Part shown: one piece after another, positions 1-64,000 of the stretch
How the letters are laid out: the number at the start of each line of letters is the position of its first letter
Numbering within the stretch: position 1 is the stretch's first letter
Assembly (NCBI GenBank): GCA_963789715.1
Contig: CAWBLQ010000006.1
Location: forward strand, 431,007 to 495,006
Origin: Candidatus Binataceae bacterium
GTDB taxonomy: Bacteria > Desulfobacterota > Binatia > Binatales > Binataceae
Length of the DNA: 64,000 nucleotides
Reading direction: 5' to 3'
Notes under the pieces: generated by a model
The model's input: only the letters and a program-made list of their open reading frames with translations
Told to the model about the DNA's origin: nothing
The model's database searches: none
Position numbers and translations under genes: made by a program

Positions 1-1
1 A

Positions 2-150
2 CTCGGCGACGCACTCGCGAAGAAAACCGGCGGTCTCGACGTCGGCTTCGGATGGCCCGTGCGCGACGCGCTGACAGTCGATCGCGCCGAAGTACTCGAC
101 GCGTTCCGCGAGCTCGAACCGCTCTACCGCGTGCTCCGCTCCGTCGCTTG
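2..150 (+). CDS. C-terminal fragment of an unidentified CDS that starts upstream of the window
   Basis: Open frame from nt 2 to the TGA at 148-150 (…VRDALTVDRAEVLDAFRELEPLYRVLRSVA*). Too short to assign a family. Confidence 0.25.
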
Positions 151-185
151 AATCCGTTCCAAAGCACGGGCCGGCGAATCGTCGG

Positions 186-437
186 TCAGTTTGAAACTAG
201 CGAGCCGTGAACGCACGCGCGCCGCTCAACACGTCCGAATAATTGCCCTGCCTGCTCCATAATCGGAGCGAGGTCGGTGTCCCATCGTTCGCCGCATTTG
301 CACTCGTAGTGCTGGCAGTCTCTCAGATACTTTGCTTCGATGTTTCGGTTACACTTATTGCATTTCATAGTTGCCTCGGCGAGCGCGAGAGGATCACGCC
401 GGCGTTCTTCCGTCATTCGGCCATGACACCATCGCAC
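186..437 (-). CDS. Small Cys-rich (zinc-ribbon-like) hypothetical protein
   Basis: 83-aa ORF with CNKCN…C.HYECKCGERW cysteine clusters. Co-oriented and 45 nt downstream of the 482-1150 ORF. Lower GC than surrounding core genes. Confidence 0.4.
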   Translation of the reverse strand: MRWCHGRMTEERRRDPLALAEATMKCNKCNRNIEAKYLRDCQHYECKCGERWDTDLAPIMEQAGQLFGRVERRACVHGSLVSN

Positions 438-481
438 TACCTGATATCCTCACGTTAAAACTCCGCGCCTTCGGCGCTGGA

Positions 482-1150
482 CTAAATAAAATCCTCATTC
501 TCATCGTTCTTTAAATCTTCGTTTCTGGGTTGGCGGGGATGAGCCAGTTTCCTTAGTGCCGCCGACGCTGCCCGAACAGCCTCGGAGCTGTAACCCAAGT
601 GCCGCAGGATTTTCGCCTGTATGTCAATCTTCCGTTCGGTGTCATTGTTCGTGTCGGCCCAGTACTCAGTGCCTGGTATCCGCTGTGTCCGGACGCTTGT
701 GCCGCTCGCTAATAGCGACTTTTCCTCCTTCGAAATGCACTTGCGCGTGCCGCCGAAGTCGATTTCTGGTACGCTCTCGAACCCCTTAGGGTCGCGCTTG
801 CACGCATTGGCCAAAATCAGCAAGTACCCCTCCTTCACGCTTCGAGTTGCGCGAAGTTGGGGCGAATCCAGAAAACCCGAGAGTTCCGCGCTTCCTTGAA
901 CTGCTCCCCTTCCGCGCGAAGGAAGCCCAGCGCCTTTCTCGGGGGCGGCGGCGATTTTGGGCAAGATCGGACGGAGGTGAGGAAATTTTTCGAGCAAGGA
1001 GCTTAATGCGCTGTTCGCCCTCTGGTCAGCCTCATCCAGCATAGTCTTGGCCGTGGCCGCCTCTTCGGCTGCGTCGTTGTATTCAATCAACAACTCGAGC
1101 GCCTGCGGCGGGATCTTTGGATACTTTTCCTTACCCTTCGTCGCGTTCAT
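482..1150 (-). CDS. Hypothetical protein (222 aa), no recognisable domain
   Basis: Long ORF in a lower-GC patch with charged N- and C-termini. No family recognised from sequence. Confidence 0.45.
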   Translation of the reverse strand: MNATKGKEKYPKIPPQALELLIEYNDAAEEAATAKTMLDEADQRANSALSSLLEKFPHLRPILPKIAAAPEKGAGLPSRGRGAVQGSAELSGFLDSPQLRATRSVKEGYLLILANACKRDPKGFESVPEIDFGGTRKCISKEEKSLLASGTSVRTQRIPGTEYWADTNNDTERKIDIQAKILRHLGYSSEAVRAASAALRKLAHPRQPRNEDLKNDENEDFI

Positions 1151-1406
1151 CGGGACCTCCTTAATGGACGATGGAAACCATGCGCGAGCTTCGGAATGTT
1201 CGCAGATTCCGAGCCTAGCGAGGTTCCAGAATCATGTCAAGCGGTTCGTGTAGTAACCCGACGCAAAAGGCCAAGGCCACAGAAACCGTCCCACTACCGC
1301 GAATCCCGGGCCACTATGAAGCGGCGGTGGCAAACACTATTGTAGATGGATTGCTCAGCCGCAAATTCGGCGCTCGAGCCGGAAAGCGGCCTCCGGGAAG
1401 GGATTC

Positions 1407-1667
1407 ATGGCGAACAAAGGAAACTGCAAAGCGAAAGACTGCGCGCGCGAGGCGGTCGGCAAGGGCTACTGCCGGATGCATTTCCGGCTCTGGAAAGCCG
1501 GCGAGATGCCCAAGGCGCGCTACAAAACCTGCACCTTCGAGAAATGCCGCAAGCATCGCCACGGCACCAGCAGCCTGTGCGACGAACACTTCAAGGCCAA
1601 GCACGGCAAACCCGGCGAAGCAGCGGCCGCGCCCGAAGCGGCGCCCGCCGAGGCTCCGGCTTCCTGA
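1407..1667 (+). CDS. Small Cys/His-rich zinc-finger-like protein with Ala/Pro-rich tail
   Basis: 86 aa. Two repeated C-x4-C-x9-(Y/L)C-x2-H modules (CKAKDC…YCRMH and CTFEKC…LCDEH). RBS-like GGGAAGGG upstream. Sits directly upstream of dapB. Confidence 0.5.
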   Translation: MANKGNCKAKDCAREAVGKGYCRMHFRLWKAGEMPKARYKTCTFEKCRKHRHGTSSLCDEHFKAKHGKPGEAAAAPEAAPAEAPAS

Positions 1668-1720
1668 CACCGCGACCGCGCTCGCGTCGCGCCCGCCTCG
1701 CGGGGGCAGAGTGACTTCCG

Positions 1721-2518
1721 ATGGCTAATCTAATCGTGGCTGGAGCAGCAGGCCGGATGGGCCGTCTGCTAATCGCGCTTGCGTCGCGCGATCCGGCGCA
1801 CAAAATTGTCGGCGCGCTCGAGGCGCGCGGCAACAGCGCGCTCGGCTCCGACGCCGGCGAGCTCGCCGGTGTAGGTCCGCTCGGCGTGAAAATCATCGAG
1901 GACTATGCGCCGCTCGCAGGGCCCGACACCGTGACGCTGGACTTCACGACTGCCGTCGCCTCGATGGAACATCTCGAGGTCGCCTCGAAAGCCGGCGCCG
2001 CGATCGTGATCGGCTCGACCGGCTTCACGCCCGAGATGGAAACCCGGGCGCGCGAGCTGGCGTCAAAGACCCGCACCGTGATCGCCCCCAACATGAGCAT
2101 CGGGGTCAACGTCCTCGCCAAGATCGTCGCGGAAGTCGCCGCGATCCTTCCCGACTTCGACGCCGAAGTCATCGAGATTCATCATCGCACCAAAATCGAT
2201 GCGCCCAGCGGCACCGCGCTTTCGCTTGGCAAGGCGATCGCGTCGGCGCGCGGCGTGGATTTCGCCTTTAACGCGGTCTTCGGCCGCGAAGGAATCACGG
2301 GCGTCAGGCCCGACGGCAAAATCGCAGTGCTCGCGATGCGCGCGGGCGACGCGGTCGGCGATCACACCGTGATTTTCGGCGGCCAGGGCGAGCGCCTCGA
2401 GCTGATTCATCGCGCGCAGAGCCGCGACTCGCTCGCTCGCGGCGCGCTGCGGGCCGCCGGCTGGCTCGTGAGCCAAAAGCCGGGGCTCTACACGATGCGC
2501 GACGTGCTCGGAATCTAG
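1721..2518 (+). CDS. dapB: 4-hydroxy-tetrahydrodipicolinate reductase
   Basis: 265 aa. N-terminal GAAGRMG Rossmann motif and the diagnostic EIHHRTKIDAPSGTA segment of DapB. Confidence 0.9.
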   Translation: MANLIVAGAAGRMGRLLIALASRDPAHKIVGALEARGNSALGSDAGELAGVGPLGVKIIEDYAPLAGPDTVTLDFTTAVASMEHLEVASKAGAAIVIGSTGFTPEMETRARELASKTRTVIAPNMSIGVNVLAKIVAEVAAILPDFDAEVIEIHHRTKIDAPSGTALSLGKAIASARGVDFAFNAVFGREGITGVRPDGKIAVLAMRAGDAVGDHTVIFGGQGERLELIHRAQSRDSLARGALRAAGWLVSQKPGLYTMRDVLGI

Positions 2519-2530
2519 CTTGACGCGCAG

Positions 2531-3580
2531 CTACTGTATCGGATGATTGCCGGGTTCGTGCTTGGGCCGCGGGGGCGGTGGTTCGCCCATCTCGGCGCCT
2601 TCATGGTCGAGCATCGCCCACCGCTCGATGAGCTTGACGCCGAGTCCGCGATGACCGCGGATGAAGTACGTCGCCATCGCGATCAGCGCCAGGATATTTC
2701 CCGCGACGATCTTCCACCATCCCAGCGCCTCGAGCGCCGACTGATCGATCAGCGAAACGAATCCGACAAAGAAGACCTCGAAGACCGCCAGCAGGAGCAG
2801 CGCGCCGAGCACCATGAACGGTTCCCACTCGGACGCCGCGAGCAAAATCGCCAGCGCCAGCCCGAACGTGACGAACGCGAAGAAATGCAGAATCGAGTAG
2901 CCCAGCACCAACGGCAACGTCGCCTCGATGCCGTCGCTCACGCCCGCGCTGCGAAAGACCATCGCACCGAGAATCGCCGGCGTGTGAAACGAATTGCCCG
3001 AGGCGAGGTCGTAGGCCATGAACCAGATGGCGACGACGATCCCGCCCACCAGTCCCGCCGTCACGCCTTCGCGCGCGACTGTGATCCAGCCGCCCAGCAG
3101 ATTGAACGCGAGCGCGGGATGGCGCCAGAAAAAATACGAAAGCATCGCGGCCGTGGCGAGCAGATTGCCGACGATGATGCCCCACCAGGTCAGCTCGACC
3201 ATCACGTTCGGCCCCAGGAACAGCACCACCGCGATGAAGAAGACCTCGAACGCGACGAAAAAAATCGCCAGCGAGAAAAGCAGCGCCGACTCGGTCTCGC
3301 AGGCTTCCAGCAGCAATCCTCCGGCGATGCCGAAGGCGACGAATGCGCCGAAGTGGATCAGCGAATATTCCAGCGCCAGCAGCGCCAGCCCGCGATGAAC
3401 CTCGTGACTGTGCGAGCCGTGCAGAATCGTCGCGGCCAGCAGAGCCGGCGTCTCCAGTGCGTGGCCGCGAATTACGTCGAAGATTAGAAACCAGACTGCG
3501 ACCACCAGCGCGCCGATGAGTCCGGCGACCGCTCCGTCGATGATGATCCGCGTCCTCGAGTGCTCCATGTTCCTCGTCAC
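2531..3580 (-). CDS. Internally duplicated polytopic membrane protein of unknown function (two homologous halves of about 160 aa)
   Basis: The two halves align, e.g. GxxxGLIGALVVAVWF…LEYSLIHFGAFVAF…VFEVFF…WWGIIVGN versus GLVGGIVVAIWF…LGYSILHFFAFVTF…VFEVFF…WWKIVAGN. Co-oriented immediately downstream of ctaG. Confidence 0.6.
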   Translation of the reverse strand: MTRNMEHSRTRIIIDGAVAGLIGALVVAVWFLIFDVIRGHALETPALLAATILHGSHSHEVHRGLALLALEYSLIHFGAFVAFGIAGGLLLEACETESALLFSLAIFFVAFEVFFIAVVLFLGPNVMVELTWWGIIVGNLLATAAMLSYFFWRHPALAFNLLGGWITVAREGVTAGLVGGIVVAIWFMAYDLASGNSFHTPAILGAMVFRSAGVSDGIEATLPLVLGYSILHFFAFVTFGLALAILLAASEWEPFMVLGALLLLAVFEVFFVGFVSLIDQSALEALGWWKIVAGNILALIAMATYFIRGHRGLGVKLIERWAMLDHEGAEMGEPPPPRPKHEPGNHPIQ

Positions 3581-3656
3581 GCGGCCGGCCCGTGCGGGCC
3601 GTATTAACCTCGTGTCTGCTCAACTAGTAACGCACAAGGTTCGCACCCGGCAAGCG

Positions 3657-4463
3657 TCACGTACGCGCCCGCACCACCCGCAGCTCCGGAGGCGTCGACG
3701 CGGGCAGAGCCGGCATGTCGCGGTCCTCGCGCTGCGACCAGCGGTAGAAGATAAATGTGAAAACGATCATCAGGTAGGTGCCCTGCCCGATCCACATGAT
3801 CAGCCCGCCCAGCACCTGGTCGTCGATCGGCTTGAGGCCCCATCCGTGCGCGCCCTCGGTGTACCACGGATAAATCACGCGGGTCGCCAGCGTGATCGGC
3901 GCGGCCACCGCCGTCATCGGAATCATCAGCAGGAACAGGTAAAGGATTTGCGCCGGGTAAGAGAGCCGCGGCAGCTCCGGCACCGGGCTCAGAATCGGCC
4001 ACCACAGGATCACGCCGGACGCCATGAACAGCAGGTGCAGAAAGATGTGAAAATTCTCGTCGCGGCACATCCGATCGAAGATCGGCGGAAAGTGCGCGGT
4101 CACAAAGACCGCGGCAAAAATCAGGAACGCGATCACCGGCTTCGTGAGGATGCGCGCGACCGGCTTGATCGGCCGGCTCAGAATCCACGGCCGCAGCATC
4201 CAGCCGGGTGTCCCCAGCAGGAGCAGCGGCGGAATCAGAAAAGTCTCCATCAGATGCTGCAGCATGTGCATCGAGAAGATTCGCGCGTCCGCGAGCTCGT
4301 CGAGCTCGGTGTGCGCGAATAGAATCGCGCCCATCGCGATCGCAAACCACATCGCCTGGCGCCGCGTTGGTTTGCGGCCGGCCGCGCGGCACGCGCCGAG
4401 GTAAATCGCGACTAGGATCGCGACGCCTATCGGTATGCTCGGATGTTCGCCGAAGATATCCAT
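3657..4463 (-). CDS. ctaG: caa3-type cytochrome c oxidase assembly factor CtaG (Caa3_CtaG family)
   Basis: Polytopic membrane protein with a Caa3_CtaG-like pattern (MHMLQH…PPLLLLG…HLLFMASGVILWWPIL). I chose the start at the internal Met (MDIFGEH…) after the coxIV stop, because the longer track ORF would overlap coxIV. Confidence 0.7.
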   Translation of the reverse strand: MDIFGEHPSIPIGVAILVAIYLGACRAAGRKPTRRQAMWFAIAMGAILFAHTELDELADARIFSMHMLQHLMETFLIPPLLLLGTPGWMLRPWILSRPIKPVARILTKPVIAFLIFAAVFVTAHFPPIFDRMCRDENFHIFLHLLFMASGVILWWPILSPVPELPRLSYPAQILYLFLLMIPMTAVAAPITLATRVIYPWYTEGAHGWGLKPIDDQVLGGLIMWIGQGTYLMIVFTFIFYRWSQREDRDMPALPASTPPELRVVRART

Positions 4464-4477
4464 CGTCAAAGAAGCCG

Positions 4478-4807
4478 CTACCCCATCGGCGCCATGTGAT
4501 GCGACAGGTACGCAAAAAGCAGGATGAGTGAGATCAGCAAGACCGTCGCCATCATCAATGGGAAGACGAACACTCCGGTCAGCAACCATCCGTCGTACTT
4601 CAAATGCATGTAGAACATCGCGACCAGCGCGAATTTGGCGGCGCCCAGTACGATCAGGACCGGCACCAGCACGGGCCGGAGCTCATGCACGTAGAAGACG
4701 GTGATCTCCATCGCCGTCAAAATGACCAGGAACGCCGCGATGATCAGATAGGTCGCAGCACCAGGATGACGAACCTGCCCGCCGTGGACTTCTGCAATAT
4801 CGCTCAT
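4478..4807 (-). CDS. ctaF: Cytochrome c oxidase subunit IV (caa3-type, small 3-TM subunit)
   Basis: 109-aa hydrophobic ORF (MSDIAEVHGG…FYMHLKYDGW…). Its ATG overlaps the ctaD stop as ATGA. The rest of track ORF 4478..6037 is an out-of-frame artefact. Confidence 0.65.
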   Translation of the reverse strand: MSDIAEVHGGQVRHPGAATYLIIAAFLVILTAMEITVFYVHELRPVLVPVLIVLGAAKFALVAMFYMHLKYDGWLLTGVFVFPLMMATVLLISLILLFAYLSHHMAPMG

Positions 4808-7275
4808 GCTCCAGGCACCGCCTGCATTAGATAGACGAGAGTAAAGATGATGATCCACACGACGTCGACGAAATGCCAGTAAAGTCCCGCGAGCTCGACT
4901 GACAGCGCGCGCGACTGGCCGAGCTTGCCGGTCATAGCGGCCGCCAACAGCACCGACAGCCAGATCACCCCGATCGCGACGTGGCCACCGTGAAACCCGA
5001 CCAGCACGAAGAACGACTGCGAGAACAGGTTGGTCGTGAGCCCCATGCCCTCGCGGTAGAAGCTGGTGAACTCGTAAACCTGCCCACACAGAAAAATCAG
5101 TCCGAACGTGACCGTGCCGGCGAGCCAGATTCGCTCCCATCGCTTGTCGCCGCGCTGTGTGGCCGCGAGCGCCAGCACCATCAGCAGCGAACTCATCAGC
5201 AGGATGAAGGTGCTGAACGAGGTCAGCGGGATGTTGAGAATTTTCGGTCCCGGCCCTGAGACGCTGCGCGATTTGTAAACGATGAAGGTCGAGATCAAGC
5301 TCGCGAAGAACACGCACTCTGAGCCGATGAACGACCACACGCCAATTTTGCGCACGTCGATTCCGCCCGACGAAGGCGCGTGCTCCGGATCGTGCGACGC
5401 CTCGCCAAAGTCCGCGTACTCGAATCCCATCCCGATGACCGACAAGACCACGACCGCCGCGCCGATGAAAACGATGCGATACCATTCGATGATGAGACCG
5501 AGGCCCATCATTCCCGCGCCAAGACTCATCACCAGCGGGAAGATCGAAGGCGCCGGCATGTGGATGTCCGCAACGGAGACCGGTTCGCTGGGCGGTTGCG
5601 ACGGCGCCTGCCCCGACATGTAAGCGGCGACGCCGCGCGAGCCGGCGCGCCGGTACTTCAGAATCCACCACGCGTCGCGGCCGCGAATTTGCGGGATCGT
5701 CGCGAAGTTGTACGCCGGCGGCGGCGACGGCGTGGACCATTCGAGGCTGCGGCCGTCCCATGGATCGGCGAGCGCGCGCTCCCCGCTGATGAGACTCTTG
5801 AAAATGTTGATGTAGAAAAGCAGGAACGCGATGCCGAGAATGAACGCGCCGATCGTCTCGAGCTGGTTGATACGCGTCCAGCCCATATCCGCGCCGTAGG
5901 TGTAGGTGCGCCGCGGCATCCCCCACATCCCGAGAATATGCATCGGGAAAAACGTGAGGTTGAATCCGATCACCGTCAGCCAGAACTGCCACTTGCCCAG
6001 CCGCTCGCCGAGCATCCGTCCGCTGATCTTCGGCCACCAGTAATAGAACGCCGACAGGATCGCGAACATCACGCCGCCGAACAGCACGTAGTGAAAGTGC
6101 GCGACGACGAAGTACGAATCGGTCTGCTGGAGATCAATCGGCGCCGATGCGTGCATGATTCCGCTGAGGCCGCCGATCGTGAACTCGAGCACCATCCCGA
6201 GCGCGAAGTAGAGTGCGGTCGTCATGCGCAGCGAGCCGCCCCAGACCGTTGCGATCCAGCTGAAAACTTTCACGCCGGTGGGAATCGCGATAAGCATCGA
6301 TGTGATCGCAAACGCCGAGTCTGCGACCGGGCCCATTCCGGTCGCGAACATGTGATGTCCCCACACGCCGTACGACAGGAACGCGATCAGGCAGATCGAG
6401 TACGCCATCATCGGATAGCCGAATAGCGGCTTGCGCGAGAACGTGGGAATGACTTCCGAGATGATCCCAAAGGCCGGCAGCGCCATGATGTACACTTCGG
6501 GATGACCGAACAACCAGAACAGATGCTGCCACAGGATCGGCGTGGCGCCCGCCGACGCGACGTAAAAGTGGGTGTCGAAGAAACGATCGAAGAGCAGGAA
6601 GATCAGTCCGATGGTGAGCGCCGGAAACGCGATCAGAATCAGGATTGACGTTACCATCAGCGCCCAGATGAACATCGGCATGCGCATGTACGTCATGCCC
6701 GGCGCGCGCATCGCGATGATCGTAGTCAGGAAGTTGAGGCCGGTGAGAACCGTCGAAGTGCCCGACACCAGGAGCCCGATCACCCACCAATCGATCGCAA
6801 GGCCTGGCGTGAAGTAGCGCTCGGTCAGGTTCGCATAGCCGAACCAGCCCGCATCGGGAAGGCCGCCGCGAATCCAGCCGAGATGCAGCAGGATGCCCGC
6901 AACCAGCGCCAGCCAGAAGCTCAATGCATTGAGCCGCGGGAACGCGACGTCGCGCGCGCCTATCTGCAGCGGGATAAGGAAGTTACCGAAAAATCCGAGC
7001 AGCAGCGGCATGACGACGAGGAAGATCATCGTCGTCCCATGCATCGTGAAAAACGCGTTGTAGGTCGCCGCCGACAGCGCGTGATTGTCGGGCCGCCACA
7101 GCTGTACGCGAATCGCCATCGCCTCGAGTCCGCCGAACGCCATGAAGAACAGCGCGCTGGCGAGGTACATGACGGCGACGCGCTTGTGATCGATCGTCAT
7201 CAGCCATCCGACTATTCCGCCACCTTCGAGGTAGCTCGGCTGATGCACTGGGATTGGTTTCGGTTGCGCAGCCAT
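4804..7275 (-). CDS. ctaD: Cytochrome c oxidase subunit I fused to subunit III (caa3-type CtaD-CtaE fusion)
   Basis: 823 aa. Haem-copper oxidase subunit I core motifs (WFFGHPEVYI, HHMF, VAHFHYVL), then a C-terminal seven-helix subunit-III-like extension, as in Thermus/Rhodothermus caa3. Confidence 0.9.
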   Translation of the reverse strand: MAAQPKPIPVHQPSYLEGGGIVGWLMTIDHKRVAVMYLASALFFMAFGGLEAMAIRVQLWRPDNHALSAATYNAFFTMHGTTMIFLVVMPLLLGFFGNFLIPLQIGARDVAFPRLNALSFWLALVAGILLHLGWIRGGLPDAGWFGYANLTERYFTPGLAIDWWVIGLLVSGTSTVLTGLNFLTTIIAMRAPGMTYMRMPMFIWALMVTSILILIAFPALTIGLIFLLFDRFFDTHFYVASAGATPILWQHLFWLFGHPEVYIMALPAFGIISEVIPTFSRKPLFGYPMMAYSICLIAFLSYGVWGHHMFATGMGPVADSAFAITSMLIAIPTGVKVFSWIATVWGGSLRMTTALYFALGMVLEFTIGGLSGIMHASAPIDLQQTDSYFVVAHFHYVLFGGVMFAILSAFYYWWPKISGRMLGERLGKWQFWLTVIGFNLTFFPMHILGMWGMPRRTYTYGADMGWTRINQLETIGAFILGIAFLLFYINIFKSLISGERALADPWDGRSLEWSTPSPPPAYNFATIPQIRGRDAWWILKYRRAGSRGVAAYMSGQAPSQPPSEPVSVADIHMPAPSIFPLVMSLGAGMMGLGLIIEWYRIVFIGAAVVVLSVIGMGFEYADFGEASHDPEHAPSSGGIDVRKIGVWSFIGSECVFFASLISTFIVYKSRSVSGPGPKILNIPLTSFSTFILLMSSLLMVLALAATQRGDKRWERIWLAGTVTFGLIFLCGQVYEFTSFYREGMGLTTNLFSQSFFVLVGFHGGHVAIGVIWLSVLLAAAMTGKLGQSRALSVELAGLYWHFVDVVWIIIFTLVYLMQAVPGA

Positions 7276-7285
7276 GCGACGCTCC

Positions 7286-8314
7286 CTATTTCAGACTCTC
7301 GAGATACGCGACCAGGGCGTTCAGCTTCGGCCCCGGCAGAAGCAGCGCCGGCATATTCGCGCCCGGCTTGACTTCCTGTGGATTCTGGATCCACTTCGCG
7401 ACGTTTTCGGGCGTGTTCTTCAGCACCCCTGCGGCCAGCGTCGTGCGGCTGCCGAAATGCGTCAGGTCGGGTCCGATGTAGCCCTTCGAGATGCCCTGGA
7501 CCATGTGGCAGGTCGTGCATGGACTGTCGGCGAATACCTTTGCGCCGTCAGACGCCAACAGATCGCTCGGCGGCGTTGCAGCCGGACCGGCAAGCTGCGC
7601 CCGATCCCAATTCGCGAAATCTTCAGGCGAGTCGACGAACGTCCGAAAGCGCATGTTCGCGTGCGACAGCCCGCAAAACTCGGCGCATTGCCCCGGGTAC
7701 ATTCCCGGTACCGTCGCGACGAATGTCAGCTCGTTGATTTGGCCCGGCACCACGTCGCGTTTGCCGCCAAGTTGCGGGACCCAGAAGCTGTGAATGATGT
7801 CGGCGGATTCCAGCATCAGGCGAATCGGCCGGTTGACGGGAATGTGCAGTTCGTTGCCGGTTTTCGCGCCGTCCGGATACTGAAACTCCCACCACCACTG
7901 GTGCGCGATCACTTTGATCTCCAGCGCGCCCGATGGTGCGACCGCCGGCTGCGAGCGGAAGATGGTGCGTATCGTCGGCACCGAGATCATCAGCAGCACG
8001 AGCGTGGGGCCGAGCGTCCAGGCAATCTCCAGGCCCAGATCGGACGACGCGGTCGAAGCCGGGGCCGCCTCGCCGACGCGAGAAGAGAAGACGAACACGG
8101 CGAGGACAAACGCGGAGACCACGATCGCGAGGATAATCGCGTCCCACGCCGTCACTTCGATGTAAAGACTCTGAATCCACTGCGCCAGGTCCGACTTCGG
8201 CGCGAGCGTAGTCATCGGCCGGTCTTTCGCCGAGCACCCTGCAATAGCCAGTGCAATAGCCATTTGCATAGCTACTGTGGCGATCAAATGCGTGCTTGAA
8301 CCGCGCCTGTTCAT
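7286..8314 (-). CDS. ctaC: Cytochrome c oxidase subunit II with C-terminal cytochrome c domain (caa3 subunit IIc)
   Basis: CuA-site motifs (HSFWVPQLGGK, CAEFCGLSHANM) and a C-terminal CTTCH haem-binding motif. I chose the start at MNRRG…, overlapping the actF stop as ATGA. The track ORF extends further upstream. Confidence 0.85.
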   Translation of the reverse strand: MNRRGSSTHLIATVAMQMAIALAIAGCSAKDRPMTTLAPKSDLAQWIQSLYIEVTAWDAIILAIVVSAFVLAVFVFSSRVGEAAPASTASSDLGLEIAWTLGPTLVLLMISVPTIRTIFRSQPAVAPSGALEIKVIAHQWWWEFQYPDGAKTGNELHIPVNRPIRLMLESADIIHSFWVPQLGGKRDVVPGQINELTFVATVPGMYPGQCAEFCGLSHANMRFRTFVDSPEDFANWDRAQLAGPAATPPSDLLASDGAKVFADSPCTTCHMVQGISKGYIGPDLTHFGSRTTLAAGVLKNTPENVAKWIQNPQEVKPGANMPALLLPGPKLNALVAYLESLK

Positions 8315-9531
8315 TCGGCGTCGTCTCCAACCGGCTCTCCCGAGGTCGCGGCCTGCGCAACGCGGTTCAAGCCCGGCACTGCCGAAACGAGAAACGCGCC
8401 CAGGAACCCGATCGAGATCAAAAATTGCGTCGGCCCAAACGGAATCGCGTCGAGCGAGAGCGACGGAACCACCAGCACATAGCGCTCGAGCCACATTCCG
8501 ACCAGCCCCAATCCCGCCACCGTGCCGAGAATCACCGGCGTCTTCTTGGTCCGTACGCTCATCAGCACCGTAAACGGAATCAGCCAGATCAGGACCAGGC
8601 ATGCCACCGACAGCGGCGACCACGGCATGTGATGCACCCGCTGAACGATGAAGAAAGTTTCGACCGGCAGGTCGCCGTACCAGATCACGATGTACTGCGC
8701 GAACAGCAGGTATATCCAGAACACCGAGAACGCGAAAACCATCTTGCCGAAGTCGTGCATGACAATGGGATTCGTGAACAGGTTGTTCTCACCCAGGCGT
8801 CCGCGCAACACCACCGCTGTCAGAGCCATCGCGGTCAATCCGCTCCAGAAACACCCGGCGAAAAAATACCAGCCGAAGAGTGTGCTGCGCCACACCGGCG
8901 CGAGCGACATGACCAAATCGAATGCGATCAGCGTGTAGACGGCGGCGAACAAGACCGCGACCAGGGGCGCGAGCACTCGGATCGAATGCGGCGGCAACTG
9001 GATGTCGTCGGTCGCGATCGTCCATGCGCGTGCGTCGTCACCACGCGAGACACGAATGAACGCGAAGCTCGCCGCAGCCATCACGCCGAGCCCGATACCA
9101 TCGCGTGCAAAGAGAAACGGAGTGTTCAGCCACGCGGCCTTCTGCGCAATCGGATGCGTTACCCAGGGAAAGATCAGGCTGCGGCCGAAGTACAGTCCGA
9201 AGAACAGAAAAAATCCCACCCACAGAAATGGCGCGAACGCTTCGCCGAGCCGATACGGCGTCGAACCGCCCCACTTTGCCTGCGTCAGATAGAAGGCCGC
9301 GGACGCGACCAGCGCGCCCTGCGCAACGCCAAGGAAGAACAGAAGGTTGACGAGATAGGCTTGCCATGCGATCTCGGCGCCGCCACGCGACAGCGCGAGC
9401 ACGAACGCGATCGCGCCGAGCACGATCATCGCACCGGCAACGGTCGTCATCGTCGCGCCTGCCACCGACTCGACCAGTTGCGGCTTCATCGCGCCGCGCT
9501 CGCGACGCGCACTTTGAAGCTGAGTGCTCAT
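8311..9531 (-). CDS. actF: Alternative complex III subunit ActF (NrfD/PsrC-like membrane subunit)
   Basis: 406-aa polytopic membrane protein immediately downstream of actD in an actABCD context. NrfD-like hydrophobicity pattern. Confidence 0.7.
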   Translation of the reverse strand: MSTQLQSARRERGAMKPQLVESVAGATMTTVAGAMIVLGAIAFVLALSRGGAEIAWQAYLVNLLFFLGVAQGALVASAAFYLTQAKWGGSTPYRLGEAFAPFLWVGFFLFFGLYFGRSLIFPWVTHPIAQKAAWLNTPFLFARDGIGLGVMAAASFAFIRVSRGDDARAWTIATDDIQLPPHSIRVLAPLVAVLFAAVYTLIAFDLVMSLAPVWRSTLFGWYFFAGCFWSGLTAMALTAVVLRGRLGENNLFTNPIVMHDFGKMVFAFSVFWIYLLFAQYIVIWYGDLPVETFFIVQRVHHMPWSPLSVACLVLIWLIPFTVLMSVRTKKTPVILGTVAGLGLVGMWLERYVLVVPSLSLDAIPFGPTQFLISIGFLGAFLVSAVPGLNRVAQAATSGEPVGDDAE

Positions 9532-9537
9532 CGCCGT

Positions 9538-10050
9538 CTACTCGACACCTTCACGAACGACTTCTTCCGCACCCGACTCCTTCAGCATCGACTCGACGCG
9601 CGGCGCTTCCGCCTCGTCACATCGAACTATGATCCCGAATCGATCCTCGCCGAAGCGCCCGTCGTAGCCAGGCGCAATCTCGCTCGTCGGCACACCCGAC
9701 AGCGTAAGCACGCCCAGGAAGCCGAAAATTCCGCCGAGCAGAACCATCAGCTCGAAGCAGATCACGATGAACGGCGGCCACGACAGCAGCGGCTTGCCGC
9801 CCGCGTTGAGCCCCCATTCGAAAGTTGTTCCAATCGTGATCGCGAGCCCGGTGAGAACGCCCGAGATTCCGCCCGCCAGCACGATCCAGCGCACCGGGCT
9901 CTTTGATTTGCCGATTGCGTGTTCGATTCGATGGCTCGGGATCGGCGAGAACGTGTTGAAATTTCCGACCTTGGCCGCGCGAAGCTCCTCGATCGCATTC
10001 GCGCATCGAGTGTCATCGGCGAACGAACCTATGATCGCAACCGAGCTCAT
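9538..10050 (-). CDS. actD: Alternative complex III subunit ActD (DUF3341-like)
   Basis: Start assigned at the Met (MSSVAIIGSF…) that overlaps the actC stop as ATGA. One TM pair plus a soluble domain in the conserved ActD position. Confidence 0.6.
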   Translation of the reverse strand: MSSVAIIGSFADDTRCANAIEELRAAKVGNFNTFSPIPSHRIEHAIGKSKSPVRWIVLAGGISGVLTGLAITIGTTFEWGLNAGGKPLLSWPPFIVICFELMVLLGGIFGFLGVLTLSGVPTSEIAPGYDGRFGEDRFGIIVRCDEAEAPRVESMLKESGAEEVVREGVE

Positions 10051-11405
10051 GCGGCTTTGACTCGATCCATCTTGAGCGCCTTCCGCAGCCAGACGATTCC
10101 TTCTTTGAGTTCCGTCATCGAGATGATCGGCAAGAACCTGGAGAACAACGAGAAGAGCCCGACGAACCACGCGAAGCTGCCGACCGTGATCATGATTTCA
10201 GTGATCGACGGACGGTAGCTGGCCCACTGCGACGGCTCGAAGTTCGCCGTCAGCGAACCCGCGATAATCACGAAACGCTCGAACCACATCCCGATGTTTA
10301 CGAAAATTGTGATTACCCAGAGCGCCCTCAGGTTAACCCTGATGCGGGGCGAAAATAGCAACAATGGTATTACGCAGTTGCACGAGACCATTACCCAGTA
10401 CATCCATCCCCACGGCCCGAAGTACCGCATGTGGAAAGTCATTTGCTCGATTGGATCGCCCGCGTACCAGGTCATGAAGGCTTCAGTAATGTACGCATAG
10501 GAGACGACCAGCGACGTGAGCAGCACGACCTTCGCGAGATTGTCGAAATGCCACTCGGTCAGCAGGTCCTCGATGCCCAGCAGCCGGCGCATCGGGATCA
10601 GCAGCGTGATAACCATCGCGACGCCCGAGAAGATCGCGCCGGCGACGAAGTACGGCGCGAATATCGTGCTGTGCCAGCCCGGATTTATCGCCATCGCGAA
10701 GTCCCATGACACCACCGAGTGCACCGAAAGCACCAGAGGAGTCGCCAGGCCCGCCATCAGCAGGTACGCCATTGAGTAATGACGCCATTGCCGATCGGTT
10801 CCCTGCCAGCCCATGGCCAGCACCGTGTAGAACTTCTTGCGCCATCCGGCCGCGGCCTCGCGCGCGTTGGCAATGTCGGGAATCAGTCCCATCGTCCAGA
10901 ACAGGGCGCTAATAGTCAGATAGGTACTTACTGCGAAAGCGTCCCACACCAATGGCGAGCGGAAGTCGGGTTGCAGAGATCGCTCATTAGGATATGGCAA
11001 TAGCCAGTAGAAAAACCACACGCGGCCAAGATGGATTAGTGGGAACAGTCCTGCAGTAGCTACTGCGAATATAGTCATTGTCTCCGCGGCGCGGTAAACG
11101 GCGGTGCGCCACTTGGTGCGGAAGAGAAATAGAATCGCGGAGATCAACGTCCCCGAGTGCGCGATCCCGACCCAGAAGACGAAGTTAGTAATGTAGATTG
11201 CCCACATCACGGGCTGGCGAAGACCCGTCACGCCCAGCCCCGAGTAGATCTGGCGAGCCCACAACGCGCCCGCGATCGCCACCAGCGTGAAGCAGAATCC
11301 GATCCAGGCCCAGTACGCGAGGCCGGCCGGCTCCATCACCCGCAGCACGCTGCGATCGATGTCGCGGAAACTCGGCTCCGCGTTTATCTTCGGCGCCGCC
11401 GCCAC
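10047..11405 (-). CDS. actC: Alternative complex III subunit ActC (NrfD/PsrC family quinol-interacting membrane subunit)
   Basis: 452 aa, about 10 TM, NrfD-like. Lies between actB and actD. Confidence 0.85.
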   Translation of the reverse strand: MAAAPKINAEPSFRDIDRSVLRVMEPAGLAYWAWIGFCFTLVAIAGALWARQIYSGLGVTGLRQPVMWAIYITNFVFWVGIAHSGTLISAILFLFRTKWRTAVYRAAETMTIFAVATAGLFPLIHLGRVWFFYWLLPYPNERSLQPDFRSPLVWDAFAVSTYLTISALFWTMGLIPDIANAREAAAGWRKKFYTVLAMGWQGTDRQWRHYSMAYLLMAGLATPLVLSVHSVVSWDFAMAINPGWHSTIFAPYFVAGAIFSGVAMVITLLIPMRRLLGIEDLLTEWHFDNLAKVVLLTSLVVSYAYITEAFMTWYAGDPIEQMTFHMRYFGPWGWMYWVMVSCNCVIPLLLFSPRIRVNLRALWVITIFVNIGMWFERFVIIAGSLTANFEPSQWASYRPSITEIMITVGSFAWFVGLFSLFSRFLPIISMTELKEGIVWLRKALKMDRVKAA

Positions 11406-14336
11406 TCAGGCCTTTCCCTTCTCGCGATAAAGATCGCGCAGATACGTGATCGCCGGTTGCGTGTTGAGTTCCTCCAGCGCGCGATAGTTGCGCAGCTTGT
11501 TGTCCTCGCGCCGGCGCATCATCGCGCTGGCGGGATCGTTGCTGTCGCCAAACGTGATTGCTCGCGTCGGACACGCCTGCTGGCACGCCGTGACGATCTC
11601 GCCGTCGCGCAGCTCGCGATCTTCTGTCTTTGCGTTGAGCTCGCCGAACTGGATTCGCTGGATGCAGAACGTGCATTTTTCCATCACGCCGGCGCCGCGC
11701 ACCGTCACGTCGGGATTGAGTTGCAGGTTGAGCGGCGCCGGCCATTCCGGCACGAACCAGTTGAATCGACGCACCTTGTACGGACAGTTGTTTTCGCAAT
11801 AGCGCGTGCCAACGCATCGATTGTAGATCTGGCCGTTGAGGCCCTCCCCGGTGTGATACGACGCAAACACCGGGCATACCGGTTCGCACGGCGCGTGCCC
11901 GCACTGCTGGCACAGCATCGGCGCAAGGTAGAGTTGCGGCGCCTGCGCCGCTTCGCTGGCCTGCGGGAAGTAACGCTCGATGCGAATCCACGACATGATG
12001 CGCCCGTTGTCGACCCCTTCCCTGCCTACCCACGGAACATTGTTCTCCGCGTAGCACGCCGTCACACACGCGCTGCATCCAGTGCACGCATTGACGTCGA
12101 TCGTCATGCCCCATTTGTGTCCCGCATATTGCCAGGGCGCGTACATCTCGAACGGCCCGCTGACTTCTTCCGCCTCGTTCTTCGGCACGACGCAGCGCGC
12201 AAGCTGCTCGATACTCATCGCCTCGACGATCGATCGCCCCATCATGTCGCTGTTGCCCAGCGGTGAAACCAGCGTGCGAGTCTTGCCGGTCGCGCGCGCG
12301 GTCGTGGCGGCGTAGGTCGCGCCCGCCGCGAGTATCGCCCACGCATTGGCGCCGACGTCTTTTGCATAACGGCCGTACGCGCGATGCCCCTGCCCGAGCG
12401 GCACCGCGATCACACCGGGACGCACCGTGCTCTCGACCAGGACCGGCGCCTCGATCGCGCCGTGCTCGGTTTTGATCTCGATGACGTCGTCCTTGGCGAC
12501 GCCGAGCTTGCGCGCCGTCTCGGGATGCATCTCGGCCCAGCTGTCCCATACGATCTGCGTGACCGGCTCCGGCAACTCCTGCAGCCACGGCTTGTCCGCG
12601 CCGCGCCCGTCGTAAAGAAAAATGTGTGGATAGGCGTAAACCGAGAGTTCCATTTGAGCCGCGGCCGGCACCGGCGCTTTGAAAGGAGAGGTGTCGAGTT
12701 TGAGCGCCGACAGATGCTGTTCCTCGAACAGTCCGCCTTCGCGCCGGACGTTTACCCAGAAATCATCCGGAATCGCGCCGTCCGCTTTGGGAGCCAGCGC
12801 CAGCCACTCGGCTTTGATCGCCTCCGCGGTAGTCGTCCACGCAAGCTTCGCGCTCGAGGCTCGGCCGGCGGCCTCGAGCAGGATATCGCCCGCCGCCTTG
12901 CTGTCGAACACCGGCTGCATCACCGGCTGTCCCAGTCCGCGGATTCCCGCGCGCGGCGCCGTGTCGCGCCACGCTTCGAGCGGATGATGCGCCGGCAGGA
13001 CGAGACTCGCCATCGCCGCGGTCTCGTCCGGCACGCCGCCCGCCCACACCACGAACGGAACCTTCTGCAGCGCCTCGGCCATTCGCGCCGCCGCCGGCAT
13101 CGTGAAGACCGGATTCGCGCCCGCGACGAACACCGCGTCGATCTCGCCGCCGCGCATCGCGTCAACCGCCGCATCAACTTCGTCCGGCGTGCTGGCCTCT
13201 TCGGCCGGCGAGCCTTCCAGGAACATTATGGTCCTGCCGAAATTGCCGGTGACCGCGTTGAGGATCATCACCGCAAGATGAGCTGACGAATCGTCGGTGC
13301 CCGCAATCGCCAGCGCGCCGTCCGCCTTGCCGAATGTCTCGCCGAGCCTTGTGATGGTTTCGACCGGCACGCCGGTGCGCGCGCTGGTCGCGGACGGATC
13401 GAAATTCGCGACCGCGTTGGAGAGCGCCGCGAGATCGAAGCCCGAGTTCTGCGAAATCCAGCGCTGCTTGACCAGCACGTTGAGCACGCTCCACGCAACG
13501 TCGGCCTGCGCGCCCGGCGCCGTCGCGATCCAGTCGTCGCACTTCGACGCCGTCATGCTGAGCCGCGGGCCGACATAGGTCGCGCGTCCGAAAGTCAGCG
13601 CGCCGCGCCGTTTCTGTGGCGCGCGGAACAGCGAATATTGGCGCGCGAGTTCCACCGGCGATTGCCACGTCTCCAGGAAGTCCGCGCCGAAGGAAATCAG
13701 CACCTCGGCCTGATCGATTCGATAGGCCGGCAGATCGCGCCGGCCAAACAGTGTCTTCGCCGCGACCCGCGCCGGCTCCTGGTTGATTGCTTCGTAAAAA
13801 ATCGCGCGCGATGAACCATAAGCGCCGAGAAACGCGATCACGATCTTTCTGAAAGTCGGCCCCTGCGGCGAACCGAAGAACGCAACGCGCTCCTTGCCCG
13901 CCTTCGACGCCGCCACCAGCTTGTCGCCAAGCAGTTTCTCGGCTTCGTCCCACGACACCGTCCGCAATCCGCCGTCGTCGCCGCGAACCTGCGGATGCGC
14001 CAGCCGGTCCGGATTGTAGAGTCCTTGCAGCGCCGCCTGCCCCCGCGCGCACAACGCGCCCTGCCCGATCGGATCGGCGGGATTCCCCTCCAGCTTGATC
14101 ACGCGCCCTTCGCGGATTCGCGCCACCACGCCGCATCCCGCCGGGCACTCCGAACACGTCGTGGCGAAAAAACTCGGGACGCCCGGGACTACATTCTCAT
14201 CCGGCACCACGTACGGGATCAGCTTGCGCGCCGCCGGCTCGCAGCCGGGGATTGCCGCCGCCGCGCCCGCGGTCGCGGCCAGCTTGATGAACGATCGCCT
14301 GGATATCGACGGTCTCTCGCGCATCCGCTTCCTCAC
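11406..14336 (-). CDS. actB: Alternative complex III subunit ActB (molybdopterin-oxidoreductase-like domain fused to a 4Fe-4S ferredoxin domain, with Tat signal)
   Basis: 976 aa. Twin-arginine signal (SRRSFIKLAATAGAAAA). N-terminal CSECPAGC Fe-S motif. C-terminal multiple CxxCxxCxxxCP ferredoxin motifs (CTGCSACVTAC, CQQCGHAPCEPVCP, CVGTRYCENNCP). Confidence 0.85.
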   Translation of the reverse strand: MRKRMRERPSISRRSFIKLAATAGAAAAIPGCEPAARKLIPYVVPDENVVPGVPSFFATTCSECPAGCGVVARIREGRVIKLEGNPADPIGQGALCARGQAALQGLYNPDRLAHPQVRGDDGGLRTVSWDEAEKLLGDKLVAASKAGKERVAFFGSPQGPTFRKIVIAFLGAYGSSRAIFYEAINQEPARVAAKTLFGRRDLPAYRIDQAEVLISFGADFLETWQSPVELARQYSLFRAPQKRRGALTFGRATYVGPRLSMTASKCDDWIATAPGAQADVAWSVLNVLVKQRWISQNSGFDLAALSNAVANFDPSATSARTGVPVETITRLGETFGKADGALAIAGTDDSSAHLAVMILNAVTGNFGRTIMFLEGSPAEEASTPDEVDAAVDAMRGGEIDAVFVAGANPVFTMPAAARMAEALQKVPFVVWAGGVPDETAAMASLVLPAHHPLEAWRDTAPRAGIRGLGQPVMQPVFDSKAAGDILLEAAGRASSAKLAWTTTAEAIKAEWLALAPKADGAIPDDFWVNVRREGGLFEEQHLSALKLDTSPFKAPVPAAAQMELSVYAYPHIFLYDGRGADKPWLQELPEPVTQIVWDSWAEMHPETARKLGVAKDDVIEIKTEHGAIEAPVLVESTVRPGVIAVPLGQGHRAYGRYAKDVGANAWAILAAGATYAATTARATGKTRTLVSPLGNSDMMGRSIVEAMSIEQLARCVVPKNEAEEVSGPFEMYAPWQYAGHKWGMTIDVNACTGCSACVTACYAENNVPWVGREGVDNGRIMSWIRIERYFPQASEAAQAPQLYLAPMLCQQCGHAPCEPVCPVFASYHTGEGLNGQIYNRCVGTRYCENNCPYKVRRFNWFVPEWPAPLNLQLNPDVTVRGAGVMEKCTFCIQRIQFGELNAKTEDRELRDGEIVTACQQACPTRAITFGDSNDPASAMMRRREDNKLRNYRALEELNTQPAITYLRDLYREKGKA

Positions 14337-14852
14337 TCAGTGATGACAGTCCACGCAGTCGAGCGTCGCTTTTTTCTCCGTGTGACAGTCCACGCAGAAG
14401 CCCATGTTGATTTCAAATGCCGGCACCACGCGATCCATCGTTTGCACCGGGCCGTGACATCTCTGGCATTCCAGTCCCGCATGAATATGCGGCCGATGCG
14501 TGAAGCGCACGAAGTCGGGCAGCGTGTACACCCGATTCCACTGGATCTCGAACGCCGCCGGCGTCACGTCCGTCCACGGCCGCGTCACTGGCTGGATTCC
14601 GCCGCCCGTTACTGCGTTGCCATGACATCCCACGCATCTCGCCACCGCCGGAATCCCCGGTTCGGACGACCGGCTCGCATAGGCATGGCAATATTGGCAG
14701 GGAATCTTGTTCACCCCGGCGTGTACGCGATGGCTGAATGGTATCGGCTGTACTACGTCCGCCCGCGGCGCCCACGGCCGCTCCGACAGAGCGATTACTG
14801 CCCCTCCCAGGACGAGCATCAACAGCGCAAGCGGTAGCACTATCTTATTCAT
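14337..14852 (-). CDS. actA: Alternative complex III subunit ActA (pentahaem cytochrome c)
   Basis: 171 aa with signal peptide and five CxxCH motifs (CQYCH, CVGCH, CQRCH, CVDCH, CVDCHH). Its stop abuts the actB start. Confidence 0.8.
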   Translation of the reverse strand: MNKIVLPLALLMLVLGGAVIALSERPWAPRADVVQPIPFSHRVHAGVNKIPCQYCHAYASRSSEPGIPAVARCVGCHGNAVTGGGIQPVTRPWTDVTPAAFEIQWNRVYTLPDFVRFTHRPHIHAGLECQRCHGPVQTMDRVVPAFEINMGFCVDCHTEKKATLDCVDCHH

Positions 14853-15106
14853 GCTCTCGGTCAGGCTTGTGATAATCCCAAAGAGCGCCGACGCGCCACC
14901 GCTGGACCGTTAAAATTTCTAACAATAGGACCGCTGTCAATCAAGTAAAGTTAATGCTACCTGCCGCGCCAGATCATCAAATCGTCACACCCGCCTGTGG
15001 ATTCCCATTGTGCGAGAACGCTGATTTATTGCGGAAGGTAGTTTCTACACTGTGGAAAGTATGTTACTTACGTTTAGGTTCTTGTGGTCTGAGGCTGTTT
15101 CTACAG
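14853..15106. promoter_or_regulatory. AT-richer divergent intergenic region between the act-cox operon (minus) and dapL (plus); contains the direct repeat GTTTCTACA twice
   Basis: About 250 bp with GC visibly lower than the flanks. GTTTCTACA(C/G)(T/G)GTG occurs at about 15042 and about 15095. No protein-coding signal. Confidence 0.4.
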
Positions 15107-16276
15107 GTGCAAATCAAGACTGCTTCTCGATTGGGTCTTTTACCGCCCTACCTTTTTGCCGAACTTGACCGCCTGAAGAAGGAGGTCGCAAGCAAGGGCA
15201 TCGACGTTATTAGCCTCTCCATCGGCGACCCCGACCTGCCCACCCCGCGGCACATCGTCGAGACTCTCAAGCGCGCCGCCGACGACCCCGCAAATCATCG
15301 CTATCCCGACTACGAAGGCTTGCCGCAATTTCGCGCCGCATCCGCGGACTGGTACCGCCGCCGTTTCGGCGTCAGCTTCGACCATCAGCGCGAGGTCTGC
15401 GCCCTCATCGGCTCCAAGGAAGGCATCGCAAACTTCGCGACCGCCGTCGTCAACCCCGGCGACATCGTGCTGATCCCGGACCCCGGTTACCCCGTGTATT
15501 ACTCGGGATGCGTCTTCAACGGTGGCGATCCGTATTTCCTGCCGCTCAGGAAAGAAAACGGATTCGTTCCCGACCTTGCGTCGATTCCCGCCGAAGTCGC
15601 CCGCCGCGCGCGCTTGCTGTGGCTGAACTATCCGAACAATCCAACCGCCGCGACCGTTGACCTTTCGTTTTTCCAGGACGCCGTAAAGTTCTGCCTCAAG
15701 CACGACATCATCCTCGCCCACGACAGCGCTTACTCCGAAATTGCCTACGACGGCTATCGCGCGCCGAGCGTTTTCCAGGCCGAAGGCTCGCGCGATTGCG
15801 CAATTGAATTTCACTCGCTGTCCAAAACCTTCTCGATGACCGGATGGCGCGTCGGCTTCGCCATCGGCAACGCGCAGTTGATTGGCGCGCTCGGCAAGGT
15901 CAAGACCAACATGGACTCCGGCGTTTTCCAGGCCGTCCAGGAAGCCGCCATCACCGGCCTCGAAGGAGGCGACGGCGACAAGCTCGCCGAATATTGCGCA
16001 ATCTACAAGGAGCGCCGCGATCTGCTGGTAGGCTCGCTGCGCGCGCTCGGCCTCGAATGCGAACAGCCGCGCGCGACCTTTTACGTCTGGACCAGAGTTC
16101 CTCGCGGTTACACCTCGGTTTCATTTACCGAGCGCGTATTGAAGGAAGCCGGCGTCGCGATCACGCCCGGCTCCGGATTCGGCAAGGGTGGTGAGGGGTA
16201 CGTTCGCTTTTCGCTGACGGTGTCGAGCGAACGGTTGGTCGAGGCGGTGGACCGACTAAAAGCGCTGCGGTTGTAA
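15107..16276 (+). CDS. dapL: Class I/II aminotransferase, most similar in pattern to LL-diaminopimelate aminotransferase
   Basis: N-terminal P-YLF-E-R motif and SIGDPD segment typical of DapL-type enzymes. PLP lysine region SLSKTFSMTGWRVGF. Start is uncertain: GTG at 15107 or TTG at 15131 (the track's 14954 start is probably too long). Confidence 0.65.
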   Translation: MQIKTASRLGLLPPYLFAELDRLKKEVASKGIDVISLSIGDPDLPTPRHIVETLKRAADDPANHRYPDYEGLPQFRAASADWYRRRFGVSFDHQREVCALIGSKEGIANFATAVVNPGDIVLIPDPGYPVYYSGCVFNGGDPYFLPLRKENGFVPDLASIPAEVARRARLLWLNYPNNPTAATVDLSFFQDAVKFCLKHDIILAHDSAYSEIAYDGYRAPSVFQAEGSRDCAIEFHSLSKTFSMTGWRVGFAIGNAQLIGALGKVKTNMDSGVFQAVQEAAITGLEGGDGDKLAEYCAIYKERRDLLVGSLRALGLECEQPRATFYVWTRVPRGYTSVSFTERVLKEAGVAITPGSGFGKGGEGYVRFSLTVSSERLVEAVDRLKALRL

Positions 16277-16284
16277 CGGCGAGG

Positions 16285-16839
16285 ATGCCCCATCGGGCTT
16301 TCATCGGAATAGGCAGTAATCTAGGCGATCGAGCCGCCAATTATCGCGAGGCGATTCAACGGATCGCGGCGATCCCGGACACGAGGGTCGTGCGCCAATC
16401 CTCGATCTACGAGACCGAACCGATGGGCGATCTCAAGGGCGCCTTCTTGAACGGCGTCATCGAAGTCGAGACCGAACTCCCCGCCGAAGTCCTGATGCGC
16501 CGGATGCTCGCGCTCGAGCGCATCATGGGCCGCAAGCGCGTCAAGGGCCGCAAGCAGGCCCGCGGCAAGTACCGGCCGCGAATCATCGATCTCGATTTGC
16601 TGTTCTTCAACAAGGAAACGATCGACACCCGCATACTCAAAGTGCCGCATCCGCGCCTGCATGAGCGCCGCTTCGTCCTCGCCCCCATGAGCGAGCTCGC
16701 GCCCGCGCTGATTCATCCCAAACTCAACGCGTCTATTTCCGAGATGCTGGCGGGACTCAAGTCACCGTTTCGTGTTACTCTCGCACGAGCGGACTTGCTG
16801 AGGCCGCAACCCTCAAAACGCGAGGCATCCACCCGATGA
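16285..16839 (+). CDS. folK: 2-amino-4-hydroxy-6-hydroxymethyldihydropteridine pyrophosphokinase
   Basis: 184 aa. [11 protein letters not shown]-terminus, IDLDLLFF, and the [11 protein letters not shown] motif typical of HPPK. Confidence 0.9.
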
Positions 16840-17486
16840 AATATTTTATCGATACCGCCGACGTCGCCGAGATTCGCGAGGCCGCCAGTTGGGGACTCAT
16901 CGACGGCGTCACCACCAATCCATCGTTGATGGCGAAGACTGGGCGCCCGTATCACGACGTGCTGAAAGAGATTTGCGAAATCGTCGACGGACCCGTCAGC
17001 GCCGAAGTTGTCGCAACAGAAGCCTCCGCGATGATCGAGGAGGGCGAGAAGCTCGCCAAGCTGCACAGGAACATCGTGGTCAAGTGCCCGATGATCGTCG
17101 AGGGCCTCAAGGCCACTCACGCGCTCGCCAAGCGCGGCATCCGCGTCAACGTCACGCTCATCTTTACTCCGCTGCAGGCGCTGGCGGCGGCCAAGGTCGG
17201 CGCCTCGTTCCTGTCGCCGTTCATCGGACGCCTCGACGACATCGGACAGGACGGCTTCCAGATCGTCGAGGAGATGGTGCAGATACTGTCGAACTACGAC
17301 TATCCCGCCGAGGTGCTGGTCGCGTCGGTGCGCAGCACGACTCATCTGCTGCGCGCAGCCGCTATAGGCGCGGACATCGCGACGGTCCCGTTCGCGGTGC
17401 TGAAGCAGACCCTGCACCACCCGCTGACAGACCTGGGCCTGGAGCGCTTCCTGGCAGACTGGCGCAAAACCAACCAAAAGATCTGA
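16836..17486 (+). CDS. tal: Short-type transaldolase / fructose-6-phosphate aldolase family protein
   Basis: 216 aa. [10 protein letters not shown]…TTNPSL…VKCPMI… pattern of MipB/TalC-type transaldolases. Its ATG overlaps the folK stop (ATGA). Confidence 0.85.
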
Positions 17487-17850
17487 CGGATCTTCGCCTC
17501 TCTCTGTCAGGGACCGACGCCAGTCTTCGAGCGGCGGGTAAGGGTCCAAATTCCAGGTTCTTCGCATCGCGAGGAATAAAGGGCCGCAACGCAACAGTCC
17601 GGATCTCTGCCTCTCTCTATCTGTCAGCTGTCAGGGAGAGGATGAAGGTGAGGGTCTTGTGCAGCGCGCGATTTTTTCCGCGCGCGATTCAGGATTCCGC
17701 TCCGGCTACCTCGCCCGTTCTTTTCACGGGAGAGGCAACCGGCCCGCGTCGCGGCCGGCAGGTGAGGGTTCCGCGACCGCAGCACAAAAGCACGACTGCT
17801 CACTGATCACTTTATTTTAATGCGGCACCCACCGTGGGTTCCGCACCTCC

Positions 17851-17915
17851 TTGGGCAGGGGTGACCCCTGCACCCGGTGACAGGATGAAGATGCGGGACT
17901 TTCGTCCCTGTTCGA
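17851..17915 (+). repeat. R1 palindromic REP-like repeat, copy 1 (GCAGGGGTGACCCCTGC hairpin + GGGACTTTCGTCCC hairpin)
   Basis: About 85% identical to copies at 23940-24005 (same orientation) and 43441-43500 (reverse orientation). All three copies are intergenic. Confidence 0.7.
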
Positions 17916-17953
17916 AGGGGGTTGGGGGAATTGCCTCGCCCGCTTCTTACGGT

Positions 17954-18832
17954 TCAGCGGTGCGAAACTAGGTGCCAGCGTGCACCGTCGAACCGGATTT
18001 CCCCGTGACGCTTCAAATACTGTTGGGCGTTACGAACGTAGTGTTTCCACTTCTTGCCGAAGTGCACCCCGTCAATGACGCGATCGGTGGAATCGTCACA
18101 TAGGTCCGGGTGGAGTAACTGAATTAATGGGTGAAGGTCCACAGTTCGCAGAGGACCCTTTGCGAGCAGGAATCTGAGCGTTTCCGAGAAGATGGCGTGG
18201 GTCGTTTTTCCCCTCGCCCGGTGACGCAACAGTCGAAGATTAGTCGCTTGCAGTTTCCTCTCAAATGCGCGCCGTGCTCGGTCGCGTATGGGTCTTTCTG
18301 CGCGCTGGAAAAGTGATTTGAGGTCTTCCACCTCCGCCGAGAGTGCCGCTACATCGTCAACGGAGACCTTTGCACCTAGCGAAGCGTAGCTTTCGAAGTC
18401 CGATCTGACCTCCCTAACGATACCTTCTTCCGTCAAGGCGACCCCGTATTCGACGTTCCCGCGCAAGCCAGGCTCCGTCAGGTTACCAGAGGTTACAATT
18501 GCCATCTTGGAGTCTGCCACGTAAACCTTGGCGTGAACGCTAGGCAAGTGCGTAAGCTCGAACCTGGGTAAGCTTCGGCCGAAATCGGCTATTGCTCCAA
18601 GGTCCATGGAGCCAGCGAGCGTGCTCTCGGGTCTGAGATCCGTAATGAGATCTACGCGCACCGAAGCACGGCGCGCCCGTTCGTCAAGCTGCTTAAGTAT
18701 CCGCTTCGTGGCAGAGCGCTTAACAAAGGGGCTGACGATGAGCAGACGTTCGTCGGCCAGAGAAATGAGCCTCTCAAGCGTTTCAGGCCAAGGACTCCGA
18801 ACGATAGATACCAGTCGCGCGTCCGGCGTCAC
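17954..18832 (-). CDS. PLD-family (single HKD motif) nuclease fused to a C-terminal Mrr_N-like winged-helix domain; restriction-type nuclease candidate
   Basis: HKD motif HAKVYVADSKMAIVTSGNLT in the N-terminal half. The C-terminal GVHFGKKWKHYVRNAQQYLKRHGEIRFDGARWHLV resembles the Mrr N-terminal winged helix. The gene has lower GC and is flanked by repeats. Confidence 0.6.
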   Translation of the reverse strand: MTPDARLVSIVRSPWPETLERLISLADERLLIVSPFVKRSATKRILKQLDERARRASVRVDLITDLRPESTLAGSMDLGAIADFGRSLPRFELTHLPSVHAKVYVADSKMAIVTSGNLTEPGLRGNVEYGVALTEEGIVREVRSDFESYASLGAKVSVDDVAALSAEVEDLKSLFQRAERPIRDRARRAFERKLQATNLRLLRHRARGKTTHAIFSETLRFLLAKGPLRTVDLHPLIQLLHPDLCDDSTDRVIDGVHFGKKWKHYVRNAQQYLKRHGEIRFDGARWHLVSHR

Positions 18833-19234
18833 GCGGGAGTCCAGACTACTCGCTGATGCTCGTCACCTCGGCAACCGCCGCCTTTAGTTCTCGCGTATTC
18901 GAGGCCCGCATCTGCGTCGCAATGGAAGCGCTCACAGGCATCGCATCGCTCGATGCAACGGCTGCCTATCTTGTTTGGTGGACCCGCGAGGATTCCCCTC
19001 ACTCCCGAGTACACCGTCCCGGGTTTCTGGCATTCGCAGCGCACCCGTCAAATCCTCACTTCAATCTCGCGGAACGGATCGTCGCGTTGACAAGTCTCCG
19101 CCGATCGCGTTCAGCGCGGCCATGTACTCCAGCGAATCACCGAGAATAATCTGGCCTCGTTTTGTTTTATGAAATGACGACATCTCTGCCCACTTTAGCA
19201 GGCGTTAGGTCCGGCGCGAACCACGTCGAAGGCG

Positions 19235-19305
19235 CACAGAGAATAACAGCAACTCGCGCGTTCGCACATCTTGTGGTTGGTTTTGCCAGTTTGCCAGTAA
19301 GCGTT
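19235..19305 (-). repeat. R2 repeat (about 65 bp, core GGCAGAACGAGGAACGCTTACTGGCA…CCAACC.GAAGATGTGAGG), reverse-oriented copy
   Basis: Reverse complement matches forward copies at 19670-19735 and 20575-20645, and a partial copy at 21486-21540. Confidence 0.65.
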
Positions 19306-19339
19306 CCTCGTTCTGCCGAATAGCTGCCGCCTGACGCAG

Positions 19340-19640
19340 GAAGGGATTACCAACTCCAATGACAACCGTTGTCATCAGGATCTGCGACGATGTTCGTATG
19401 ATTCTCTCACCGACTCCTGCCGATACACTCACATCGCAACACCCGAACTCCAGCCAATTCGCGGATTTGCTCACCGCCGATTTCACTCGTGCCCGTCCTC
19501 ACAGATTGATCCGCCGGCCCATTCCCGCTCACGCGCCCGCCGCCCACTCGATGGAAGAGATCGAAGAGAAAGTAAAAATGTCAAAAAACCCTCCGATCGC
19601 GGTTTCAGAACAATGTTTGTTTGCTCGTTCGCCGCTTTGG
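19340..19640. repeat. Element A: about 280-bp diverged repeat with perfect 7-1-7 palindrome TGACAAC-C-GTTGTCA at one end and a conserved GAAGARATCGAAGARAAAGTAAA block at the other
   Basis: Homologous to 39310-39620 (element B). The palindrome and the 23-nt distal block are near-identical, while the middle has diverged. Flanked here by inverted R2 copies. Confidence 0.6.
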
Positions 19641-19669
19641 TTCGAATCGTGGGCGTTTGGGAACATGTG

Positions 19670-19735
19670 GCGGAACGAGGAACGCTTACTGGCAGGCTGG
19701 CGCACACCAACCGGAAGATGTGAAGTTTAGACGGT
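19670..19735 (+). repeat. R2 repeat, forward copy abutting the methyltransferase start
   Basis: See the 19235-19305 entry. Forms an inverted pair with that copy around element A, and a direct pair with the 20575-20645 copy around the MTase gene. Confidence 0.65.
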
Positions 19736-20333
19736 GTTGCTTGTGGCGACTAACGGGTGGCGCGAGGTTTGGGATCACTTCAGGGGACGCGGCGCGTATC
19801 CGCATCAGTTCGCCTTCCTGCTGCTCAACCCGCTGCGCAGCCTGATCTTCTCGCCGCGCGAGCTGGTCGCGCGGCTTCATTTGACCGCGAACTCGCGGGT
19901 GCTGGAGCTTGGTCCGGGTCCTGGATTCTTCAGCGTTCAGATTGCACGCCGTATTCCCGGCGGTCATCTGTGCCTGGCGGACCTGCAGCGTGAGATGCTC
20001 GACAAGGCACGCGCGCGAATCAGGCGGGCGGGCGTCTCCAACGTCAGTTTCGCCCAGGCCAGCGCGAGCGCGCTGCCCTTTGCGCGCGAGGTCTTTGACG
20101 CCGCCTTTCTGGTCACGGTGCTGGGCGAGGTTCCCGATGCCGCGGCCTGCGTCGTGCAGTTGCGCGACGTACTCCGCCGCGGCGGTCTGTTGTCGATTAC
20201 CGAGCTCGCGGGCGATCCCGACGCGATGACCGAAGGCGATATCGCGGCGCTAGCCAAAGCCGCGAATCTCGAACACTCAGAGACGTTCACGAAGCGCTTC
20301 GGCTTCACGATCAACTTCAGAAAAGCGGACTGA
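19734..20333 (+). CDS. Class I SAM-dependent methyltransferase (type 11/UbiE-like small-molecule MTase)
   Basis: Motif I VLELGPGPGFFS and post-I acidic residue (LADL). The only in-frame early start is GTG/TTG at about 19734-19743. Confidence 0.65.
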   Translation: MLLVATNGWREVWDHFRGRGAYPHQFAFLLLNPLRSLIFSPRELVARLHLTANSRVLELGPGPGFFSVQIARRIPGGHLCLADLQREMLDKARARIRRAGVSNVSFAQASASALPFAREVFDAAFLVTVLGEVPDAAACVVQLRDVLRRGGLLSITELAGDPDAMTEGDIAALAKAANLEHSETFTKRFGFTINFRKAD

Positions 20334-20574
20334 ATTGAGCGGCGCCCTTTCGTCGCGCGATTGCAGAACCCTCACCTAACCCTTCGGCACTCGGGGCAGG
20401 CTCTCTCCCGTCGTTGCCGTTCCTTCCGATAAGGCAGATCTCATTCGGATGCAGCGAGGCGAAACCGGAACCGGCGGCGTTTGCGCGCCGCTGTCCGAGA
20501 TCCTTCTTTGCGCTCGCGTTGCTCGCTTCGGTCAGGATGACAAGCGTGGGCCCTTCCTTCGTCCGCGGTAAGCT

Positions 20575-20645
20575 ACCCGGCAGAACGAGGAACGCTTACT
20601 GGCAGACTCGCGTAAAGCCCAACCCGAAGATGTGAGGAACCTAAC
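20575..20645 (+). repeat. R2 repeat, forward copy, followed by a CTAACC-rich tail and GC-rich hairpin
   Basis: Matches the other R2 copies. Its tail (GGAACCTAACCTCTAACCCC…) is shared with the partial copy at 21486-21540. Confidence 0.6.
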
Positions 20646-20853
20646 CTCTAACCCCTTTTTTCGGGCCCGCGTGGGAAAGGGGAACCGGAGAGGAGAAAGA
20701 TTCCTGACAAAGGGCGGCAAAACAAGTCAGCATTTTCCTGCTATCAATTCGGCGGTCGAGCGTCTTATCCGACTGGTCTCAAATGGCGAGTTTGTTATTC
20801 TTGTTGAATGACATCCCTATTCGATGTGGGAAAACGGAAACTCCGGAGAATTC

Positions 20854-21126
20854 ATGAACAGGATCAAACTTCTTACAATACTTGCGGTGGCCGGAATCTG
20901 CTTCGCGGCGATGGCTCCCAAAACGGAGGCTCAGGTCACGATCAACATTGGAGTCCCGCCTGAGTGCCCATACGGTTACTATGACTACGCTCCCTACGAA
21001 TGCGCTCCCTACGGCTACTACGGCCCGGAATGGTTTTCCGATGACGTGTTCATTGGCGCCGGCCCGTGGTTCCATGGGCATCCCGAGTTCCAAGGCCACG
21101 TAAATAACACTTACGATCCTCAATAG
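20854..21126 (+). CDS. Small secreted Tyr/Gly/Pro-rich protein (signal peptide + about 65-aa mature part)
   Basis: MNRIKLLTILAVAGICFAAMAPKTEAQ signal peptide, then PECPYGYYDYAPYECAPYGYYGPEWF. Lower GC. No family recognised. Confidence 0.45.
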   Translation: MNRIKLLTILAVAGICFAAMAPKTEAQVTINIGVPPECPYGYYDYAPYECAPYGYYGPEWFSDDVFIGAGPWFHGHPEFQGHVNNTYDPQ

Positions 21127-21281
21127 CGGCTACAAAGGCCCGCGGCCAAAGCCGGGCGAAAAACCTGAGCCGTCCAAGCCTGTGGGTAAAGTTGCGAACT
21201 TCAAAGGAAATGAAGTGCGTGATGGGCGCGGTCACGTAGCCGAGGGCAAAAAATAGGAACATCCGCACGTGCACGACAAGT

Positions 21282-21473
21282 ATGATTTCAAAGAAGCGAC
21301 CGGTTGACGGATGGGCGAAACCGCGGGAGACCAAAGGCCAGACCATGGCGGAATACGCCCTTGTGCTCGCCGGACTGGCACTCGTCGCTTACGGGCTGAG
21401 TCCGACTTCCGGCTACAACTTCCTTGACAATGCGATCATGGCCTTGCTCGCGAAGGTTACGTCGCTGTTCTAG
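21282..21473 (+). CDS. Flp/Fap-family type IVb prepilin candidate (orphan, no tad genes in window)
   Basis: Flp-type processing motif G^QTMAEY followed by a hydrophobic ALVLAGLALVAYGL segment. An alternative start at 21345 would give a leaderless 42-aa product. Confidence 0.4.
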   Translation: MISKKRPVDGWAKPRETKGQTMAEYALVLAGLALVAYGLSPTSGYNFLDNAIMALLAKVTSLF

Positions 21474-21485
21474 GCAAGTCCCATG

Positions 21486-21540
21486 CGAGCCCGCCTGACT
21501 CTTCGCCCGAAGATATGAGGAACCTAACCCCTAACCCCTT
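21486..21540 (+). repeat. Partial R2 repeat tail (CGCCCGAAGATATGAGGAACCTAACCCCTAACCCC) followed by GC hairpins
   Basis: Matches the 3' part of the R2 copy at 20615-20660. Followed by the CCCTTCCCGCGCGGGAAGGG palindrome. Confidence 0.5.
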
Positions 21541-21625
21541 CCCGCGCGGGAAGGGGGACCGAATAGAAGCGATTCGCCTTTCCGCAGGGGAAGGGGGACC
21601 GGAGGACTACTTCGATGACAGGATG

Positions 21626-22783
21626 TCAGTTCGCGGCGGCGGAGCGTTCGGCTATCAGGCGGTCTAGTTCGGCGCGGAGCTTGGGTAGGACTTCTTCGTA
21701 GCCGTAGTAGCCTAGCTTGCGATCCTTTTTCTTGAGGTTCACCGTGGTCGGGCCGCACCATAGGCCGAGGTCGGCGTCGTCGGTTTCGCCCGGGCCGTTC
21801 ACGCGGCATCCCATGATCGCGATCGTGATCTTGTGCTTCTCGGCGTAGGTCGTGAGTTCCTTAACCTGCTGCGCCAGCTCGACGAATTTCTCGTTCTCGA
21901 CGCGCGAGCACGACGGGCACGAGATGATATTGAGTCCCGCGCCGAAGTCGGGCACCGAGATGAACCTGCCGGCGGCGACGTCCTCGATTATCTTGTGCCC
22001 GACGAGCACTTCCTCGTGCTTGCGCTCGTTGGGGAGCGTGAGCGAGACGCGAATCGTGTCGCCGATATCCTGCGCGAGCAGCTTCTCGAACGCGATGCGG
22101 GTCTTGATGATGCCGTCGGGCGGCAAGCCCGCCTCGGTGACGCCGAGATGAAGCGGCACGTCGGGCCGGCGCTGCGAGAATCGCCGATTCGCGTCCATCA
22201 CCTTGTTGGGATCGGAATCCTTGAGCGACACGACGAAGCGGGTGAAGCCGAGCTGGTCCATCAGATCGCAGTGGTACGCGGCGGACTCGACGATCGCCGC
22301 CAGCTGATCGCCGGGGTACTTGTCGAGGAAGGCCGGCGCCACCGAGCCGCAGTTGACGCCGATGCGGATGGCGACGTCGTTGTCGCGCGCGACCTCGACC
22401 AGCCATTTCACTTTTTGCTCGATGGTCTTCGACTTCTCGATGTGGTGCAGATGGCCGGGGTTGTAGCGAATCTTGTCGACGTGCGGCGCGACCCGGTCGG
22501 CGATTTTATAGTTCTCCTGCAGATCGACCGACAGCACGACGCCTTTGGTCTGCCGGCGGATTTCCTTCAGCGCCGGAATTTCCTTCTCACTGTCCGTCGC
22601 GATCCGGACGATTCCCGCGCCGGCGTTGGCGAGCTGATGCGCCTGCGCGATGGTCTCGTCGATGTCGATGGTGCGCGTCGCGCACATCGATTGGACAACT
22701 ACCGGCGCATCGCCGCCGACCCTGGTCCCGCCAATCGTGATCTGCCGTGTCTTCCGATCTTTTCGTACTAAAGCCATTGCCAC
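21626..22783 (-). CDS. ispG: 4-hydroxy-3-methylbut-2-en-1-yl diphosphate synthase (MEP pathway)
   Basis: 385 aa. Typical GcpE pattern (QSMCATRT…, three Cys of the 4Fe-4S site CPSCSR…GCRVNGPGE). Confidence 0.95.
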
Positions 22784-22822
22784 CTGCTGACTCTCTATGC
22801 TGCCGAATGCGCGCCGCGCTTG

Positions 22823-23155
22823 CTAGTGCTTGTGTTCGTCCGCCACCGCCATCGCGATCGCGCCGTGACTGAACGCCGCGCCCGCGCGCATCGCGGCCGC
22901 AACCCAGACCGCCTCCGCGATTTCCTGATCGGTGCATCCCTTTTCTTTGGCGCGCGTGACGTGCGCCTCGATACACCACGGGCACTGCGTGACATGCGCG
23001 GCGGTAATCGCCATCAGCTCTTTGGTCTTGCTGGGAATCGCGCCGTCCTTGAAAACTTCCTTGTCGAATTCGAGGAAGCCCTTGAAGGCGTCGGGCGCAT
23101 TCTGGCGCAGGTTGCGGAGATACTTCGAGGTTTCCTTGCCGTAAAAGTCAGCCAT
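22823..23155 (-). CDS. Carboxymuconolactone decarboxylase / AhpD-like family protein
   Basis: 110 aa from MADFYGK…, with the AhpD-core CPWCI-EAH motif. Strong RBS (AGGAGGA) 8 nt upstream of this ATG. The track ORF's longer N-terminus is unlikely. Confidence 0.7.
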   Translation of the reverse strand: MADFYGKETSKYLRNLRQNAPDAFKGFLEFDKEVFKDGAIPSKTKELMAITAAHVTQCPWCIEAHVTRAKEKGCTDQEIAEAVWVAAAMRAGAAFSHGAIAMAVADEHKH

Positions 23156-23493
23156 GGTGATCCTCCTCGGCGTTTCTTTCGCGCTGATAATCCAACTATA
23201 GCAGAGCGCCTGCGCGTATCGATAACAACTGTGTTTCGCGCGTCCGCGCCGTTCGCCTACGCTAATTTTAGCGGCATCGCCAGACAAACTCTGCTTATCC
23301 AAGGCTAGCAACGGCAAATCTACGCTGTGACTTTTCCCTTGCAATGAGTCAGCGTTCTCACTAAGTTTCTTTCTCCGTCGATAATTATTAGACGGAACGA
23401 GGCATCGCATAAGAGATGCTGGTGTTCGCCGATCGCGTACCGCAAAAATTCGACGTTCAAGCTCTTCGCTCGGGGGAGGGAGGAAGCTGAACA

Positions 23494-23940
23494 ATGAGTA
23501 CCGTGGTCTCCACAATCGCCGCCGCCGATCCGCGTCCGTTTCCCGACGTTATCCTGCGCAGCCAGTTTTTCGAGATGATGGGCACGCGAGCGCTGTCGAG
23601 CGAGCAGCGGCTGATGCTCGCAGTGCTGGCCGACGCGATCAACATCGTGCAGGAATTCGGCGGCTCGTCGAGCCTGCGCAAACGCAACTCGTTCAACGAC
23701 GCGTGGAACTGGTTCTTCGCTAAGGGCGTGTCGTGTCCGCTGTCGTTTCTGAGCGTGTGCGACGCGCTGGGGATCGACGCGCAGGGCTTGCGATGGCGCC
23801 TGTCGGAACTCGTCGCAGGCCGCGGCGGCACTCCGCTGCGGCTGCGGCTGAAGGAAGCGAGTCGGATGCAGCGGCTCACGGTGAATCGAGTGCGGCGGCG
23901 CGATCCGCGCAAGACGCATCGCGGCACTCGGGCGCGGTAG
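23494..23940 (+). CDS. Hypothetical protein (148 aa), first gene of a three-gene unknown cluster
   Basis: Strong RBS GGGAGGGAGGAAG before the ATG. Host-like codon usage. No domain recognised. Confidence 0.5.
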   Translation: MSTVVSTIAAADPRPFPDVILRSQFFEMMGTRALSSEQRLMLAVLADAINIVQEFGGSSSLRKRNSFNDAWNWFFAKGVSCPLSFLSVCDALGIDAQGLRWRLSELVAGRGGTPLRLRLKEASRMQRLTVNRVRRRDPRKTHRGTRAR

Positions 23941-24005
23941 GCAGGGGTGACCCCTGCACCCAGTTACTAAGACAAGGATGCGGGACTTCGTCCCTGTTAG
24001 AACTC
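23940..24005 (+). repeat. R1 palindromic REP-like repeat, copy 2
   Basis: See the 17851-17915 entry. Lies between gene 1 and gene 2 of the SprT-like cluster. Confidence 0.7.
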
Positions 24006-24168
24006 CAATGGCGAGGATGGAACGGCGCTCGGCTAGGGTTTAGCTTTTCGTGGCTAAAACGTGTCAAAACGGCTCTTGACGGGCGATTTTCAGCATAAAA
24101 CGCAATCAAACGGCGGTATAAACCTGGATTCTGCCGATCGGGTTTGACTGTGACGAGCGCGCCTCCAT

Positions 24169-24738
24169 ATGATCTCCCTCACACCTGATATCGGAGGTCG
24201 GCTGCTCGTGCGAATGATTATTCCCCCTGTCGCCCATCGCCGCGAAATTGATCGCAACCTCGCCGAATTTTTCCGCGGCCATCGTGCCGCACATTTCAAC
24301 CGCGCCATCTCCTCGATGTGCCGATACTTCAACGTGCGCCGCCCGCGTATCGAATGGTTCGAGTACATCGACTGGGGCAAGACGGCAGGCCGGACATACG
24401 AAGACGGCCGCATCCATCTCGTGCATCCGGAAAACTGGAAACGCGGCCGCGTCTATTTCAGCGAGCGCAAGTGGATTCAAATGATCTACCACGAGATGGG
24501 TCATTTCCTGCTCTGGAGCGACCCCGAACGCAAGGCTGACATCTTCTCGCGCCGGATGATTACCGGGCTGAGAGGGCCGGGCCGCCGGCATGCCGCGCGC
24601 TCGCGCAGCCGGTCCGGAATCTCGAGCACGCGACGCGCGGCAAACCGCGTCCGCAAGCGCCGAGCACGCATCTCGGTCGCACGAAAGTCCAGGCGCTTAG
24701 CGCGCGGCGCCGCTCGTAAAACTCGGCGGGTGGCCTGA
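24169..24738 (+). CDS. SprT-like zinc metalloprotease domain protein with long arginine-rich C-terminal tail
   Basis: The core (…GRTYEDGRIHLVHPENW…ERKWIQMIYHEMGHFLLW) parallels the E. coli SprT segment around HELAHLLVW. About 60 C-terminal residues are Arg/Ser-rich (RSRSRS…RKRRAR…). Confidence 0.45.
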   Translation: MISLTPDIGGRLLVRMIIPPVAHRREIDRNLAEFFRGHRAAHFNRAISSMCRYFNVRRPRIEWFEYIDWGKTAGRTYEDGRIHLVHPENWKRGRVYFSERKWIQMIYHEMGHFLLWSDPERKADIFSRRMITGLRGPGRRHAARSRSRSGISSTRRAANRVRKRRARISVARKSRRLARGAARKTRRVA

Positions 24739-25289
24739 TGCCGCAGAAGCCCACCGTCGAAAACCGCTGGTGGGTCGAAACCACCTTCAAGAAACCCAAA
24801 CGGGCCAAGTCCGAGACCGAGATGCCGCAGTTGCCGGTCGCGATGGCCTTCTATCAGGTCGCGCAAGACTACGATCAGGATCGCGCCAAGGAAGATCTCA
24901 CCGACAACAACCTGCGCATCGCGCGCGAGGCCAACCCGCCGCAGGGCGATTGGGCCTACGTCGCGATGACCGAGCAGCACGCGCCGGCCAATGTGATCAA
25001 GCGCGTCAAGGACGAGTTCCGCATCCCGCGCGAGGCGCGCGGTATCGTGATCGATCACGGCCGCGTGGTGCGGCTGCTGATCTGCGGCCCGCAGCTCGAA
25101 GACTGGATGCTGGACATCACGCTCGGCGACGAACCGTCGGTTGACGCCTACGTCTGGTCGGTGATGTACCGTGAAAGAATCTTTCGCCGCGCCGAAGAGG
25201 CGCTGCGCCTGGCGCGCAAATGGGCGATCAACCTGCTCCAATTCCCGCCCCCACGAGACGAGCCTTTCCGCGGCTCCCTGCTGACATAA
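24738..25289 (+). CDS. Hypothetical protein (183 aa), translationally coupled to the SprT-like gene
   Basis: Its ATG overlaps the upstream TGA (TGATG). No recognised domain. Confidence 0.45.
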   Translation: MPQKPTVENRWWVETTFKKPKRAKSETEMPQLPVAMAFYQVAQDYDQDRAKEDLTDNNLRIAREANPPQGDWAYVAMTEQHAPANVIKRVKDEFRIPREARGIVIDHGRVVRLLICGPQLEDWMLDITLGDEPSVDAYVWSVMYRERIFRRAEEALRLARKWAINLLQFPPPRDEPFRGSLLT

Positions 25290-25378
25290 GCGCGCTTCGC
25301 GCTCCGCTTAGCTCCCTTTCAAATCCACTTCCTCCGCGCTAGACATCGAGTCGTGACCCCCGCCGACCCGGCCGCGCC

Positions 25379-26524
25379 ATGAAATCCCTGTCGCTCGTGC
25401 TCCGAAACCTCGCCCGCAACAAGCGCCGCACCATCCTCACCATGCTCTCGATCACCGTCTCGGTGTTCGTGTTCGCCTCGCTGATCAGCCTGCCCGGCCT
25501 GCTCAACCAGGTGCTGCGCGACCGCGCCAACTCGCGGCGGCTCATCTGCCACAGCAAGGCCGGCATGCTCTACTTGCTGCCGGAGTCTTACCGCCGGCGA
25601 ATCGAGACCGTGCGCCACGTCGAGGCAGTGGCGGCGTACAGCGTCTTCCTGTCGACCTACCGCGATCCGAGCCAGCAGCTCGGCGTGCTCGCGGTGGACG
25701 ACGATCATATCCGCGAAATATTTCCCGATTGGGATGTCAGTCCGGAAACCGAGCGCGAATTCCAAAGCCTGCGCACCGCGGCGCTGGTCGCAACTAATCT
25801 GATGAAGCTTTACGGCTGGAAAGTCGGCCAGACGATCATGCTGCGCGGCACGCAGTATCCGGTCGATCTCCAGCTTACGATCGTGGGCGTGCTCAACGAG
25901 GATGCGTCCGGGCCGCGAATCATCTTCAGGCGCGACTACATGGAAGAACTGCTCGGCAGGCCGGGCACCGCCAACCTGTTCTGGGTGAAAATTGACAGCT
26001 CCAAATCGGCGCCCGAAGTGATCGCCGCCGTCGACGAGATGTTTGCCAACTCGGAGAACGAGACCGCCACCGAAACCGAAGTCGCGCTGATCAAGAACGA
26101 AGTCGGCAGCAACCTGAGCCTGCTGCTCAACGGCGCAAAATTTCTCGCCGCGATCGTCATCTTCACAATCGCGCTGGTCGCCGCCAACACGGCCGCGATG
26201 GCGGTGCGCGAGCGGCGCCAGGAAATCGCCGTGATGCGCGCGATTGGATTCACGCGCAACTCGATCGTCGCGCGAATCCTGGTCGAGGGTCTGATTGTCG
26301 GCGTGACCGGCGGCGCGCTCGGATGCGTCCTCGCAATTCTGGGATTCGACCTGCTGCCGCACGTTTCCGGAGCGCTGGGCCCGCTCGCGCTCGCGATGAC
26401 GATGCAGCCGCGAACGATCGCCTACAGTTTCGGAGTCGCCGCGCTGATAGGAGCGGCCAGCGGCTTCATCCCGGCAGCGCTGGCGACCCGCGGCGACATC
26501 TCAACCGAACTCCGCGCCATCTAG
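25379..26524 (+). CDS. ABC transporter permease, FtsX/MacB/LolE family (no ATPase partner adjacent)
   Basis: 381 aa. N-terminal TM, periplasmic domain, C-terminal FtsX-like 3-TM bundle (…AVMRAIGF…). Confidence 0.8.
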   Translation: MKSLSLVLRNLARNKRRTILTMLSITVSVFVFASLISLPGLLNQVLRDRANSRRLICHSKAGMLYLLPESYRRRIETVRHVEAVAAYSVFLSTYRDPSQQLGVLAVDDDHIREIFPDWDVSPETEREFQSLRTAALVATNLMKLYGWKVGQTIMLRGTQYPVDLQLTIVGVLNEDASGPRIIFRRDYMEELLGRPGTANLFWVKIDSSKSAPEVIAAVDEMFANSENETATETEVALIKNEVGSNLSLLLNGAKFLAAIVIFTIALVAANTAAMAVRERRQEIAVMRAIGFTRNSIVARILVEGLIVGVTGGALGCVLAILGFDLLPHVSGALGPLALAMTMQPRTIAYSFGVAALIGAASGFIPAALATRGDISTELRAI

Positions 26525-26601
26525 GGAGGGCCGTGCGAGCGGAAATATTGAATCTCAGGACAGGGGTTGTAACGCAGGGGAAAGATCTGAAGGAGAAAGA
26601 G

Positions 26602-26991
26602 ATGAAGCCAATTCCGAGCGGAACAGAACTCGCCCGCCCATTCATGCCTGCAAAGGACTTTGATCTCTCCAAGCACTTCTATGAAACGCTGGGCTTCGAA
26701 AAACTTCTTGACGGAGATGTGGCGATCTTCAGGGCCGGTTCCGGCGGCTTCATACTTCAGCGCCATTATCAAAAGGACTGGGCTGAAAACTTTATGATGC
26801 AGCTCATGGTTGATGATCTTGACGCCTGGTGGACGCACATCGATGGGCTTGACCTGCCCGGAAAATTCCATGTTCAGCCTCCGCGCGCGCCGGCCGTGCA
26901 GCCATGGGGCCTTCGGATCGCTTACGTCGTGGATCCATCCGGAGTTCTTTGGCACATTGGCGAACGGCGCGATGGCGCAATACAAGACTAG
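26602..26991 (+). CDS. VOC-family (glyoxalase/bleomycin-resistance fold) protein
   Basis: 129 aa from MKPIP…, with RBS AGGAGAAAGAG. The FYETLGFEKL beta-alpha-beta-beta-beta pattern is typical of the VOC fold. Confidence 0.65.
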   Translation: MKPIPSGTELARPFMPAKDFDLSKHFYETLGFEKLLDGDVAIFRAGSGGFILQRHYQKDWAENFMMQLMVDDLDAWWTHIDGLDLPGKFHVQPPRAPAVQPWGLRIAYVVDPSGVLWHIGERRDGAIQD

Positions 26992-27140
26992 CGCGGAACT
27001 CCGCGCCATCTAGAGTTCCAACCTCTTCTTCTCAAATTTTGGTGCTTGCCTCCCAGCATGACGCCGAATAGTTGTGAATCTCATCACACTGCGGCGCGCG
27101 CCCGTCCCGACACGCATTTTCAGTCGAGAAAGGTGAATCA

Positions 27141-27425
27141 ATGCAGAAATTAATTTACGCAACGATCACGCTATCGATCTTCCTGAGCGCAAGCGGCTGC
27201 TCGACGACGAACAATCAGGCCGTGCAGCAGAAGCAGGCGTGCACCGCCGGCAATCCGCATCCGTGGTGTATGCAGATGGCGCAGACCAGGCCGCTGGGAT
27301 CTTGGGATTCCCATGGCCCGACTAATCCCGAAATGCAGGACGACACCACGCCCTATCCGAGGAACCCTGCTCTGCAGCTCATCACTCCCGGCCACGGCCC
27401 GCTAATGATCGGCGGGATGCCCTAG
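27141..27425 (+). CDS. Small lipoprotein (lipobox LSASGC), hypothetical
   Basis: Signal peptide plus lipobox cysteine. Lower-GC gene. Confidence 0.5.
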   Translation: MQKLIYATITLSIFLSASGCSTTNNQAVQQKQACTAGNPHPWCMQMAQTRPLGSWDSHGPTNPEMQDDTTPYPRNPALQLITPGHGPLMIGGMP

Positions 27426-27440
27426 CGCGGGACCTGACAG

Positions 27441-27860
27441 CTATTTTTTGAACTCGACGGTGGCCGTCCCGGTCACGAGGCGCTCCGACTCCTCGTTCTC
27501 CATCCAGACGTCGATCTCGGCTGTGCGGTCCGCGGGATTCTTGTTGGTGATGAAGCCGTGAATCGTGATCGTGTGGTCGGGCTGCACCGGCACGCGATAG
27601 GTCGTGCTCATCCGGGCGAGCCACGCGTTGCTCGAGCCGATCCAATCCGTCACCAGCTTCGACAGCAGCCCGAGGCTCATGTTGCCCGGGAGGATCATCC
27701 CCGGCAGCCCTTCCTTCTTCGCGGCTTCGTCGTCGGTAAAGCGGCCCGCGCCTTCGCCCATGCCCATCGTTTTGGCGTAGGCGCGGCACTGATCTTTCGT
27801 GACGAACAGCTCGAGCGGGCCGAGCGTGTCGCCGATATTGATCTCTTCGAAACTTTTCAC
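27441..27860 (-). CDS. MaoC-like (R)-hydratase hot-dog domain protein
   Basis: 139-aa MaoC dehydratase pattern. Overlaps the upstream MaoC-N-like gene by 4 nt. Confidence 0.8.
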   Translation of the reverse strand: MKSFEEINIGDTLGPLELFVTKDQCRAYAKTMGMGEGAGRFTDDEAAKKEGLPGMILPGNMSLGLLSKLVTDWIGSSNAWLARMSTTYRVPVQPDHTITIHGFITNKNPADRTAEIDVWMENEESERLVTGTATVEFKK

Positions 27861-28303
27861 GTGCGGTTCATGAAGCGATGGTCGATGTGGGCCAGCACTT
27901 CGTCCTTCTGGTTCTTCAGGGTCGAGCGGATCACGACGAAGACCATGGTGCCCGTGCGTCCGGTCTTCTCGTAAATTTCCTTCACGTGGGAGCTCAGCGT
28001 TATATTGTCGCCGGGCCTGATCGGCGCGACGAACTCGACGTCCTTGCCGGCGTCGAAGCCGCGGCGGCCGAAGCGCGGGACGTTCTCGAAGAAGTGCCGG
28101 CCGTTGCGGAACGTCACGGCGAACGACGGCGGCGCGACGATACCTCCGTACGGCCCTTTCTTCGCCGCCTCGTCGTCGGTGTAAATCGGATTGGTCTCGC
28201 CGAGCGCCGCGCAGTAGCGTTTGATCTTCTCGGCCTTGACCTCGACGGGCTCGGTCACTTCGAAGACCTTGTTGATCAGCGCCGGATCGTAATTGACTGC
28301 CAT
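27857..28303 (-). CDS. MaoC N-terminal-like hot-dog protein (partner subunit of a heteromeric enoyl-CoA hydratase)
   Basis: 148 aa. Hot-dog fold lacking the catalytic pattern of its neighbour. Paired arrangement as in ChsH1/ChsH2-type hydratases. Confidence 0.7.
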   Translation of the reverse strand: MAVNYDPALINKVFEVTEPVEVKAEKIKRYCAALGETNPIYTDDEAAKKGPYGGIVAPPSFAVTFRNGRHFFENVPRFGRRGFDAGKDVEFVAPIRPGDNITLSSHVKEIYEKTGRTGTMVFVVIRSTLKNQKDEVLAHIDHRFMNRT

Positions 28304-28342
28304 CGTCGTTCTCTCGTTACCTTGCTGTTCGTCCCCGCGGCG

Positions 28343-29026
28343 TTACCGGGGTTCCATCGCGACCGCGTGCGGGACGGCTTTGCGGCGCGGCCGGAAATCC
28401 ACCGGCTCGTAGTTGCCGGTTTTCAATTCGCGCACCAGGTCGTCGATCGTTTTGATGTAAGCGCTGAATTTTGTCGCGCACAGTCCGATCAGGCTGACGA
28501 GGTGGCTGTCGGAACCGCCCGTCGCCGCAAAACCAAATTTCGCGATCAGTTCCGCGCTGCGCTCGTCTTCGCCCTTGCGCGATCCGCCGTTCAGCGCCTC
28601 GACCGCGACCACGTTCTCCAGCGGTCCCTTGCTCTGGTAATGCTCGTAGAGACCGATATTGGGGCGCCCCGGATGACACGGCACGACGATTCCGCCCATC
28701 CGCGCGACTTCATCGATCAACGTCTGCGCGTCGAGCCGCACGTCGGCAAAATCGAAGCGCGCCACCATGTCATCGTTGACCCCGAACACCAGCATGTGCC
28801 CGTAGTTGGTCTCGACCTCCGACGCGCGCAACACCATCGTGCCGAACTTGTCCTCGAGGGCACGGTAGTCGGCGTCGCGGTTGAACTGGCGATGCTCGGT
28901 CAGGACGATTCCGTCAACCGGCCGCTCGGTCGCACGCAGCTTGATCCAGTTGAGGTACGCCTCTACCGGTGCGCGGCTGTCTTCCGATGCTTCGCTATGG
29001 GTGTGCAGATCAAGGATTGTACTCAC
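28343..29026 (-). CDS. PHP-domain (polymerase/histidinol phosphatase-like) metal-dependent phosphoesterase
   Basis: N-terminal LDLHTHSEAS…HRQFN and later His/Asp ligands typical of the PHP fold. Confidence 0.65.
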   Translation of the reverse strand: MSTILDLHTHSEASEDSRAPVEAYLNWIKLRATERPVDGIVLTEHRQFNRDADYRALEDKFGTMVLRASEVETNYGHMLVFGVNDDMVARFDFADVRLDAQTLIDEVARMGGIVVPCHPGRPNIGLYEHYQSKGPLENVVAVEALNGGSRKGEDERSAELIAKFGFAATGGSDSHLVSLIGLCATKFSAYIKTIDDLVRELKTGNYEPVDFRPRRKAVPHAVAMEPR

Positions 29027-29039
29027 CAGGATTGAGCCC

Positions 29040-29468
29040 TCACCTCGCCGGGCGAAATTTCGCGAGCGTCACCGCGGGCGTGACGTCCTCGTATACGACC
29101 TCGACGGGCATCCCTATTTTAGCCTGTTCTGGCGTGCAGTCGACAAGGTTGGTGAGCATTTTCAGGCCCTCGTCCAACTCGACGTAGGCCATGATGTAGG
29201 GGAGCGATTCGCGAAAGCCGGGCGCCTGGTTTTGATACGTCGTCGTGAAGGTGTAGACCTTGCCGCGCCCGCTGCACTTGATCCATTTCGTGTCTGACGA
29301 CATGCAATTGGTGCAGAGCGCGCGCGGATAGTAGCGCAGGTCGCCGCACTTGCCGCATTTCTGGATGTAAAGCTCGTGCCGCTGAAGCGCCTCCCACCAG
29401 GGGCGGTTCTCTTCGTCGAGATGCGGTAGTGGCTTCGAGTATTTTTTGGCTTGCGTTTGTTCCGCCAT
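29040..29468 (-). CDS. DUF35 / Zn-ribbon + OB-fold protein (thiolase/aldolase partner)
   Basis: CGKCG…C.NC zinc ribbon followed by an OB-fold region. Lies immediately downstream of the SCP-x-type thiolase. Confidence 0.8.
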   Translation of the reverse strand: MAEQTQAKKYSKPLPHLDEENRPWWEALQRHELYIQKCGKCGDLRYYPRALCTNCMSSDTKWIKCSGRGKVYTFTTTYQNQAPGFRESLPYIMAYVELDEGLKMLTNLVDCTPEQAKIGMPVEVVYEDVTPAVTLAKFRPAR

Positions 29469-29484
29469 GATTTTGTGTCCCGAG

Positions 29485-30654
29485 TTACTGATTGCTGAGG
29501 ATAAGCGTCGCGCCCGAATGGCGCGTGCCGAGCGTTCCGCCGGTGCCGTGCGCGAGCGCGATTTTGCAATCCTTGACCTGGCGCGGACCGCATTCGCCGC
29601 GCAGTTGTTTGGTGGCCTCGATGACGAGGAAGATTCCGCGCATCCCCGGATGGTTCGACGACAGTCCGCCGCCGTCGGTGTTGATCGGAAATTCGCCGTC
29701 GAAGCGCAGCCGTCCGCCCGACACGAACGCGCCCCCTTCGCCGCGCTTGCAGAAGCCGAGATTCTCGAGCGTGACCAGCACCGTGATCGTGAACGAGTCG
29801 TAGATCATCGCCATGTCGATGTCTTTGTGGGCGACGCCGGCGCGCTCGAACGCGAGCCGGCCCGATTGGGCCGCCGCGATTTCGAGAAAATCGCGCTGCC
29901 CGCGCGCCGCGTGGCGCACCGTCTCGCCCGCGCCCAGGATGTAAACCGGCCGCTTCTTCAAATCGCGCGCGCGCTCCGCCGAGGTGATCACCAGCGCGCC
30001 GCCGCCGTCGCTGATGATGCAGCAATCGAGCAGATGCAGCGGCGACGAGATGATTCGCGACGCGAGCACGTCTTCGACGGTTATCGGGTCGCGGTACTTC
30101 GCGGCCGGATTCATCGACGCATGCAGACGCATCGTGACCGCTATTTCAGCGAGCTGCTGCGAGGTCGTGCCGTAGTCGTGCATATGGCGCTGCGCAACCA
30201 TCGCGTACGACCCGACCGTCGTGGGCCCGAACGGAATCTCGTACTGGTCGCACGGATCGCCTGCGCCGCCGCCGGCGCCCCCGCCGCCCGTGCCGATCGC
30301 AAACCGCGACGAGGCCGCCGTCGAGCCATAGACCACCACGCATACGTCGCACAGCCCGGCGTGAATGGCGGCGGCCGCGTGCGCGGTGTGCGCGACGAAT
30401 GACGACCCGCCGATCGAAGTCGAGTCGACGAAGTTGGGCGTCAGGTTCAGGTAATCGCAGAAGCCGACGATTCCCATCCCGCTCATCCCGATTCCGGTAG
30501 TGCACAGCCCGTTGACGTCCTTGATCGTCAAGCCGGCGTCGTCCAGCGCGCCACGCACGCTCTCGGCCATTATCTGAAACAAAGTTTTGTCCGGCGCGAA
30601 GCGGGTGGGATGCTCGAACACGCCGGCCACTGCGGTCTTGCGGCTTAAACTCAT
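29485..30654 (-). CDS. Thiolase-like protein of the SCP-x / lipid-transfer-protein type
   Basis: 389 aa. Thiolase fold with an N-terminal nucleophile region and C-terminal HGTG-like motif (ALAHGTGGTLG). Confidence 0.8.
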   Translation of the reverse strand: MSLSRKTAVAGVFEHPTRFAPDKTLFQIMAESVRGALDDAGLTIKDVNGLCTTGIGMSGMGIVGFCDYLNLTPNFVDSTSIGGSSFVAHTAHAAAAIHAGLCDVCVVVYGSTAASSRFAIGTGGGGAGGGAGDPCDQYEIPFGPTTVGSYAMVAQRHMHDYGTTSQQLAEIAVTMRLHASMNPAAKYRDPITVEDVLASRIISSPLHLLDCCIISDGGGALVITSAERARDLKKRPVYILGAGETVRHAARGQRDFLEIAAAQSGRLAFERAGVAHKDIDMAMIYDSFTITVLVTLENLGFCKRGEGGAFVSGGRLRFDGEFPINTDGGGLSSNHPGMRGIFLVIEATKQLRGECGPRQVKDCKIALAHGTGGTLGTRHSGATLILSNQ

Positions 30655-30668
30655 CTCGAATTCCTACT

Positions 30669-31508
30669 TCAGCTCGGCAGTGAAAAAACGAACTGTTCGA
30701 TCGCGGTGTTGTACTCGGCGGGACGCTCGCGCGGGATGTAGTGTCCGGCGTCGGGGATAATCCTGCGGGTCGCGCCGCGAATTTTCCCCGCGATAAACTC
30801 GGCGTCGGCCGGCGTGGTGCCCTGGTCGTCGGCGCCCGCAATCACCAGCGTCGGTTTGTCGATCTTTGCGATCGCGTCGCGCAAATCGACCTCCGAGCAC
30901 GCCACGATGTCGGTGTAGCGCACGCGCGGATCGGTCTTGATCTGTTCCATCCAGCCTTCGCGGACGACGTCGAAATTTTCTTTCAGGGTACGCGGAGAAT
31001 AGCCGTCGGTGTTGAAGGCCTGCGGCGCGCGGCCCATCGTGATTGCGCGCAACCCTTCAATTCGATCGGCCCCGACGTTGAACTTCGGCGCCGTGCAACT
31101 GAGAATCAGCGCCTCGACGCGCGCGGCGTGCCGCAGCCCGAGATCCATCGCAATCGCGCCGCCCATCGAATGCCCGAGTATCACCGCCGACTTGATCTTC
31201 ACCTGGTCGAGAAACGCCGCGACGAAGTCGGCGTAGTCGTGGACCGTGCGCAGCCCCTCGACGCCCGCCGAACGGCCATGCCCGGGCAAGTCGAGCGCGA
31301 TTGGACTGTGCTTGGCGCCAAACGCGTCGATCTGCCGATGCCAGGTGTGGCCGTTGGAGCCCGCGCCGTGAACGAACAGAATCCTGCGGCCGCGCGAAAA
31401 ATCGGGCACCACGTCGGGCAGCGTCGTCGCGCCGCTATAATAGTAGTAGGTCGCGTATCCCATTACGTCGGTGTATTTCGTCGGCATCGGCGCGAAACTC
31501 TCCGCCAC
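30669..31508 (-). CDS. Alpha/beta-hydrolase fold protein
   Basis: HG-box (LFVHGAG), nucleophile elbow GHSMGG, C-terminal His. Confidence 0.8.
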   Translation of the reverse strand: MAESFAPMPTKYTDVMGYATYYYYSGATTLPDVVPDFSRGRRILFVHGAGSNGHTWHRQIDAFGAKHSPIALDLPGHGRSAGVEGLRTVHDYADFVAAFLDQVKIKSAVILGHSMGGAIAMDLGLRHAARVEALILSCTAPKFNVGADRIEGLRAITMGRAPQAFNTDGYSPRTLKENFDVVREGWMEQIKTDPRVRYTDIVACSEVDLRDAIAKIDKPTLVIAGADDQGTTPADAEFIAGKIRGATRRIIPDAGHYIPRERPAEYNTAIEQFVFSLPS

Positions 31509-31564
31509 TCGCTTTTGTGGGTTAGGTATTAGGTTGACCGCGCGCTTGTCAAACGCCGCGAGGG

Positions 31565-32390
31565 TCAGCTGTCGCGCCTGCCGAGGATCAGCGGTTCGTG
31601 CTGCGTCCAGTTCCGCGACGCGCCCGCCTTGGCGAGCGCCGCAATCATCGTGTCGGCGCGCTCACGCTCGTCCGCGGGTATCAAGGGCATCCATCTGATC
31701 CTGATCCATTCATCGATATCCGCCCACTCGACCGCAAATGGCGCCGCGCGTTCCTCGACGCGCAGACCGGCGCCGGCAAATGCCCGCTGGTAGCGATCTT
31801 TGGGACGCGCATCGGCTTCGCGGCGCGGCGCGCGCCGAAAGATCACCTCGCTATACTCGCGCCACAGGTCGGGACCGACGAGCGCGCTCAGCATCTGCCG
31901 CACGCTGTCGTCGCGCTGCCCGGTTGTCACCAGCACTCCGCCGCGGCCGAGGCATCGCGCCATCTCCACCACGACATCATTCAGTTGGAGATCGGCGACG
32001 AACTGCAACACGTGGCTGGCGAAAATAAAATCGAACGACTCCGGCTTGAACGGGATTCGCGAGACGTCCGCGCGGAGCAGCCGGCATTTCGCGCCGACGC
32101 GATTGCGCGCGGACCGCAGCATGTCGAGCGTCAAGTCGACGCCGGTAACCCTGCGCCTGCCAGGCGCCTCGGCAAACTTCGAGAGATAGGCGCCATTGCC
32201 GCATCCGGCGTCGAGCACGTCGCGCGCTTGCGCGATTTCACCCGCGAGCGCGTCGAGCACGGCGCGTCGCCGATTCCCGTAGTACACGCCATCGCCGTAG
32301 GTGTCGGCCAAGCGGCCGAAGTATTCGGCTATCTGCGCAGGTTGGCGACGCCCCGAGGTTGCGCTGGAGTCCACGCCATTGAGGATGACA
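31565..32390 (-). CDS. Class I SAM-dependent methyltransferase
   Basis: Motif I VLDAGCGNG. The start must lie below 32428 (the HTH gene end). No ATG is available, so a GTG near 32375-32390 is assumed. Confidence 0.55.
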
Positions 32391-32427
32391 GAAAAGCGGG
32401 CGCGGCGTGAACAGAATCCGTCGCTGG

Positions 32428-32661
32428 TTACTTTCGTGCTTTGCGGCCCTTGGCTTTGCGCGTGGGCGCGGAATCTTCTTCGATCGGACCGGTCTGCCCG
32501 TGTTCCCATATTTCGATCGCCGCGCGGCTGAAGCGCCATGCACTACCGACGCGGAAACCCGGAATTCGTCCTTCGCGCAGCAAACGGTAAATGGTGGTCG
32601 GATGGACGCGAAGATGCGCGGACAACTCCGTGATGGTCAGAATTTCTTCCGAGGATGCCAT
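32428..32661 (-). CDS. Excisionase/MerR-superfamily helix-turn-helix DNA-binding protein
   Basis: LTITELSAHLRVHPTTIYRLLREGRIPGFRVGSAWRF is the classic excisionase-family HTH signature. Confidence 0.65.
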   Translation of the reverse strand: MASSEEILTITELSAHLRVHPTTIYRLLREGRIPGFRVGSAWRFSRAAIEIWEHGQTGPIEEDSAPTRKAKGRKARK

Positions 32662-32926
32662 CGTGTCGCCAAGCCACCCCGCGGGGAGATTTTACCGATT
32701 CCCTGTTAAGCGAGCCGTATCGCTCAAATTCGCACAAAAGCCCAAAGATAAGCCTGTAACCGTGCCACGGTTAAGTCAATACTGACCATTCGCGCCCATC
32801 AGAGGTTGAGAATCTTGGCGAATGTGCGTCAAGTTGCGTTATGGTTAGCGAAAGACGGGCAGAAGAACTCAGCGCCGCGCGTCAAAATGCTGCAGATTGC
32901 CCGTCGATTTCGGGAGGCGACTTGCG

Positions 32927-33733
32927 ATGGCATACGAAGCGATTGAAATCAAAAATGACGGCGCGGTGGCGTGGCTGACACTCAACCGGCCGCACAATCT
33001 AAACGCGCTCAGCGCGCAGATGGTCGCGGAGCTCGAGGACTTCCTGCGTCGGCTGCCCGCGCAAACCGAGACCCGCGTCGTCGTGATGAAGGGCGCGGGC
33101 CGCGCGTTCTGCGCCGGGCTCGATCTCAAGGAGCAAAACCGCGGCGGCACCGGCCTGGGCGCCTCGACCACCGACACCGTCGAGAGCCAGCGCCGGATGA
33201 GCGACCTGGTCGTCGCGATTCGCCGCGCTCCGCAGCCGTTCATCGCAGCCATCCGCGGACCGGCGGCCGGTGGCGGCTTCGCGCTGGCGCTCGCCTGCGA
33301 CGTGCGCATCGCGGGCGAGTCGGCGCGCTTCAACGCCGCATTCATTCGCATCGGGCTGAGCGCGTGCGACATGGGCGTGAGCTATTTTCTGCCGCGCGCG
33401 GTGGGCAGCTCGGTTGCGTCCGAGCTGATGCTGACGGGACGTTTCATCAACGCGCAGCGAGCTTTTGCCACTGGACTGGTCTCCGAGTTGATGCCGGACG
33501 CGGAGGTCGACGCGGCTGCCGCCAAGCTGGCGCTCGAGATGACGGAGACCTCGCCGCTGGGACTGCGCCTGACGAAAGAATGCCTCTCGATGAGCATCGA
33601 CGCCGGCAGCCTCGAGCAGGCAGTCGCCATCGAGGATCGCAACCAGGTGCTGTGCGTGCGCGCCGGTTACATCGAGGAGGGTGCGCGCGCGTTTCTCGAG
33701 AAGCGCAAGCCGCGCTTCGCCCCCCGCGCCTGA
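32927..33733 (+). CDS. Enoyl-CoA hydratase/isomerase (crotonase) family protein
   Basis: Oxyanion-hole motifs (KGAGRAFCAGLDL, …GPAAGGGFALALACD). Start at MAYEAIEIKN with RBS GGGAGG. Confidence 0.85.
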   Translation: MAYEAIEIKNDGAVAWLTLNRPHNLNALSAQMVAELEDFLRRLPAQTETRVVVMKGAGRAFCAGLDLKEQNRGGTGLGASTTDTVESQRRMSDLVVAIRRAPQPFIAAIRGPAAGGGFALALACDVRIAGESARFNAAFIRIGLSACDMGVSYFLPRAVGSSVASELMLTGRFINAQRAFATGLVSELMPDAEVDAAAAKLALEMTETSPLGLRLTKECLSMSIDAGSLEQAVAIEDRNQVLCVRAGYIEEGARAFLEKRKPRFAPRA

Positions 33734-33798
33734 CGGGCAAGAAAAAAGGGCGGTTGATCAACCGCCCCTGAGTCGCTCGCCGCGAAGGAGACGCTCGA

Positions 33799-34887
33799 CT
33801 ACCGGCTCGCCATCGTCGTCGACTCGCCGAGGCGCGCCACCAGGTACTCGGGCTGGCCCTTATGCCATACGCGGAACTGCACGCGCTGTCCGGGAGAATA
33901 TTGCGCGATCAGGTCGTTGAGTGTCTTGGCGTCGGGCACCGTCTTGCCGTCAAACTCGCTTATCACGTCGCCCGGCTTGATTCCCGCCTTGTCGGCCGGC
34001 GATCCGATAATCACAGTCCGCACCTTCGCACCCCAGACGTCGGGCGCCCACGCGGCGGTCGCGCCGAAGTACGCGGGCCCAATGGCCGGTCGAACGTCGG
34101 GATGCAGAAAATGGACCCGGTTCACGCCGTTCACGCGATGCACGATTTGCGCAATCCTGCGCGCCTCCTCCAGGCTGTAGACTTCGCCCGCGAGGTACGC
34201 GTCGCCTATCTTCGACACCGATACGCCAATGTCGGGAAAGGCGCGCGACTTGAGCGCGTCCTTGATCTGCGCCTCGAGCTGCTCGGGCGCGACCCGGCGT
34301 CCAGCCGAGGCGTTACCGTCCGGGACCATGACCAGAGTCGTTATCAGGTCATCGGCGCTCATCTGCGACGACGCCATAAGGGCCGGCGTCGCGATAGTCT
34401 GCGACACCAGATTCGGCCGATTGCTCGCGACTGGCCCGCGCTTCATCATGACCGCAACCAGCAGCATCAGCGCAGAGCCCATCGCGATGAACGCGTAGTC
34501 GCTCGCGTGAAAATGGTGAGCCGGCGGCGCATCGATCTCTTCGCCGGCATCCGCGCCGTCTTCGACATCGGCACTACCCGCCGCATCCTCGGAAAAATCC
34601 TCGGTGTAGGCATGCTCGGCGGCTGCGAGTTGTTCGAGCTGCTCGAGCGTGCGCGGAATCCCGTCGATCACCGCGACGACGTCTTCGCTCGACGACATCG
34701 CGGCGTTCGCCTGCTCGCGTCGAGCGGATGCACTCGCTCTGTCATCTGCTGAAAAATCCGCATGGAGAACTTTGGAGTCCAGCGTGACCCTGGTAATTGC
34801 GCCAACTTCACTGCGCTTGCGCTTGAAGCGGATGAGCGCTTGTTCAAGCGTCAAGATGTCAGTGGGCTCGCCGCCGTTCTTGCTCAT
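33799..34887 (-). CDS. Membrane-anchored BON-domain + C-terminal PDZ-domain protein
   Basis: Central TM. A BON-like segment (…GVNRVHF…), then a PDZ segment (VIIGSPADKAGIKPGDVISEFDGKTV). Confidence 0.55.
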   Translation of the reverse strand: MSKNGGEPTDILTLEQALIRFKRKRSEVGAITRVTLDSKVLHADFSADDRASASARREQANAAMSSSEDVVAVIDGIPRTLEQLEQLAAAEHAYTEDFSEDAAGSADVEDGADAGEEIDAPPAHHFHASDYAFIAMGSALMLLVAVMMKRGPVASNRPNLVSQTIATPALMASSQMSADDLITTLVMVPDGNASAGRRVAPEQLEAQIKDALKSRAFPDIGVSVSKIGDAYLAGEVYSLEEARRIAQIVHRVNGVNRVHFLHPDVRPAIGPAYFGATAAWAPDVWGAKVRTVIIGSPADKAGIKPGDVISEFDGKTVPDAKTLNDLIAQYSPGQRVQFRVWHKGQPEYLVARLGESTTMASR

Positions 34888-35038
34888 CGCAGCACCGCCG
34901 TCATTGTTGATTCGAGCGCTCCTGAACTCAATCGGAGAGCCTCCGCTACTAATAGCAGGGAATTGCTCCTTAGGCTAACCATGGATCAACAATTGCCGAC
35001 AGCCGCCCGCAGGAGCTGTTGAAGCAATCTAACTAACG

Positions 35039-36370
35039 TTAGATTGCTTCGCTCACCGCATCTTCGCGCTGGGTCGGCACCGGCCGCGATTGCAGCGGGA
35101 GATAGTGCCGCATCGTTTCGCCGACGTAAACCTGGCGCGGCCGCGCGATCTTCTGTTCGCCGTCGCGCACCATCTCCGCCCATTGCGCCATCCATCCCGA
35201 AGTCCGCGGAATCGCGAACAGCACCGGGAACATCGTCATCGGGAAACCCATCGCCTGATAGATTATTCCGGAATAGAAATCCACGTTGGGATACAGTTTG
35301 TGCGTGATAAAGTAGTCGTCCTGTAGCGCGATTCGCTCCAGCTCCAGCGCGATATCGATCAGCGGATTGCGCCCCGTCACCTCGAACACCTGCGCCGCCA
35401 TCTCCTTGAGAATTCTCGCGCGCGGATCGTAGTTCTTGTACACGCGATGCCCAAAGCCCATCAGCCGGCGCTCGCCCTCTTTCACCTTCCTGATCATCGC
35501 GGGAATATTCGACACCGAGCCGATTTCCATCAGCATCCGGATTGCCGCTTCGTTGGCGCCGCCGTGCAGCGGGCCGTAGAGCGCGGCGATCGCGGCCGCG
35601 GCGCAGGCGTACGGATCGGGTTGCGAGCTGCCGACCGCGCGCATCGCATTGGCGGAGCAGTTCTGCTCGTGATCGGCGTGCAGGATGAACAGCACGTCGA
35701 GCGCGCGCTCAAGCACCGGGTCCGGTTTGTACCTGAGCTCGGTCATCTTGAACAGCATCGAGAGCAGATTGCCGGTGTAGCTGAGCTCGTTGTCGGGATA
35801 GACGTACGGCAGGCCCCGGGTATGCCGGAACGCGAACGCGGCCAGCGTCGGCATCTTGCCGATCAGCCGGCGGGTCTGCAGCCGGCGCGATTCGAGGTCG
35901 TGGATATCGTTGGCGTCGGGATAAAAAGTCGACAGCGCGCCGACCGTGCCGAGCAGCATGCCCATCGGATGCGCGTCGTAGCGATAGCCCTCCATGAACT
36001 TCTTGATATTCTCGTGGACCATCGTGTGAATCTTGATGTTGTTCTGCCAGCGGTCGTAATGCGCCTTGTCCGGCAGCTCGCCCTTGACGATCAGGTACGC
36101 GGTCTCGAGGTAGTTGCTTTTCTCGGCGAGCTCTTCGATCGGATATCCGCGATAGCGCAGGATTCCCTTGTCGCCGTCGATGAAGGTGATACGGCTGCGG
36201 CACGACGCGGTGTTGGTGAACGCGGGGTCGTAGGACATCAGGCCGAAGTCGTCCTTGCCCACTTTGATCTGGCGCAAATCCGCCGCCCGAATAACCTCCC
36301 CTTCTTCGATCGCCAGCTCATATTTCTTCCCGGTCCGATTGTCAGTAACGCTCAGCGTGTTGTTTGCCAT
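35039..36370 (-). CDS. gltA: Citrate synthase (type II)
   Basis: 443 aa with canonical citrate synthase motifs (GFGHRVYKNYDPRA, catalytic His/Asp context). By my line reading the stop may be 9 nt lower than the track coordinate. Confidence 0.95.
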   Translation of the reverse strand: MANNTLSVTDNRTGKKYELAIEEGEVIRAADLRQIKVGKDDFGLMSYDPAFTNTASCRSRITFIDGDKGILRYRGYPIEELAEKSNYLETAYLIVKGELPDKAHYDRWQNNIKIHTMVHENIKKFMEGYRYDAHPMGMLLGTVGALSTFYPDANDIHDLESRRLQTRRLIGKMPTLAAFAFRHTRGLPYVYPDNELSYTGNLLSMLFKMTELRYKPDPVLERALDVLFILHADHEQNCSANAMRAVGSSQPDPYACAAAAIAALYGPLHGGANEAAIRMLMEIGSVSNIPAMIRKVKEGERRLMGFGHRVYKNYDPRARILKEMAAQVFEVTGRNPLIDIALELERIALQDDYFITHKLYPNVDFYSGIIYQAMGFPMTMFPVLFAIPRTSGWMAQWAEMVRDGEQKIARPRQVYVGETMRHYLPLQSRPVPTQREDAVSEAI

Positions 36371-36559
36371 CGACGTTGCCTCGCCTGGTTGGATAACGAC
36401 CTTCGCGTCAACATATATGCAGTATGCGTCATTTGTAATTTTATGTCCAAGCCCGCCACCCGCCTTTTTCCGTCGTCTCGCAACCGCCGCCGCCAGCGAG
36501 AACGCCGGAAGCCACCTCAGCGCAGCGGCAGCGCACTCAAGTCATCCCGACGACCCGAG

Positions 36560-37754
<1,195 letters not shown>

Positions 37755-38084
37755 CCGAAGCGAGCAACGCGAGCGGAGGGAAGGATCTCGGACAGCTTCG
37801 CGCCAGCGAAGCCGGTACCGGTTTTGAAATCGCGCAGCGCTCCTTGCTGAGATAGCCGCGCAAGCCTCCCATTCTCATCGGATGCGGCAACCCAAAACCG
37901 CAACCGGCTTTGCTTACTACCCCGCACGAATTGCCCGTAGCGTAATCAGTAAGATTTCTTGTTGGACTCAGTCCAAACCCTTCAGCACTCCTAGCATGTG
38001 GCTTCTAGACTCTTCTTCTGTTTGGTCAAACGCTCGGCTGATTAAGCGCAAGACTAAAATTCCGGCCGATTTTTCGAGAACTTT

Positions 38085-38405
38085 TCATGACTCGGTGGAG
38101 TTGGCAAACGCGATCAGGCAGTCCACTTCCGATTTCCGGAATCCTAGTTGCTCAAGAGCGCTTGGAGCATGTTGGCGCTTACGGATGAGGTCTTCCAACC
38201 TAAGCCTATTTTGCTCCGTCCGTTCCAGTTCCACCCTTCGAGCTTCCTCCCGCTCGGCCTCTGCTAAAGCGACGGCATCGCGTTTTAGGTCCTGTTCACG
38301 TCTTCGGGCACGCCAATGAGCTAGCGCGAAGTTGACGAGATAGCCCAACAAGAGAAATGGCAGCAAGAGCGCGGCGGCCGCAACGACTAACACAATGTCG
38401 AGCAC
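38085..38405 (-). CDS. Small single-TM coiled-coil protein, hypothetical
   Basis: N-terminal TM helix, then a charged EAEREEARRVELER coiled coil. Low-GC patch between the IS110 and mrr. Confidence 0.4.
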   Translation of the reverse strand: MLDIVLVVAAAALLLPFLLLGYLVNFALAHWRARRREQDLKRDAVALAEAEREEARRVELERTEQNRLRLEDLIRKRQHAPSALEQLGFRKSEVDCLIAFANSTES

Positions 38406-38513
38406 AGTCTGGTTAGCCCTATTGAAGAAACGCTGGTGGTGTGCGCCTAGTGACGCGTGTCACTTTTGGCCGAGGGCGGCGGTGCCGCAGTAGTCCTCGC
38501 CATTCAACTACGG

Positions 38514-39227
38514 CTATATTGCCTTGAACACTTCGGGCTTTATCTCGACCTCTTCGACCGTCTTCGTGAGAACCCCGATCTTCAGTTGCTTAAGCAGATC
38601 GCAGAGCTGTTCTCCATCCAGCAAATCAATTGGATGGGCGCCTTCGCGTGCTGCCTCTCTGCGAGCGTCAGGCGTGAATCGGCCGGTTGTAATGAACAAG
38701 CCCTTGTCTGTGCGGCCAGACATTGCCCCGCGAAAGTCGCGGACATCCTTCGCGGGGACGGTTCCCTTGTAACGCTTGCATTGAAATAAAACCTGAAAAG
38801 ACAAGAGATTTACCCGAAGGACGCCCATTCCGTCGATCCCGCCGTCTCCCGACTTTCCCTTCACGTCTACGTTGATGAATCCGGATTCGCGCAAAAGTCG
38901 CTGCGATAGGCGCTCAAACGCATCGGGCGGCATCGCCTGCAAAACCGCCAAGAGCTCGTCGCGCCAAGTGTCTTCACCAGGTGACTCCTGCTCGCTCAGA
39001 CCTTGGCCTTTTGGTGTGATGCTCCACACGGCGCGGCTGCTATTCTCCACCGCACCAAACAGCCGAAGGTATGTCCGCGCCCACCTTGACCGATATTCAA
39101 TCTCGGTAAGCGGGCCGTTACCATGCGGAACCTTTTGGGCTTCATCCGAGAGTTTGATGATCGCGACGACCTTATCGACATTTCCCCGTGCGATCCCTCC
39201 CCGTTGCCGCGATGTCCAGACATCGTA
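38514..39227 (-). pseudogene. mrr: mrr-like Type IV restriction endonuclease, 5'-truncated (Mrr_N winged helix partly present + complete Mrr_cat domain)
   Basis: The catalytic domain (…DGGIDGMGVL…FQCKRYKG…FITTGRFT) is intact. The in-frame upstream extension encodes Mrr_N-like …EIEYRSWRARTYLRLFG…VWSITPKG, but runs into a stop at 39228-39230. About 20-25 N-terminal residues are missing and no canonical start exists. Element B begins about 80 nt further upstream. Confidence 0.5.
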
Positions 39228-39309
39228 TCACGGAACCGGAACCGGCTTTCGCGTCGCGCGGAGCTGTCCGAGGTCCTTCCTCGACTCGCGATGCTCGCGC
39301 CGTCAGGAT

Positions 39310-39620
39310 GACGCGTGCTGACAACCGTTGTCATCAGAGATCTGGCATAATACTCAGCATGCTTGGTTCACCTGCTTCCGCCAACCCACTTCTCCCCGAT
39401 CAAACGATCCCAACTCTTCATTGGCCCCAACTTCAGTTTCACCCGTCGCCGGATCGCTCGCTCTGCCGATACTTTCCTCCCATCACGCGCACCGACCCGA
39501 CGGAAGAAATCGAAGAAAAAGTAAACTATCGACCAGAACCGTTCCCGTCATTTTAAAACAGTGTTTTTTCATGCCCTCGCAACCGCCGCTGCGCCGTGCC
39601 ACTCTGTGCGCTTGCCCTTT
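39310..39620. repeat. Element B: homolog of element A with the identical TGACAACCGTTGTCA palindrome and a GAAGAAATCGAAGAAAAAGTAAA block
   Basis: See the 19340-19640 entry. Lacks the flanking R2 repeats. Lies between the truncated mrr and dedA. Confidence 0.6.
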
Positions 39621-39643
39621 CGCGATTAAGCGGGCGGAGAAAA

Positions 39644-40279
39644 ATGATCGATAAACTGATTTCCGGGGTCTCCGGCTTCATCGTCGCGACGATTTCCGCG
39701 CTCGGCTACGGCGGCGTCGTCCTGATGATGGCGGTCGAGAGCGCATGCATCCCGCTGCCATCGGAAATCATCATGCCGTTCTCCGGCTACCTGGTCGCCA
39801 CCGGACGCTTCGGCCTGAACATGGTCGCGATTGCGGGCGCCGTCGGGTGCCTGCTGGGATCGTATGTCGCGTATTTCGCCGGTTCGTGGGGCGGCCGCCC
39901 GTTCATCGAGCGCTACGGCCGCTACGTGCTCATCGCCGAGCACGAAATCGAAGTCGCCGACCGCTTCTTCGAACGATGGGGCTCGCACACCGTCTTCTGG
40001 AGCCGGATGCTGCCGGTGGTGCGCACCTTCATCGCATTTCCCGCGGGCGTGGCGCGGATGAAACTCGTCCCGTTCACCATCTACACACTGCTCGGGTCAT
40101 ACATCTGGTGTCTCGCGCTGGCCTGGGGCGGGATGAAACTCGGGCAGCACTGGAAGGATCTCGCGCCCTACTTTCATCGCTTCGACGCATTGCTCGCGAT
40201 AATGTTGGTAGTGGGCGGCGCAGCCCTCATCTATAATCGGGTGAAGGGAATCGCGTCCGCCCCCACCTCCGCCAGTTGA
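39644..40279 (+). CDS. DedA/TVP38-family membrane protein
   Basis: Start at MIDKLISG with an RBS. DedA signature region (…FIERYGRYVLIAEHEIEVADRFFERWG…). Confidence 0.8.
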   Translation: MIDKLISGVSGFIVATISALGYGGVVLMMAVESACIPLPSEIIMPFSGYLVATGRFGLNMVAIAGAVGCLLGSYVAYFAGSWGGRPFIERYGRYVLIAEHEIEVADRFFERWGSHTVFWSRMLPVVRTFIAFPAGVARMKLVPFTIYTLLGSYIWCLALAWGGMKLGQHWKDLAPYFHRFDALLAIMLVVGGAALIYNRVKGIASAPTSAS

Positions 40280-40305
40280 CGCCTTCGCTGCCGCAAAGGA
40301 ACCCA

Positions 40306-40551
40306 ATGCCAGACAAGGAACTGCCCGATCCGTCCGAGCTCGAGGAAATTTTCGCCAGCATCGACCCGACACCGGTCCGGATGGCGCATGACTACCTCAA
40401 TGAAGCCGGCATCGAGTCATTCGTCTTCGACGCGGGATCGTCGCGGCTGCTCGGCACAACCGCGGCCGTACCGACGCGCCTGATGGTTCATCGCGACGCG
40501 GTCAAGGACGCGCGCGACCGCCTGAACGAGCTCGGCTTCACAGACAAGTGA
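40306..40551 (+). CDS. DUF2007-like small protein (putative signal-transducing domain)
   Basis: About 80 aa. Acidic N-terminus. Pattern resembles the DUF2007 fold. Assignment is tentative. Confidence 0.4.
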   Translation: MPDKELPDPSELEEIFASIDPTPVRMAHDYLNEAGIESFVFDAGSSRLLGTTAAVPTRLMVHRDAVKDARDRLNELGFTDK

Positions 40552-40656
40552 TCGCCGCGCTCGCCTCTGTACGCCACTGCTGTCCTCCACTATCTTGAAG
40601 CCGAAACGCGCAGGTGACTTGCACCGCGCGAATTCCACGACTCCGAGGTTACCGCG

Positions 40657-41817
40657 ATGCCATACGCCGAAGGCCGAATCTTCAACGACGCCGACAGCCA
40701 CATCATGGAGACGCGGGACTGGCTGATTTCCCACGCCGACCCCGACATCCGCGAGAAGCTGCATCCGTTGGCGATTGGATCGGGCGGCAGGATGGTGGAA
40801 AAAGCGATCGCGCACGCCGCCGACCGCCGCAAAGATCCCGCCGCCGTCGCCGACGCGGAACAGAACCTGATGCTGCGCAAGGGATGGGAAGCTCTGGGCG
40901 CTTTCGATCCCGACGAACGCAGGCGCGCGCTGGACTTGCTCGGCTTCCACGCGCAGCTGGTCTTCACGACCTTCGCGATCACCCATTTCTGGGGCGAGTT
41001 CGACCAGGTTCGCTCGACGCCGGAGGTCCTGTACGGCGGCACGCGCGCGCACAACCGCGCGATCGCCGACTTCTGCCGCGGTGACAAGCGGCTGCTCGCG
41101 GTCGGCTTCGTGCCGCTCGACATTCCCGAACTTGCGGAAAAGGAAATCGACGAGGCGATTCGACTGGGATGCGCCGCGATTCACCTGCCCTCGCTGCCGC
41201 CGGGCAAAAAATCGCCGACTCACCCCGACCTCAACCGCGTCTGGGCGCGACTGCAGGACGCCGACGTTCCCTTCATGCTGCACGTCGGCGGCGGCGGCCG
41301 GCCGATCCCGCGCGCATTTCACAACAACGATCGCCCGGTGACGGACTTCCTCGGCGGCGGCGAGAACATCCGCTCCAAGGATTTCATGACGATCCACGTG
41401 ATGCCGGAAATTTTTCTGTCGGCGATGGTCCTCGACGGGATGTTCGAACAGTTCCCGCGGCTGCGCGGAGGATGTATCGAGCAGGGCGCGATGTGGATCG
41501 TGCCGTGGCTGCGGCGGCTGGACATAGCGCAGGAGACGTTCGTGAAATCTGAAAAGTATTTGCGCTTGCCGATGAAGGCGTCCGACTACGTGCGCCGCAA
41601 TCTGCGCTTCACGCCCTACCCGCACGAACCTGTGGGATGGATCGTCGAGCAGGCCGGGCCGGAACTGTGCATGTTCTCGTCGGACTACCCGCACATCGAG
41701 GGCGGCCGCAATCCGCTGAAGCGCTTCGAGCTGTCGACGCCGAATCTTTCAGAGGCCGCGAGGGAAAAATTCTACGCCACCAATTTCGCGGACATGATGG
41801 GCTCGCGCCGCGCCTGA
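40657..41817 (+). CDS. Amidohydrolase-2 family metal-dependent hydrolase (ACMSD-like)
   Basis: N-terminal D-x-H-x-H-type segment (NDADSHIME) and C-terminal SDYPH motif of the PF04909 TIM-barrel. Confidence 0.8.
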   Translation: MPYAEGRIFNDADSHIMETRDWLISHADPDIREKLHPLAIGSGGRMVEKAIAHAADRRKDPAAVADAEQNLMLRKGWEALGAFDPDERRRALDLLGFHAQLVFTTFAITHFWGEFDQVRSTPEVLYGGTRAHNRAIADFCRGDKRLLAVGFVPLDIPELAEKEIDEAIRLGCAAIHLPSLPPGKKSPTHPDLNRVWARLQDADVPFMLHVGGGGRPIPRAFHNNDRPVTDFLGGGENIRSKDFMTIHVMPEIFLSAMVLDGMFEQFPRLRGGCIEQGAMWIVPWLRRLDIAQETFVKSEKYLRLPMKASDYVRRNLRFTPYPHEPVGWIVEQAGPELCMFSSDYPHIEGGRNPLKRFELSTPNLSEAAREKFYATNFADMMGSRRA

Positions 41818-41839
41818 TGGCGCCGCCGCGAACCGTGCG

Positions 41840-43408
41840 ATGGATCTTCAGTGGTGGCAGCGCGCCGTCTTCTATCAGATCTATCTGCGTTCATTTGCCG
41901 ATTCGAATGGCGACGGCATCGGCGATCTCGACGGCGTCACCGCGCATCTCGACTATCTTGAATCGCTCGGCATCGACGCCATCTGGCTGAACCCAATCAA
42001 CCCGTCGCCGCTCGACGACTGGGGCTACGACATCAGCGACTACTGCGGCATCCATCCGGACCTCGGCGACCTGGCCGCGTTCAGCAGGCTGGTCGCGGAG
42101 GCGCATCGTCGCGGCATCCGCGTGATCGTCGACCTGGTGCCCAACCACACCTCGAATCAGCATCCATGGTTCGTCGAGTCGCGGGCGTCGCGCACCAATC
42201 CCAAACGCGACTGGTACATCTGGATTCCCGGCCCGCCCGATCGCGCGCCGACCAACTGGGAGAGCTACTTCGGCGGCAGTGCGTGGAAGTACGACGCCGC
42301 GACCGCGTCGTGGTACCTGCACATGTTCCTCGAGCAGCAGCCCGACCTGAATTTTCGAAATCGCGAGGTAGTCGAGGCAATTCACGGCGTCATTCGCTTC
42401 TGGCTGGAGCGGGGCGCCGACGGTTTTCGCATCGACGTGGTGCAGGGACTGATCAAGGACGACCAGCTTCGCGACAACCCGGTCCGCGTCCAGCGCGACG
42501 CCGACATCCCGTGGTACGCGGAGGGCTCGCAGGACCCCCTGTACAGTTCGGACCGGCCCGAGATCCACGAAATCATTCGCGGGTTCCGCCGCGCGGCCGA
42601 CGACTACCCGAATCGGATGCTGGTCGGCGAGACCTGGCCGCGCGAGCAGGAACGGCTGGCCGACTACCTCCGGCCGGACGAACTGCAGCTCGCGTTCAAC
42701 TTCCGCTTTCTGCTCGCGCGCTATGACGCGCGGCGCTTTCGCGCCGCGATCGAGCTGACGGAAAAATCCTTCGGACCCGGCGCGTGGCCCACCTGGACGC
42801 TCTCGAATCACGATTTCCCGCGCCACATCTCGCGCTACTCGCGCGGCGGCGACGGTGACGCGCGCGGCCGCGTCGCCGTGGTGATGCTGCTCGCTTTGCG
42901 CGGCACGCCGTTCATCTATTACGGCGAAGAGATTGGGATGCGCGATGCGGAAATTTCCGCCGCGCGCCGACGCGACCCGGTCGGCCGCGACGGATGTCGC
43001 TCGCCGATGCAGTGGTCCGACGCGCGCAACGGCGGATTCTCCGCGAGCGCTGAGACCTGGCTGCCGTGCGGAGACTTCAAGGCCGTCAACGTCGCGCGCC
43101 AGTTGAACGATCCGCACTCGATGCTCTCGCTCTATCGCCGGCTGATCGAACTGCGCAAATCAACGCCGGCGCTGCTCGAGGGCAGCTACCGCGCCTTCGA
43201 AGGCGCGCCCGAAGATTGTCTCGTGTTCCATCGCGACACGTCCGCGCAGCACATCGTCGTCGCGCTGAATTTCACCGCCGAGCCGCGCGAGATCGATTTG
43301 GACTCCGGCCAAATCCTGCTGAGCACGGTTTCCCGCGGCGCGACTTCAACGAAATCTCCGCTAGCGCTAGCCCCGAACGAAGCGATCATCGTGATGCTCA
43401 ATGCGTGA
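41840..43408 (+). CDS. Glycoside hydrolase family 13 alpha-glucosidase / oligo-1,6-glucosidase-like enzyme
   Basis: GH13 conserved regions: DLVPNH, GFRIDVV, ETWP (Glu), FNHD-like. N-terminal AVFYQIYLRSFADSNGDGIGDL. Confidence 0.85.
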   Translation: MDLQWWQRAVFYQIYLRSFADSNGDGIGDLDGVTAHLDYLESLGIDAIWLNPINPSPLDDWGYDISDYCGIHPDLGDLAAFSRLVAEAHRRGIRVIVDLVPNHTSNQHPWFVESRASRTNPKRDWYIWIPGPPDRAPTNWESYFGGSAWKYDAATASWYLHMFLEQQPDLNFRNREVVEAIHGVIRFWLERGADGFRIDVVQGLIKDDQLRDNPVRVQRDADIPWYAEGSQDPLYSSDRPEIHEIIRGFRRAADDYPNRMLVGETWPREQERLADYLRPDELQLAFNFRFLLARYDARRFRAAIELTEKSFGPGAWPTWTLSNHDFPRHISRYSRGGDGDARGRVAVVMLLALRGTPFIYYGEEIGMRDAEISAARRRDPVGRDGCRSPMQWSDARNGGFSASAETWLPCGDFKAVNVARQLNDPHSMLSLYRRLIELRKSTPALLEGSYRAFEGAPEDCLVFHRDTSAQHIVVALNFTAEPREIDLDSGQILLSTVSRGATSTKSPLALAPNEAIIVMLNA

Positions 43409-43440
43409 CAGGGCTTCCCTGCCCCCATTTTTCTAACAGG

Positions 43441-43500
43441 GCGTAAGCCCGCATCCCTTCTTCTCCTGATACCGGGTGCAGGGGTCACCCCTGCCGCGGG
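43441..43500 (-). repeat. R1 palindromic REP-like repeat, copy 3 (reverse orientation)
   Basis: Reverse complement matches copies 1 and 2. Lies between the GH13 gene and pepN. Confidence 0.7.
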
Positions 43501-43583
43501 CGCGGGGCGCGCAGCCCCGCATTCAGTCTCGCGGCCCCTTTTCCCGATTGCGCGCGGGCACCGCGGTTCATAACATCACGGCC

Positions 43584-46181
43584 ATGCACAAGCCGCGATT
43601 TTTCGATCAATTGGCGATGGAGCTGGGCGACGGCGAGGCCTTTAGCGTCGCCTTCGCGCGCGGACGCCGCGCGTTTCAACCGCAACACGTCGAGGCAAAA
43701 TGGGCGCGCGATCGCGCCGCCAGCATCAATCACATCAAGCTCGAAGTCACGCTCGACTTCGACGCGAAAAAAATTTCCGGCACCGCGACGCATCGGCTGT
43801 CGGCGATCACCGGGCCTCTCGAGCGCCTCGAATTCGACGCCGCCGAACTAGAGATCCGCGCAGTCCGAGCCGGCGGAGAGCCGGCCAGCTTCGAGACCGC
43901 CGACGGCAAGCTGCGGATCGCTTTGCCGCGCGCTCTTGGAGCCGGCGATGAAATCGAGATCGCGATCGACTACGCGGGTCAGCCACGCCGCGGACTCTAC
44001 TTTGTCGGTCCCGACGCCGGCTATCCGAACAAGCCCCGGCAGGCGTGGACGCAGGGCGAAGACGAGGACTCGCGCTACTGGTTTCCCTGCTACGACTACC
44101 CCAACAATCGAACCACCAGCGAAGTCATCGCGACAGTACCGGAAAAATTCACCGCGATTTCCAACGGCGCCTTAATCGGGACGTCTTCAAACACTGCGGA
44201 CAAGAGCCGCACCTTTCACTGGCGTCATGACGTGCCGCATTCGACGTATCTGATCACGCTGGCCGCCGGCGAGTTCACGCTGATCGAAGAACGCGCGGGC
44301 AACGTCCCGGTGACCTACTACGTTGCGCCCGGACGCGAGGACGACGCGCGCCGCGCGTTTGGCAACACCCCGAAGATGATCCAGTTTTTCGAACGCGCGA
44401 TCGGCGTGCCTTATCCCTACGCCAAGTACGCGCAGGTGGCGGTCAGCGATTTTATTTTCGGCGGGATGGAAAACACGTCGGCGACCACGCAAACCGACAG
44501 CACGCTCCACGACGCGCGCGCGCATCTCGACTTCAAGAGCGACCCGCTGGTCGCGCACGAACTCGCGCATCAATGGTGGGGCGACCTGCTGACCTGCCGC
44601 GATTGGGCGCACGCGTGGCTCAACGAGGGCTTCGCGACTTACTTCGAGGCGCTGTGGTGCGAGGAGAATCTCGGCGCCGACGAGTTCGCGTGGAATGTGC
44701 GGCAGGATCGCGAAGCCTACCTGGACGAGGACGCGAATCATTACCGGCGCCCGATCGTATGCAATCGGTATCGCACGCCGATCGAATTGTTCGATCGCCA
44801 TCTCTACGAAAAGGGCAGCCTGGTGCTGCACATGCTGCGCCGCGTCACCGGCGACGAGCTGTTCTTCAAGTCGCTCAATCTCTATTGCACGCGACATCGC
44901 GGCGCCAACGTCATCACGCAGGACTTGCAGCGCGCATTCGAAGACACAACAGGCCGCAGCCTCGACTTTTTCTTCGACCAGTGGGTGTACAAGGAAGGGC
45001 ATCCCGAAATCGAGGTCACCAGCTCCTTCGACGACAAGAAGAAACTGCTCAGCATCGCGGTCAAGCAGACACACAAGACGGGCGACACGATTGCTTCCGC
45101 GTTCAGCTTTCCGGTCACGATTGCGCTGATGGACGCCGAGGGTCATGAAACCCGCCATCGCGTCGAGATAAAGGAACGCGAGCAGGGCTTCAATTTTATC
45201 GTCGACAAGGCGCCGAAGGCGGTGCGCTTCGATCCGGAATTCGAGATCGTGAAGACCCTCAAGCATAAGCGCGGACGCGAGGCGCTCGAAACCGAACTGC
45301 GGCACGCTCCCGAAGCGATCGGCCGCGCCGCTGCCGCTCGCGAACTCGGGATTGAGGGGAGCCCGCAGGCGACCGCGGCGCTGCGCGACGCGATGATCGG
45401 CGACAAATTCTGGGGCGTGCAGGCCGATGCGGCCACGGCGCTCGGCACGATTCGCACGACGGCCGCGCTGGACGCGCTGATCGAAGGGCTCAGGCTGCCG
45501 CATCCGAAGGCGCGCCGCGCGGCGGTGCGCGCGCTCGGAAATTTTCGCGGCGATGCGCGGGCGGCGTCCGCGCTGGCCGACATCGTCGCGGCCGGCGACG
45601 AGAGCTACTTCGTGGAGGCCGAGGCCGTGCTCGCGCTCGGCAAGACGCGCGACGAACGCGCGTTCGCGAGCCTGACCGAGGCGCTGGGGCGCGACTCGTA
45701 TCTCGAAGTGATCCGAACGCACGCGATAGCCGGGATGGCCGAGCTGCGCGACGAACGCGCGATCGACGTGGCGCGCGACTTCTCGGCGTACGGCAGGCCG
45801 CCGCGGGCCCGGGTGGCCGCGCTAGGCGCGTTGGCGCGCTTTGCGGCGCTCAAAGACAACCGGCGCGTCGAAATTCTCGATTTCATGACTCCGCTGGTTG
45901 ACGATCGCGAGTTCATGGTGCGGATGCGCATCCCGTCCGCGTTCGCCGAGATCGGCGATCCGCGGGCGCTTCCGGCGCTGCGACGCCTGGCCGAGCGCGA
46001 TCTCGACGGCCGGGTACAGCGCCATGCCAACGATGCGATCGCGTCGATCAGCGAGGGTCGCAGCCGCGTCGAGGAAGGCCAGAGATTGCGCGAAGACATC
46101 GACAAGCTTCGCGACGACAACAAGAAGTTGCAGGAGCGGCTCGACAAAGTCGAAGCGCTCGCCCGCGACAAGCCCGCCTGA
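43584..46181 (+). CDS. pepN: M1-family aminopeptidase N with C-terminal HEAT/ARM-like repeats
   Basis: GAMEN motif (GGMEN) and HELAHQWWG…-E zinc site. I chose the Met at 43584 so that the CDS does not run through the R1 repeat. Confidence 0.85.
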   Translation: MHKPRFFDQLAMELGDGEAFSVAFARGRRAFQPQHVEAKWARDRAASINHIKLEVTLDFDAKKISGTATHRLSAITGPLERLEFDAAELEIRAVRAGGEPASFETADGKLRIALPRALGAGDEIEIAIDYAGQPRRGLYFVGPDAGYPNKPRQAWTQGEDEDSRYWFPCYDYPNNRTTSEVIATVPEKFTAISNGALIGTSSNTADKSRTFHWRHDVPHSTYLITLAAGEFTLIEERAGNVPVTYYVAPGREDDARRAFGNTPKMIQFFERAIGVPYPYAKYAQVAVSDFIFGGMENTSATTQTDSTLHDARAHLDFKSDPLVAHELAHQWWGDLLTCRDWAHAWLNEGFATYFEALWCEENLGADEFAWNVRQDREAYLDEDANHYRRPIVCNRYRTPIELFDRHLYEKGSLVLHMLRRVTGDELFFKSLNLYCTRHRGANVITQDLQRAFEDTTGRSLDFFFDQWVYKEGHPEIEVTSSFDDKKKLLSIAVKQTHKTGDTIASAFSFPVTIALMDAEGHETRHRVEIKEREQGFNFIVDKAPKAVRFDPEFEIVKTLKHKRGREALETELRHAPEAIGRAAAARELGIEGSPQATAALRDAMIGDKFWGVQADAATALGTIRTTAALDALIEGLRLPHPKARRAAVRALGNFRGDARAASALADIVAAGDESYFVEAEAVLALGKTRDERAFASLTEALGRDSYLEVIRTHAIAGMAELRDERAIDVARDFSAYGRPPRARVAALGALARFAALKDNRRVEILDFMTPLVDDREFMVRMRIPSAFAEIGDPRALPALRRLAERDLDGRVQRHANDAIASISEGRSRVEEGQRLREDIDKLRDDNKKLQERLDKVEALARDKPA

Positions 46182-46208
46182 ACCGTTGAAGAACTGGGAG
46201 GTGCTGCG

Positions 46209-47387
46209 ATGAGGCACTCGGTGTTGTCAATGGTGCTTTTGACGATGGCAGTCTTGGTCACTTTCGCGTCGCCGACCGAGGCCCAAGACGCCACACCTCT
46301 AACGCAGCCGTTAAGCAGGTACTACATATACGGAGAACTCAGCGGCGTCAGTACCGAAGAAGCGATTAGCGGAGCGGCGGCGGCAACCACAGTGCCGATG
46401 GGGGCATATGCTGTTACCTCGAGCCGCGACGGCAATCTTTACTCAGGCGTGATTGTCGGTCGTAGCGCGTTGGCTCACGGCGCCAGAACGATCAATGTTC
46501 CCACTTTTATTGTGCCCGTAAAAATCCATACGCCAGATGGAAGCTTGTTTGATCCTTCGGTGGCCGACTCTACCTGCCTGGGCGGCAAGGTACCGCTTAC
46601 GGTGACGCAAAATTCGCCGTTATTTGAATCGGTCGCCTTCACGATGAACGGTACGAGCATCGGCACAACTCAGTATGCCGATGCTTTCTTGCGAGCAGAA
46701 TTTTGGCAGAACGTGTCTGTCACCGGAAATCGCTTCCACGTGATGCTGAGTCCGATCATGACCCTTAGCGAGCAGACTTTCAACGTACCGACAAACGAAG
46801 GCGGGACTTTTACTAACGGGGGTTGTGGAGACTTTGGAGTCATCGACTATTCGACCTGGGACAGTTTTGTCCAAGGTACACTGATTCCCCTTGTTGCTTC
46901 GCAGGGGGGAGGTACTACGGCCTTCCCGATTTTTGTCCTCTACAACGTGGTGTTGGCCCGTCCCTTTGTACCCAAAACAGGCGACAACTGCTGTATTCTC
47001 GGCTATCACAACGCCTTTGCGGACCCATCTAATGTGCAGACCTACGCAGTGGCCGACGTGGACGGTACGGGAGGATTTCCGGAGACCGCAGACGTCTCCG
47101 CCATGAGTCATGAGGTCAACGAATGGCTGAACGATCCGCTCGGCAACAATCTGACTCCTGCTTGGGGTCATATCGGTCAAGTGAGTGGGTGCCAGAACAC
47201 CTTCGAGGTGGGTGATCCGTTGACCGGCACGCTCTTCCCGTCTGTGACGCTCAGCAGCTTCACTTACCACTTGCAGGAACTCGCGTTCTTTTCCTGGTTC
47301 TATGGGAGTCCTTCGATTGGCACGGGCAGCGGTGACTTTTCCGACAATGACACTTTCATGTCGGATGCAGGCGCGATATGCGAATAG
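46209..47387 (+). CDS. Secreted hypothetical protein (signal peptide), low-GC
   Basis: Signal peptide ending AQ. 392 aa rich in T/S/G/N. GC is markedly below the genome average. No family recognised. Confidence 0.5.
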   Translation: MRHSVLSMVLLTMAVLVTFASPTEAQDATPLTQPLSRYYIYGELSGVSTEEAISGAAAATTVPMGAYAVTSSRDGNLYSGVIVGRSALAHGARTINVPTFIVPVKIHTPDGSLFDPSVADSTCLGGKVPLTVTQNSPLFESVAFTMNGTSIGTTQYADAFLRAEFWQNVSVTGNRFHVMLSPIMTLSEQTFNVPTNEGGTFTNGGCGDFGVIDYSTWDSFVQGTLIPLVASQGGGTTAFPIFVLYNVVLARPFVPKTGDNCCILGYHNAFADPSNVQTYAVADVDGTGGFPETADVSAMSHEVNEWLNDPLGNNLTPAWGHIGQVSGCQNTFEVGDPLTGTLFPSVTLSSFTYHLQELAFFSWFYGSPSIGTGSGDFSDNDTFMSDAGAICE

Positions 47388-47433
47388 GAGTTCGTGGCCG
47401 GATGGAGGCCTTCGAGGTTAAGGGGGAACGTCA

Positions 47434-49080
47434 GTGTATAAGTGGACCTTGCGCAGCTGCGTCGCTGCGATGATGCTTGTTCTGTTCGCGACGACCGCGG
47501 CGCGCGCGGACAGCGTCTCGGTTGTGAACAGCCCCGCTGGTCTGGGCGCCAACGATTCCATCGTGTGGTCGCAGTTGGGGGCCGACGCGGCGACTTTGAC
47601 CGCTAGTCCCACTTTCACTTCCAGCGGCGGATTGTCCGGCTCCATTTCGTTGACGGGTCCGAACAGTTTGGTCGCCGTTGTATGCCCCGAGACACCATGC
47701 AGCTGGAACTTGAGCGGCAGTTCAGGTTTCAGCGCGGGCGACAAACTGATCTGGACGGCGGATACCGGCAACAGCGGCAACGGGCCGCTGACGTTGAACT
47801 TCGCAAAAGGCGTGTCGGGTGCGGGCGCCTTTATCCAGGCGGATGGTCCCGCTCAGTTCACCGTACAGATCCAGGCGTTCAACGGCGGAACTTCTCTGGG
47901 TACGTTCACTATAACGAGTGACCTTAACGGCGACGCTACCTTCATAGGCGTCCTCGATAGTACCGGCCCCAACATCACCAGCACCGTTTTCAGCATTATT
48001 CCCGTTTCCCCAGCCACCACCTGCACCGGCGACTGCGCCGACTTTGCGCTGGATACGGTATCTTTGAAGGTTCCAATCGGCGCGACGCCCACCCCGACCG
48101 CGACGGCGACCGCAACTCGAACAGCGACGGCGACGGCGACCACAACGGCAACCGCAACTGGATCTGCGACACCAACCGCGACCGCAACCAAGACTGCAAC
48201 GCCGACAGCGACCGCGACTAGCAGCGTAACTCCGACTGCGACCGCTACCAGCACCGCAACGGCAACGGCGACCACAACGGCAACCGCAACTGGATCTGCG
48301 ACACCAACCAAGACTGCAACGCCGACAGCGACCGCGACTAGCAGCGTATCTCCGACTGCAACTGCTACCAGCACCGCTACCGCGACGGCGACAGCAACTG
48401 GATCTGCGACGCCGACGGCCAGCGCAACGTCAACCGGATCGGCGACGCCGAGCGCTACGGCAACTGTGACTGCTACGGCGACGCCGACCGCGACTAGCAC
48501 CGTTACTCCGACTGCAACTGCTACCAGCACTGCTACCGCGACGGCGACAGCAACTGGATCGGCGACGCCTACCGCTACGGCGACGGTAAATGCTACGGCG
48601 ACGGCAACCAACACTGCAGCAGCGACGGCGACTGCAACATCTAGCGCGACTCCGACCCCGACGGAGACTGCAACTGCGACCGTTACAGCGACTTCAACGG
48701 CCACGACGACACCCACGTCGACGCCAACCGCGGTTCCTGAGTTACTGAAGATCACCCCGCCGTCCGAGAATTTCGGCAAGGTGAAAGTAGGCGGGTCCAA
48801 AGAGGAATCGTTTATACTCAGCAATCCGGCCAAGAATGGACCGCCGATCACCTTCGCGAGCCCGATCTCATTTTCGGTTCCGGTGACCCAGCCGCAGGAA
48901 TTCGGATTTCCCTCGAAGTCCAACAACTGCCCGACACAGCTGTTCCCGAAAAAAACTTGCAAGCTAACGGTGGTGTTCGTCCCGGCCATGACCGGTCCGC
49001 GGCCGTCCTCCGCGGTAACCGTCTTTGACAACGCGACGGGCGCCCCTCAGATGATCCCGCTAAGCGGGGACGGGAAATAG
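47434..49080 (+). CDS. Secreted cell-surface protein: N-terminal beta-rich domain, about 230-aa Thr/Ala/Pro/Ser low-complexity linker, C-terminal choice-of-anchor-D (ASH-like) domain
   Basis: Signal peptide. Mucin-like (TATATP…) linker. The C-terminal segment (…FGKVKVGGSKEESFILSNPAKNGPPITFASPISF…CPTQLFPKKTCKLTVVFVPAMTGPRPSSAVTVF…) follows the choice-of-anchor D/ASH pattern. Confidence 0.55.
   Translation: MYKWTLRSCVAAMMLVLFATTAARADSVSVVNSPAGLGANDSIVWSQLGADAATLTASPTFTSSGGLSGSISLTGPNSLVAVVCPETPCSWNLSGSSGFSAGDKLIWTADTGNSGNGPLTLNFAKGVSGAGAFIQADGPAQFTVQIQAFNGGTSLGTFTITSDLNGDATFIGVLDSTGPNITSTVFSIIPVSPATTCTGDCADFALDTVSLKVPIGATPTPTATATATRTATATATTTATATGSATPTATATKTATPTATATSSVTPTATATSTATATATTTATATGSATPTKTATPTATATSSVSPTATATSTATATATATGSATPTASATSTGSATPSATATVTATATPTATSTVTPTATATSTATATATATGSATPTATATVNATATATNTAAATATATSSATPTPTETATATVTATSTATTTPTSTPTAVPELLKITPPSENFGKVKVGGSKEESFILSNPAKNGPPITFASPISFSVPVTQPQEFGFPSKSNNCPTQLFPKKTCKLTVVFVPAMTGPRPSSAVTVFDNATGAPQMIPLSGDGK
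48090..48730 (+). repeat. Imperfect DNA tandem repeats (about 100-120-bp unit) encoding the Thr/Ala-rich linker
   Basis: Recurring units such as ACGGCGACCACAACGGCAACCGCAACTGGATCTGCGACACCAACC…AAGACTGCAACGCCGACAGCGACCGCGACTAGCAGCGTA.CTCCGACTGC are visible at least four times. Confidence 0.7.
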
Positions 49081-49104
49081 CGCTGCGCGGTCTCTCGCGA
49101 AACT

Positions 49105-49140
49105 CAAAAAAAAGCGGCAGGCTGTGGGCCCACCGCTTTT
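49105..49140. terminator. Bidirectional intrinsic-terminator-like hairpin between convergent genes (surface protein + / glnA -)
   Basis: AAAAAAAAGCGG-loop-CCGCTTTTCC. A GC stem flanked by an A-run on one side and a T-run on the other. Confidence 0.45.
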
Positions 49141-49163
49141 CCATTTGAGTTGTCGACTAGTGC

Positions 49164-50591
49164 TTACGCGTCGTAGTAGAGCGCGAATTCGTACGGATGC
49201 GGCCGCAGACGAATCGCGCTTACTTCGTTCGCCATCTTGTAGTCGATCCAGGTCTCGATCAGGTCCTCGGTGAATACGTCGCCCTTGAGCAAGAACTCGT
49301 GATCCTTCTTCAGGTTGCTCAGCGACTCCTCGAGCGACGCGGGCATGCTCGGCACCTCGGCCAGCTCGGCGGGAGTGAGCGCGTAGATGTCCTTGTCGAG
49401 CGGCTGGCCGGGATCGAGCCGGCGCTGAATTCCGTCGATGCCCGCCATCAGCATCGCGGAGAACGCGAGATACGGATTGCAGGTCGGGTCGGGGAACCGC
49501 ACTTCGATTCGCTTGGCCTTCGGCGACGGCGAGTACATCGGGATGCGCACCGAGGCTGAGCGGTTACGTGAGGAGTACGCCAGGTTGATCGGCGCCTCGA
49601 AGCCCGGCACCAGCCGGCGATACGAGTTCGTACCAGGATTGGTGAAGGCCGCGATCGTCGGCGCGTGATGCAGGATGCCGGCGATGTAGTGCATCGCAAG
49701 TTCCGACATCCCGGCGTAGCCGTTGCCCGCGAATAGCGGCGTCTCGCCCTTCCAGATGCTCTGATGAGTGTGCATGCCGGTGCCGTTGTCGCCGAAAATG
49801 GGCTTGGGCATGAAGGTCGCGGTCATTCCATGGCGCACGGCCACGTTCTTGACGATGTATTTGTACCAGGTCAGCCAGTCGGCCATTTTGGTCAGCGTCT
49901 GGAAGCGCATGTCGATTTCAGCCTGGCCCGCAGTCGCGACTTCGTGATGCTGCTTCTCGACGCGGATTCCCACCCGCTCCATCTCGAGCACCATCTCGGT
50001 GCGGATGTCCTGCAGGGTGTCGACCGGCGGGACCGGGAAGTAGCCGGCTTTGTTCTTGACCTTGAAGCCGAGGTTGGCGCCGTCCTTGACCCCGCCCTCG
50101 CGCCCGCTGTTCCAGTTACCTTCGTTCGAATCGATGTAGTAGTAGCTCGAGTTCTGCGTCGTGTCGTAGCGCAGCGAGTCGAAGATGAAAAATTCCGGCT
50201 CGGGGCCGAAGAACGACGCGTCGCCGATGCCGGTGGTCTTCAGGTAGGCCTCGGCCTTGCGCGAGATATTGCGCGGGTCGCGCGTGTAGTCGGCGCGAGT
50301 GATGGGATCGGAGATGTTGGCGATGATACTCAGTGTTGGATCCTTGGTGAAAGGATCCATCACAGCCGTATCCGGATCGGGAATCACCAGCATGTCGCTG
50401 TTGTCGATGGCCTGCCAGCCGCGAATCGACGAACCGTCGAAGCCCAGCCCTTCATCGAACGGAGCTTCATCCTTGAACTCGGAGATCGGGGCAGTAAAGT
50501 GCTGCCACGTGCCGAGCAGGTCGATGAATTTCACATCGACCATCACCACACCCTTGTCTTTGATCATCTGAAGAACTTGTTTAGGCGTCAT
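49164..50591 (-). CDS. glnA: Glutamine synthetase type I
   Basis: 475 aa with canonical GSI motifs (…[10 protein letters not shown]…, …[16 protein letters not shown]…, adenylylation-loop region). Confidence 0.95.
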
Positions 50592-50800
50592 CGTAGCCGT
50601 AACCCTCCTGGCCGCTTAGCGGGGCGGCAGATTTGTGCTTGTTAATCGATCGATCTCTGAAAGTGGTTTTCTGTCACGAAGGCTATCATAACGCAACGAC
50701 CATCGAACGGGCATTTGACGTAAATTCAAACAGCACCGCATGCTCAATGACATGCGCCCAGGCCAAGGATCCCGTGCATTGTGCAACATTTTCTCCCCAA

Positions 50801-51814
50801 TCAGCTCACCAATTTGATTACAGCAAAATAAATGCCTAGCATGATCAGCCCCATAGGCACACCAATCTTCGCCCACGCGGCGCTGCCGATTCTGAGCGCC
50901 CCCGCGCTCACGATGTTCGGGATGTTGCCCGGTATCAGCATCCCGCCTGAGACCAGCAGCGCCAGGATTGCCTCGCGCGCGCGCGGCTGGGTCATGTTGT
51001 GGACTTCGAGCGCAACGAGGGTCGCGTTGTCGAGCGCGGCCGACACGGTGTTGGCCCAGAACAGAAGATCGTTGCTCATCTTGCTGACGTACTCGTTCGC
51101 AATCGGGCCGTAAGCGCTGCTGATCAACACCAGTCCGGTGATGAACGCGAACACCTTGGCCGCCTGAACGAAAATAGCCGTGTAAGATTGGCGGACATGC
51201 GCGCCCGCCGGCGCTTCTTCGTATTCGCCGCGTGCGAATGCGCCCGCAACTATCGAACTCGCCAGCACGCCAGGAAAGACCCACGGCCCCAGCAACTGGA
51301 ACAACCCGAAGAAGCCCAGGTTGAGCGCTCGCTCGGCCAGCGTCGAGAGCGGCTCGCCCAGCGGCGTCAGCGACGCGCCCAAGCCAATCGCGAAGCAGCC
51401 CGCAACCGTCACGCGCACGCGTTTCTCGCCCGCGAAATGAAGCAGGCCGATCACCTCGATCAGCACCAGCGCGCCGACGATGGCCGTGATGAGGCTCGAG
51501 ATGGAGGCGATCACGAAAATGCTCGCGCCGGTCAGTACGGGTCGCGACACTCGCCGGCGCAGGCGCCTGAAGACCCTGTCGAGCCCGGGCCGCGCCCATC
51601 CGAACAGCAGCGCGGCAACTATCACCGCGACGCTGATGGCGAGCGGCTCGTGCAACGCCTCTGAAATCAACTCGCGCGTGAAGCCGGAACCGAGCAGGGT
51701 CGCAAGCAGGCCGAGCGCGAGGCAATACAGCTCGAGATTGTGCTCGATCGTCGCGATCGCGAGCGGCCCGAACAGCAGCAGGACGAGGATTACGAGGGCG
51801 GACGCGTGGTTCAT
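50801..51814 (-). CDS. Polytopic membrane protein, possibly DUF1646-type putative cation transporter
   Basis: 337 aa, about 10 TM, with small/Gly-rich helices. The family name is from memory and tentative. Confidence 0.45.
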   Translation of the reverse strand: MNHASALVILVLLLFGPLAIATIEHNLELYCLALGLLATLLGSGFTRELISEALHEPLAISVAVIVAALLFGWARPGLDRVFRRLRRRVSRPVLTGASIFVIASISSLITAIVGALVLIEVIGLLHFAGEKRVRVTVAGCFAIGLGASLTPLGEPLSTLAERALNLGFFGLFQLLGPWVFPGVLASSIVAGAFARGEYEEAPAGAHVRQSYTAIFVQAAKVFAFITGLVLISSAYGPIANEYVSKMSNDLLFWANTVSAALDNATLVALEVHNMTQPRAREAILALLVSGGMLIPGNIPNIVSAGALRIGSAAWAKIGVPMGLIMLGIYFAVIKLVS

Positions 51815-51953
51815 GAGGTGCGCGCGAAACTACTATCACGCATCGATCACGCGCGCATCCATCGCTGCGTCCCGCTCAAAAAGAAGCGGCGGGTCCGCTT
51901 GCGTCGGACCCGCCGCCTCGGCGCGTCACTGCGCCTCTGACTCGTTTCCTCCC

Positions 51954-53432
51954 CTAGAAGGCGTAAATCAAGTTAGCGGCCAAGGTATCCTGGCCGTGCC
52001 ATAGATGCTGCGCTCCGGTCGCCGGGTCCACGAAATTGTTGTTCGTGAACGAGTTCTGACTCGAATTGTCATGCCGATATTCCAGACGTGCGATCAGCCC
52101 CGTCACTTCCGGCACCTTGTAGCTGATTGTTTGCGTGATCTCCCACAGCGTCTGCGTCTCGCCGTTGGTGCGCGCCCCGTCCATGTCGTCGAAGAACTCA
52201 GCGCGGGTCGCCGCCTCAAATGCCGGGGTGAAATCATACACCACGTACCCCGCCGCGCCCTGCCACGTCGCGCTGTGACCGTCGGCCGTCACAGGACCGC
52301 TCTGGGACGCGTAAAGGTATTCGGCCTGGAGCGTCAGGTTGGGTACGAACGACGGCTTCCACGTCGCGATCGGATCGATCGCCCCCAGATTCATGTTGGA
52401 CTTCGTTTTGCCGGGCGGGACACTGACCGAGTTCGAGGGCTGAACATTCGGTCCCCAGATACCGTTGACTATGAGGCTCAGCGACTTGTCCTTGTTGTTG
52501 AGCGTTAGCTCACCCTCATAGTTCGGACCGCCGTTTGAGGTAGCCCCGGGATCATCCCAGCCGTTGTTCAGACCGGCCGTGGCCGCGACATAGTCGTTGA
52601 ACGTGTAGCTGGCGCGGACGCCGGTATGAGCGATCGGTTCGCCCAGGGTATAGAGCAGGCCGCGGCTCTCGTTGTAATTCTGGTTGTTGTAAACCGGAAC
52701 AATCTCGGCGCCCAGCAGAGTCACAAAACGACCCGCCTCAAGACTCACGCCCGAACCGAGCGGCGCCGTATAGGTCAGGTAGTACTGGGTCGGATCGATC
52801 CACTGTCCGCCGACGTGCGCCACGTTCGAATAGTTCGTAACCGAAGAAATCGAGTTGGCGACCTGTCCGACGTTGATGTCGGTCACGAATCCAACGGTGC
52901 CGTCGCGCTCGATATGCAGGTTGCCCTGCGTGAGCGAAAATCCGTCCACGTCCCATTCGCGGAACGTATTGACGTTGCCGTTGGGCTGATTGAAGTTGTG
53001 CTCGTAGCCCGCATCAACCAGCGCGTGGACGCTGATGCCAAGGTTGTCAGACAGATTTTTCTGGATGGCGGCGATGTTGGTCTCGGCCAGGCCGACGTGC
53101 TGGCCGATGGTGGTCGGCGACGCGGAAGCCGCCGGCTGTGCGATGACCATCGCTGCCTCTATCTTCTTAACTTCGCTGGTCGTGTCGTCGGTCTGCCTCT
53201 GCAGATTGCTCACCTGGCCAGACAGCGCGTTGAGCCGCTGATCCTCGCTGGGGCCGGTGGCGACGGTGGTTGTGGTCGTGGTGACCATGTGATGGTGATG
53301 TCTCTTGGTCGTGGTGGTCGTTGTCGTTGGATCTGCCGCCCAGGCATTCGCACTACACAGCAATCCAACAACTGCGACGCCGGCAATCAGGTGAATCCAG
53401 GCAACGCCCCGGGTCGTTCTCCTTCTGTTCAC
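51954..53432 (-). CDS. Outer-membrane beta-barrel (porin-like) protein with N-terminal coiled coil and poly-Thr/His4 linker
   Basis: GTG start preceded by GGAGGGAGGAG. Signal peptide (…SANAWA). Alternating beta-strand pattern ending in the C-terminal aromatic YAF. Contains TTTTTTTKRHHHHMVTTTTTT. Confidence 0.55.
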   Translation of the reverse strand: MNRRRTTRGVAWIHLIAGVAVVGLLCSANAWAADPTTTTTTTKRHHHHMVTTTTTTVATGPSEDQRLNALSGQVSNLQRQTDDTTSEVKKIEAAMVIAQPAASASPTTIGQHVGLAETNIAAIQKNLSDNLGISVHALVDAGYEHNFNQPNGNVNTFREWDVDGFSLTQGNLHIERDGTVGFVTDINVGQVANSISSVTNYSNVAHVGGQWIDPTQYYLTYTAPLGSGVSLEAGRFVTLLGAEIVPVYNNQNYNESRGLLYTLGEPIAHTGVRASYTFNDYVAATAGLNNGWDDPGATSNGGPNYEGELTLNNKDKSLSLIVNGIWGPNVQPSNSVSVPPGKTKSNMNLGAIDPIATWKPSFVPNLTLQAEYLYASQSGPVTADGHSATWQGAAGYVVYDFTPAFEAATRAEFFDDMDGARTNGETQTLWEITQTISYKVPEVTGLIARLEYRHDNSSQNSFTNNNFVDPATGAQHLWHGQDTLAANLIYAF

Positions 53433-53730
53433 GATCTCCTCCCTCCGAGATGCGCGGCCCTTAGCCGCGGCTTCCTGCGCCCACACGTAGCGGGCTACGG
53501 TGATGAACCGGCTGGCTTGGTTACAAGATTCATACCGGTGTAATAATGGAGCGACGCCGAAAAACCTTTGTATCAACGAGGAATTTCGACCAAGCGTAGC
53601 AATTGGTGATGCCCGTATATGATGCATTTGCCGGGTCATTAATCAGTTTCAGCGACCTGTCGCAAGAGGATTGAGTATCTGCACGCTCGCAAAAATCGCG
53701 TAAACAGTTCAGTTTGAAGCGGGTTGAATC

Positions 53731-54897
53731 ATGGATTTTGAATTGACCGAGGCCCAGGACGAAATCGTCAGGCAGGTGCGCACGCTGTGCACCAACTTCC
53801 CGGACGAGTACTGGCGCGAGCATGATCGTCGCGCCGAATTTCCCCACGACTTCTTTGCCGCGGTCGCCGCCGCCGGTTACCTCGGCGTCGCGATTCCGGA
53901 GCGCTACGGCGGCAGCGGACTTGGAATCACCGAGGCTGCACTCGTGATGCGCGAAGTCGCCGCCTCGGGCGGAGCGATGGCCGCCGCCAGCGCGGTTCAT
54001 CTCTCGATCTTCGGCGTCAGCCCGCTGGTCTTCCACGGCAGCGAGGAGCAAAAGCTGCGCTATCTGCCGAAAGTGGTCAGTGGAGAAATGCACGTCGCGT
54101 TCGCCGTCACCGAGCCCGACGCCGGCAACGACATCACTCACATCAAGACCGCGGCCCGCCGCGACGGCGACAACTACATCATCAACGGCCGCAAAGTCTT
54201 CACCACCAAGGCGCGCGAGGCGAAGAGGATGCTGTTGCTCACGCGCACCACCGCCTTCGAGCAGGTCGGCAAGAAGACCGACGGCATGAGCCTGTTCTTC
54301 GCCGAGCTCGATCCTTCGGCGGTCGAAATTCGCGAGCTGGAAAAACTCGGCCGCGCTGCCGTCGATACCAACCTGCTGTTCATCGACAATTTGAAAGTGT
54401 CGGCATCGGATTTGATCGGCGGCGAAGGCCGCGGGTTTCATTGCCTGCTGGACGGATTGAATCCCGAGCGCATCCTGGTGGCCGCCGAAGCGATCGGAAT
54501 CGGCCGCGCCGCGGTTGCAAAAGCAGTCAGGTATGCGAAAGAGCGGGTCGTCTTCGGCCGTCCGATTGGACAGAACCAGGCTATCGCCCATCCGCTCGCC
54601 GATTCGTACTCCAAGCTGGAAGCGGCGGAACTCATGATGCTGAAGGCGGCGTGGCTGTTCGACAATCGCAAGCCTTGCGGCCCCGAGGCCAACACCGCAA
54701 AGCTGCGCGCCGCTGACGCTGCGTTCGAGGCCTGCGATCGCGCGGTGCAGACGCTCGGCGGATACGGCTACGTTCGCGACTACGACGTCGAGCGCTACTT
54801 CCGCGAATGCCGGCTGCTGAAGATCGCGCCGGTGTCGCAGGAGATGGTGCTGAACTCTATCGCCGAACATGTACTCGGCCTGCCGCGGTCGTACTAG
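53731..54897 (+). CDS. Acyl-CoA dehydrogenase
   Basis: 388 aa. ACAD fold with FAD-binding and catalytic-base region (…GGYGYVRDYDVERYFRECRLLKI…). Confidence 0.9.
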   Translation: MDFELTEAQDEIVRQVRTLCTNFPDEYWREHDRRAEFPHDFFAAVAAAGYLGVAIPERYGGSGLGITEAALVMREVAASGGAMAAASAVHLSIFGVSPLVFHGSEEQKLRYLPKVVSGEMHVAFAVTEPDAGNDITHIKTAARRDGDNYIINGRKVFTTKAREAKRMLLLTRTTAFEQVGKKTDGMSLFFAELDPSAVEIRELEKLGRAAVDTNLLFIDNLKVSASDLIGGEGRGFHCLLDGLNPERILVAAEAIGIGRAAVAKAVRYAKERVVFGRPIGQNQAIAHPLADSYSKLEAAELMMLKAAWLFDNRKPCGPEANTAKLRAADAAFEACDRAVQTLGGYGYVRDYDVERYFRECRLLKIAPVSQEMVLNSIAEHVLGLPRSY

Positions 54898-54911
54898 CCG
54901 GCGGTCCCCGC

Positions 54912-55265
54912 ATGCGTAAGGGCGCGATCATCGTTCTGGTCGGCGCGATGTGCTTCGCGGGCTATGTGTTCTACGCCCTGGTCGGCGCGGAACCGGTCAA
55001 GGTGTCAGAGACGCGCCTGGTGCGAAGCGGCGACCGGGTGCTGGTCGAAGGCGAGGTCCGCAATACCGGCGACGACACGGGTCCGCTGCAGGTCGAAGTG
55101 CGTTATTTCGATCGTGACGGGCACTCGATCGGCAAGGATGTGGTTTCGATGGACGGGCTGCGCCGCGGAGCCGCCGCGCATTTCAGGAGTTCACCGCGGG
55201 CGGACGACGGCGTCGCGGATTTTTCCATTTATCTCAATCATGGACGAAATCCCTATGGAAATTGA
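54912..55265 (+). CDS. Small membrane-anchored hypothetical protein (FxLYD-like C-terminus)
   Basis: N-terminal TM helix plus a soluble beta-rich domain ending in DFSIYLNHG. Start at MRKG. Confidence 0.4.
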   Translation: MRKGAIIVLVGAMCFAGYVFYALVGAEPVKVSETRLVRSGDRVLVEGEVRNTGDDTGPLQVEVRYFDRDGHSIGKDVVSMDGLRRGAAAHFRSSPRADDGVADFSIYLNHGRNPYGN

Positions 55266-55551
55266 AAAGGGGGACCAAGGATCGCATGAATAGAACTTAT
55301 TCGAAAAATAAGTCCGGTTTCGTCGAATATTCGCGAAAGTGAGGAAGTCTATACAGTTTGTAGGACGACCAATCCTAAAGCATATGGCGCTGTTGAAGGT
55401 GTCCCAACAAATTCACCGGCTGTACGTTTGCCTTTGAGTTGTTTTAGTGATACTAACTGTAAGTGTTGAATAACACCCTTTTTGGTGAGGTACGGTTTAG
55501 TTCGCCGGCCGCGCCAAATCGGGACCAAAAAAACCAAAGGGCGGAGGATCA

Positions 55552-55980
55552 ATGTCACGCATCAAGGAACGCAGCTTCGGGCAAGTCATTCGCGAGCGCA
55601 GACGGCAACTCGACCTCACCCAGGAGGAAGTAGCCCATCGCATCAAGACCTCGACGCCGTACGTCGGCCACCTGGAGTCGAGCAAGCGCCATCCTTCGGA
55701 TAAGATTCTGACCCGACTGGCGGAAGTGCTCGGACTCGATCGTCGCGAACTGTTTTTCCTCGCCAATCCTCGCGCGCAAGCGTTGCTGACTCCCGAGGTC
55801 GAGGCCGCGCAAGATTCGGCCTGGGATGATTTCAGGAAGAACGAGCAACTGCGGCGCGTTCACAACATCACGGGCGACGAGATGGAGATGCTGTCGCGAG
55901 TCGCGTTGCTCGGCGACGTGCGCTCAGCGCGCGACTTCATCTATATCCTGAATACCGTGCGCCACGCAGTCGGAAGATAG
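55552..55980 (+). CDS. XRE-family (Cro/C1-type HTH) transcriptional regulator
   Basis: N-terminal FGQVIRERRRQLDLTQEEVAHRIKTSTPYVGHLE is an HTH_XRE signature. Preceded by an AT-rich intergenic region. Confidence 0.75.
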   Translation: MSRIKERSFGQVIRERRRQLDLTQEEVAHRIKTSTPYVGHLESSKRHPSDKILTRLAEVLGLDRRELFFLANPRAQALLTPEVEAAQDSAWDDFRKNEQLRRVHNITGDEMEMLSRVALLGDVRSARDFIYILNTVRHAVGR

Positions 55981-56125
55981 AAGAGTATCCGCCGCGCCGG
56001 TTCGACGGCTGGCGAACTCCTTCAAGACGCGAGAGGCTTGCCTCCCGCGTCTTTTTTTGTTTTGCGCGCGCCAAAGTCGCCGGTCTGGTCAAGCTTACAT
56101 CGCGCAGCCTAAGCTCCACTGCATC

Positions 56126-57418
56126 ATGGGCGAGCCTGCACGTGCGCGCGACAGCACGCCTGGAATTTCCCGATGGCCGCAACGCTACACGGTCGTGGCG
56201 CTGTTCTTCCTCGGCACCGCGCTTTGCTACATCGACCGCATCAGCATCTCGGTCGCGATAATCCCGCTCGCGCGCCAGTTCGGTTACGACTCCGCCGCGC
56301 AGGGACTCGTGCTGTCGGCGGTGTTCTGGGGATACCTGTGGACGCAGCTGGTGGGTGGATGGATGGCCGATCGATTCGGCGGTCATCGCGTGCTCGCGGC
56401 CGGGGTCGCGATCTGGTCGCTGGCGACCTTCGTTACGCCATTGGCGGCTGCCACGGCATTTTCGGCGCTGCTCGCGGCTCGCGTGATGCTCGGGCTGGGC
56501 GAGGGCGTCAACTTCCCGTCAATTCACAGCCTGACCGCGCGCTGGACGTTGCCGTCGGAGCGCGCGCGCGTGTTGTCCGTGAACTACAGCGGCATGTACG
56601 TGGGAACGGTCGCAGCGCTGAGCGCGAGTCCGCTGATCATCAAGGCATTCGGATGGCCGGCGCTGTTCTATATTTCGGGCGCGCTCGGATTGGTCTGGGT
56701 CGCAGTCTGGATGTACGTGGCCGCCGACCGGCCTGAGACCTCGTCGCGCATCGGCGCCGCGGAACTCGAGTTGATCACGTCGCAGCGCTCGGCAGAGCCG
56801 CGCGCGGTGCGGGTGCCGTGGGCGGCGATCGCGCGCGAGCAAGCGGTCTGGGCGATCGTGGTCGCGCATTTCTGCAGCAACTTCGGATTCAACATCCTGC
56901 TGCTGTGGCTGCCGACCTACCTGCATCACACCTTCAGCGTGCCGCTGGAACGGGTAGGCGAGTTTTCGATCGTTCCATGGATTGCGACGTTCTTCGCGAT
57001 AAGTTTTTCGGGCTGGCTTGCTGACACCCTGATCGCGAGCGGCTTCGCTGTCGGCACGGTGCGAAAGTCGATGCAGAGCGCGGCGTTTGCGATCGGCGCG
57101 ATATCTTTGCTGGCGGTGCCCGCGGCGGCTTCGCCGGCGATGGCGGTGGCGCTGCTCACGGTGGCAGCCTCGTCCAACGGCATCGGCTCAGCGGCCTTCG
57201 GCGTGAATCATCTTGACGTAGCGCCGACCTACGCCGGAATCCTGATGGGAATCTCGAACACCTTTGCGACCATCCCCGGTATCATCGGCGTCGCCGCGAC
57301 AGGGCTGATCGTGCAGGCTACCAGGTCGTTCAGCGCGGTGTTTTATCTGATTGCGGCGGTCTATGGGCTTGGGTTCTTCTTCTACCTGCGCTGGGCCAGC
57401 GGCGAGCAGAGAATCTGA
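56126..57418 (+). CDS. MFS transporter (anion:cation symporter-like)
   Basis: 12-TM pattern with the MFS signature G-x-L-x-D-R-x-G-R-like motif (GGWMADRFGGHR). Confidence 0.8.
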   Translation: MGEPARARDSTPGISRWPQRYTVVALFFLGTALCYIDRISISVAIIPLARQFGYDSAAQGLVLSAVFWGYLWTQLVGGWMADRFGGHRVLAAGVAIWSLATFVTPLAAATAFSALLAARVMLGLGEGVNFPSIHSLTARWTLPSERARVLSVNYSGMYVGTVAALSASPLIIKAFGWPALFYISGALGLVWVAVWMYVAADRPETSSRIGAAELELITSQRSAEPRAVRVPWAAIAREQAVWAIVVAHFCSNFGFNILLLWLPTYLHHTFSVPLERVGEFSIVPWIATFFAISFSGWLADTLIASGFAVGTVRKSMQSAAFAIGAISLLAVPAAASPAMAVALLTVAASSNGIGSAAFGVNHLDVAPTYAGILMGISNTFATIPGIIGVAATGLIVQATRSFSAVFYLIAAVYGLGFFFYLRWASGEQRI

Positions 57419-57514
57419 GGTCTCGACGCCGCGCCGACGCGCTGCAGTTTTCCTGTGGCGCAGAGGCCGAGAGTCGGGATATACCGTGAGAACGACCGGG
57501 AGCGTGATCGATCG

Positions 57515-58771
57515 ATGAGCCAGCCAGGCAAACTCTCGCCCTACCGATGGATTATCGAAGTCCTGCTGCTACTGCTGCTGACAGCGCAGTCGTTCGCGTG
57601 GCTTGCGCCCGCGCCGATACTCCAGGAAATAAGGAACGGCCTCGGAATCTCGCTGAGTAGCGCGGGCCTGATCATTTCGATCATCGCGCTTTGTATCGGC
57701 ATCTTCTCGCTGCTGGGCGCGGTCGTCGCCGAGCGGATCGGGGCGCTGCGCGCGCTGGTGATCGGTATCTGGCTGATGGCGATCGGACAGCTGGCCAGCG
57801 GCTACGCGCCGAATTTCGCCGCGCTGCTCGCCTGCCGCGTGCTGGAGGGAGTCGGCTACGGGCTCGTGATCGCGCCGCCCGGCACGCTGGTGATGCAATG
57901 GTTCGGCGGCGGCGAATGGCCGTACATCAACATGGTCAACTTTTCCTTCGGCTACGTCGGACTCACAGCCGTGTTCCGCGCGACGCCGGCGCTGTTCGCC
58001 GCGGTCGGGTCGTGGCGGATGACGCTGATGTGGTACGGCGTCGGATCGGCGGGAGTCGCGCTATTGTGGACGCTCTTCGGCCGCGAGCATCGGACTGATA
58101 CCAGCGCGCCCACACCGAGTCCGATCGAAGCGCCCGCCGAGCGCGGGTCGGCGCTGATGGAAGTCGCGAAGATGCGCGACGTGCTCTTGATTGCGGCCGG
58201 GCTGTTCGGCGGGATGTGGGTCTTTCAGATTTACACCGCGTTCCTGCCCGAGTTCTTTCGCACTTACCGCGGCATGACGCTTGCGGAGGCGTCGTTGATG
58301 ACGCAGGTGCTGCCGTTCACCGGCCTGTTCGCGGCCCTGGGGGGCGGAATCGGCACCGGGATGTCGGGGCTCCGCAAGCCGTTCACGTGGCCGATCGCGT
58401 TCACCACGGTGGTCGGATGCGCCGGCGCGATTATGCTCCCCGATCCGATGTGGATCAGGCTGTCGCTGGTGCTGGTCGGAATCGGATCCGCAGGATCGCT
58501 CGCGGCGATCACCACCCTGCTGATGGAATTACCCGGCATGAATCCGACGCGCGTTGGCGCCGCCATGGGCTTCGTCTGGGCGATCGGTTACTTCGGCGCG
58601 TTCATCTCGCCGTTTCTGGGCGGCGCGCTCGCAGCGCGGATCGGACTGCGGACCGTGATGCTCGGCTTCCTGGTATTCCAGTTCCTGCCGATCGTGACGA
58701 TGTACTTCCTGCCCGAGACCGGGCCCGGCCGCGCGCGCTACGAAATCGCGGCCGCCTCAGCCGCGCCGTAA
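57515..58771 (+). CDS. MFS transporter
   Basis: About 12 TM. Start at MSQPGK. MFS-like loop motifs. Confidence 0.75.
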   Translation: MSQPGKLSPYRWIIEVLLLLLLTAQSFAWLAPAPILQEIRNGLGISLSSAGLIISIIALCIGIFSLLGAVVAERIGALRALVIGIWLMAIGQLASGYAPNFAALLACRVLEGVGYGLVIAPPGTLVMQWFGGGEWPYINMVNFSFGYVGLTAVFRATPALFAAVGSWRMTLMWYGVGSAGVALLWTLFGREHRTDTSAPTPSPIEAPAERGSALMEVAKMRDVLLIAAGLFGGMWVFQIYTAFLPEFFRTYRGMTLAEASLMTQVLPFTGLFAALGGGIGTGMSGLRKPFTWPIAFTTVVGCAGAIMLPDPMWIRLSLVLVGIGSAGSLAAITTLLMELPGMNPTRVGAAMGFVWAIGYFGAFISPFLGGALAARIGLRTVMLGFLVFQFLPIVTMYFLPETGPGRARYEIAAASAAP

Positions 58772-58787
58772 GCCTTTTTCTTCGCCG

Positions 58788-59627
<840 letters not shown>

Positions 59628-59770
59628 CGTTCCTTCCGGGCCGCGCGGAAAATCCTATCTTCACGTTGCCGGCGATTCCATCGCGGACAGGTTTGCCCTT
59701 TTTGCGATCATGAACCTAAGATGGCGACGGGGACCGACACAGACAAAACTCGCCGGCGTGGGGAGCATCG

Positions 59771-60589
59771 ATGGCGGTTATCGCGATCAGTCAGCAGATA
59801 GGCAGCAGGGGCATCGAGCTCGGCGAACTCGCCGCGCGCGAACTCGGTTATCGTTTCCAGACCGGTGAGCAACTGATCGCCGAGACAGCGAAGCGCTTCA
59901 ACGTGAGCGCCGAACAGATCAAATGGTTTGACGTGCACGCCCCCCACTTTTGGGAGCGGAAAACCGAGAGCAGCCGTTACGCGGCGTACTATCGCGCGGT
60001 TTTCCTGCAAGCGGCCGCCCAAGACCGGATCGTCGTCGCCGGACGCGGTTCTGCTCATTTTCTTCCCGAAGGTGGATGCGGCATCAGGGTGCGCACGATG
60101 GCTCCAGTGGCCGATCGCGTCAAACAGGTGGCGAAAGAGGAGCGGCTTGCGGCGACGGCGGCGGAAAAACGGGTCCGCGACTTCGACACTGAAGTGAAGG
60201 CGCGTACGCAGAGTTTGTTCGGACAGGATATAGATGACCCCGCGATTTACGACCTGGTTATCAACACCGCGCGCCTTGCGCTGGCGGCGCACGCCAACAC
60301 ACTTGCGGCGCTCGCGACTCGCATCGACAGTGAAGCCAGCGCGGGGCAAACGACGTGCATGCACGACGCCTCGATCGCAGCGCAGGTACACGCGGCGTTG
60401 GTAGCGCACCCCAAAATTCGCGACGCGCAGATGTCCGTCAATTGCTCGGCGGGATGCGTGCGCGTGAGCGGGCCGGGGCTGGTGCCGCCGTGGGACGATC
60501 TCGTAATCGGAGTCGCGCAAACGATCGAAGGGGTCGCCTCGGTCGAGGTCGGCGCCGAAGAAGATCCCATAACGCTGACTACCAGCTAG
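59771..60589 (+). CDS. Cytidylate-kinase-like (AAA_33-type) family protein with C-terminal BON-like domain
   Basis: N-terminal VIAISQQIGSRG P-loop-like segment typical of the 'cytidylate kinase-like' family. The C-terminal region resembles BON. Confidence 0.55.
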   Translation: MAVIAISQQIGSRGIELGELAARELGYRFQTGEQLIAETAKRFNVSAEQIKWFDVHAPHFWERKTESSRYAAYYRAVFLQAAAQDRIVVAGRGSAHFLPEGGCGIRVRTMAPVADRVKQVAKEERLAATAAEKRVRDFDTEVKARTQSLFGQDIDDPAIYDLVINTARLALAAHANTLAALATRIDSEASAGQTTCMHDASIAAQVHAALVAHPKIRDAQMSVNCSAGCVRVSGPGLVPPWDDLVIGVAQTIEGVASVEVGAEEDPITLTTS

Positions 60590-60597
60590 TCCGCCGG

Positions 60598-61059
60598 ATG
60601 CGCGCGCTCGTCATCTTTTTCGCCACCGGATTCTATTCCGGTTACTCTCCAGTTGCGCCCGGAACCGCGGGCTCGGTGGTCGGGCTGGCCGCAGTATGGC
60701 TCGTGTTCGGCCCGCTCTGGACGCATTCGCCGGCGCTATGTTTGACGGTGTTCGCGGTCGCATTTGCGATCTCGTGCTGGATTTCCGATCGCGCCGAGAA
60801 AATTTTCGATCAGCACGACGACTCACGCATAGTGATCGATGAAGTCCTCGGCATGGCCGCGACGATGTTCAGCAATCCCCTCACGTTCGGCTGGCTGATG
60901 CTGGGATTTCTGCTATTTCGAATCGCCGACGTGATTAAACCGTGGCCGGCGAACCTGATCGACCGCCGCATGCGCAACGGCGCGGGCGTCATGCTGGATG
61001 ATTTGGCTGCGGCGATCTATGCGAATATTGTGCTGCAGGTGATCGTGCGCGTGCTCTGA
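60598..61059 (+). CDS. pgpA: Phosphatidylglycerophosphatase A
   Basis: 153 aa. FFATGFYSGYSPVAPGTAGS…IDEV… PgpA signature. Start at MRALVIFF. Confidence 0.8.
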   Translation: MRALVIFFATGFYSGYSPVAPGTAGSVVGLAAVWLVFGPLWTHSPALCLTVFAVAFAISCWISDRAEKIFDQHDDSRIVIDEVLGMAATMFSNPLTFGWLMLGFLLFRIADVIKPWPANLIDRRMRNGAGVMLDDLAAAIYANIVLQVIVRVL

Positions 61060-61085
61060 ACCCGCGCGCCAGCAAGGAGTTCCCG

Positions 61086-62369
61086 ATGATTCAGAACGCT
61101 GTGATTCTTTCAACCGGCGACGAAATCACCACCGGCAAGGTCGTCGATACCAATGCCAACTATCTTTCCGACAAGCTCTCGGAAATCGGAATCGACCTCG
61201 TCGCGGTGATTACGGTCGGCGACGTTCCCGACCGCCTGGAATGGGCGTGGCGCACGGCGATCGAGAAGGGCGACGTCGTGATTTCGACCGGCGGCATCGG
61301 GCCGACCGCCGACGACCTGACCACCGAAACCATCGCGCGCGTTGCAGGCGTGAAGTTGTGGCGCGACGAGGCGACCGTCGAGCACATGAAGAGATTGTTC
61401 GCCACCATCGGCCGCCCGATGCCCGAGAACAATCTCAAGCAGGCGCTGTTTCCCGAGGGTGCGACGGTCATCCAGAATCCGCTCGGCACGGCGCCCGGCT
61501 TCTGGATGCCGGTGACGCGGGGCGGCCATACCGCGCATCTGATCGTGCTGCCCGGCGTGCCGCGCGAAATGAAACCGATGATGGAAACCACGGTGATACC
61601 GTGGATTTTGGCGAATCGCGGCACCAACAAGGTTTACGCGGTTCGCGTGTTCCAGACTTTCGGGATGAGCGAGTCGGCGCTCGACGAAGCGGTGGCGGGA
61701 CTGATCAAACCGGACGAAGCCAAGGTCTCGTTCCGCGCGAGCTTCCCGCAGATCTCGCTGAAAATCAGAGTCGAGGGAGCGCCGGGCGAAGTCGAGCGCA
61801 GGGTTGAAGAGCTGTCGCGCCGCGTGCGCGAGAAAATCTCGCAGTTCGTTTACGCCGAAGGCGACACCTCGATGGAGGAAGTCGTCGGCCGCCTGTTCAT
61901 CGAAAAAAAATATACGCTGGCGGTCGCCGAGTCGTGCACAGGCGGGCTGATCGGGCACCGCATCACCAACGTTCCCGGCTGCTCGCAGTATTTCAAGAGC
62001 GACCTGGTCACGTATTCCAACGACGTGAAGTCGGGAGTGCTCGGCGTTTCGGAGGAGACGCTTAAAGCGCACGGCGCCGTCAGCGAGGAATGCGTGCGCG
62101 AGATGGCGGCCGGCGTGCGCAAGCGCACGGGCGCGAGCGTGTCGGTCGCAACCTCGGGAATCGCGGGCCCCGACGGCGGCACACCCGACAAGCCGGTCGG
62201 CACCGTATGCATCGCGCTGTCAGCCGACGATCAGAGCTTCACCCGCCGATACCAGTTCCGCGGCACTCGCGACTGGGTGAAACTGATCACCTCGCAGGTC
62301 GCGCTGGACTGGCTGCGGCGCTACGCGCTCGGCCTGCCGATCGCGGACTCGACGCTGTTCCGCCGCTAA
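61086..62369 (+). CDS. cinA: CinA-family competence/damage-inducible protein (MocF + NMN amidohydrolase PncC domains)
   Basis: 427 aa. N-terminal MoCF-biosynthesis-like domain (ILSTGDEITTGKVVDTN) and C-terminal CinA domain (…AVAESCTGGL…). Confidence 0.9.
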   Translation: MIQNAVILSTGDEITTGKVVDTNANYLSDKLSEIGIDLVAVITVGDVPDRLEWAWRTAIEKGDVVISTGGIGPTADDLTTETIARVAGVKLWRDEATVEHMKRLFATIGRPMPENNLKQALFPEGATVIQNPLGTAPGFWMPVTRGGHTAHLIVLPGVPREMKPMMETTVIPWILANRGTNKVYAVRVFQTFGMSESALDEAVAGLIKPDEAKVSFRASFPQISLKIRVEGAPGEVERRVEELSRRVREKISQFVYAEGDTSMEEVVGRLFIEKKYTLAVAESCTGGLIGHRITNVPGCSQYFKSDLVTYSNDVKSGVLGVSEETLKAHGAVSEECVREMAAGVRKRTGASVSVATSGIAGPDGGTPDKPVGTVCIALSADDQSFTRRYQFRGTRDWVKLITSQVALDWLRRYALGLPIADSTLFRR

Positions 62370-62386
62370 CGCGCGGCGCCGCGGCC

Positions 62387-62758
62387 TTACCTGACGCGCG
62401 CGTAGTTGATGAGATCGCTCCCGTTTCCAGCGAGCGCAAGCTTCCCGCTGGCAGCAGCGCACTGGACCGCATTCGCCGACGACGCGTCGGTGCATAGCAC
62501 GACGTTGGTGTCGCCGGTGAAGCACGCATCGTTGACGGTCGCGGCGCCCTGGGCGAGTCGCACGCGGCCGGCGCAGAGATCGGTGGTCTCCCTTACATCG
62601 ACCGAACCAAAAACACTGGTTGCCGCGATGTTTTGAAATTGAGACGGCACCTCACCTGATTCGCCAGCCCTGGGCGGCGGTCCAACATGAGGCGGCCGCC
62701 CGCATCCTGCGCCGGCGATCAAGGCGGTCAACCCGAGTGCAACGATTGCGGATCGCAT
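62387..62758 (-). CDS. Small lipoprotein (lipobox LIAGAGC), Cys-rich, hypothetical
   Basis: Signal peptide plus lipobox. Start at MRSAIVALGL. Confidence 0.45.
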   Translation of the reverse strand: MRSAIVALGLTALIAGAGCGRPPHVGPPPRAGESGEVPSQFQNIAATSVFGSVDVRETTDLCAGRVRLAQGAATVNDACFTGDTNVVLCTDASSANAVQCAAASGKLALAGNGSDLINYARVR

Positions 62759-62774
62759 TGCTCGCGTCTCCATT

Positions 62775-63515
62775 TCAGTTCGGGTGCTTGACGTCGCCGT
62801 TGGCCGCGGCGTTGGCCGCCGCCGTGAAAATATCCATCGGCGCCAGCGGTGGCCGGCGCTTGCGCTTCAAATCCTCCAGCTCGGCTTGGGCCTTGGCCTC
62901 GGCGTTGCGCTGGCGGATGGCCTCGAGCTTGTCGCCGAGCTCGGAGCCGGCGATTTCGTGATTGACACCCGCCTGCGCGAGCATCCGCTGAATCGACTCG
63001 CGCACTTCTTCGAGCGCGCGGACGTCGTCGTCGTACGAAATCTCCTCGAGCGCGCGCTGGATTCGGACCCGCGCCTGCGCGTTCTTCAGCCGCGCGAGCA
63101 TCCGCACTTTTTCGACCTTGAGCTTTTCGATCTCGCCCTTGAACGCGATCAGGTTCTTCTTCGCGTCCTCGGCTTCCGCCGTCAGCTCGCCGAGCTCCTC
63201 GCGCAGCCGCGTGCAATCGCCGTCGAGGACGTGCTTGCGCTGAATCAGGATCAGCGCGCATTGATCCTCGTTCATGTCGGCGGCCTGCCCCGCTTCCTCG
63301 TCGACTTCCTTCATCTCGGCGAGTTTTTCACGCAGCTCGCGCTCGAGCTTGTTGCGCATGTAAATAACGCCGGCCGCCGCGGTCTTGAGCTGATGATAGC
63401 GCCGCACCCGATCCGAGATTGCGGACTCGTAGACCGCCTCGGGGTCGCGCGCCTCGCGCGCTTTAATCCAGCGGCTGAACTTGCCTCCGATCAATTTGAA
63501 TAATCTTGACAACAC
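62775..63515 (-). CDS. pspA: PspA/IM30-family protein (phage-shock protein A-like)
   Basis: N-terminal amphipathic MLSRLFKLIGGKFSRWIKAREARDPEAV…, then long coiled coils typical of PspA/Vipp1. Confidence 0.7.
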   Translation of the reverse strand: MLSRLFKLIGGKFSRWIKAREARDPEAVYESAISDRVRRYHQLKTAAAGVIYMRNKLERELREKLAEMKEVDEEAGQAADMNEDQCALILIQRKHVLDGDCTRLREELGELTAEAEDAKKNLIAFKGEIEKLKVEKVRMLARLKNAQARVRIQRALEEISYDDDVRALEEVRESIQRMLAQAGVNHEIAGSELGDKLEAIRQRNAEAKAQAELEDLKRKRRPPLAPMDIFTAAANAAANGDVKHPN

Positions 63516-63574
63516 TTTCGTTCTCCTTGCGGCCGCCTGCTTGAGCGCTGGCGCAGCCGCCTGTTGCTAAAGCT

Positions 63575-64000
63575 TCAGATCCAGCGTCGGACGCGATCCT
63601 TGTAAGCGGCGTAATCATTGCCGAAGAGCCGCTCCATCGTCTCCTCCTCGCGCGGAATCACCATCCGATCGATCACCGCGTAGAACACTGCCGGCGCGAT
63701 CAACATCGCGATCGAACCGAAGAAGATTGCCAGTCCGAGCAAAGTGGTCACGAAGCTGAGATACATGGGGTTTCGCGTCCAGGTGTACGGCGGCTGCGTG
63801 ACGAACGCCGTCGGCTCGCCGTATGGATTCTTCGTAGTCGCGCGCGCCTGGAAAATCGCCGCGGCGAAAAACATCAGTGCCACGCCGGCCGCAACCACGA
63901 GCAGACCGATCACCTGATACCATCCGACCGCGCGCTCCTCGGGCAGCATGAAATGCAGCGCCAGCGTCACCAGCACCAGCGCGGCCGCCAGGATGGGAGG
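63575..64000 (-). CDS. Isoprenylcysteine carboxyl methyltransferase (ICMT)/phospholipid methyltransferase-family membrane protein, N-terminus beyond the window
   Basis: C-terminal RNPMY…E…FG…Y..Y motif characteristic of the ICMT/PEMT family. The ORF is open to the window end. Confidence 0.6.
   Translation of the reverse strand, partial: PPILAAALVLVTLALHFMLPEERAVGWYQVIGLLVVAAGVALMFFAAAIFQARATTKNPYGEPTAFVTQPPYTWTRNPMYLSFVTTLLGLAIFFGSIAMLIAPAVFYAVIDRMVIPREEETMERLFGNDYAAYKDRVRRWI

Follow-up and report, generated by a model that had tools for sequence, protein, structure and literature searches.

A stretch of 64,000 nucleotides from the genome of a Candidatus Binataceae bacterium, taken from a nanopore assembly (ERZ25039496) and referred to here as the window, harbours a small nuclease gene lying among the remains of a restriction-modification (R-M) operon, and the question that this locus raises is what DNA the encoded enzyme attacks. 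The gene occupies positions 17954–18832 of the minus strand, begins with a GTG codon and encodes a protein of 292 amino acids in which an N-terminal PLD domain is followed by a C-terminal winged helix (wH). A modification-dependent role is the best-supported reading of this PLD-wH gene, and its location in the remains of a PvuII-type R-M operon suggests that the enzyme attacks DNA bearing the N4-methylcytosine (m4C) mark of that operon. The fuller proposal, that of a nuclease which depends on modification, counteracts PvuII-type m4C methylation and is analogous to one of the complementary DpnI/DpnII cassettes, is one for which the case appears evenly balanced.

Judged from its sequence, the N-terminal half of the protein is a nuclease-type PLD domain with a single HKD motif (residues 8–150; 18383–18811, minus strand). 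The open reading frame and the motif had been reported in the initial annotation and both are confirmed: the motif, HAKVYVADSKMAIVTSGNLT, spans residues 100–119 (18476–18535, minus strand), and the suspected PLDc_2 domain is recovered by a Pfam scan at residues 21–148 (E=5.4e-15; 55.8 bits, cutoff 27). PLDc_2 is matched by all 49 relatives of the protein. Homologs number 1748, with a full length of approximately 290 residues. H100, K102, D107 and N117 are invariant in a 49-sequence alignment of relatives, and of the 74 full-length relatives listed, drawn from all phyla, 73 retain the same four; the exception, at locus L069, reads 'HGK' in the motif and has a garbled C-terminus. The gene is under purifying selection (dN/dS 0.12–0.17). 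The PLD domain displays a Nuc-like fold and its best matches are Nuc, NucT, SauUSI, Zucchini, R.NgoAVII, BfiI and the DrmC/MkoB/ZacB models. DrmC of the DISARM system is the best PADLOC and NCBIfam match for this domain. Identity with DrmC was considered and rejected: the score of 68.7 bits does not reach the 133 bits set as equivalog cutoff, genes for DrmA, DrmB or a helicase are missing from every locus, and DrmC, unlike the window protein, has no wH.

PLD enzymes include proteins of lipid metabolism, and relatives bear JGI names such as 'phosphatidylserine/phosphatidylglycerophosphate/cardiolipin synthase-like enzyme'. A role as a phospholipase or as a cardiolipin or phosphatidylserine synthase is nevertheless effectively refuted. 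The chain contains one HKD motif and not two, the AF2 model (mean pLDDT 92.1) is devoid of membrane segments, and the scores against ClsB (15.5 bits, cutoff 281) and bac_cardiolipin (11.4 bits, cutoff 290) are far below threshold; the best structural matches are nucleases, a DNA-binding wH is present at the C-terminus, and no locus displays the context of a lipid-metabolism operon. As each chain carries only one HKD motif, dimerization would be required by analogy with Nuc and BfiI: two PLD-wH chains would associate and their two HKD motifs would form one active site. The 49-residue helix that connects the two domains in the AF2 secondary structure (residues 158–206; 18215–18361, minus strand) is a candidate dimerization element. 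Nuc of S. Typhimurium is likewise a single-HKD PLD nuclease, but one without a DNA-reading domain.

The C-terminal domain (residues 211–288; 17969–18202, minus strand) is the most conserved part of the protein and, with a dN/dS of 0.06–0.10, experiences the strongest constraint in the cassette. The initial annotation assigned it to the Mrr_N winged helices on the strength of the segment GVHFGKKWKHYVRNAQQYLKRHGEIRFDGARWHLV at residues 255–289. The winged-helix fold is borne out, whereas membership of the Pfam Mrr_N family (PF14338) is weak: the window protein yields no match to this model even at E≤10, its close relatives match in 0 of 49 cases, and faint sub-threshold matches are seen for the C-terminal domains of 4 of 40 diverse relatives (best E=5.2e-4). 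When the wH alignment of the family was compared by hhalign with a 36-sequence Mrr_N alignment, a profile built from homologs of E. coli Mrr, 75 columns proved colinear at a probability of only 6.3%; against E. coli Mrr alone the probability was only 7.4%. EcoKMrr, an Mrr_N winged helix joined to a PD-QxK nuclease, is also a wH reader fused to a nuclease, and the colinear columns share the pattern K(N/H)..R.A...LKR.G.I...G.W.L; its domain order, however, is the reverse of that in the window protein and its nuclease fold is different. Weak matches to DUF7669 occur in six PLD-wH proteins (best 7e-4), and a literature search retrieved no mention of this domain. The family wH shares no detectable similarity with that of DpnI and does not qualify as a DpnI-like reader of m6A in GATC.

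The nuclease gene had been regarded as standing alone, and two features beside it, a small partner gene and a methyltransferase stub, were overlooked in the initial annotation. This view needs to be qualified, as the gene is translationally coupled to the small partner and accompanied by the remains of a specific R-M operon. The partner gene (18829–19044, minus strand), which has no annotation in the source genome, encodes a 71-residue protein of the form CxC...CDxC and its stop codon overlaps the GTG start of the PLD gene by 4 nucleotides (GTGA). The protein contains four invariant cysteines (C3, C5, C34 and C37), is probably zinc-binding, and belongs to a family of 37 clusters that profile searches matched to no known fold or family. 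It is encoded directly upstream of the PLD gene in 43 of 88 loci, and the xTGA overlap recurs in 21 of 41. Both genes of the cassette are under purifying selection. The small protein would act as a regulator or inhibitor, and may be needed for controlled expression of PLD-wH. The possibility that it represents a displaced piece of the methyltransferase was ruled out, as the intact methyltransferase has no CxC...CxxC region.

A small upstream gene with a 4-nucleotide overlap is also the classic layout of a type II toxin–antitoxin system. The pair might accordingly constitute a toxin–antitoxin or abortive-infection module, with PLD-wH as a non-specific toxin, the four-cysteine protein as its antitoxin or inhibitor, and the R-M wreck as a mere landing site; the lack of a match to any known fold or family makes an inhibitor role possible for the small protein. 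Published PLD-wH genes, cloned without the partner, were poorly expressed, and Aba4572I is toxic even without Dam methylation, an exception to the Dam-dependent toxicity reported for wH fusions generally (PMC11037411). This explanation is unlikely, however. The partner gene is absent from about half of the PLD-wH family, in which the nuclease gene is intact and conserved, and in Dehalococcoidia an unrelated small protein takes its place. Moreover, a toxin–antitoxin pair leaves unexplained the repeated and specific association with one methyltransferase family, which is found in two different operon types, and the strong constraint on the DNA-reading wH fits a specific target better than it fits a non-specific toxin.

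The remnant that identifies the displaced operon lies at 19061–19183 on the minus strand. This 40-codon open reading frame is the stub of an M.PvuII-like N4-cytosine methyltransferase, in which residues 1–31 of the 339-residue enzyme are recognizable (19091–19183); in tblastn searches the methyltransferase of the intact allele at locus L090, encoded there at 2815–3834, matches it with 58% identity (E=1.3e-6) and that of locus L008 with E=5e-6. The parent operon consists of the methyltransferase gene (M) followed by a gene (R) for a 331-residue MTaX1-HNH endonuclease, whose MTaX1 and HNH_2 domains are accompanied by matches to Type II restriction endonuclease models. Intact M is approximately 60% identical to M.PvuII (1BOO) over its full length (E=2.7e-108). 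A lead towards PvuI and CGATCG, taken from the 2024 description of PLD-wH enzymes, was dropped, since M is PvuII-like and not PvuI-like; a review of Type II systems makes no mention of it. An Mrr_cat protein (C9) was also discarded as a core part of the parent R-M system, being encoded upstream of intact M-R in only 1 of 56 loci.

In about 50 loci from several phyla, the cassette, made up of the PLD-wH gene and the 71-residue partner gene and about 1.1 kb long, has taken the place of the centre of the operon, in either orientation: the 3' portion of M, the junction between M and R and the 5' end of R are gone, so that both M and R are inactivated. Among metagenome loci, 56 contain a full-length M followed by a full-length R without the cassette, and seven contain the cassette with both M and R truncated, two of these in inverted orientation. 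Compared with full-length references, cassette alleles retain M from residue 1 to residue 30–170 of 339 and R from residue 44–278 to residue 331. Of 81 loci, 32 have an M fragment upstream of the PLD gene and 26 have an HNH gene downstream of it, the M fragments covering only the N-terminal half of methyltransferase profiles. About half of the PLD-wH loci, mostly from Chloroflexota, have neither M or R remnants nor the partner gene. The copy in the window is eroded: what is left of M amounts to 31 codons, and R is missing altogether.

In none of the cassette loci examined does an intact M adjoin the PLD gene. Every adjacent M is truncated or interrupted by a stop codon, and the one that is near-complete (locus L058) has an in-frame stop before the SPPF motif. 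Nor was an intact DNA methyltransferase found near the PLD gene in the window, where the 199-residue class I SAM methyltransferase encoded at 19734–20333 is UbiE-like. These observations tell against a conventional, modification-blocked restriction enzyme belonging to an R-M system like those of BfiI or NgoAVII, with the gene for the protecting methyltransferase located at another site in the genome. PLD-family Type II enzymes do exist: BfiI and R.NgoAVII are single-HKD PLD proteins that cleave unmethylated sites and are partnered by active methyltransferases. Methyltransferase genes are frequent neighbours of the PLD gene, and weak Pfam RE_NgoFVII matches are present in 16 of 49 members (best 6e-5), the window protein itself scoring 14.2 bits, below the cutoff of 23.8. 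Yet the DNA-binding domain is a wH and not the B3-like domain of BfiI and NgoAVII, and a second intact M is encoded nearby in only one genome (loci L007 and L008), which makes a conventional R-M enzyme very improbable. A dead M beside a dead R is also to be expected from neutral decay after disruption of the operon, and the consistent lack of an intact M is therefore no proof of incompatibility. The many M breakpoints may in turn go back to a small number of ancestral events with later deletions, so that any argument from statistics loses force. The modification-dependent restriction nuclease put forward by the initial annotation survives as the reading favoured by the R-M wreck and by the absence of an intact adjacent M, in a setting that neutral decay fits as well.

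According to this modification-dependent reading, the wH would recognize DNA carrying the methyl mark of the displaced methyltransferase family, namely m4C, plausibly in CAGCTG, and the PLD domain would cut nearby without a metal ion, by way of a covalent phospho-histidine intermediate. By analogy with the relationship of DpnI to DpnII, the cassette would be a Type IV module and the antagonistic complementary allele of the R-M system that it replaces. A more specific version envisages a dedicated m4C-dependent enzyme whose wH reads CAGm4CTG or a related m4C context; the cassette and the M.PvuII-like/MTaX1-HNH operon would exclude each other as complementary alleles, and recombination in the M and R arms that the cassette retains would allow them to spread. 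This version is tentative, and its prospects are somewhat below even. With 12 CAGCTG sites in the window where 15.2±3.5 would be expected, there is no depletion of this sequence, a result that is uninformative either way.

In Streptococcus pneumoniae, DpnI and DpnII are encoded by complementary cassettes at one locus (PMC3812788, PMC3573125). The likeness to the arrangement proposed here consists in the mutual exclusion of a methyl-dependent nuclease and a methylating R-M cassette, in the presence of a wH reader in the nuclease, and in an exchange thought to proceed by recombination in shared flanks. There are also clear differences. DpnI is a PD-(D/E)XK enzyme that reads m6A in GATC, whereas the window enzyme is of the PLD type and its implied mark is m4C. 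Whole cassettes swap between conserved chromosomal flanks in pneumococcus, whereas the breakpoints here fall inside M and R and the remnants travel with the cassette. Finally, the DpnI and DpnII alleles share one locus, whereas no cassette and intact operon were found at the same chromosomal position: among the loci compared, there is no convincing allelic pair with homologous outer flanks. A conflict of this kind has been documented for PcaRCI, a mobile R-M system, and PcaRCII, a methyl-dependent HNH enzyme of Type IV that targets the mark of PcaRCI (Birkholz et al. 2022, PMC8989522). There the conflict is resolved in that the Type IV gene is silenced epigenetically, whereas in the cassette loci the nuclease has outlived the R-M genes, which are physically destroyed.

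The insertion of the cassette specifically into this operon family, in both orientations and with deletion of the central target region, could alternatively reflect a selfish, homing-like element. In that case the wH would recognize a sequence in intact M.PvuII-like operons, cutting and repair would copy the cassette in, and the association would be a matter of target-site choice and not of methylation. The mobility of the unit between genomes is in keeping with this idea, as is the 83–87% identity of the M and R arms of cassette loci to intact operons elsewhere. The junctions, however, are imprecise, unlike those of true homing: M breakpoints fall into at least eight classes and R starts anywhere from residue 44 to residue 278. 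The junction classes track the PLD clades, as inheritance and erosion predict and repeated targeted insertion does not. Many family members reside in unrelated contexts, and we know of no PLD-family homing endonuclease. Taken with these points, a homing origin is quite unlikely.

The initial annotation did not recognize the architecture as that of a named system, yet 'PLD-wH' fusion endonucleases had already been described. Two of these, Aba4572I and CbaI, were proposed to be Type IV enzymes, and purification of the published PLD-wH proteins did not succeed (Helbrecht et al. 2024, Front Microbiol, PMC11037411). As far as a comparison of descriptions allows, they have the same architecture as the window protein, with an N-terminal PLD domain and a C-terminal wH in one chain of about 290 residues. 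Their source phyla (Anaerolineae, Chloroflexota) also occur in the family of the window protein, and their neighbours are of the same types, an amino-methyltransferase and a 'restriction endonuclease', the latter matching the Mrr_cat protein encoded upstream in L041, L068 and L078. The common phyla and neighbour types suggest that the window family is the same as that of Aba4572I and CbaI. The 2024 study flagged the amino-methyltransferase adjoining PLD-wH as a possible conflict and noted frame-shifted methyltransferases beside PD-(D/E)XK-wH enzymes; it makes no mention of a small cysteine-rich partner, of a truncated M next to the nuclease gene or of an R-M operon being replaced (PMC11037411). 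The wH of Aba4572I and CbaI was found through similarity to that of DpnI and was assigned Gm6ATC, whereas the methyltransferase associated with the window family is an m4C enzyme. The earlier guess at a PLD-wH substrate was Dam-type m6A; the comparative genomics presented here suggests a different and specific candidate, DNA bearing M.PvuII-like N4-cytosine methylation, and brings to light a previously unnoticed small zinc-type partner.

In the tables of a 2013 review, m4C is acted on only by McrBC, and weakly; SauUSI, an ATP-dependent Type IV enzyme of about 950 residues with PLD, helicase and DUF3427 domains, recognizes m5C and hm5C but leaves m4C uncut (PMC3874153). The window protein differs from SauUSI in its 292-residue length and in having no NTPase. 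If the m4C proposal is true, PLD-wH would be the first dedicated m4C reader-nuclease and a widespread environmental counterpart of DpnI/DpnII, a second natural case of complementary methylating and methyl-dependent restriction alleles, distributed across soil and sediment phyla. It would also offer a concrete example of a defence gene that has physically displaced an R-M system and is predicted to attack the mark of that system. Its m4C-reading domain could find use as a tool in epigenetics, as enzymatic detection of m4C is difficult. If the proposal is wrong, the gene belongs, as an ordinary member, to a class of nucleases that has been described but not characterised.

On sequence grounds, the cassette is a foreign unit that is mobile between genomes. 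The lower GC content and horizontal acquisition claimed for the nuclease gene in the initial annotation both hold. The GC content of the PLD gene is 0.567 against 0.618 for the whole window, and its GC3 is 0.62 against 0.72–0.85 for the neighbouring transaldolase, HPPK, aminotransferase and GcpE genes; GC3 is foreign in both cassette genes. The DNA block 17940–19204, which takes in the PLD gene together with the small gene and the M stub, is 79–85% identical by blastn to L009, L010 and L030, its closest relatives, whose genomic surroundings are unrelated. Outside the unit formed by truncated M, small gene, PLD gene and truncated R the loci share no homology; the genomic context of this unit is different in every genome, and the distribution of PLD-wH across phyla, among them Anaerolineae and Chloroflexota, is patchy. 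As to a phage origin, no relative was detected in viral contigs, and a single weak PHROG match has no known function. A promoter scan of 17400–19800 revealed no sigma-70-like site, a result that is uninformative for this organism.

In the window the cassette sits in a small foreign islet beside the 3' end of a transaldolase gene. The gene had been described as flanked by repeats; such repeats are present, but their meaning has to be revised, as they consist of the genuine transaldolase 3' end and its degenerate copies. The authentic end lies at 17441–17501 on the plus strand, with its stop codon at 17484–17486. An inverted, att-like degenerate copy is found at 19265–19345 (minus strand), and direct degenerate copies at 19669–19723, which includes the stop codon, and at 20579–20635 (both plus strand). 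The 22-nucleotide inverted pair 17464–17485/19265–19286 corresponds to the transaldolase end and its degenerate inverted copy, and the short repeats at 17854–17916 are elements dispersed throughout the genome.

The gene under study is a 292-codon ORF on the minus strand (17954..18832), whose product couples an N-terminal PLD nuclease domain, with a single HKD motif at residues 100–119, to a C-terminal winged helix (wH); proteins of this layout are termed PLD-wH. The initial annotation had described a low-GC, repeat-flanked PLD–Mrr_N fusion, and the nuclease half of that description is borne out: Pfam places PLDc_2 on residues 21–148 (E=5.4e-15, 55.8 bits versus a cutoff of 27). The gene is indeed poorer in GC than its surroundings (0.567 versus 0.618 for the window), with a GC3 of 0.62 against 0.72–0.85 in the neighbouring transaldolase, HPPK, aminotransferase and GcpE genes. 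In a PADLOC/NCBIfam profile search the PLD domains of DrmC, MkoB and ZacB score best, each under its family threshold (DrmC_I: 68.7 versus 133). A role as a lipid enzyme, the alternative raised at the outset, is scarcely credible, lipid-enzyme models scoring far below threshold in the same search.

The segment read as Mrr_N is present at residues 255–289, but Pfam finds no match to the wH in the window protein or in 49 close relatives. Among 40 diverse C-domains, sub-threshold Mrr_N matches occur in four and DUF7669 matches in six, these being the sole families matched by more than one member; aligned by hhalign with a genuine Mrr_N profile, the wH is colinear over 75 columns at a probability of 6%. 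Searched exhaustively by phmmer against 1.84 billion representatives, the wH by itself retrieved 269 proteins. Since the best 150 of the 269 all display the PLD-wH layout or are fragments thereof, the winged helix is family-specific.

The family comprises 1748 homologs, approximately 290 aa at full length, and 322 relatives were detected among ∼186,000 species genomes, in Binatia, Acidobacteriota, Chloroflexota, Planctomycetota, Nitrospirota, Bacteroidota and other phyla; a search of viral contigs found none. The catalytic H, K, D and N are retained in 73 of 74 full-length relatives inspected, and dN/dS is 0.12–0.17 for the whole gene and 0.06–0.10 for the wH. One nuclease copy is disrupted: at locus L071 (5685–7001) the gene is broken by an insertion of ∼1.3 kb relative to L039.

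The proposal of a restriction- or defence-type nuclease stands; the architecture is no longer unnamed, as the PLD-wH class was described in 2024, when 27 such fusion endonucleases, exemplified by Aba4572I (Anaerolineaceae bacterium) and CbaI (Chloroflexi bacterium), were put forward as candidate Type IV enzymes dependent on m6A (Helbrecht et al. 2024, PMC11037411). The window gene most likely belongs to this class and, compared by description only, likely to the same family as these two. In that study purification of the PLD-wH proteins failed, Dam-dependent toxicity was general among wH fusions with Aba4572I as the exception, and an adjacent amino-methyltransferase was flagged as a possible conflict (PMC11037411). 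CbaI adjoins a 'restriction endonuclease' (PMC11037411), which fits a protein of 460–500 aa with a C-terminal Mrr_cat (PD-(D/E)xK) domain found directly upstream of PLD-wH, and sometimes overlapping it, in Chloroflexota-type loci (L078 2357–3814, L068 4968–6359, L041 1722–3215, L027 and L015). This protein has no PADLOC match.

Directly upstream of the PLD-wH gene lies a minus-strand ORF of 71 codons (18829..19044), the end of which overlaps the PLD start codon (GTGA). The source assembly does not list it as a gene, its exact protein is missing from the protein collection searched, and it matches nothing in any profile library; it is a small conserved gene overlooked by automatic annotation. 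The family forms 37 clusters, nearly all of ∼71 aa, and the gene occupies the equivalent position in 43 of 88 loci, with the xTGA overlap retained in 21 of 41. Four cysteines (CxC...CDxC) and E32, D35, D43 and W68 are invariant, and dN/dS is 0.2–0.34. Such a pair might suggest a toxin–antitoxin-like module, an unlikely reading; the small gene is missing in distant PLD-wH relatives. In Dehalococcoidia (L073, L074, L075, L079, L081, L084; about 6495–7010) an unrelated small protein (VKMVKC..EEP.PPCNPDELENWC...ARPVQQHVGD), with no Pfam, PADLOC or PHROG match, sits immediately upstream of PLD-wH, as a tandem duplicate in L074.

The two-gene cassette is embedded in the remains of a restriction–modification (R-M) operon. 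ORF clustering around 81 PLD-wH loci revealed a DNA methyltransferase fragment upstream in 32 and an HNH protein downstream in 26. The methyltransferase ORFs reach only the N-terminal half of the profiles (N6_N4_Mtase, 1–108 of 221; PADLOC MTase_II, 6–172 of 330); the HNH protein, MTaX1+HNH_2, matches Type II endonuclease models. Querying metagenomes with the HNH protein yielded 80 loci: 56 carry the intact operon without the cassette, as in L090, where a methyltransferase (M) of 339 aa and an endonuclease (R) of 331 aa overlap by 20 nt, and seven carry the cassette with both M and R truncated, inverted in two of the seven. Relative to full-length references, cassette alleles retain M from residue 1 to 30–170 and R from residues 44–278 to the end; in every case the beginning of R and the AdoMet-binding portion of M are lost. 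At least eight classes of M breakpoint can be distinguished, and they track PLD clades. A conventional restriction enzyme served by a distant methyltransferase is highly improbable; the sole M close to full length beside the PLD gene, that of L058, is interrupted by an in-frame stop ahead of its SPPF motif. Along its entire length, intact M shares ∼60% identity with M.PvuII (1BOO; E=2.7e-108), the N4-cytosine methyltransferase for CAGCTG.

A horizontally acquired restriction/defence-type DNA nuclease amid the remnants of an R-M operon is well supported. The most economical reading, to which we give an even chance on these sequence comparisons, is that PLD-wH would be a modification-dependent nuclease incompatible with the PvuII-type m4C operon that the cassette replaced. 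Precedents are the complementary methyl-dependent and methylating cassettes DpnI/DpnII of pneumococci (PMC3812788, PMC3573125) and PcaRCI/PcaRCII, where a Type IV enzyme clashes with an R-M system (PMC8989522). For m4C, a 2013 review lists only McrBC as acting, and weakly (PMC3874153). The novel elements are the small partner gene, the consistency with which an M.PvuII-like/MTaX1-HNH operon is replaced, and the m4C hypothesis to which that replacement leads. Against incompatibility, the breakpoint classes may stem from few events, half of the PLD-wH family lacks M or R remnants, and neutral decay would likewise leave a dead M beside a dead R. No same-locus allelic pair of cassette and intact operon was found. 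The truncated arms share 83–87% identity with intact operons elsewhere and could allow the unit to spread via homologous replacement; a homing-like selfish cassette is rather improbable.

In the window a 40-codon ORF (19061–19183) preserves M residues 1–31 (19091–19183), and nothing remains of R. The block 19204..∼17940, spanning the M stub, small gene and PLD gene, shares 79–85% identity with L009, L010 and L030, all from unrelated genomic contexts; in every pairwise locus comparison homology is limited to the unit of truncated M, cassette and truncated R. The unit sits in an islet adjoining the transaldolase gene, whose real 3' end (17441–17501) is followed within 3.2 kb by three degenerate copies of its last ∼55 nt, including the stop codon, at 19265–19345 (inverted, minus strand), 19669–19723 and 20579–20635, with none elsewhere in the 64 kb. 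These copies account for the reported flanking repeats, which are real, and look like att-site duplications produced as elements integrated one after another at this end of the gene; an integrase is no longer present. Between two copies lies a 199-aa class I SAM methyltransferase (19734–20333, plus strand; GC3 0.78, native-like), UbiE-like (Methyltransf_11/25) and, going by Pfam, not a DNA methyltransferase.

Further observations concern the surrounding loci. The Mrr_cat protein also occurs once upstream of an intact M–R operon (L091). A second operon type (L021 2272–4131, L058 6625–9693, L080 5940–8567, L023 1–1793) combines an M.PvuII-family methyltransferase with proteins of ∼230 and ∼380 aa (the latter 'C17'), both devoid of Pfam or PADLOC matches. 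Possibly an R-M-like system not yet described, it hosts the PLD-wH gene, inserted between truncated flanks and unaccompanied by the small gene. In one Terriglobia genome only (L007/L008), a second intact N6_N4 methyltransferase of another PADLOC type (PDLC03215, 321 aa; L008 2784–3749, minus strand) is convergent to the R remnant. Sequence downstream of R in an intact allele (L122 4819–5471) recurs upstream of truncated M in some cassette alleles (L136 512–1225, L062 5941–6217, L024 8366–8513), a pattern suggesting that these alleles may share a flanking element or that the R-M unit may have a circular or permuted carrier. The other short repeats in the PLD-wH interval are dispersed genome-wide: intergenic, REP/MITE-like elements of 60–90 nt in several families (17854–17916, 23940–24002 and 43431–43495; 20462–20548, 37751–37824 and 39231–39317; 20623–20683 and 21506–21558), one copy lying just downstream of the PLD-wH gene. 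A related element at 17628–17720 is also present near the cassette of L004, L005 and L010.

Follow-up and report, generated by a model that had tools for sequence, protein, structure and literature searches.

R2 repeats between tal and ispG in a Candidatus Binataceae bacterium: displaced copies of the tal 3' end and probable scars of serial insertion

The intergenic repeat R2, found in a window of 64,000 nucleotides (the whole stretch of DNA that was analysed) from an uncultured Candidatus Binataceae bacterium, is, judged from sequence comparison, a family of displaced, decaying copies of the 3'-terminal ~49 nt of the neighbouring core gene tal; on the 5' side, every copy is preceded by a short motif that does not derive from tal. 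These copies are probably att-type scars: DNA would have entered the tal 3' end serially by single crossovers, much as decayed integrative islets accumulate by tandem accretion. The gene end is apparently a familiar kind of insertion hot spot, encountered here in an uncultured soil bacterium and with no visible recombinase. All copies of R2 sit between tal (16836-17486, +) and ispG (21626-22777, -), and tal is conserved and convergent with ispG across Binataceae. The genes upstream of the array encode an aminotransferase, HPPK and Tal. The features of the interval, with positions counted in the window, are the following:

16836..17486, +, tal, transaldolase / fructose-6-phosphate aldolase family (Pfam TAL_FSA, E = 1e-58)
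17438..17486, +, last 49 nt of tal, TGA stop included; intact copy of the R2 sequence and presumed attB-like insertion site
17806..17943, +, copy of a dispersed palindrome-bearing repeat (GGCAGGGGTGACCCCTGCACCC...); the same copy is inverted and directly beside element A in sister strains
17954..18832, -, PLD-like nuclease-domain gene, cargo (Pfam PLDc_2, E = 5e-15); downstream of and co-oriented with c1
19265-19345, -, R2 copy c1, inverted; tal-derived part 19265-19310, non-tal head 19311-19345
19360..19640, +, element A, a repeat in its own right and distinct from R2; copies elsewhere lack R2
19669-19723, +, R2 copy c2; head GGCGGAACGA, tal-derived part ending in TGA
19734..20333, +, class I SAM-methyltransferase (MTase) gene, cargo (Pfam Methyltransf_31/25/11)
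20437..20554, +, copy of a dispersed repeat (GCTGTCCGAGATCCTTC...GTCAGGATGAC), just upstream of c3
20551-20635, with a tail to ~20683, +, R2 copy c3; head 20551-20585, tal-derived part 20586-20635
20854..21126, +, gene for a small secreted Tyr/Gly-rich protein, cargo (called gene, 90 aa; no Pfam match)
21282..21473, +, small Flp-pilin-like gene, cargo (G-QTMA-EY motif followed by a hydrophobic stretch; the called gene is a 42-aa form; Pfam gives no confirmation)
21506-21558, +, c4, partial copy: last 13 nt of R2, CTAACC run and hairpin
21535..21601, no strand assigned, GC-rich inverted repeat between c4 and the ispG stop (fold z = -3.7), which looks like a bidirectional terminator
21626..22777, -, ispG (GcpE), convergent core gene bounding the variable region (Pfam GcpE, E = 2e-99)

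Within the 64-kb window, R2 comprises three full copies, one of them inverted, and a partial tail, far above chance. Its core GAACGAGGAACGCTTACTGGCA recurs with at most one mismatch at 19291-19313 (-), 19673-19695 (+) and 20583-20605 (+), and was matched in none of 100 shuffled sequences; the tail CCGAAGATGTGAGGAACCTAACC lies at 20624-20646 and 21507-21529, where chance would give none. The repeat of about 65 bp described in a sequence-only reading of this DNA, with a core at three sites and a tail at a fourth, is thus borne out, and the refined extents uphold both pairs that it reported: c1 and c2 form 33-nt inverted arms, 91% complementary and 351 nt apart, on either side of element A, and c3 repeats c2 in the same direction at a distance of 910 nt, with the SAM-methyltransferase ORF 19734-20333 between them. 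About 25 further upstream nt, absent from that reading, are common to c1 and c3. The CTAACC-rich runs and GC hairpins that it placed at the third and fourth copies are likewise present in the shared c3 and c4 tails, in which the run, the hairpin and the last 13 nt of R2 make up a second direct repeat (80% identity over 61 nt between c4 and 20623-20683). Downstream of each of c1-c3 lie accessory genes in the copy's own orientation. Small same-strand genes had been said to follow the third and fourth copies; they do follow c3, but c4 comes after the Flp-like gene and abuts the 3' end of ispG. Independent assemblies show the same arrangement, which is therefore no assembly artefact: Logan contig L007 matches at 100% identity over 2683 nt that take in c1 and c2, and the JGI contigs L009, L011 and L012 are 97-99% identical across c2/c3/c4.

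The homology to tal covers the 3' two-thirds of R2 and the last 49 nt of the gene (17438-17486), stop codon included. In that part, the identity of tal to c1, c2 and c3 is 78-80%, and that of the copies among themselves 82-86%. By BLAST, R2 matched the tal end with E = 4e-7 in the 6.2 kb searched and E = 5e-7 in the 64-kb window, where the tal end was the sole match outside R2. This homology had been overlooked in the sequence-only reading. The tal-derived part is preceded by a short conserved head foreign to tal, 11 nt long in all three copies and ~35 nt in c1 and c3; extension of the tal homology upstream of -49 in c1 and c3 was unconvincing. Similarity also tracks phylogeny, reaching 70-83% to the tal ends of close Binatus relatives (Tal at least 90% identical) and ~46-65% to those of the most distant ones (Tal less than 70% identical). 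A TTC>TTA change is carried by all three copies and by no surveyed tal gene, so the copies may be one another's descendants and not the remains of three separate displacements of the gene end. Conservation is higher in the 5' half of R2; the 3' half holds frameshifting indels and looks like a product of neutral decay. As for the present tal 3' end, its last 49 nt carry no significant substitution excess over the rest of the gene that would mark a foreign origin. Two other accounts of the family were rejected: protein-coding function, as copies differ by indels of 1-2 nt and c3 has a stop three codons upstream, and tandem duplication of the tal end with its downstream DNA, as different DNA follows each copy.

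R2 is locus-specific in the window, the species-representative genomes and 241 million metagenome contigs. The scan of the latter returned four contigs, all from the same tal-ispG locus and with the same spacing of 901-911 nt; the species-representative genomes gave no match, and neither R2 nor the tal end was found on viral contigs. A dispersed or REP/BIME-type distribution, which the sequence-only reading had named as evidence against itself, was therefore not encountered. A dispersed intergenic repeat of REP/BIME type, or a small structured RNA, is an extremely improbable identity for R2, which shares with such families its intergenic and repeated character and lies alongside truly dispersed repeats, but occurs at one locus only, is non-palindromic and forms no stable hairpin. 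Folded on one or both strands it did no better than shuffled sequences (z = +1.9, +0.9 and 0), and Rfam gave no match in the whole window at gathering thresholds or in 17400-21700 at E <= 1. Taken together, the missing hairpin and the missing Rfam match argue against R2 being a REP/BIME element, an attC site or an sRNA. With regard to attC, the box ACCTAAC occurs after c3 and c4 with no paired GTTAGGT.

The inverted pair c1/c2 had also suggested a MITE-like unit around element A, with R2 as the terminal inverted repeats of a non-autonomous transposon. The inverted arms described above are what this proposal has in its favour, and the behaviour of element A makes it scarcely credible. Element A recurs at ~39.3 kb in the window (71% identical) without R2 flanks, and an inverted copy adjoining tal in L002 and L003 (84% identical) has no R2 arms either; conversely, L009, L010 and L011 carry A and c2 without c1. 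Furthermore, R2 also stands in direct orientation around unrelated genes, no further c1-A-c2 units were seen in the window or the collections, and no target-site duplication was found.

The sequence-only reading had proposed a comparison with empty sites in related strains, and such sites exist: in the Candidatus Binatus relatives L016, L032 and L079, the tal-ispG gap is only 26-42 nt. Elsewhere in Binataceae the gap reaches more than 5 kb, and here it measures 4.1 kb. Among strains with an identical Tal protein, three different DNAs begin 1-3 nt past the tal stop. The tal-proximal part is the strain-variable one, the PLD-like gene being absent from L002, L004, L009 and L011, whereas the distal part from A through c2, the methyltransferase and c3 to ispG is common to the window strain, L009, L011 and L012. 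Copy c1 is absent and c2 conserved in L009, L010 and L011. The segment of about 17806-19359, which holds c1, has its flanking repeat in the opposite orientation in L009 and L011; relative to tal, c2, c3 and c4 are direct and c1 is inverted, and c1 would become direct if this segment were flipped to the L009 orientation. The modules also stand in different orders in different strains, the junctions falling at R2 tails and at stop codons. The earlier preference for att-like sites or a cassette-like array over REP scatter has thus held up, given the single locus, the derivation from tal, the co-oriented cargo and the empty sites in relatives.

From the tal homology, the restriction to one locus, the empty sites, the cargo that varies from the stop codon onwards and the parallel in another species described below, we infer an insertion topology, an order of events and a kind of enzyme. 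The 4.1-kb gap would have grown as small DNA circles entered the tal 3' end in succession by Campbell-type (single-crossover) insertion. Each insertion would bring a replacement gene end, so that tal stayed intact, and would push the previous tal end, with the DNA downstream of it, away from the gene. The resulting array may be read as tal end, c1 with the PLD module, A, c2 with the methyltransferase, c3 with the secreted protein and the Flp-like gene, c4 with the original terminator hairpins, and ispG. The left end of c4 would mark the distal cargo junction, and c4 together with the hairpin region up to ispG is presumed to be the original DNA downstream of tal. The agent was most likely a site-specific integrase, supplied by since-decayed elements or acting in trans; under such an integrase, the modules would be islets resembling cis-mobilizable elements, joined by tandem accretion, with the conserved head as the element-side arm and the boundary between head and tal-derived part as the crossover point. 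The inversion of c1 would stem from a later rearrangement of the tal-proximal segment ~17806-19359. Today the R2 copies are probably functionless scars, yet still substrates for deletion, inversion or re-capture; a deletion between c2 and c3 is predicted to leave the joint A-R2-GGAACCTAACC, and the circle the joint U repeat-R2-AGTTTAGACGG-MTase. Against the insertion-scar reading stand the very small size of the islets, at 0.3-0.9 kb with one or two genes each, the failure to find a recombinase, the lack of viral contigs with R2 or the tal end, the variable repeat length, the TTC>TTA change, the non-foreign tal end and the restriction to two lineages.

The same single-crossover topology could have arisen by general homologous or illegitimate recombination with no dedicated recombinase, a possible but less favoured route. 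In this case, DNA from a relative, consisting of a tal 3' fragment and its own downstream cargo, would circularise and recombine through the tal homology, which can reach no further than the stop codon, since beyond it the strains differ in their DNA; the 3' boundary of the repeats does fall exactly where inter-strain homology ends. In L031, another Binatus species, the final 115-128 nt of the species' own tal are present in two direct copies, with 84-97% identity. Both copies end exactly at the stop, their starts are ~12 nt apart, and one of them lies 900 nt downstream, behind a VOC gene that no other locus contains. These copies are an independent parallel, acquired separately, and favour the serial-insertion reading. 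In L002 and L003, a 42-nt relic of the ispG 3' end is followed by a DUF433-PIN pair co-oriented on the relic's strand, the mirror image of the tal case and a further observation in favour of serial insertion. Such relics of gene ends occur in only two lineages among ~80 surveyed loci. The duplicated lengths thus vary, with 49 nt in R2, ~61 nt, shifted downstream, in c3/c4, 42 nt in the ispG relic and ~115 and 128 nt in L031, and this variation, together with the offset starts in L031, is explained by homology-driven insertion no less well than by a single precise recombinase. The shifting 5' boundaries, the relic from a second gene, which goes against a single sequence-specific site, and the failure to find an integrase anywhere searched point in the same direction. 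On the other hand, a conserved head such as the non-tal one would be expected of a recombinase arm site or of a shared attP, 49 nt is short for an efficient RecA-dependent crossover, and the circularisation of incoming linear DNA is an extra assumption. A diversity-generating retroelement, with a template and a variable repeat at a gene's 3' end, was also considered and rejected, as the L031 mismatches are not adenine-specific in an alignment read by eye and no reverse-transcriptase domain was present among the Pfam matches of the called genes nearby.

A different possibility is that R2 is a working site rather than a scar. In this unlikely alternative, an unrecognised integron-like capture platform would use the tal end much as attI and R2 much as attC, with a recombinase encoded elsewhere in the genome, and its ORF-sized, promoterless cassettes would, on an equally doubtful supposition, be read through from tal. 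Several observations are consistent with it: the cargo after c1, c2 and c3 is co-oriented with the repeat and no sigma-70-like promoter was found in the region; the modules, whose order depends on the strain, meet at R2 tails and stop codons; within R2, the 5' half is the better kept one; and the cargo (toxin-antitoxin pairs, nucleases, small proteins) is typical of cassettes. The methyltransferase is a displaced paralogous copy of a Binatus core gene, whose native context elsewhere is redoxin-MTase-bolA-grx, and the module appears with ORF-precise ends in a third context as well, in L100. However, R2 has no attC-like hairpin, neither IntI nor any other recombinase lies beside the array, the sites number just three or four in two lineages, the 3' halves bear frameshifting indels, as in neutral decay, and no excision or circle junction was observed. 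It is improbable that the tal 3' end of Candidatus Binatus is the entry site of an undescribed gene-capture platform, integron-like with neither attC hairpins nor a linked integrase. Equally slight is the chance that promoterless gene-sized modules, including the ORF-precise core methyltransferase copy, enter right behind the tal stop as part of such a platform, and there is little to suggest that the tal-end-derived sites between modules are still used by a trans-acting recombinase or by host recombination machinery. Under this improbable reading, the mirror-image ispG relic would hint at a process that may be general for gene ends at the hot spot.

Returning to serial insertion at a gene end, the preferred reading has well-known counterparts. 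Prophage e14 and phage 21 integrate inside the 3' end of E. coli icd and bring a substitute 3' end, leaving the gene intact, and the original icd end, displaced to the far junction, survives there as a pseudogene fragment. In that case a single large prophage with its own integrase is involved, whereas the tal-ispG locus is an array whose islets are gene-sized. In Streptococcus thermophilus, the insertion site of the ICESt1/ICESt3 family is the 3' end of an aldolase gene, fda. With integron cassette arrays and CALINs the locus has in common the co-oriented, apparently promoterless, ORF-sized genes between repeated site-like sequences and a cargo of toxin-antitoxin pairs and small proteins; unlike these, R2 has neither an attC hairpin nor R/L boxes, is accompanied by no IntI and derives from the adjacent host gene. 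A closer likeness is offered by the ssrA-GIs of Dehalococcoides, tandem genomic islands at the tmRNA gene, in which the conserved non-target motif 5' of the repeat was used to map the crossover (PMC3146451). In both cases, the array stands behind a single-copy core gene, its units are bounded by repeats of the gene's 3' end, direct ones apart from the inverted c1, with a conserved non-target motif directly upstream, the cargo is strain-variable and some units are without an integration module. The ssrA-GIs differ in having a 20-bp repeat from an RNA gene, islands of several kb to tens of kb, and 16 islands with a serine-integrase module (dsiB) (PMC3146451), whereas here the target is protein-coding, the repeat ~49 nt, the units smaller than 1-2 kb and no integrase was found in any variant. 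Finally, integrase-less att-flanked islets in tandem are a described outcome of accretion (PMC5704250), and the tal-ispG islets resemble CIMEs and the tandem accretion of ICEs and IMEs in lacking an integrase, in having attL/attR repeats that hold a housekeeping gene end and in being stacked at the same site. To count as a CIME, however, an element must by definition derive from an identified ICE or IME whose integrase is known, and since no parent element was found for the tal-ispG islets, membership cannot be claimed.

What looked like a new repeat family thereby becomes a readable insertion history, in which the repeats mark the entry point of each piece, and a caution follows that locus-restricted "repeat families" can be fragments of a neighbouring gene. 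In Binatota, an uncultured soil phylum with a global distribution, the tal-ispG interval is a hot spot for accessory genes, with nuclease, toxin-antitoxin, methyltransferase and pilin-like cargo. If the islets are truly mobilised with no linked integrase, they would illustrate the way in which gene modules of very small size pass from strain to strain; if they are scars only, the locus would still be handy for strain typing and for dating insertions in Binatus populations. Exact-protein look-ups with the PLD-like protein, the 90-aa protein and ispG returned no new contexts.

The search for a recombinase, a non-exhaustive one made up of a motif regex and of Pfam on a subset of ORFs, agrees with the sequence-only reading, which had seen no integrase and no canonical attC core. 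The motif scan of the window found no integrase or recombinase, the called genes within ~20 kb on either side included no integrase and no Phage_integrase match, and no integrase was detected in the variant strains or in the larger gap ORFs tested in other species. The only recombinase nearby is an IS110 transposase at 36786-37754, 15 kb away. Its possible role was considered because a 74-nt repeat beside the transposase gene recurs upstream of c3: the repeat at 20437..20554 is found again at 37751-37824 (-), next to this gene, and at ~39263. Insertion of IS110 elements does not duplicate ~50 nt of target. A bridge-RNA role for IS110 was rejected, the 74-nt repeat belonging to a separate dispersed family.

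R2 is a repeat of about 65 bp whose 22-nt core is present at three sites of the 64-kb window (19291-19313 on the minus strand; 19673-19695 and 20583-20605 on the plus strand) and gave no match in 100 shuffles; with its tail motif found at both 20624 and 21507, the repeat described in the sequence-only reading is real. In an alignment, copy c1 (reversed) and copy c3 have about 25 extra nucleotides in common upstream, and the stretch common to c3 and c4, of about 61 nt, takes in the final 13 nt of R2 and continues into the CTAACC run and GC hairpin beyond it. Copies c1 and c2 form an inverted pair flanking element A, a separate repeat, and c2 and c3 are direct repeats, spaced by 910 nt, which flank a class I SAM-methyltransferase gene. 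Since this arrangement was recovered in independent short-read assemblies, it is not an assembly artefact.

Features of the window and, where a contig is named, of related loci
16836-17486, plus strand: tal, transaldolase gene
17806-17943, 23940-24002 and 43431-43495 (minus strand): palindrome-bearing dispersed element, about 65-140 nt
17954-18832, minus strand: PLD-domain nuclease-like gene
19061-19183, minus strand: 40-codon ORF (MSSFHKTKRGQIILGDSLEYM...) preceding the PLD gene on its strand
19265-19345 (minus strand), 19669-19723, 20551-20635 and 21506-21558 (plus strand, the last partial): R2 copies c1 to c4
19360-19640 and about 39316-39600; sister-strain contig L002 4996-5259 (minus strand): element A, about 280 nt
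19734-20333; contigs L099 6001-6594, L101 6001-6594, L100 1239-1846; sister-strain contig L010 478-1077: methyltransferase copies
20437-20554, 37751-37824 (minus strand) and 39250-39315: second dispersed repeat family (…GCTGTCCGAGATCCTTC…GCTCGC…GTCAGGATGAC)
21626-22777, minus strand: ispG
L031 (another Binatus species) 10525-10652, 11425-11552 and 11741-11868: tal end and its copies

In a repeat search of the whole window, a third R2-family member, a weak one, turned up at 17431-17464, within the 3' end of tal. Reading and then aligning the sequences showed, for every R2 copy, homology between its 3' two-thirds and the final 49 nt of tal (tal end, GGAGCGCTTCCTGGCAGACTGGCGCAAAACCAACCAAAAGATCTGA; c3, GGAACGCTTACTGGCAGACTCGCGTAAAGCCCAACCCGAAGATGTGA), with the stop codon at an identical position in c2, c3 and c4. 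This part is 78-80% identical to tal and 82-86% identical between copies, and the copies differ in it by 1-2-nt indels, so none of them is coding. The sole BLAST match outside R2 itself is the tal end (E = 4e-7 to 5e-7). Similarity to tal ends tracks phylogeny, being 70-83% for close Candidatus Binatus relatives (Tal at least 90% identical) and about 46-65% for the most distant ones (Tal below 70% identical). R2 was thus, with little doubt, derived from the tal end, and the att-like label originally given to it was correct: the repeat can be explained as pieces of the end of the adjacent gene, at a hot spot for insertions. Structures of this kind are known; the very small islets and the lack of a visible integrase make this one unusual. 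In the present tal, the final 49 nt have no foreign look. Across the Binatus loci L014-L048, this end of the gene shows 4-10% nucleotide differences versus 11-15% in the rest of the gene, a tendency only, at best borderline in single comparisons (p = 0.05-0.09 for L028 and L017).

Each copy also carries, immediately 5' of its tal-derived portion, the motif GGCrGAACGA, which is absent from tal; this conserved head is about 25 nt longer in c1 and c3. A TTC>TTA change that occurs in no surveyed tal is common to the three full copies, so these may have arisen one from another, in which case R2 itself would be the site that was reused.

Other identities for R2 were considered. Its fold is no stronger than those of shuffled sequences (z = +1.9, +0.9 and 0) and no Rfam family matches it even at E <= 1, and on these grounds a REP/BIME palindrome, an attC hairpin and a recognisable RNA were all rejected. 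Nor is it a dispersed repeat: the exact 22-mer has no match in GTDB at one genome per species, and in 241 million metagenome records a permissive two-part pattern matched only 4 contigs, each of them from this locus and with the same spacing of about 905 nt. The neighbouring GCTGTCCGAGATCCTTC family and GGCAGGGGTGACCCCTGC element, unlike R2, are dispersed. The MITE-like unit proposed earlier, with R2 as terminal repeat, was abandoned, as R2 and element A occur apart: sister strains L009, L010 and L011 have A and c2 without c1, in L002 and L003 an inverted A lies next to tal and has no R2 arms, and the second A copy, at about 39.3 kb, also lacks R2.

The window is part of an 815-kb contig in a MAG of Candidatus Binatus (Binatota). 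Throughout Binataceae, tal and ispG are convergent neighbours; they are separated by 26-42 nt in L032, L016 and L079, by 4.1 kb in the window and by up to about 6 kb in loci with ispG inside the fetched flank, and in other loci ispG was not seen within 10 kb of tal. Cargo in other species consists of assorted accessory genes (AAA_15/AAA_21 ATPase, glycosyltransferase, ice-binding-like protein). Strains with an identical Tal protein have three different DNAs, each beginning 1-3 nt past the tal stop codon. The part of the gap near tal is strain-variable; the distal part (A, c2, methyltransferase, c3, secreted-protein gene, Flp gene, c4, ispG) is common to the window strain, L009, L011 and L012.

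Campbell-type insertion into the gene's 3' end is the simplest account of this array, because each fragment ends at the stop codon, is co-oriented with the gene and is followed by different DNA, and because the site is empty in relatives. An incoming circle would bring a new tal end and displace the old one together with its former downstream DNA; repeated insertions would yield the observed array, in which c4 with its terminator-like hairpins (fold z = -3.7), which would be the oldest junction, adjoins ispG and the most variable material adjoins tal. R2, with its non-tal motif, has the same anatomy as the Dehalococcoides ssrA islands, whose crossover was placed by means of a conserved motif, not part of the target, just upstream of every repeat (PMC3146451). 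Integrase-less islets that keep att repeats and are tandemly stacked have been described as a product of accretion, under the name cis-mobilizable elements (PMC5704250). The c1-bearing segment (about 17806-19359) has its flanking repeat in opposite orientation, adjoining element A, in L009 and L011; c1, which is inverted, probably owes its orientation to a later inversion or re-insertion of this segment.

No recombinase was found in the window, the called genes within about 20 kb, the variant strains or the gap ORFs tested in other species, and the viral contigs scanned contain neither R2 nor a tal end. An integrase-mediated, CIME-like origin of these insertion scars is favoured, with moderate confidence. 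Single-crossover insertion driven by homology, independent of a recombinase, is a less likely source; the variable duplicated lengths (49, ~61, 42, ~115 and 128 nt) fit it no worse than they fit a dedicated recombinase, since between strains the homology stops exactly at the stop codon. An active integron-like platform at the tal end is improbable.

An independent parallel to R2 is found in L031, which has two extra direct copies of its own tal's last 115-128 nt (84-97% identity), both stopping exactly at the stop codon. A VOC/glyoxalase gene seen in none of the other loci lies between tal and the first copy (spacing 900 nt), and an IS1595 transposase gene follows the second. In a profile search, tal-end relics occurred in only these two lineages. 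The mirror image is a relic of 42 nt (about 32 nt coding and 10 nt flank) derived from the 3' end of ispG, amid the variable region of L002 (6577-6618, equal to window 21616-21657) and L003 (6209-6250), followed on its own strand by a co-oriented DUF433-PIN pair (DUF433-PIN_10).

The gap methyltransferase is a displaced paralogous copy of a Binatus core gene, whose orthologue in other species stands in a redoxin-MTase-bolA-glutaredoxin row. L100 holds a 93%-identical copy in a third, unrelated context, with ORF-precise ends, its breakpoints falling at most a few nt from the start codon and the stop codon. L010 is a hybrid in which gap-copy sequence changes to native-copy sequence in mid-gene; this may reflect true recombination or a chimeric assembly. 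The window strain and L002 also have their modules in different orders, joined at R2 tails and stop codons; together with the methyltransferase contexts, this keeps cassette shuffling of gap modules alive, although not proven.

Element A, which begins with the palindrome TGACAACCGTTGTCA, is independent of R2, one copy lying upstream of c2 and the methyltransferase and one upstream of a VTT/DedA-family gene. Rfam has no match for it, and its 123-codon ORF, which lacks a Pfam hit, varies freely among strains. The 65-140-nt element opens with the palindrome GCAGGGGT/GACCCCTGC and has three copies in the window and recurs across many genomes of Binatus; in L022, L036 and L038, three further species, it starts at 10652, the first base past the tal stop codon. 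An IS110-family transposase gene (36786-37754) has one GCTGTCCGAGATCCTTC-family copy directly downstream of it, and the second A copy has another directly upstream. The 40-codon ORF (MSSFHKTKRGQIILGDSLEYM...) has no Pfam hit; by eye it looks like a DNA methyltransferase N-terminus, and for this reason it may form, with the PLD gene, a decayed restriction-modification pair. An Mrr-type restriction endonuclease gene (38514-39050, minus strand) and the IS110-family gene (plus strand), side by side between citrate synthase and a DedA-family gene, may be another small accessory patch.
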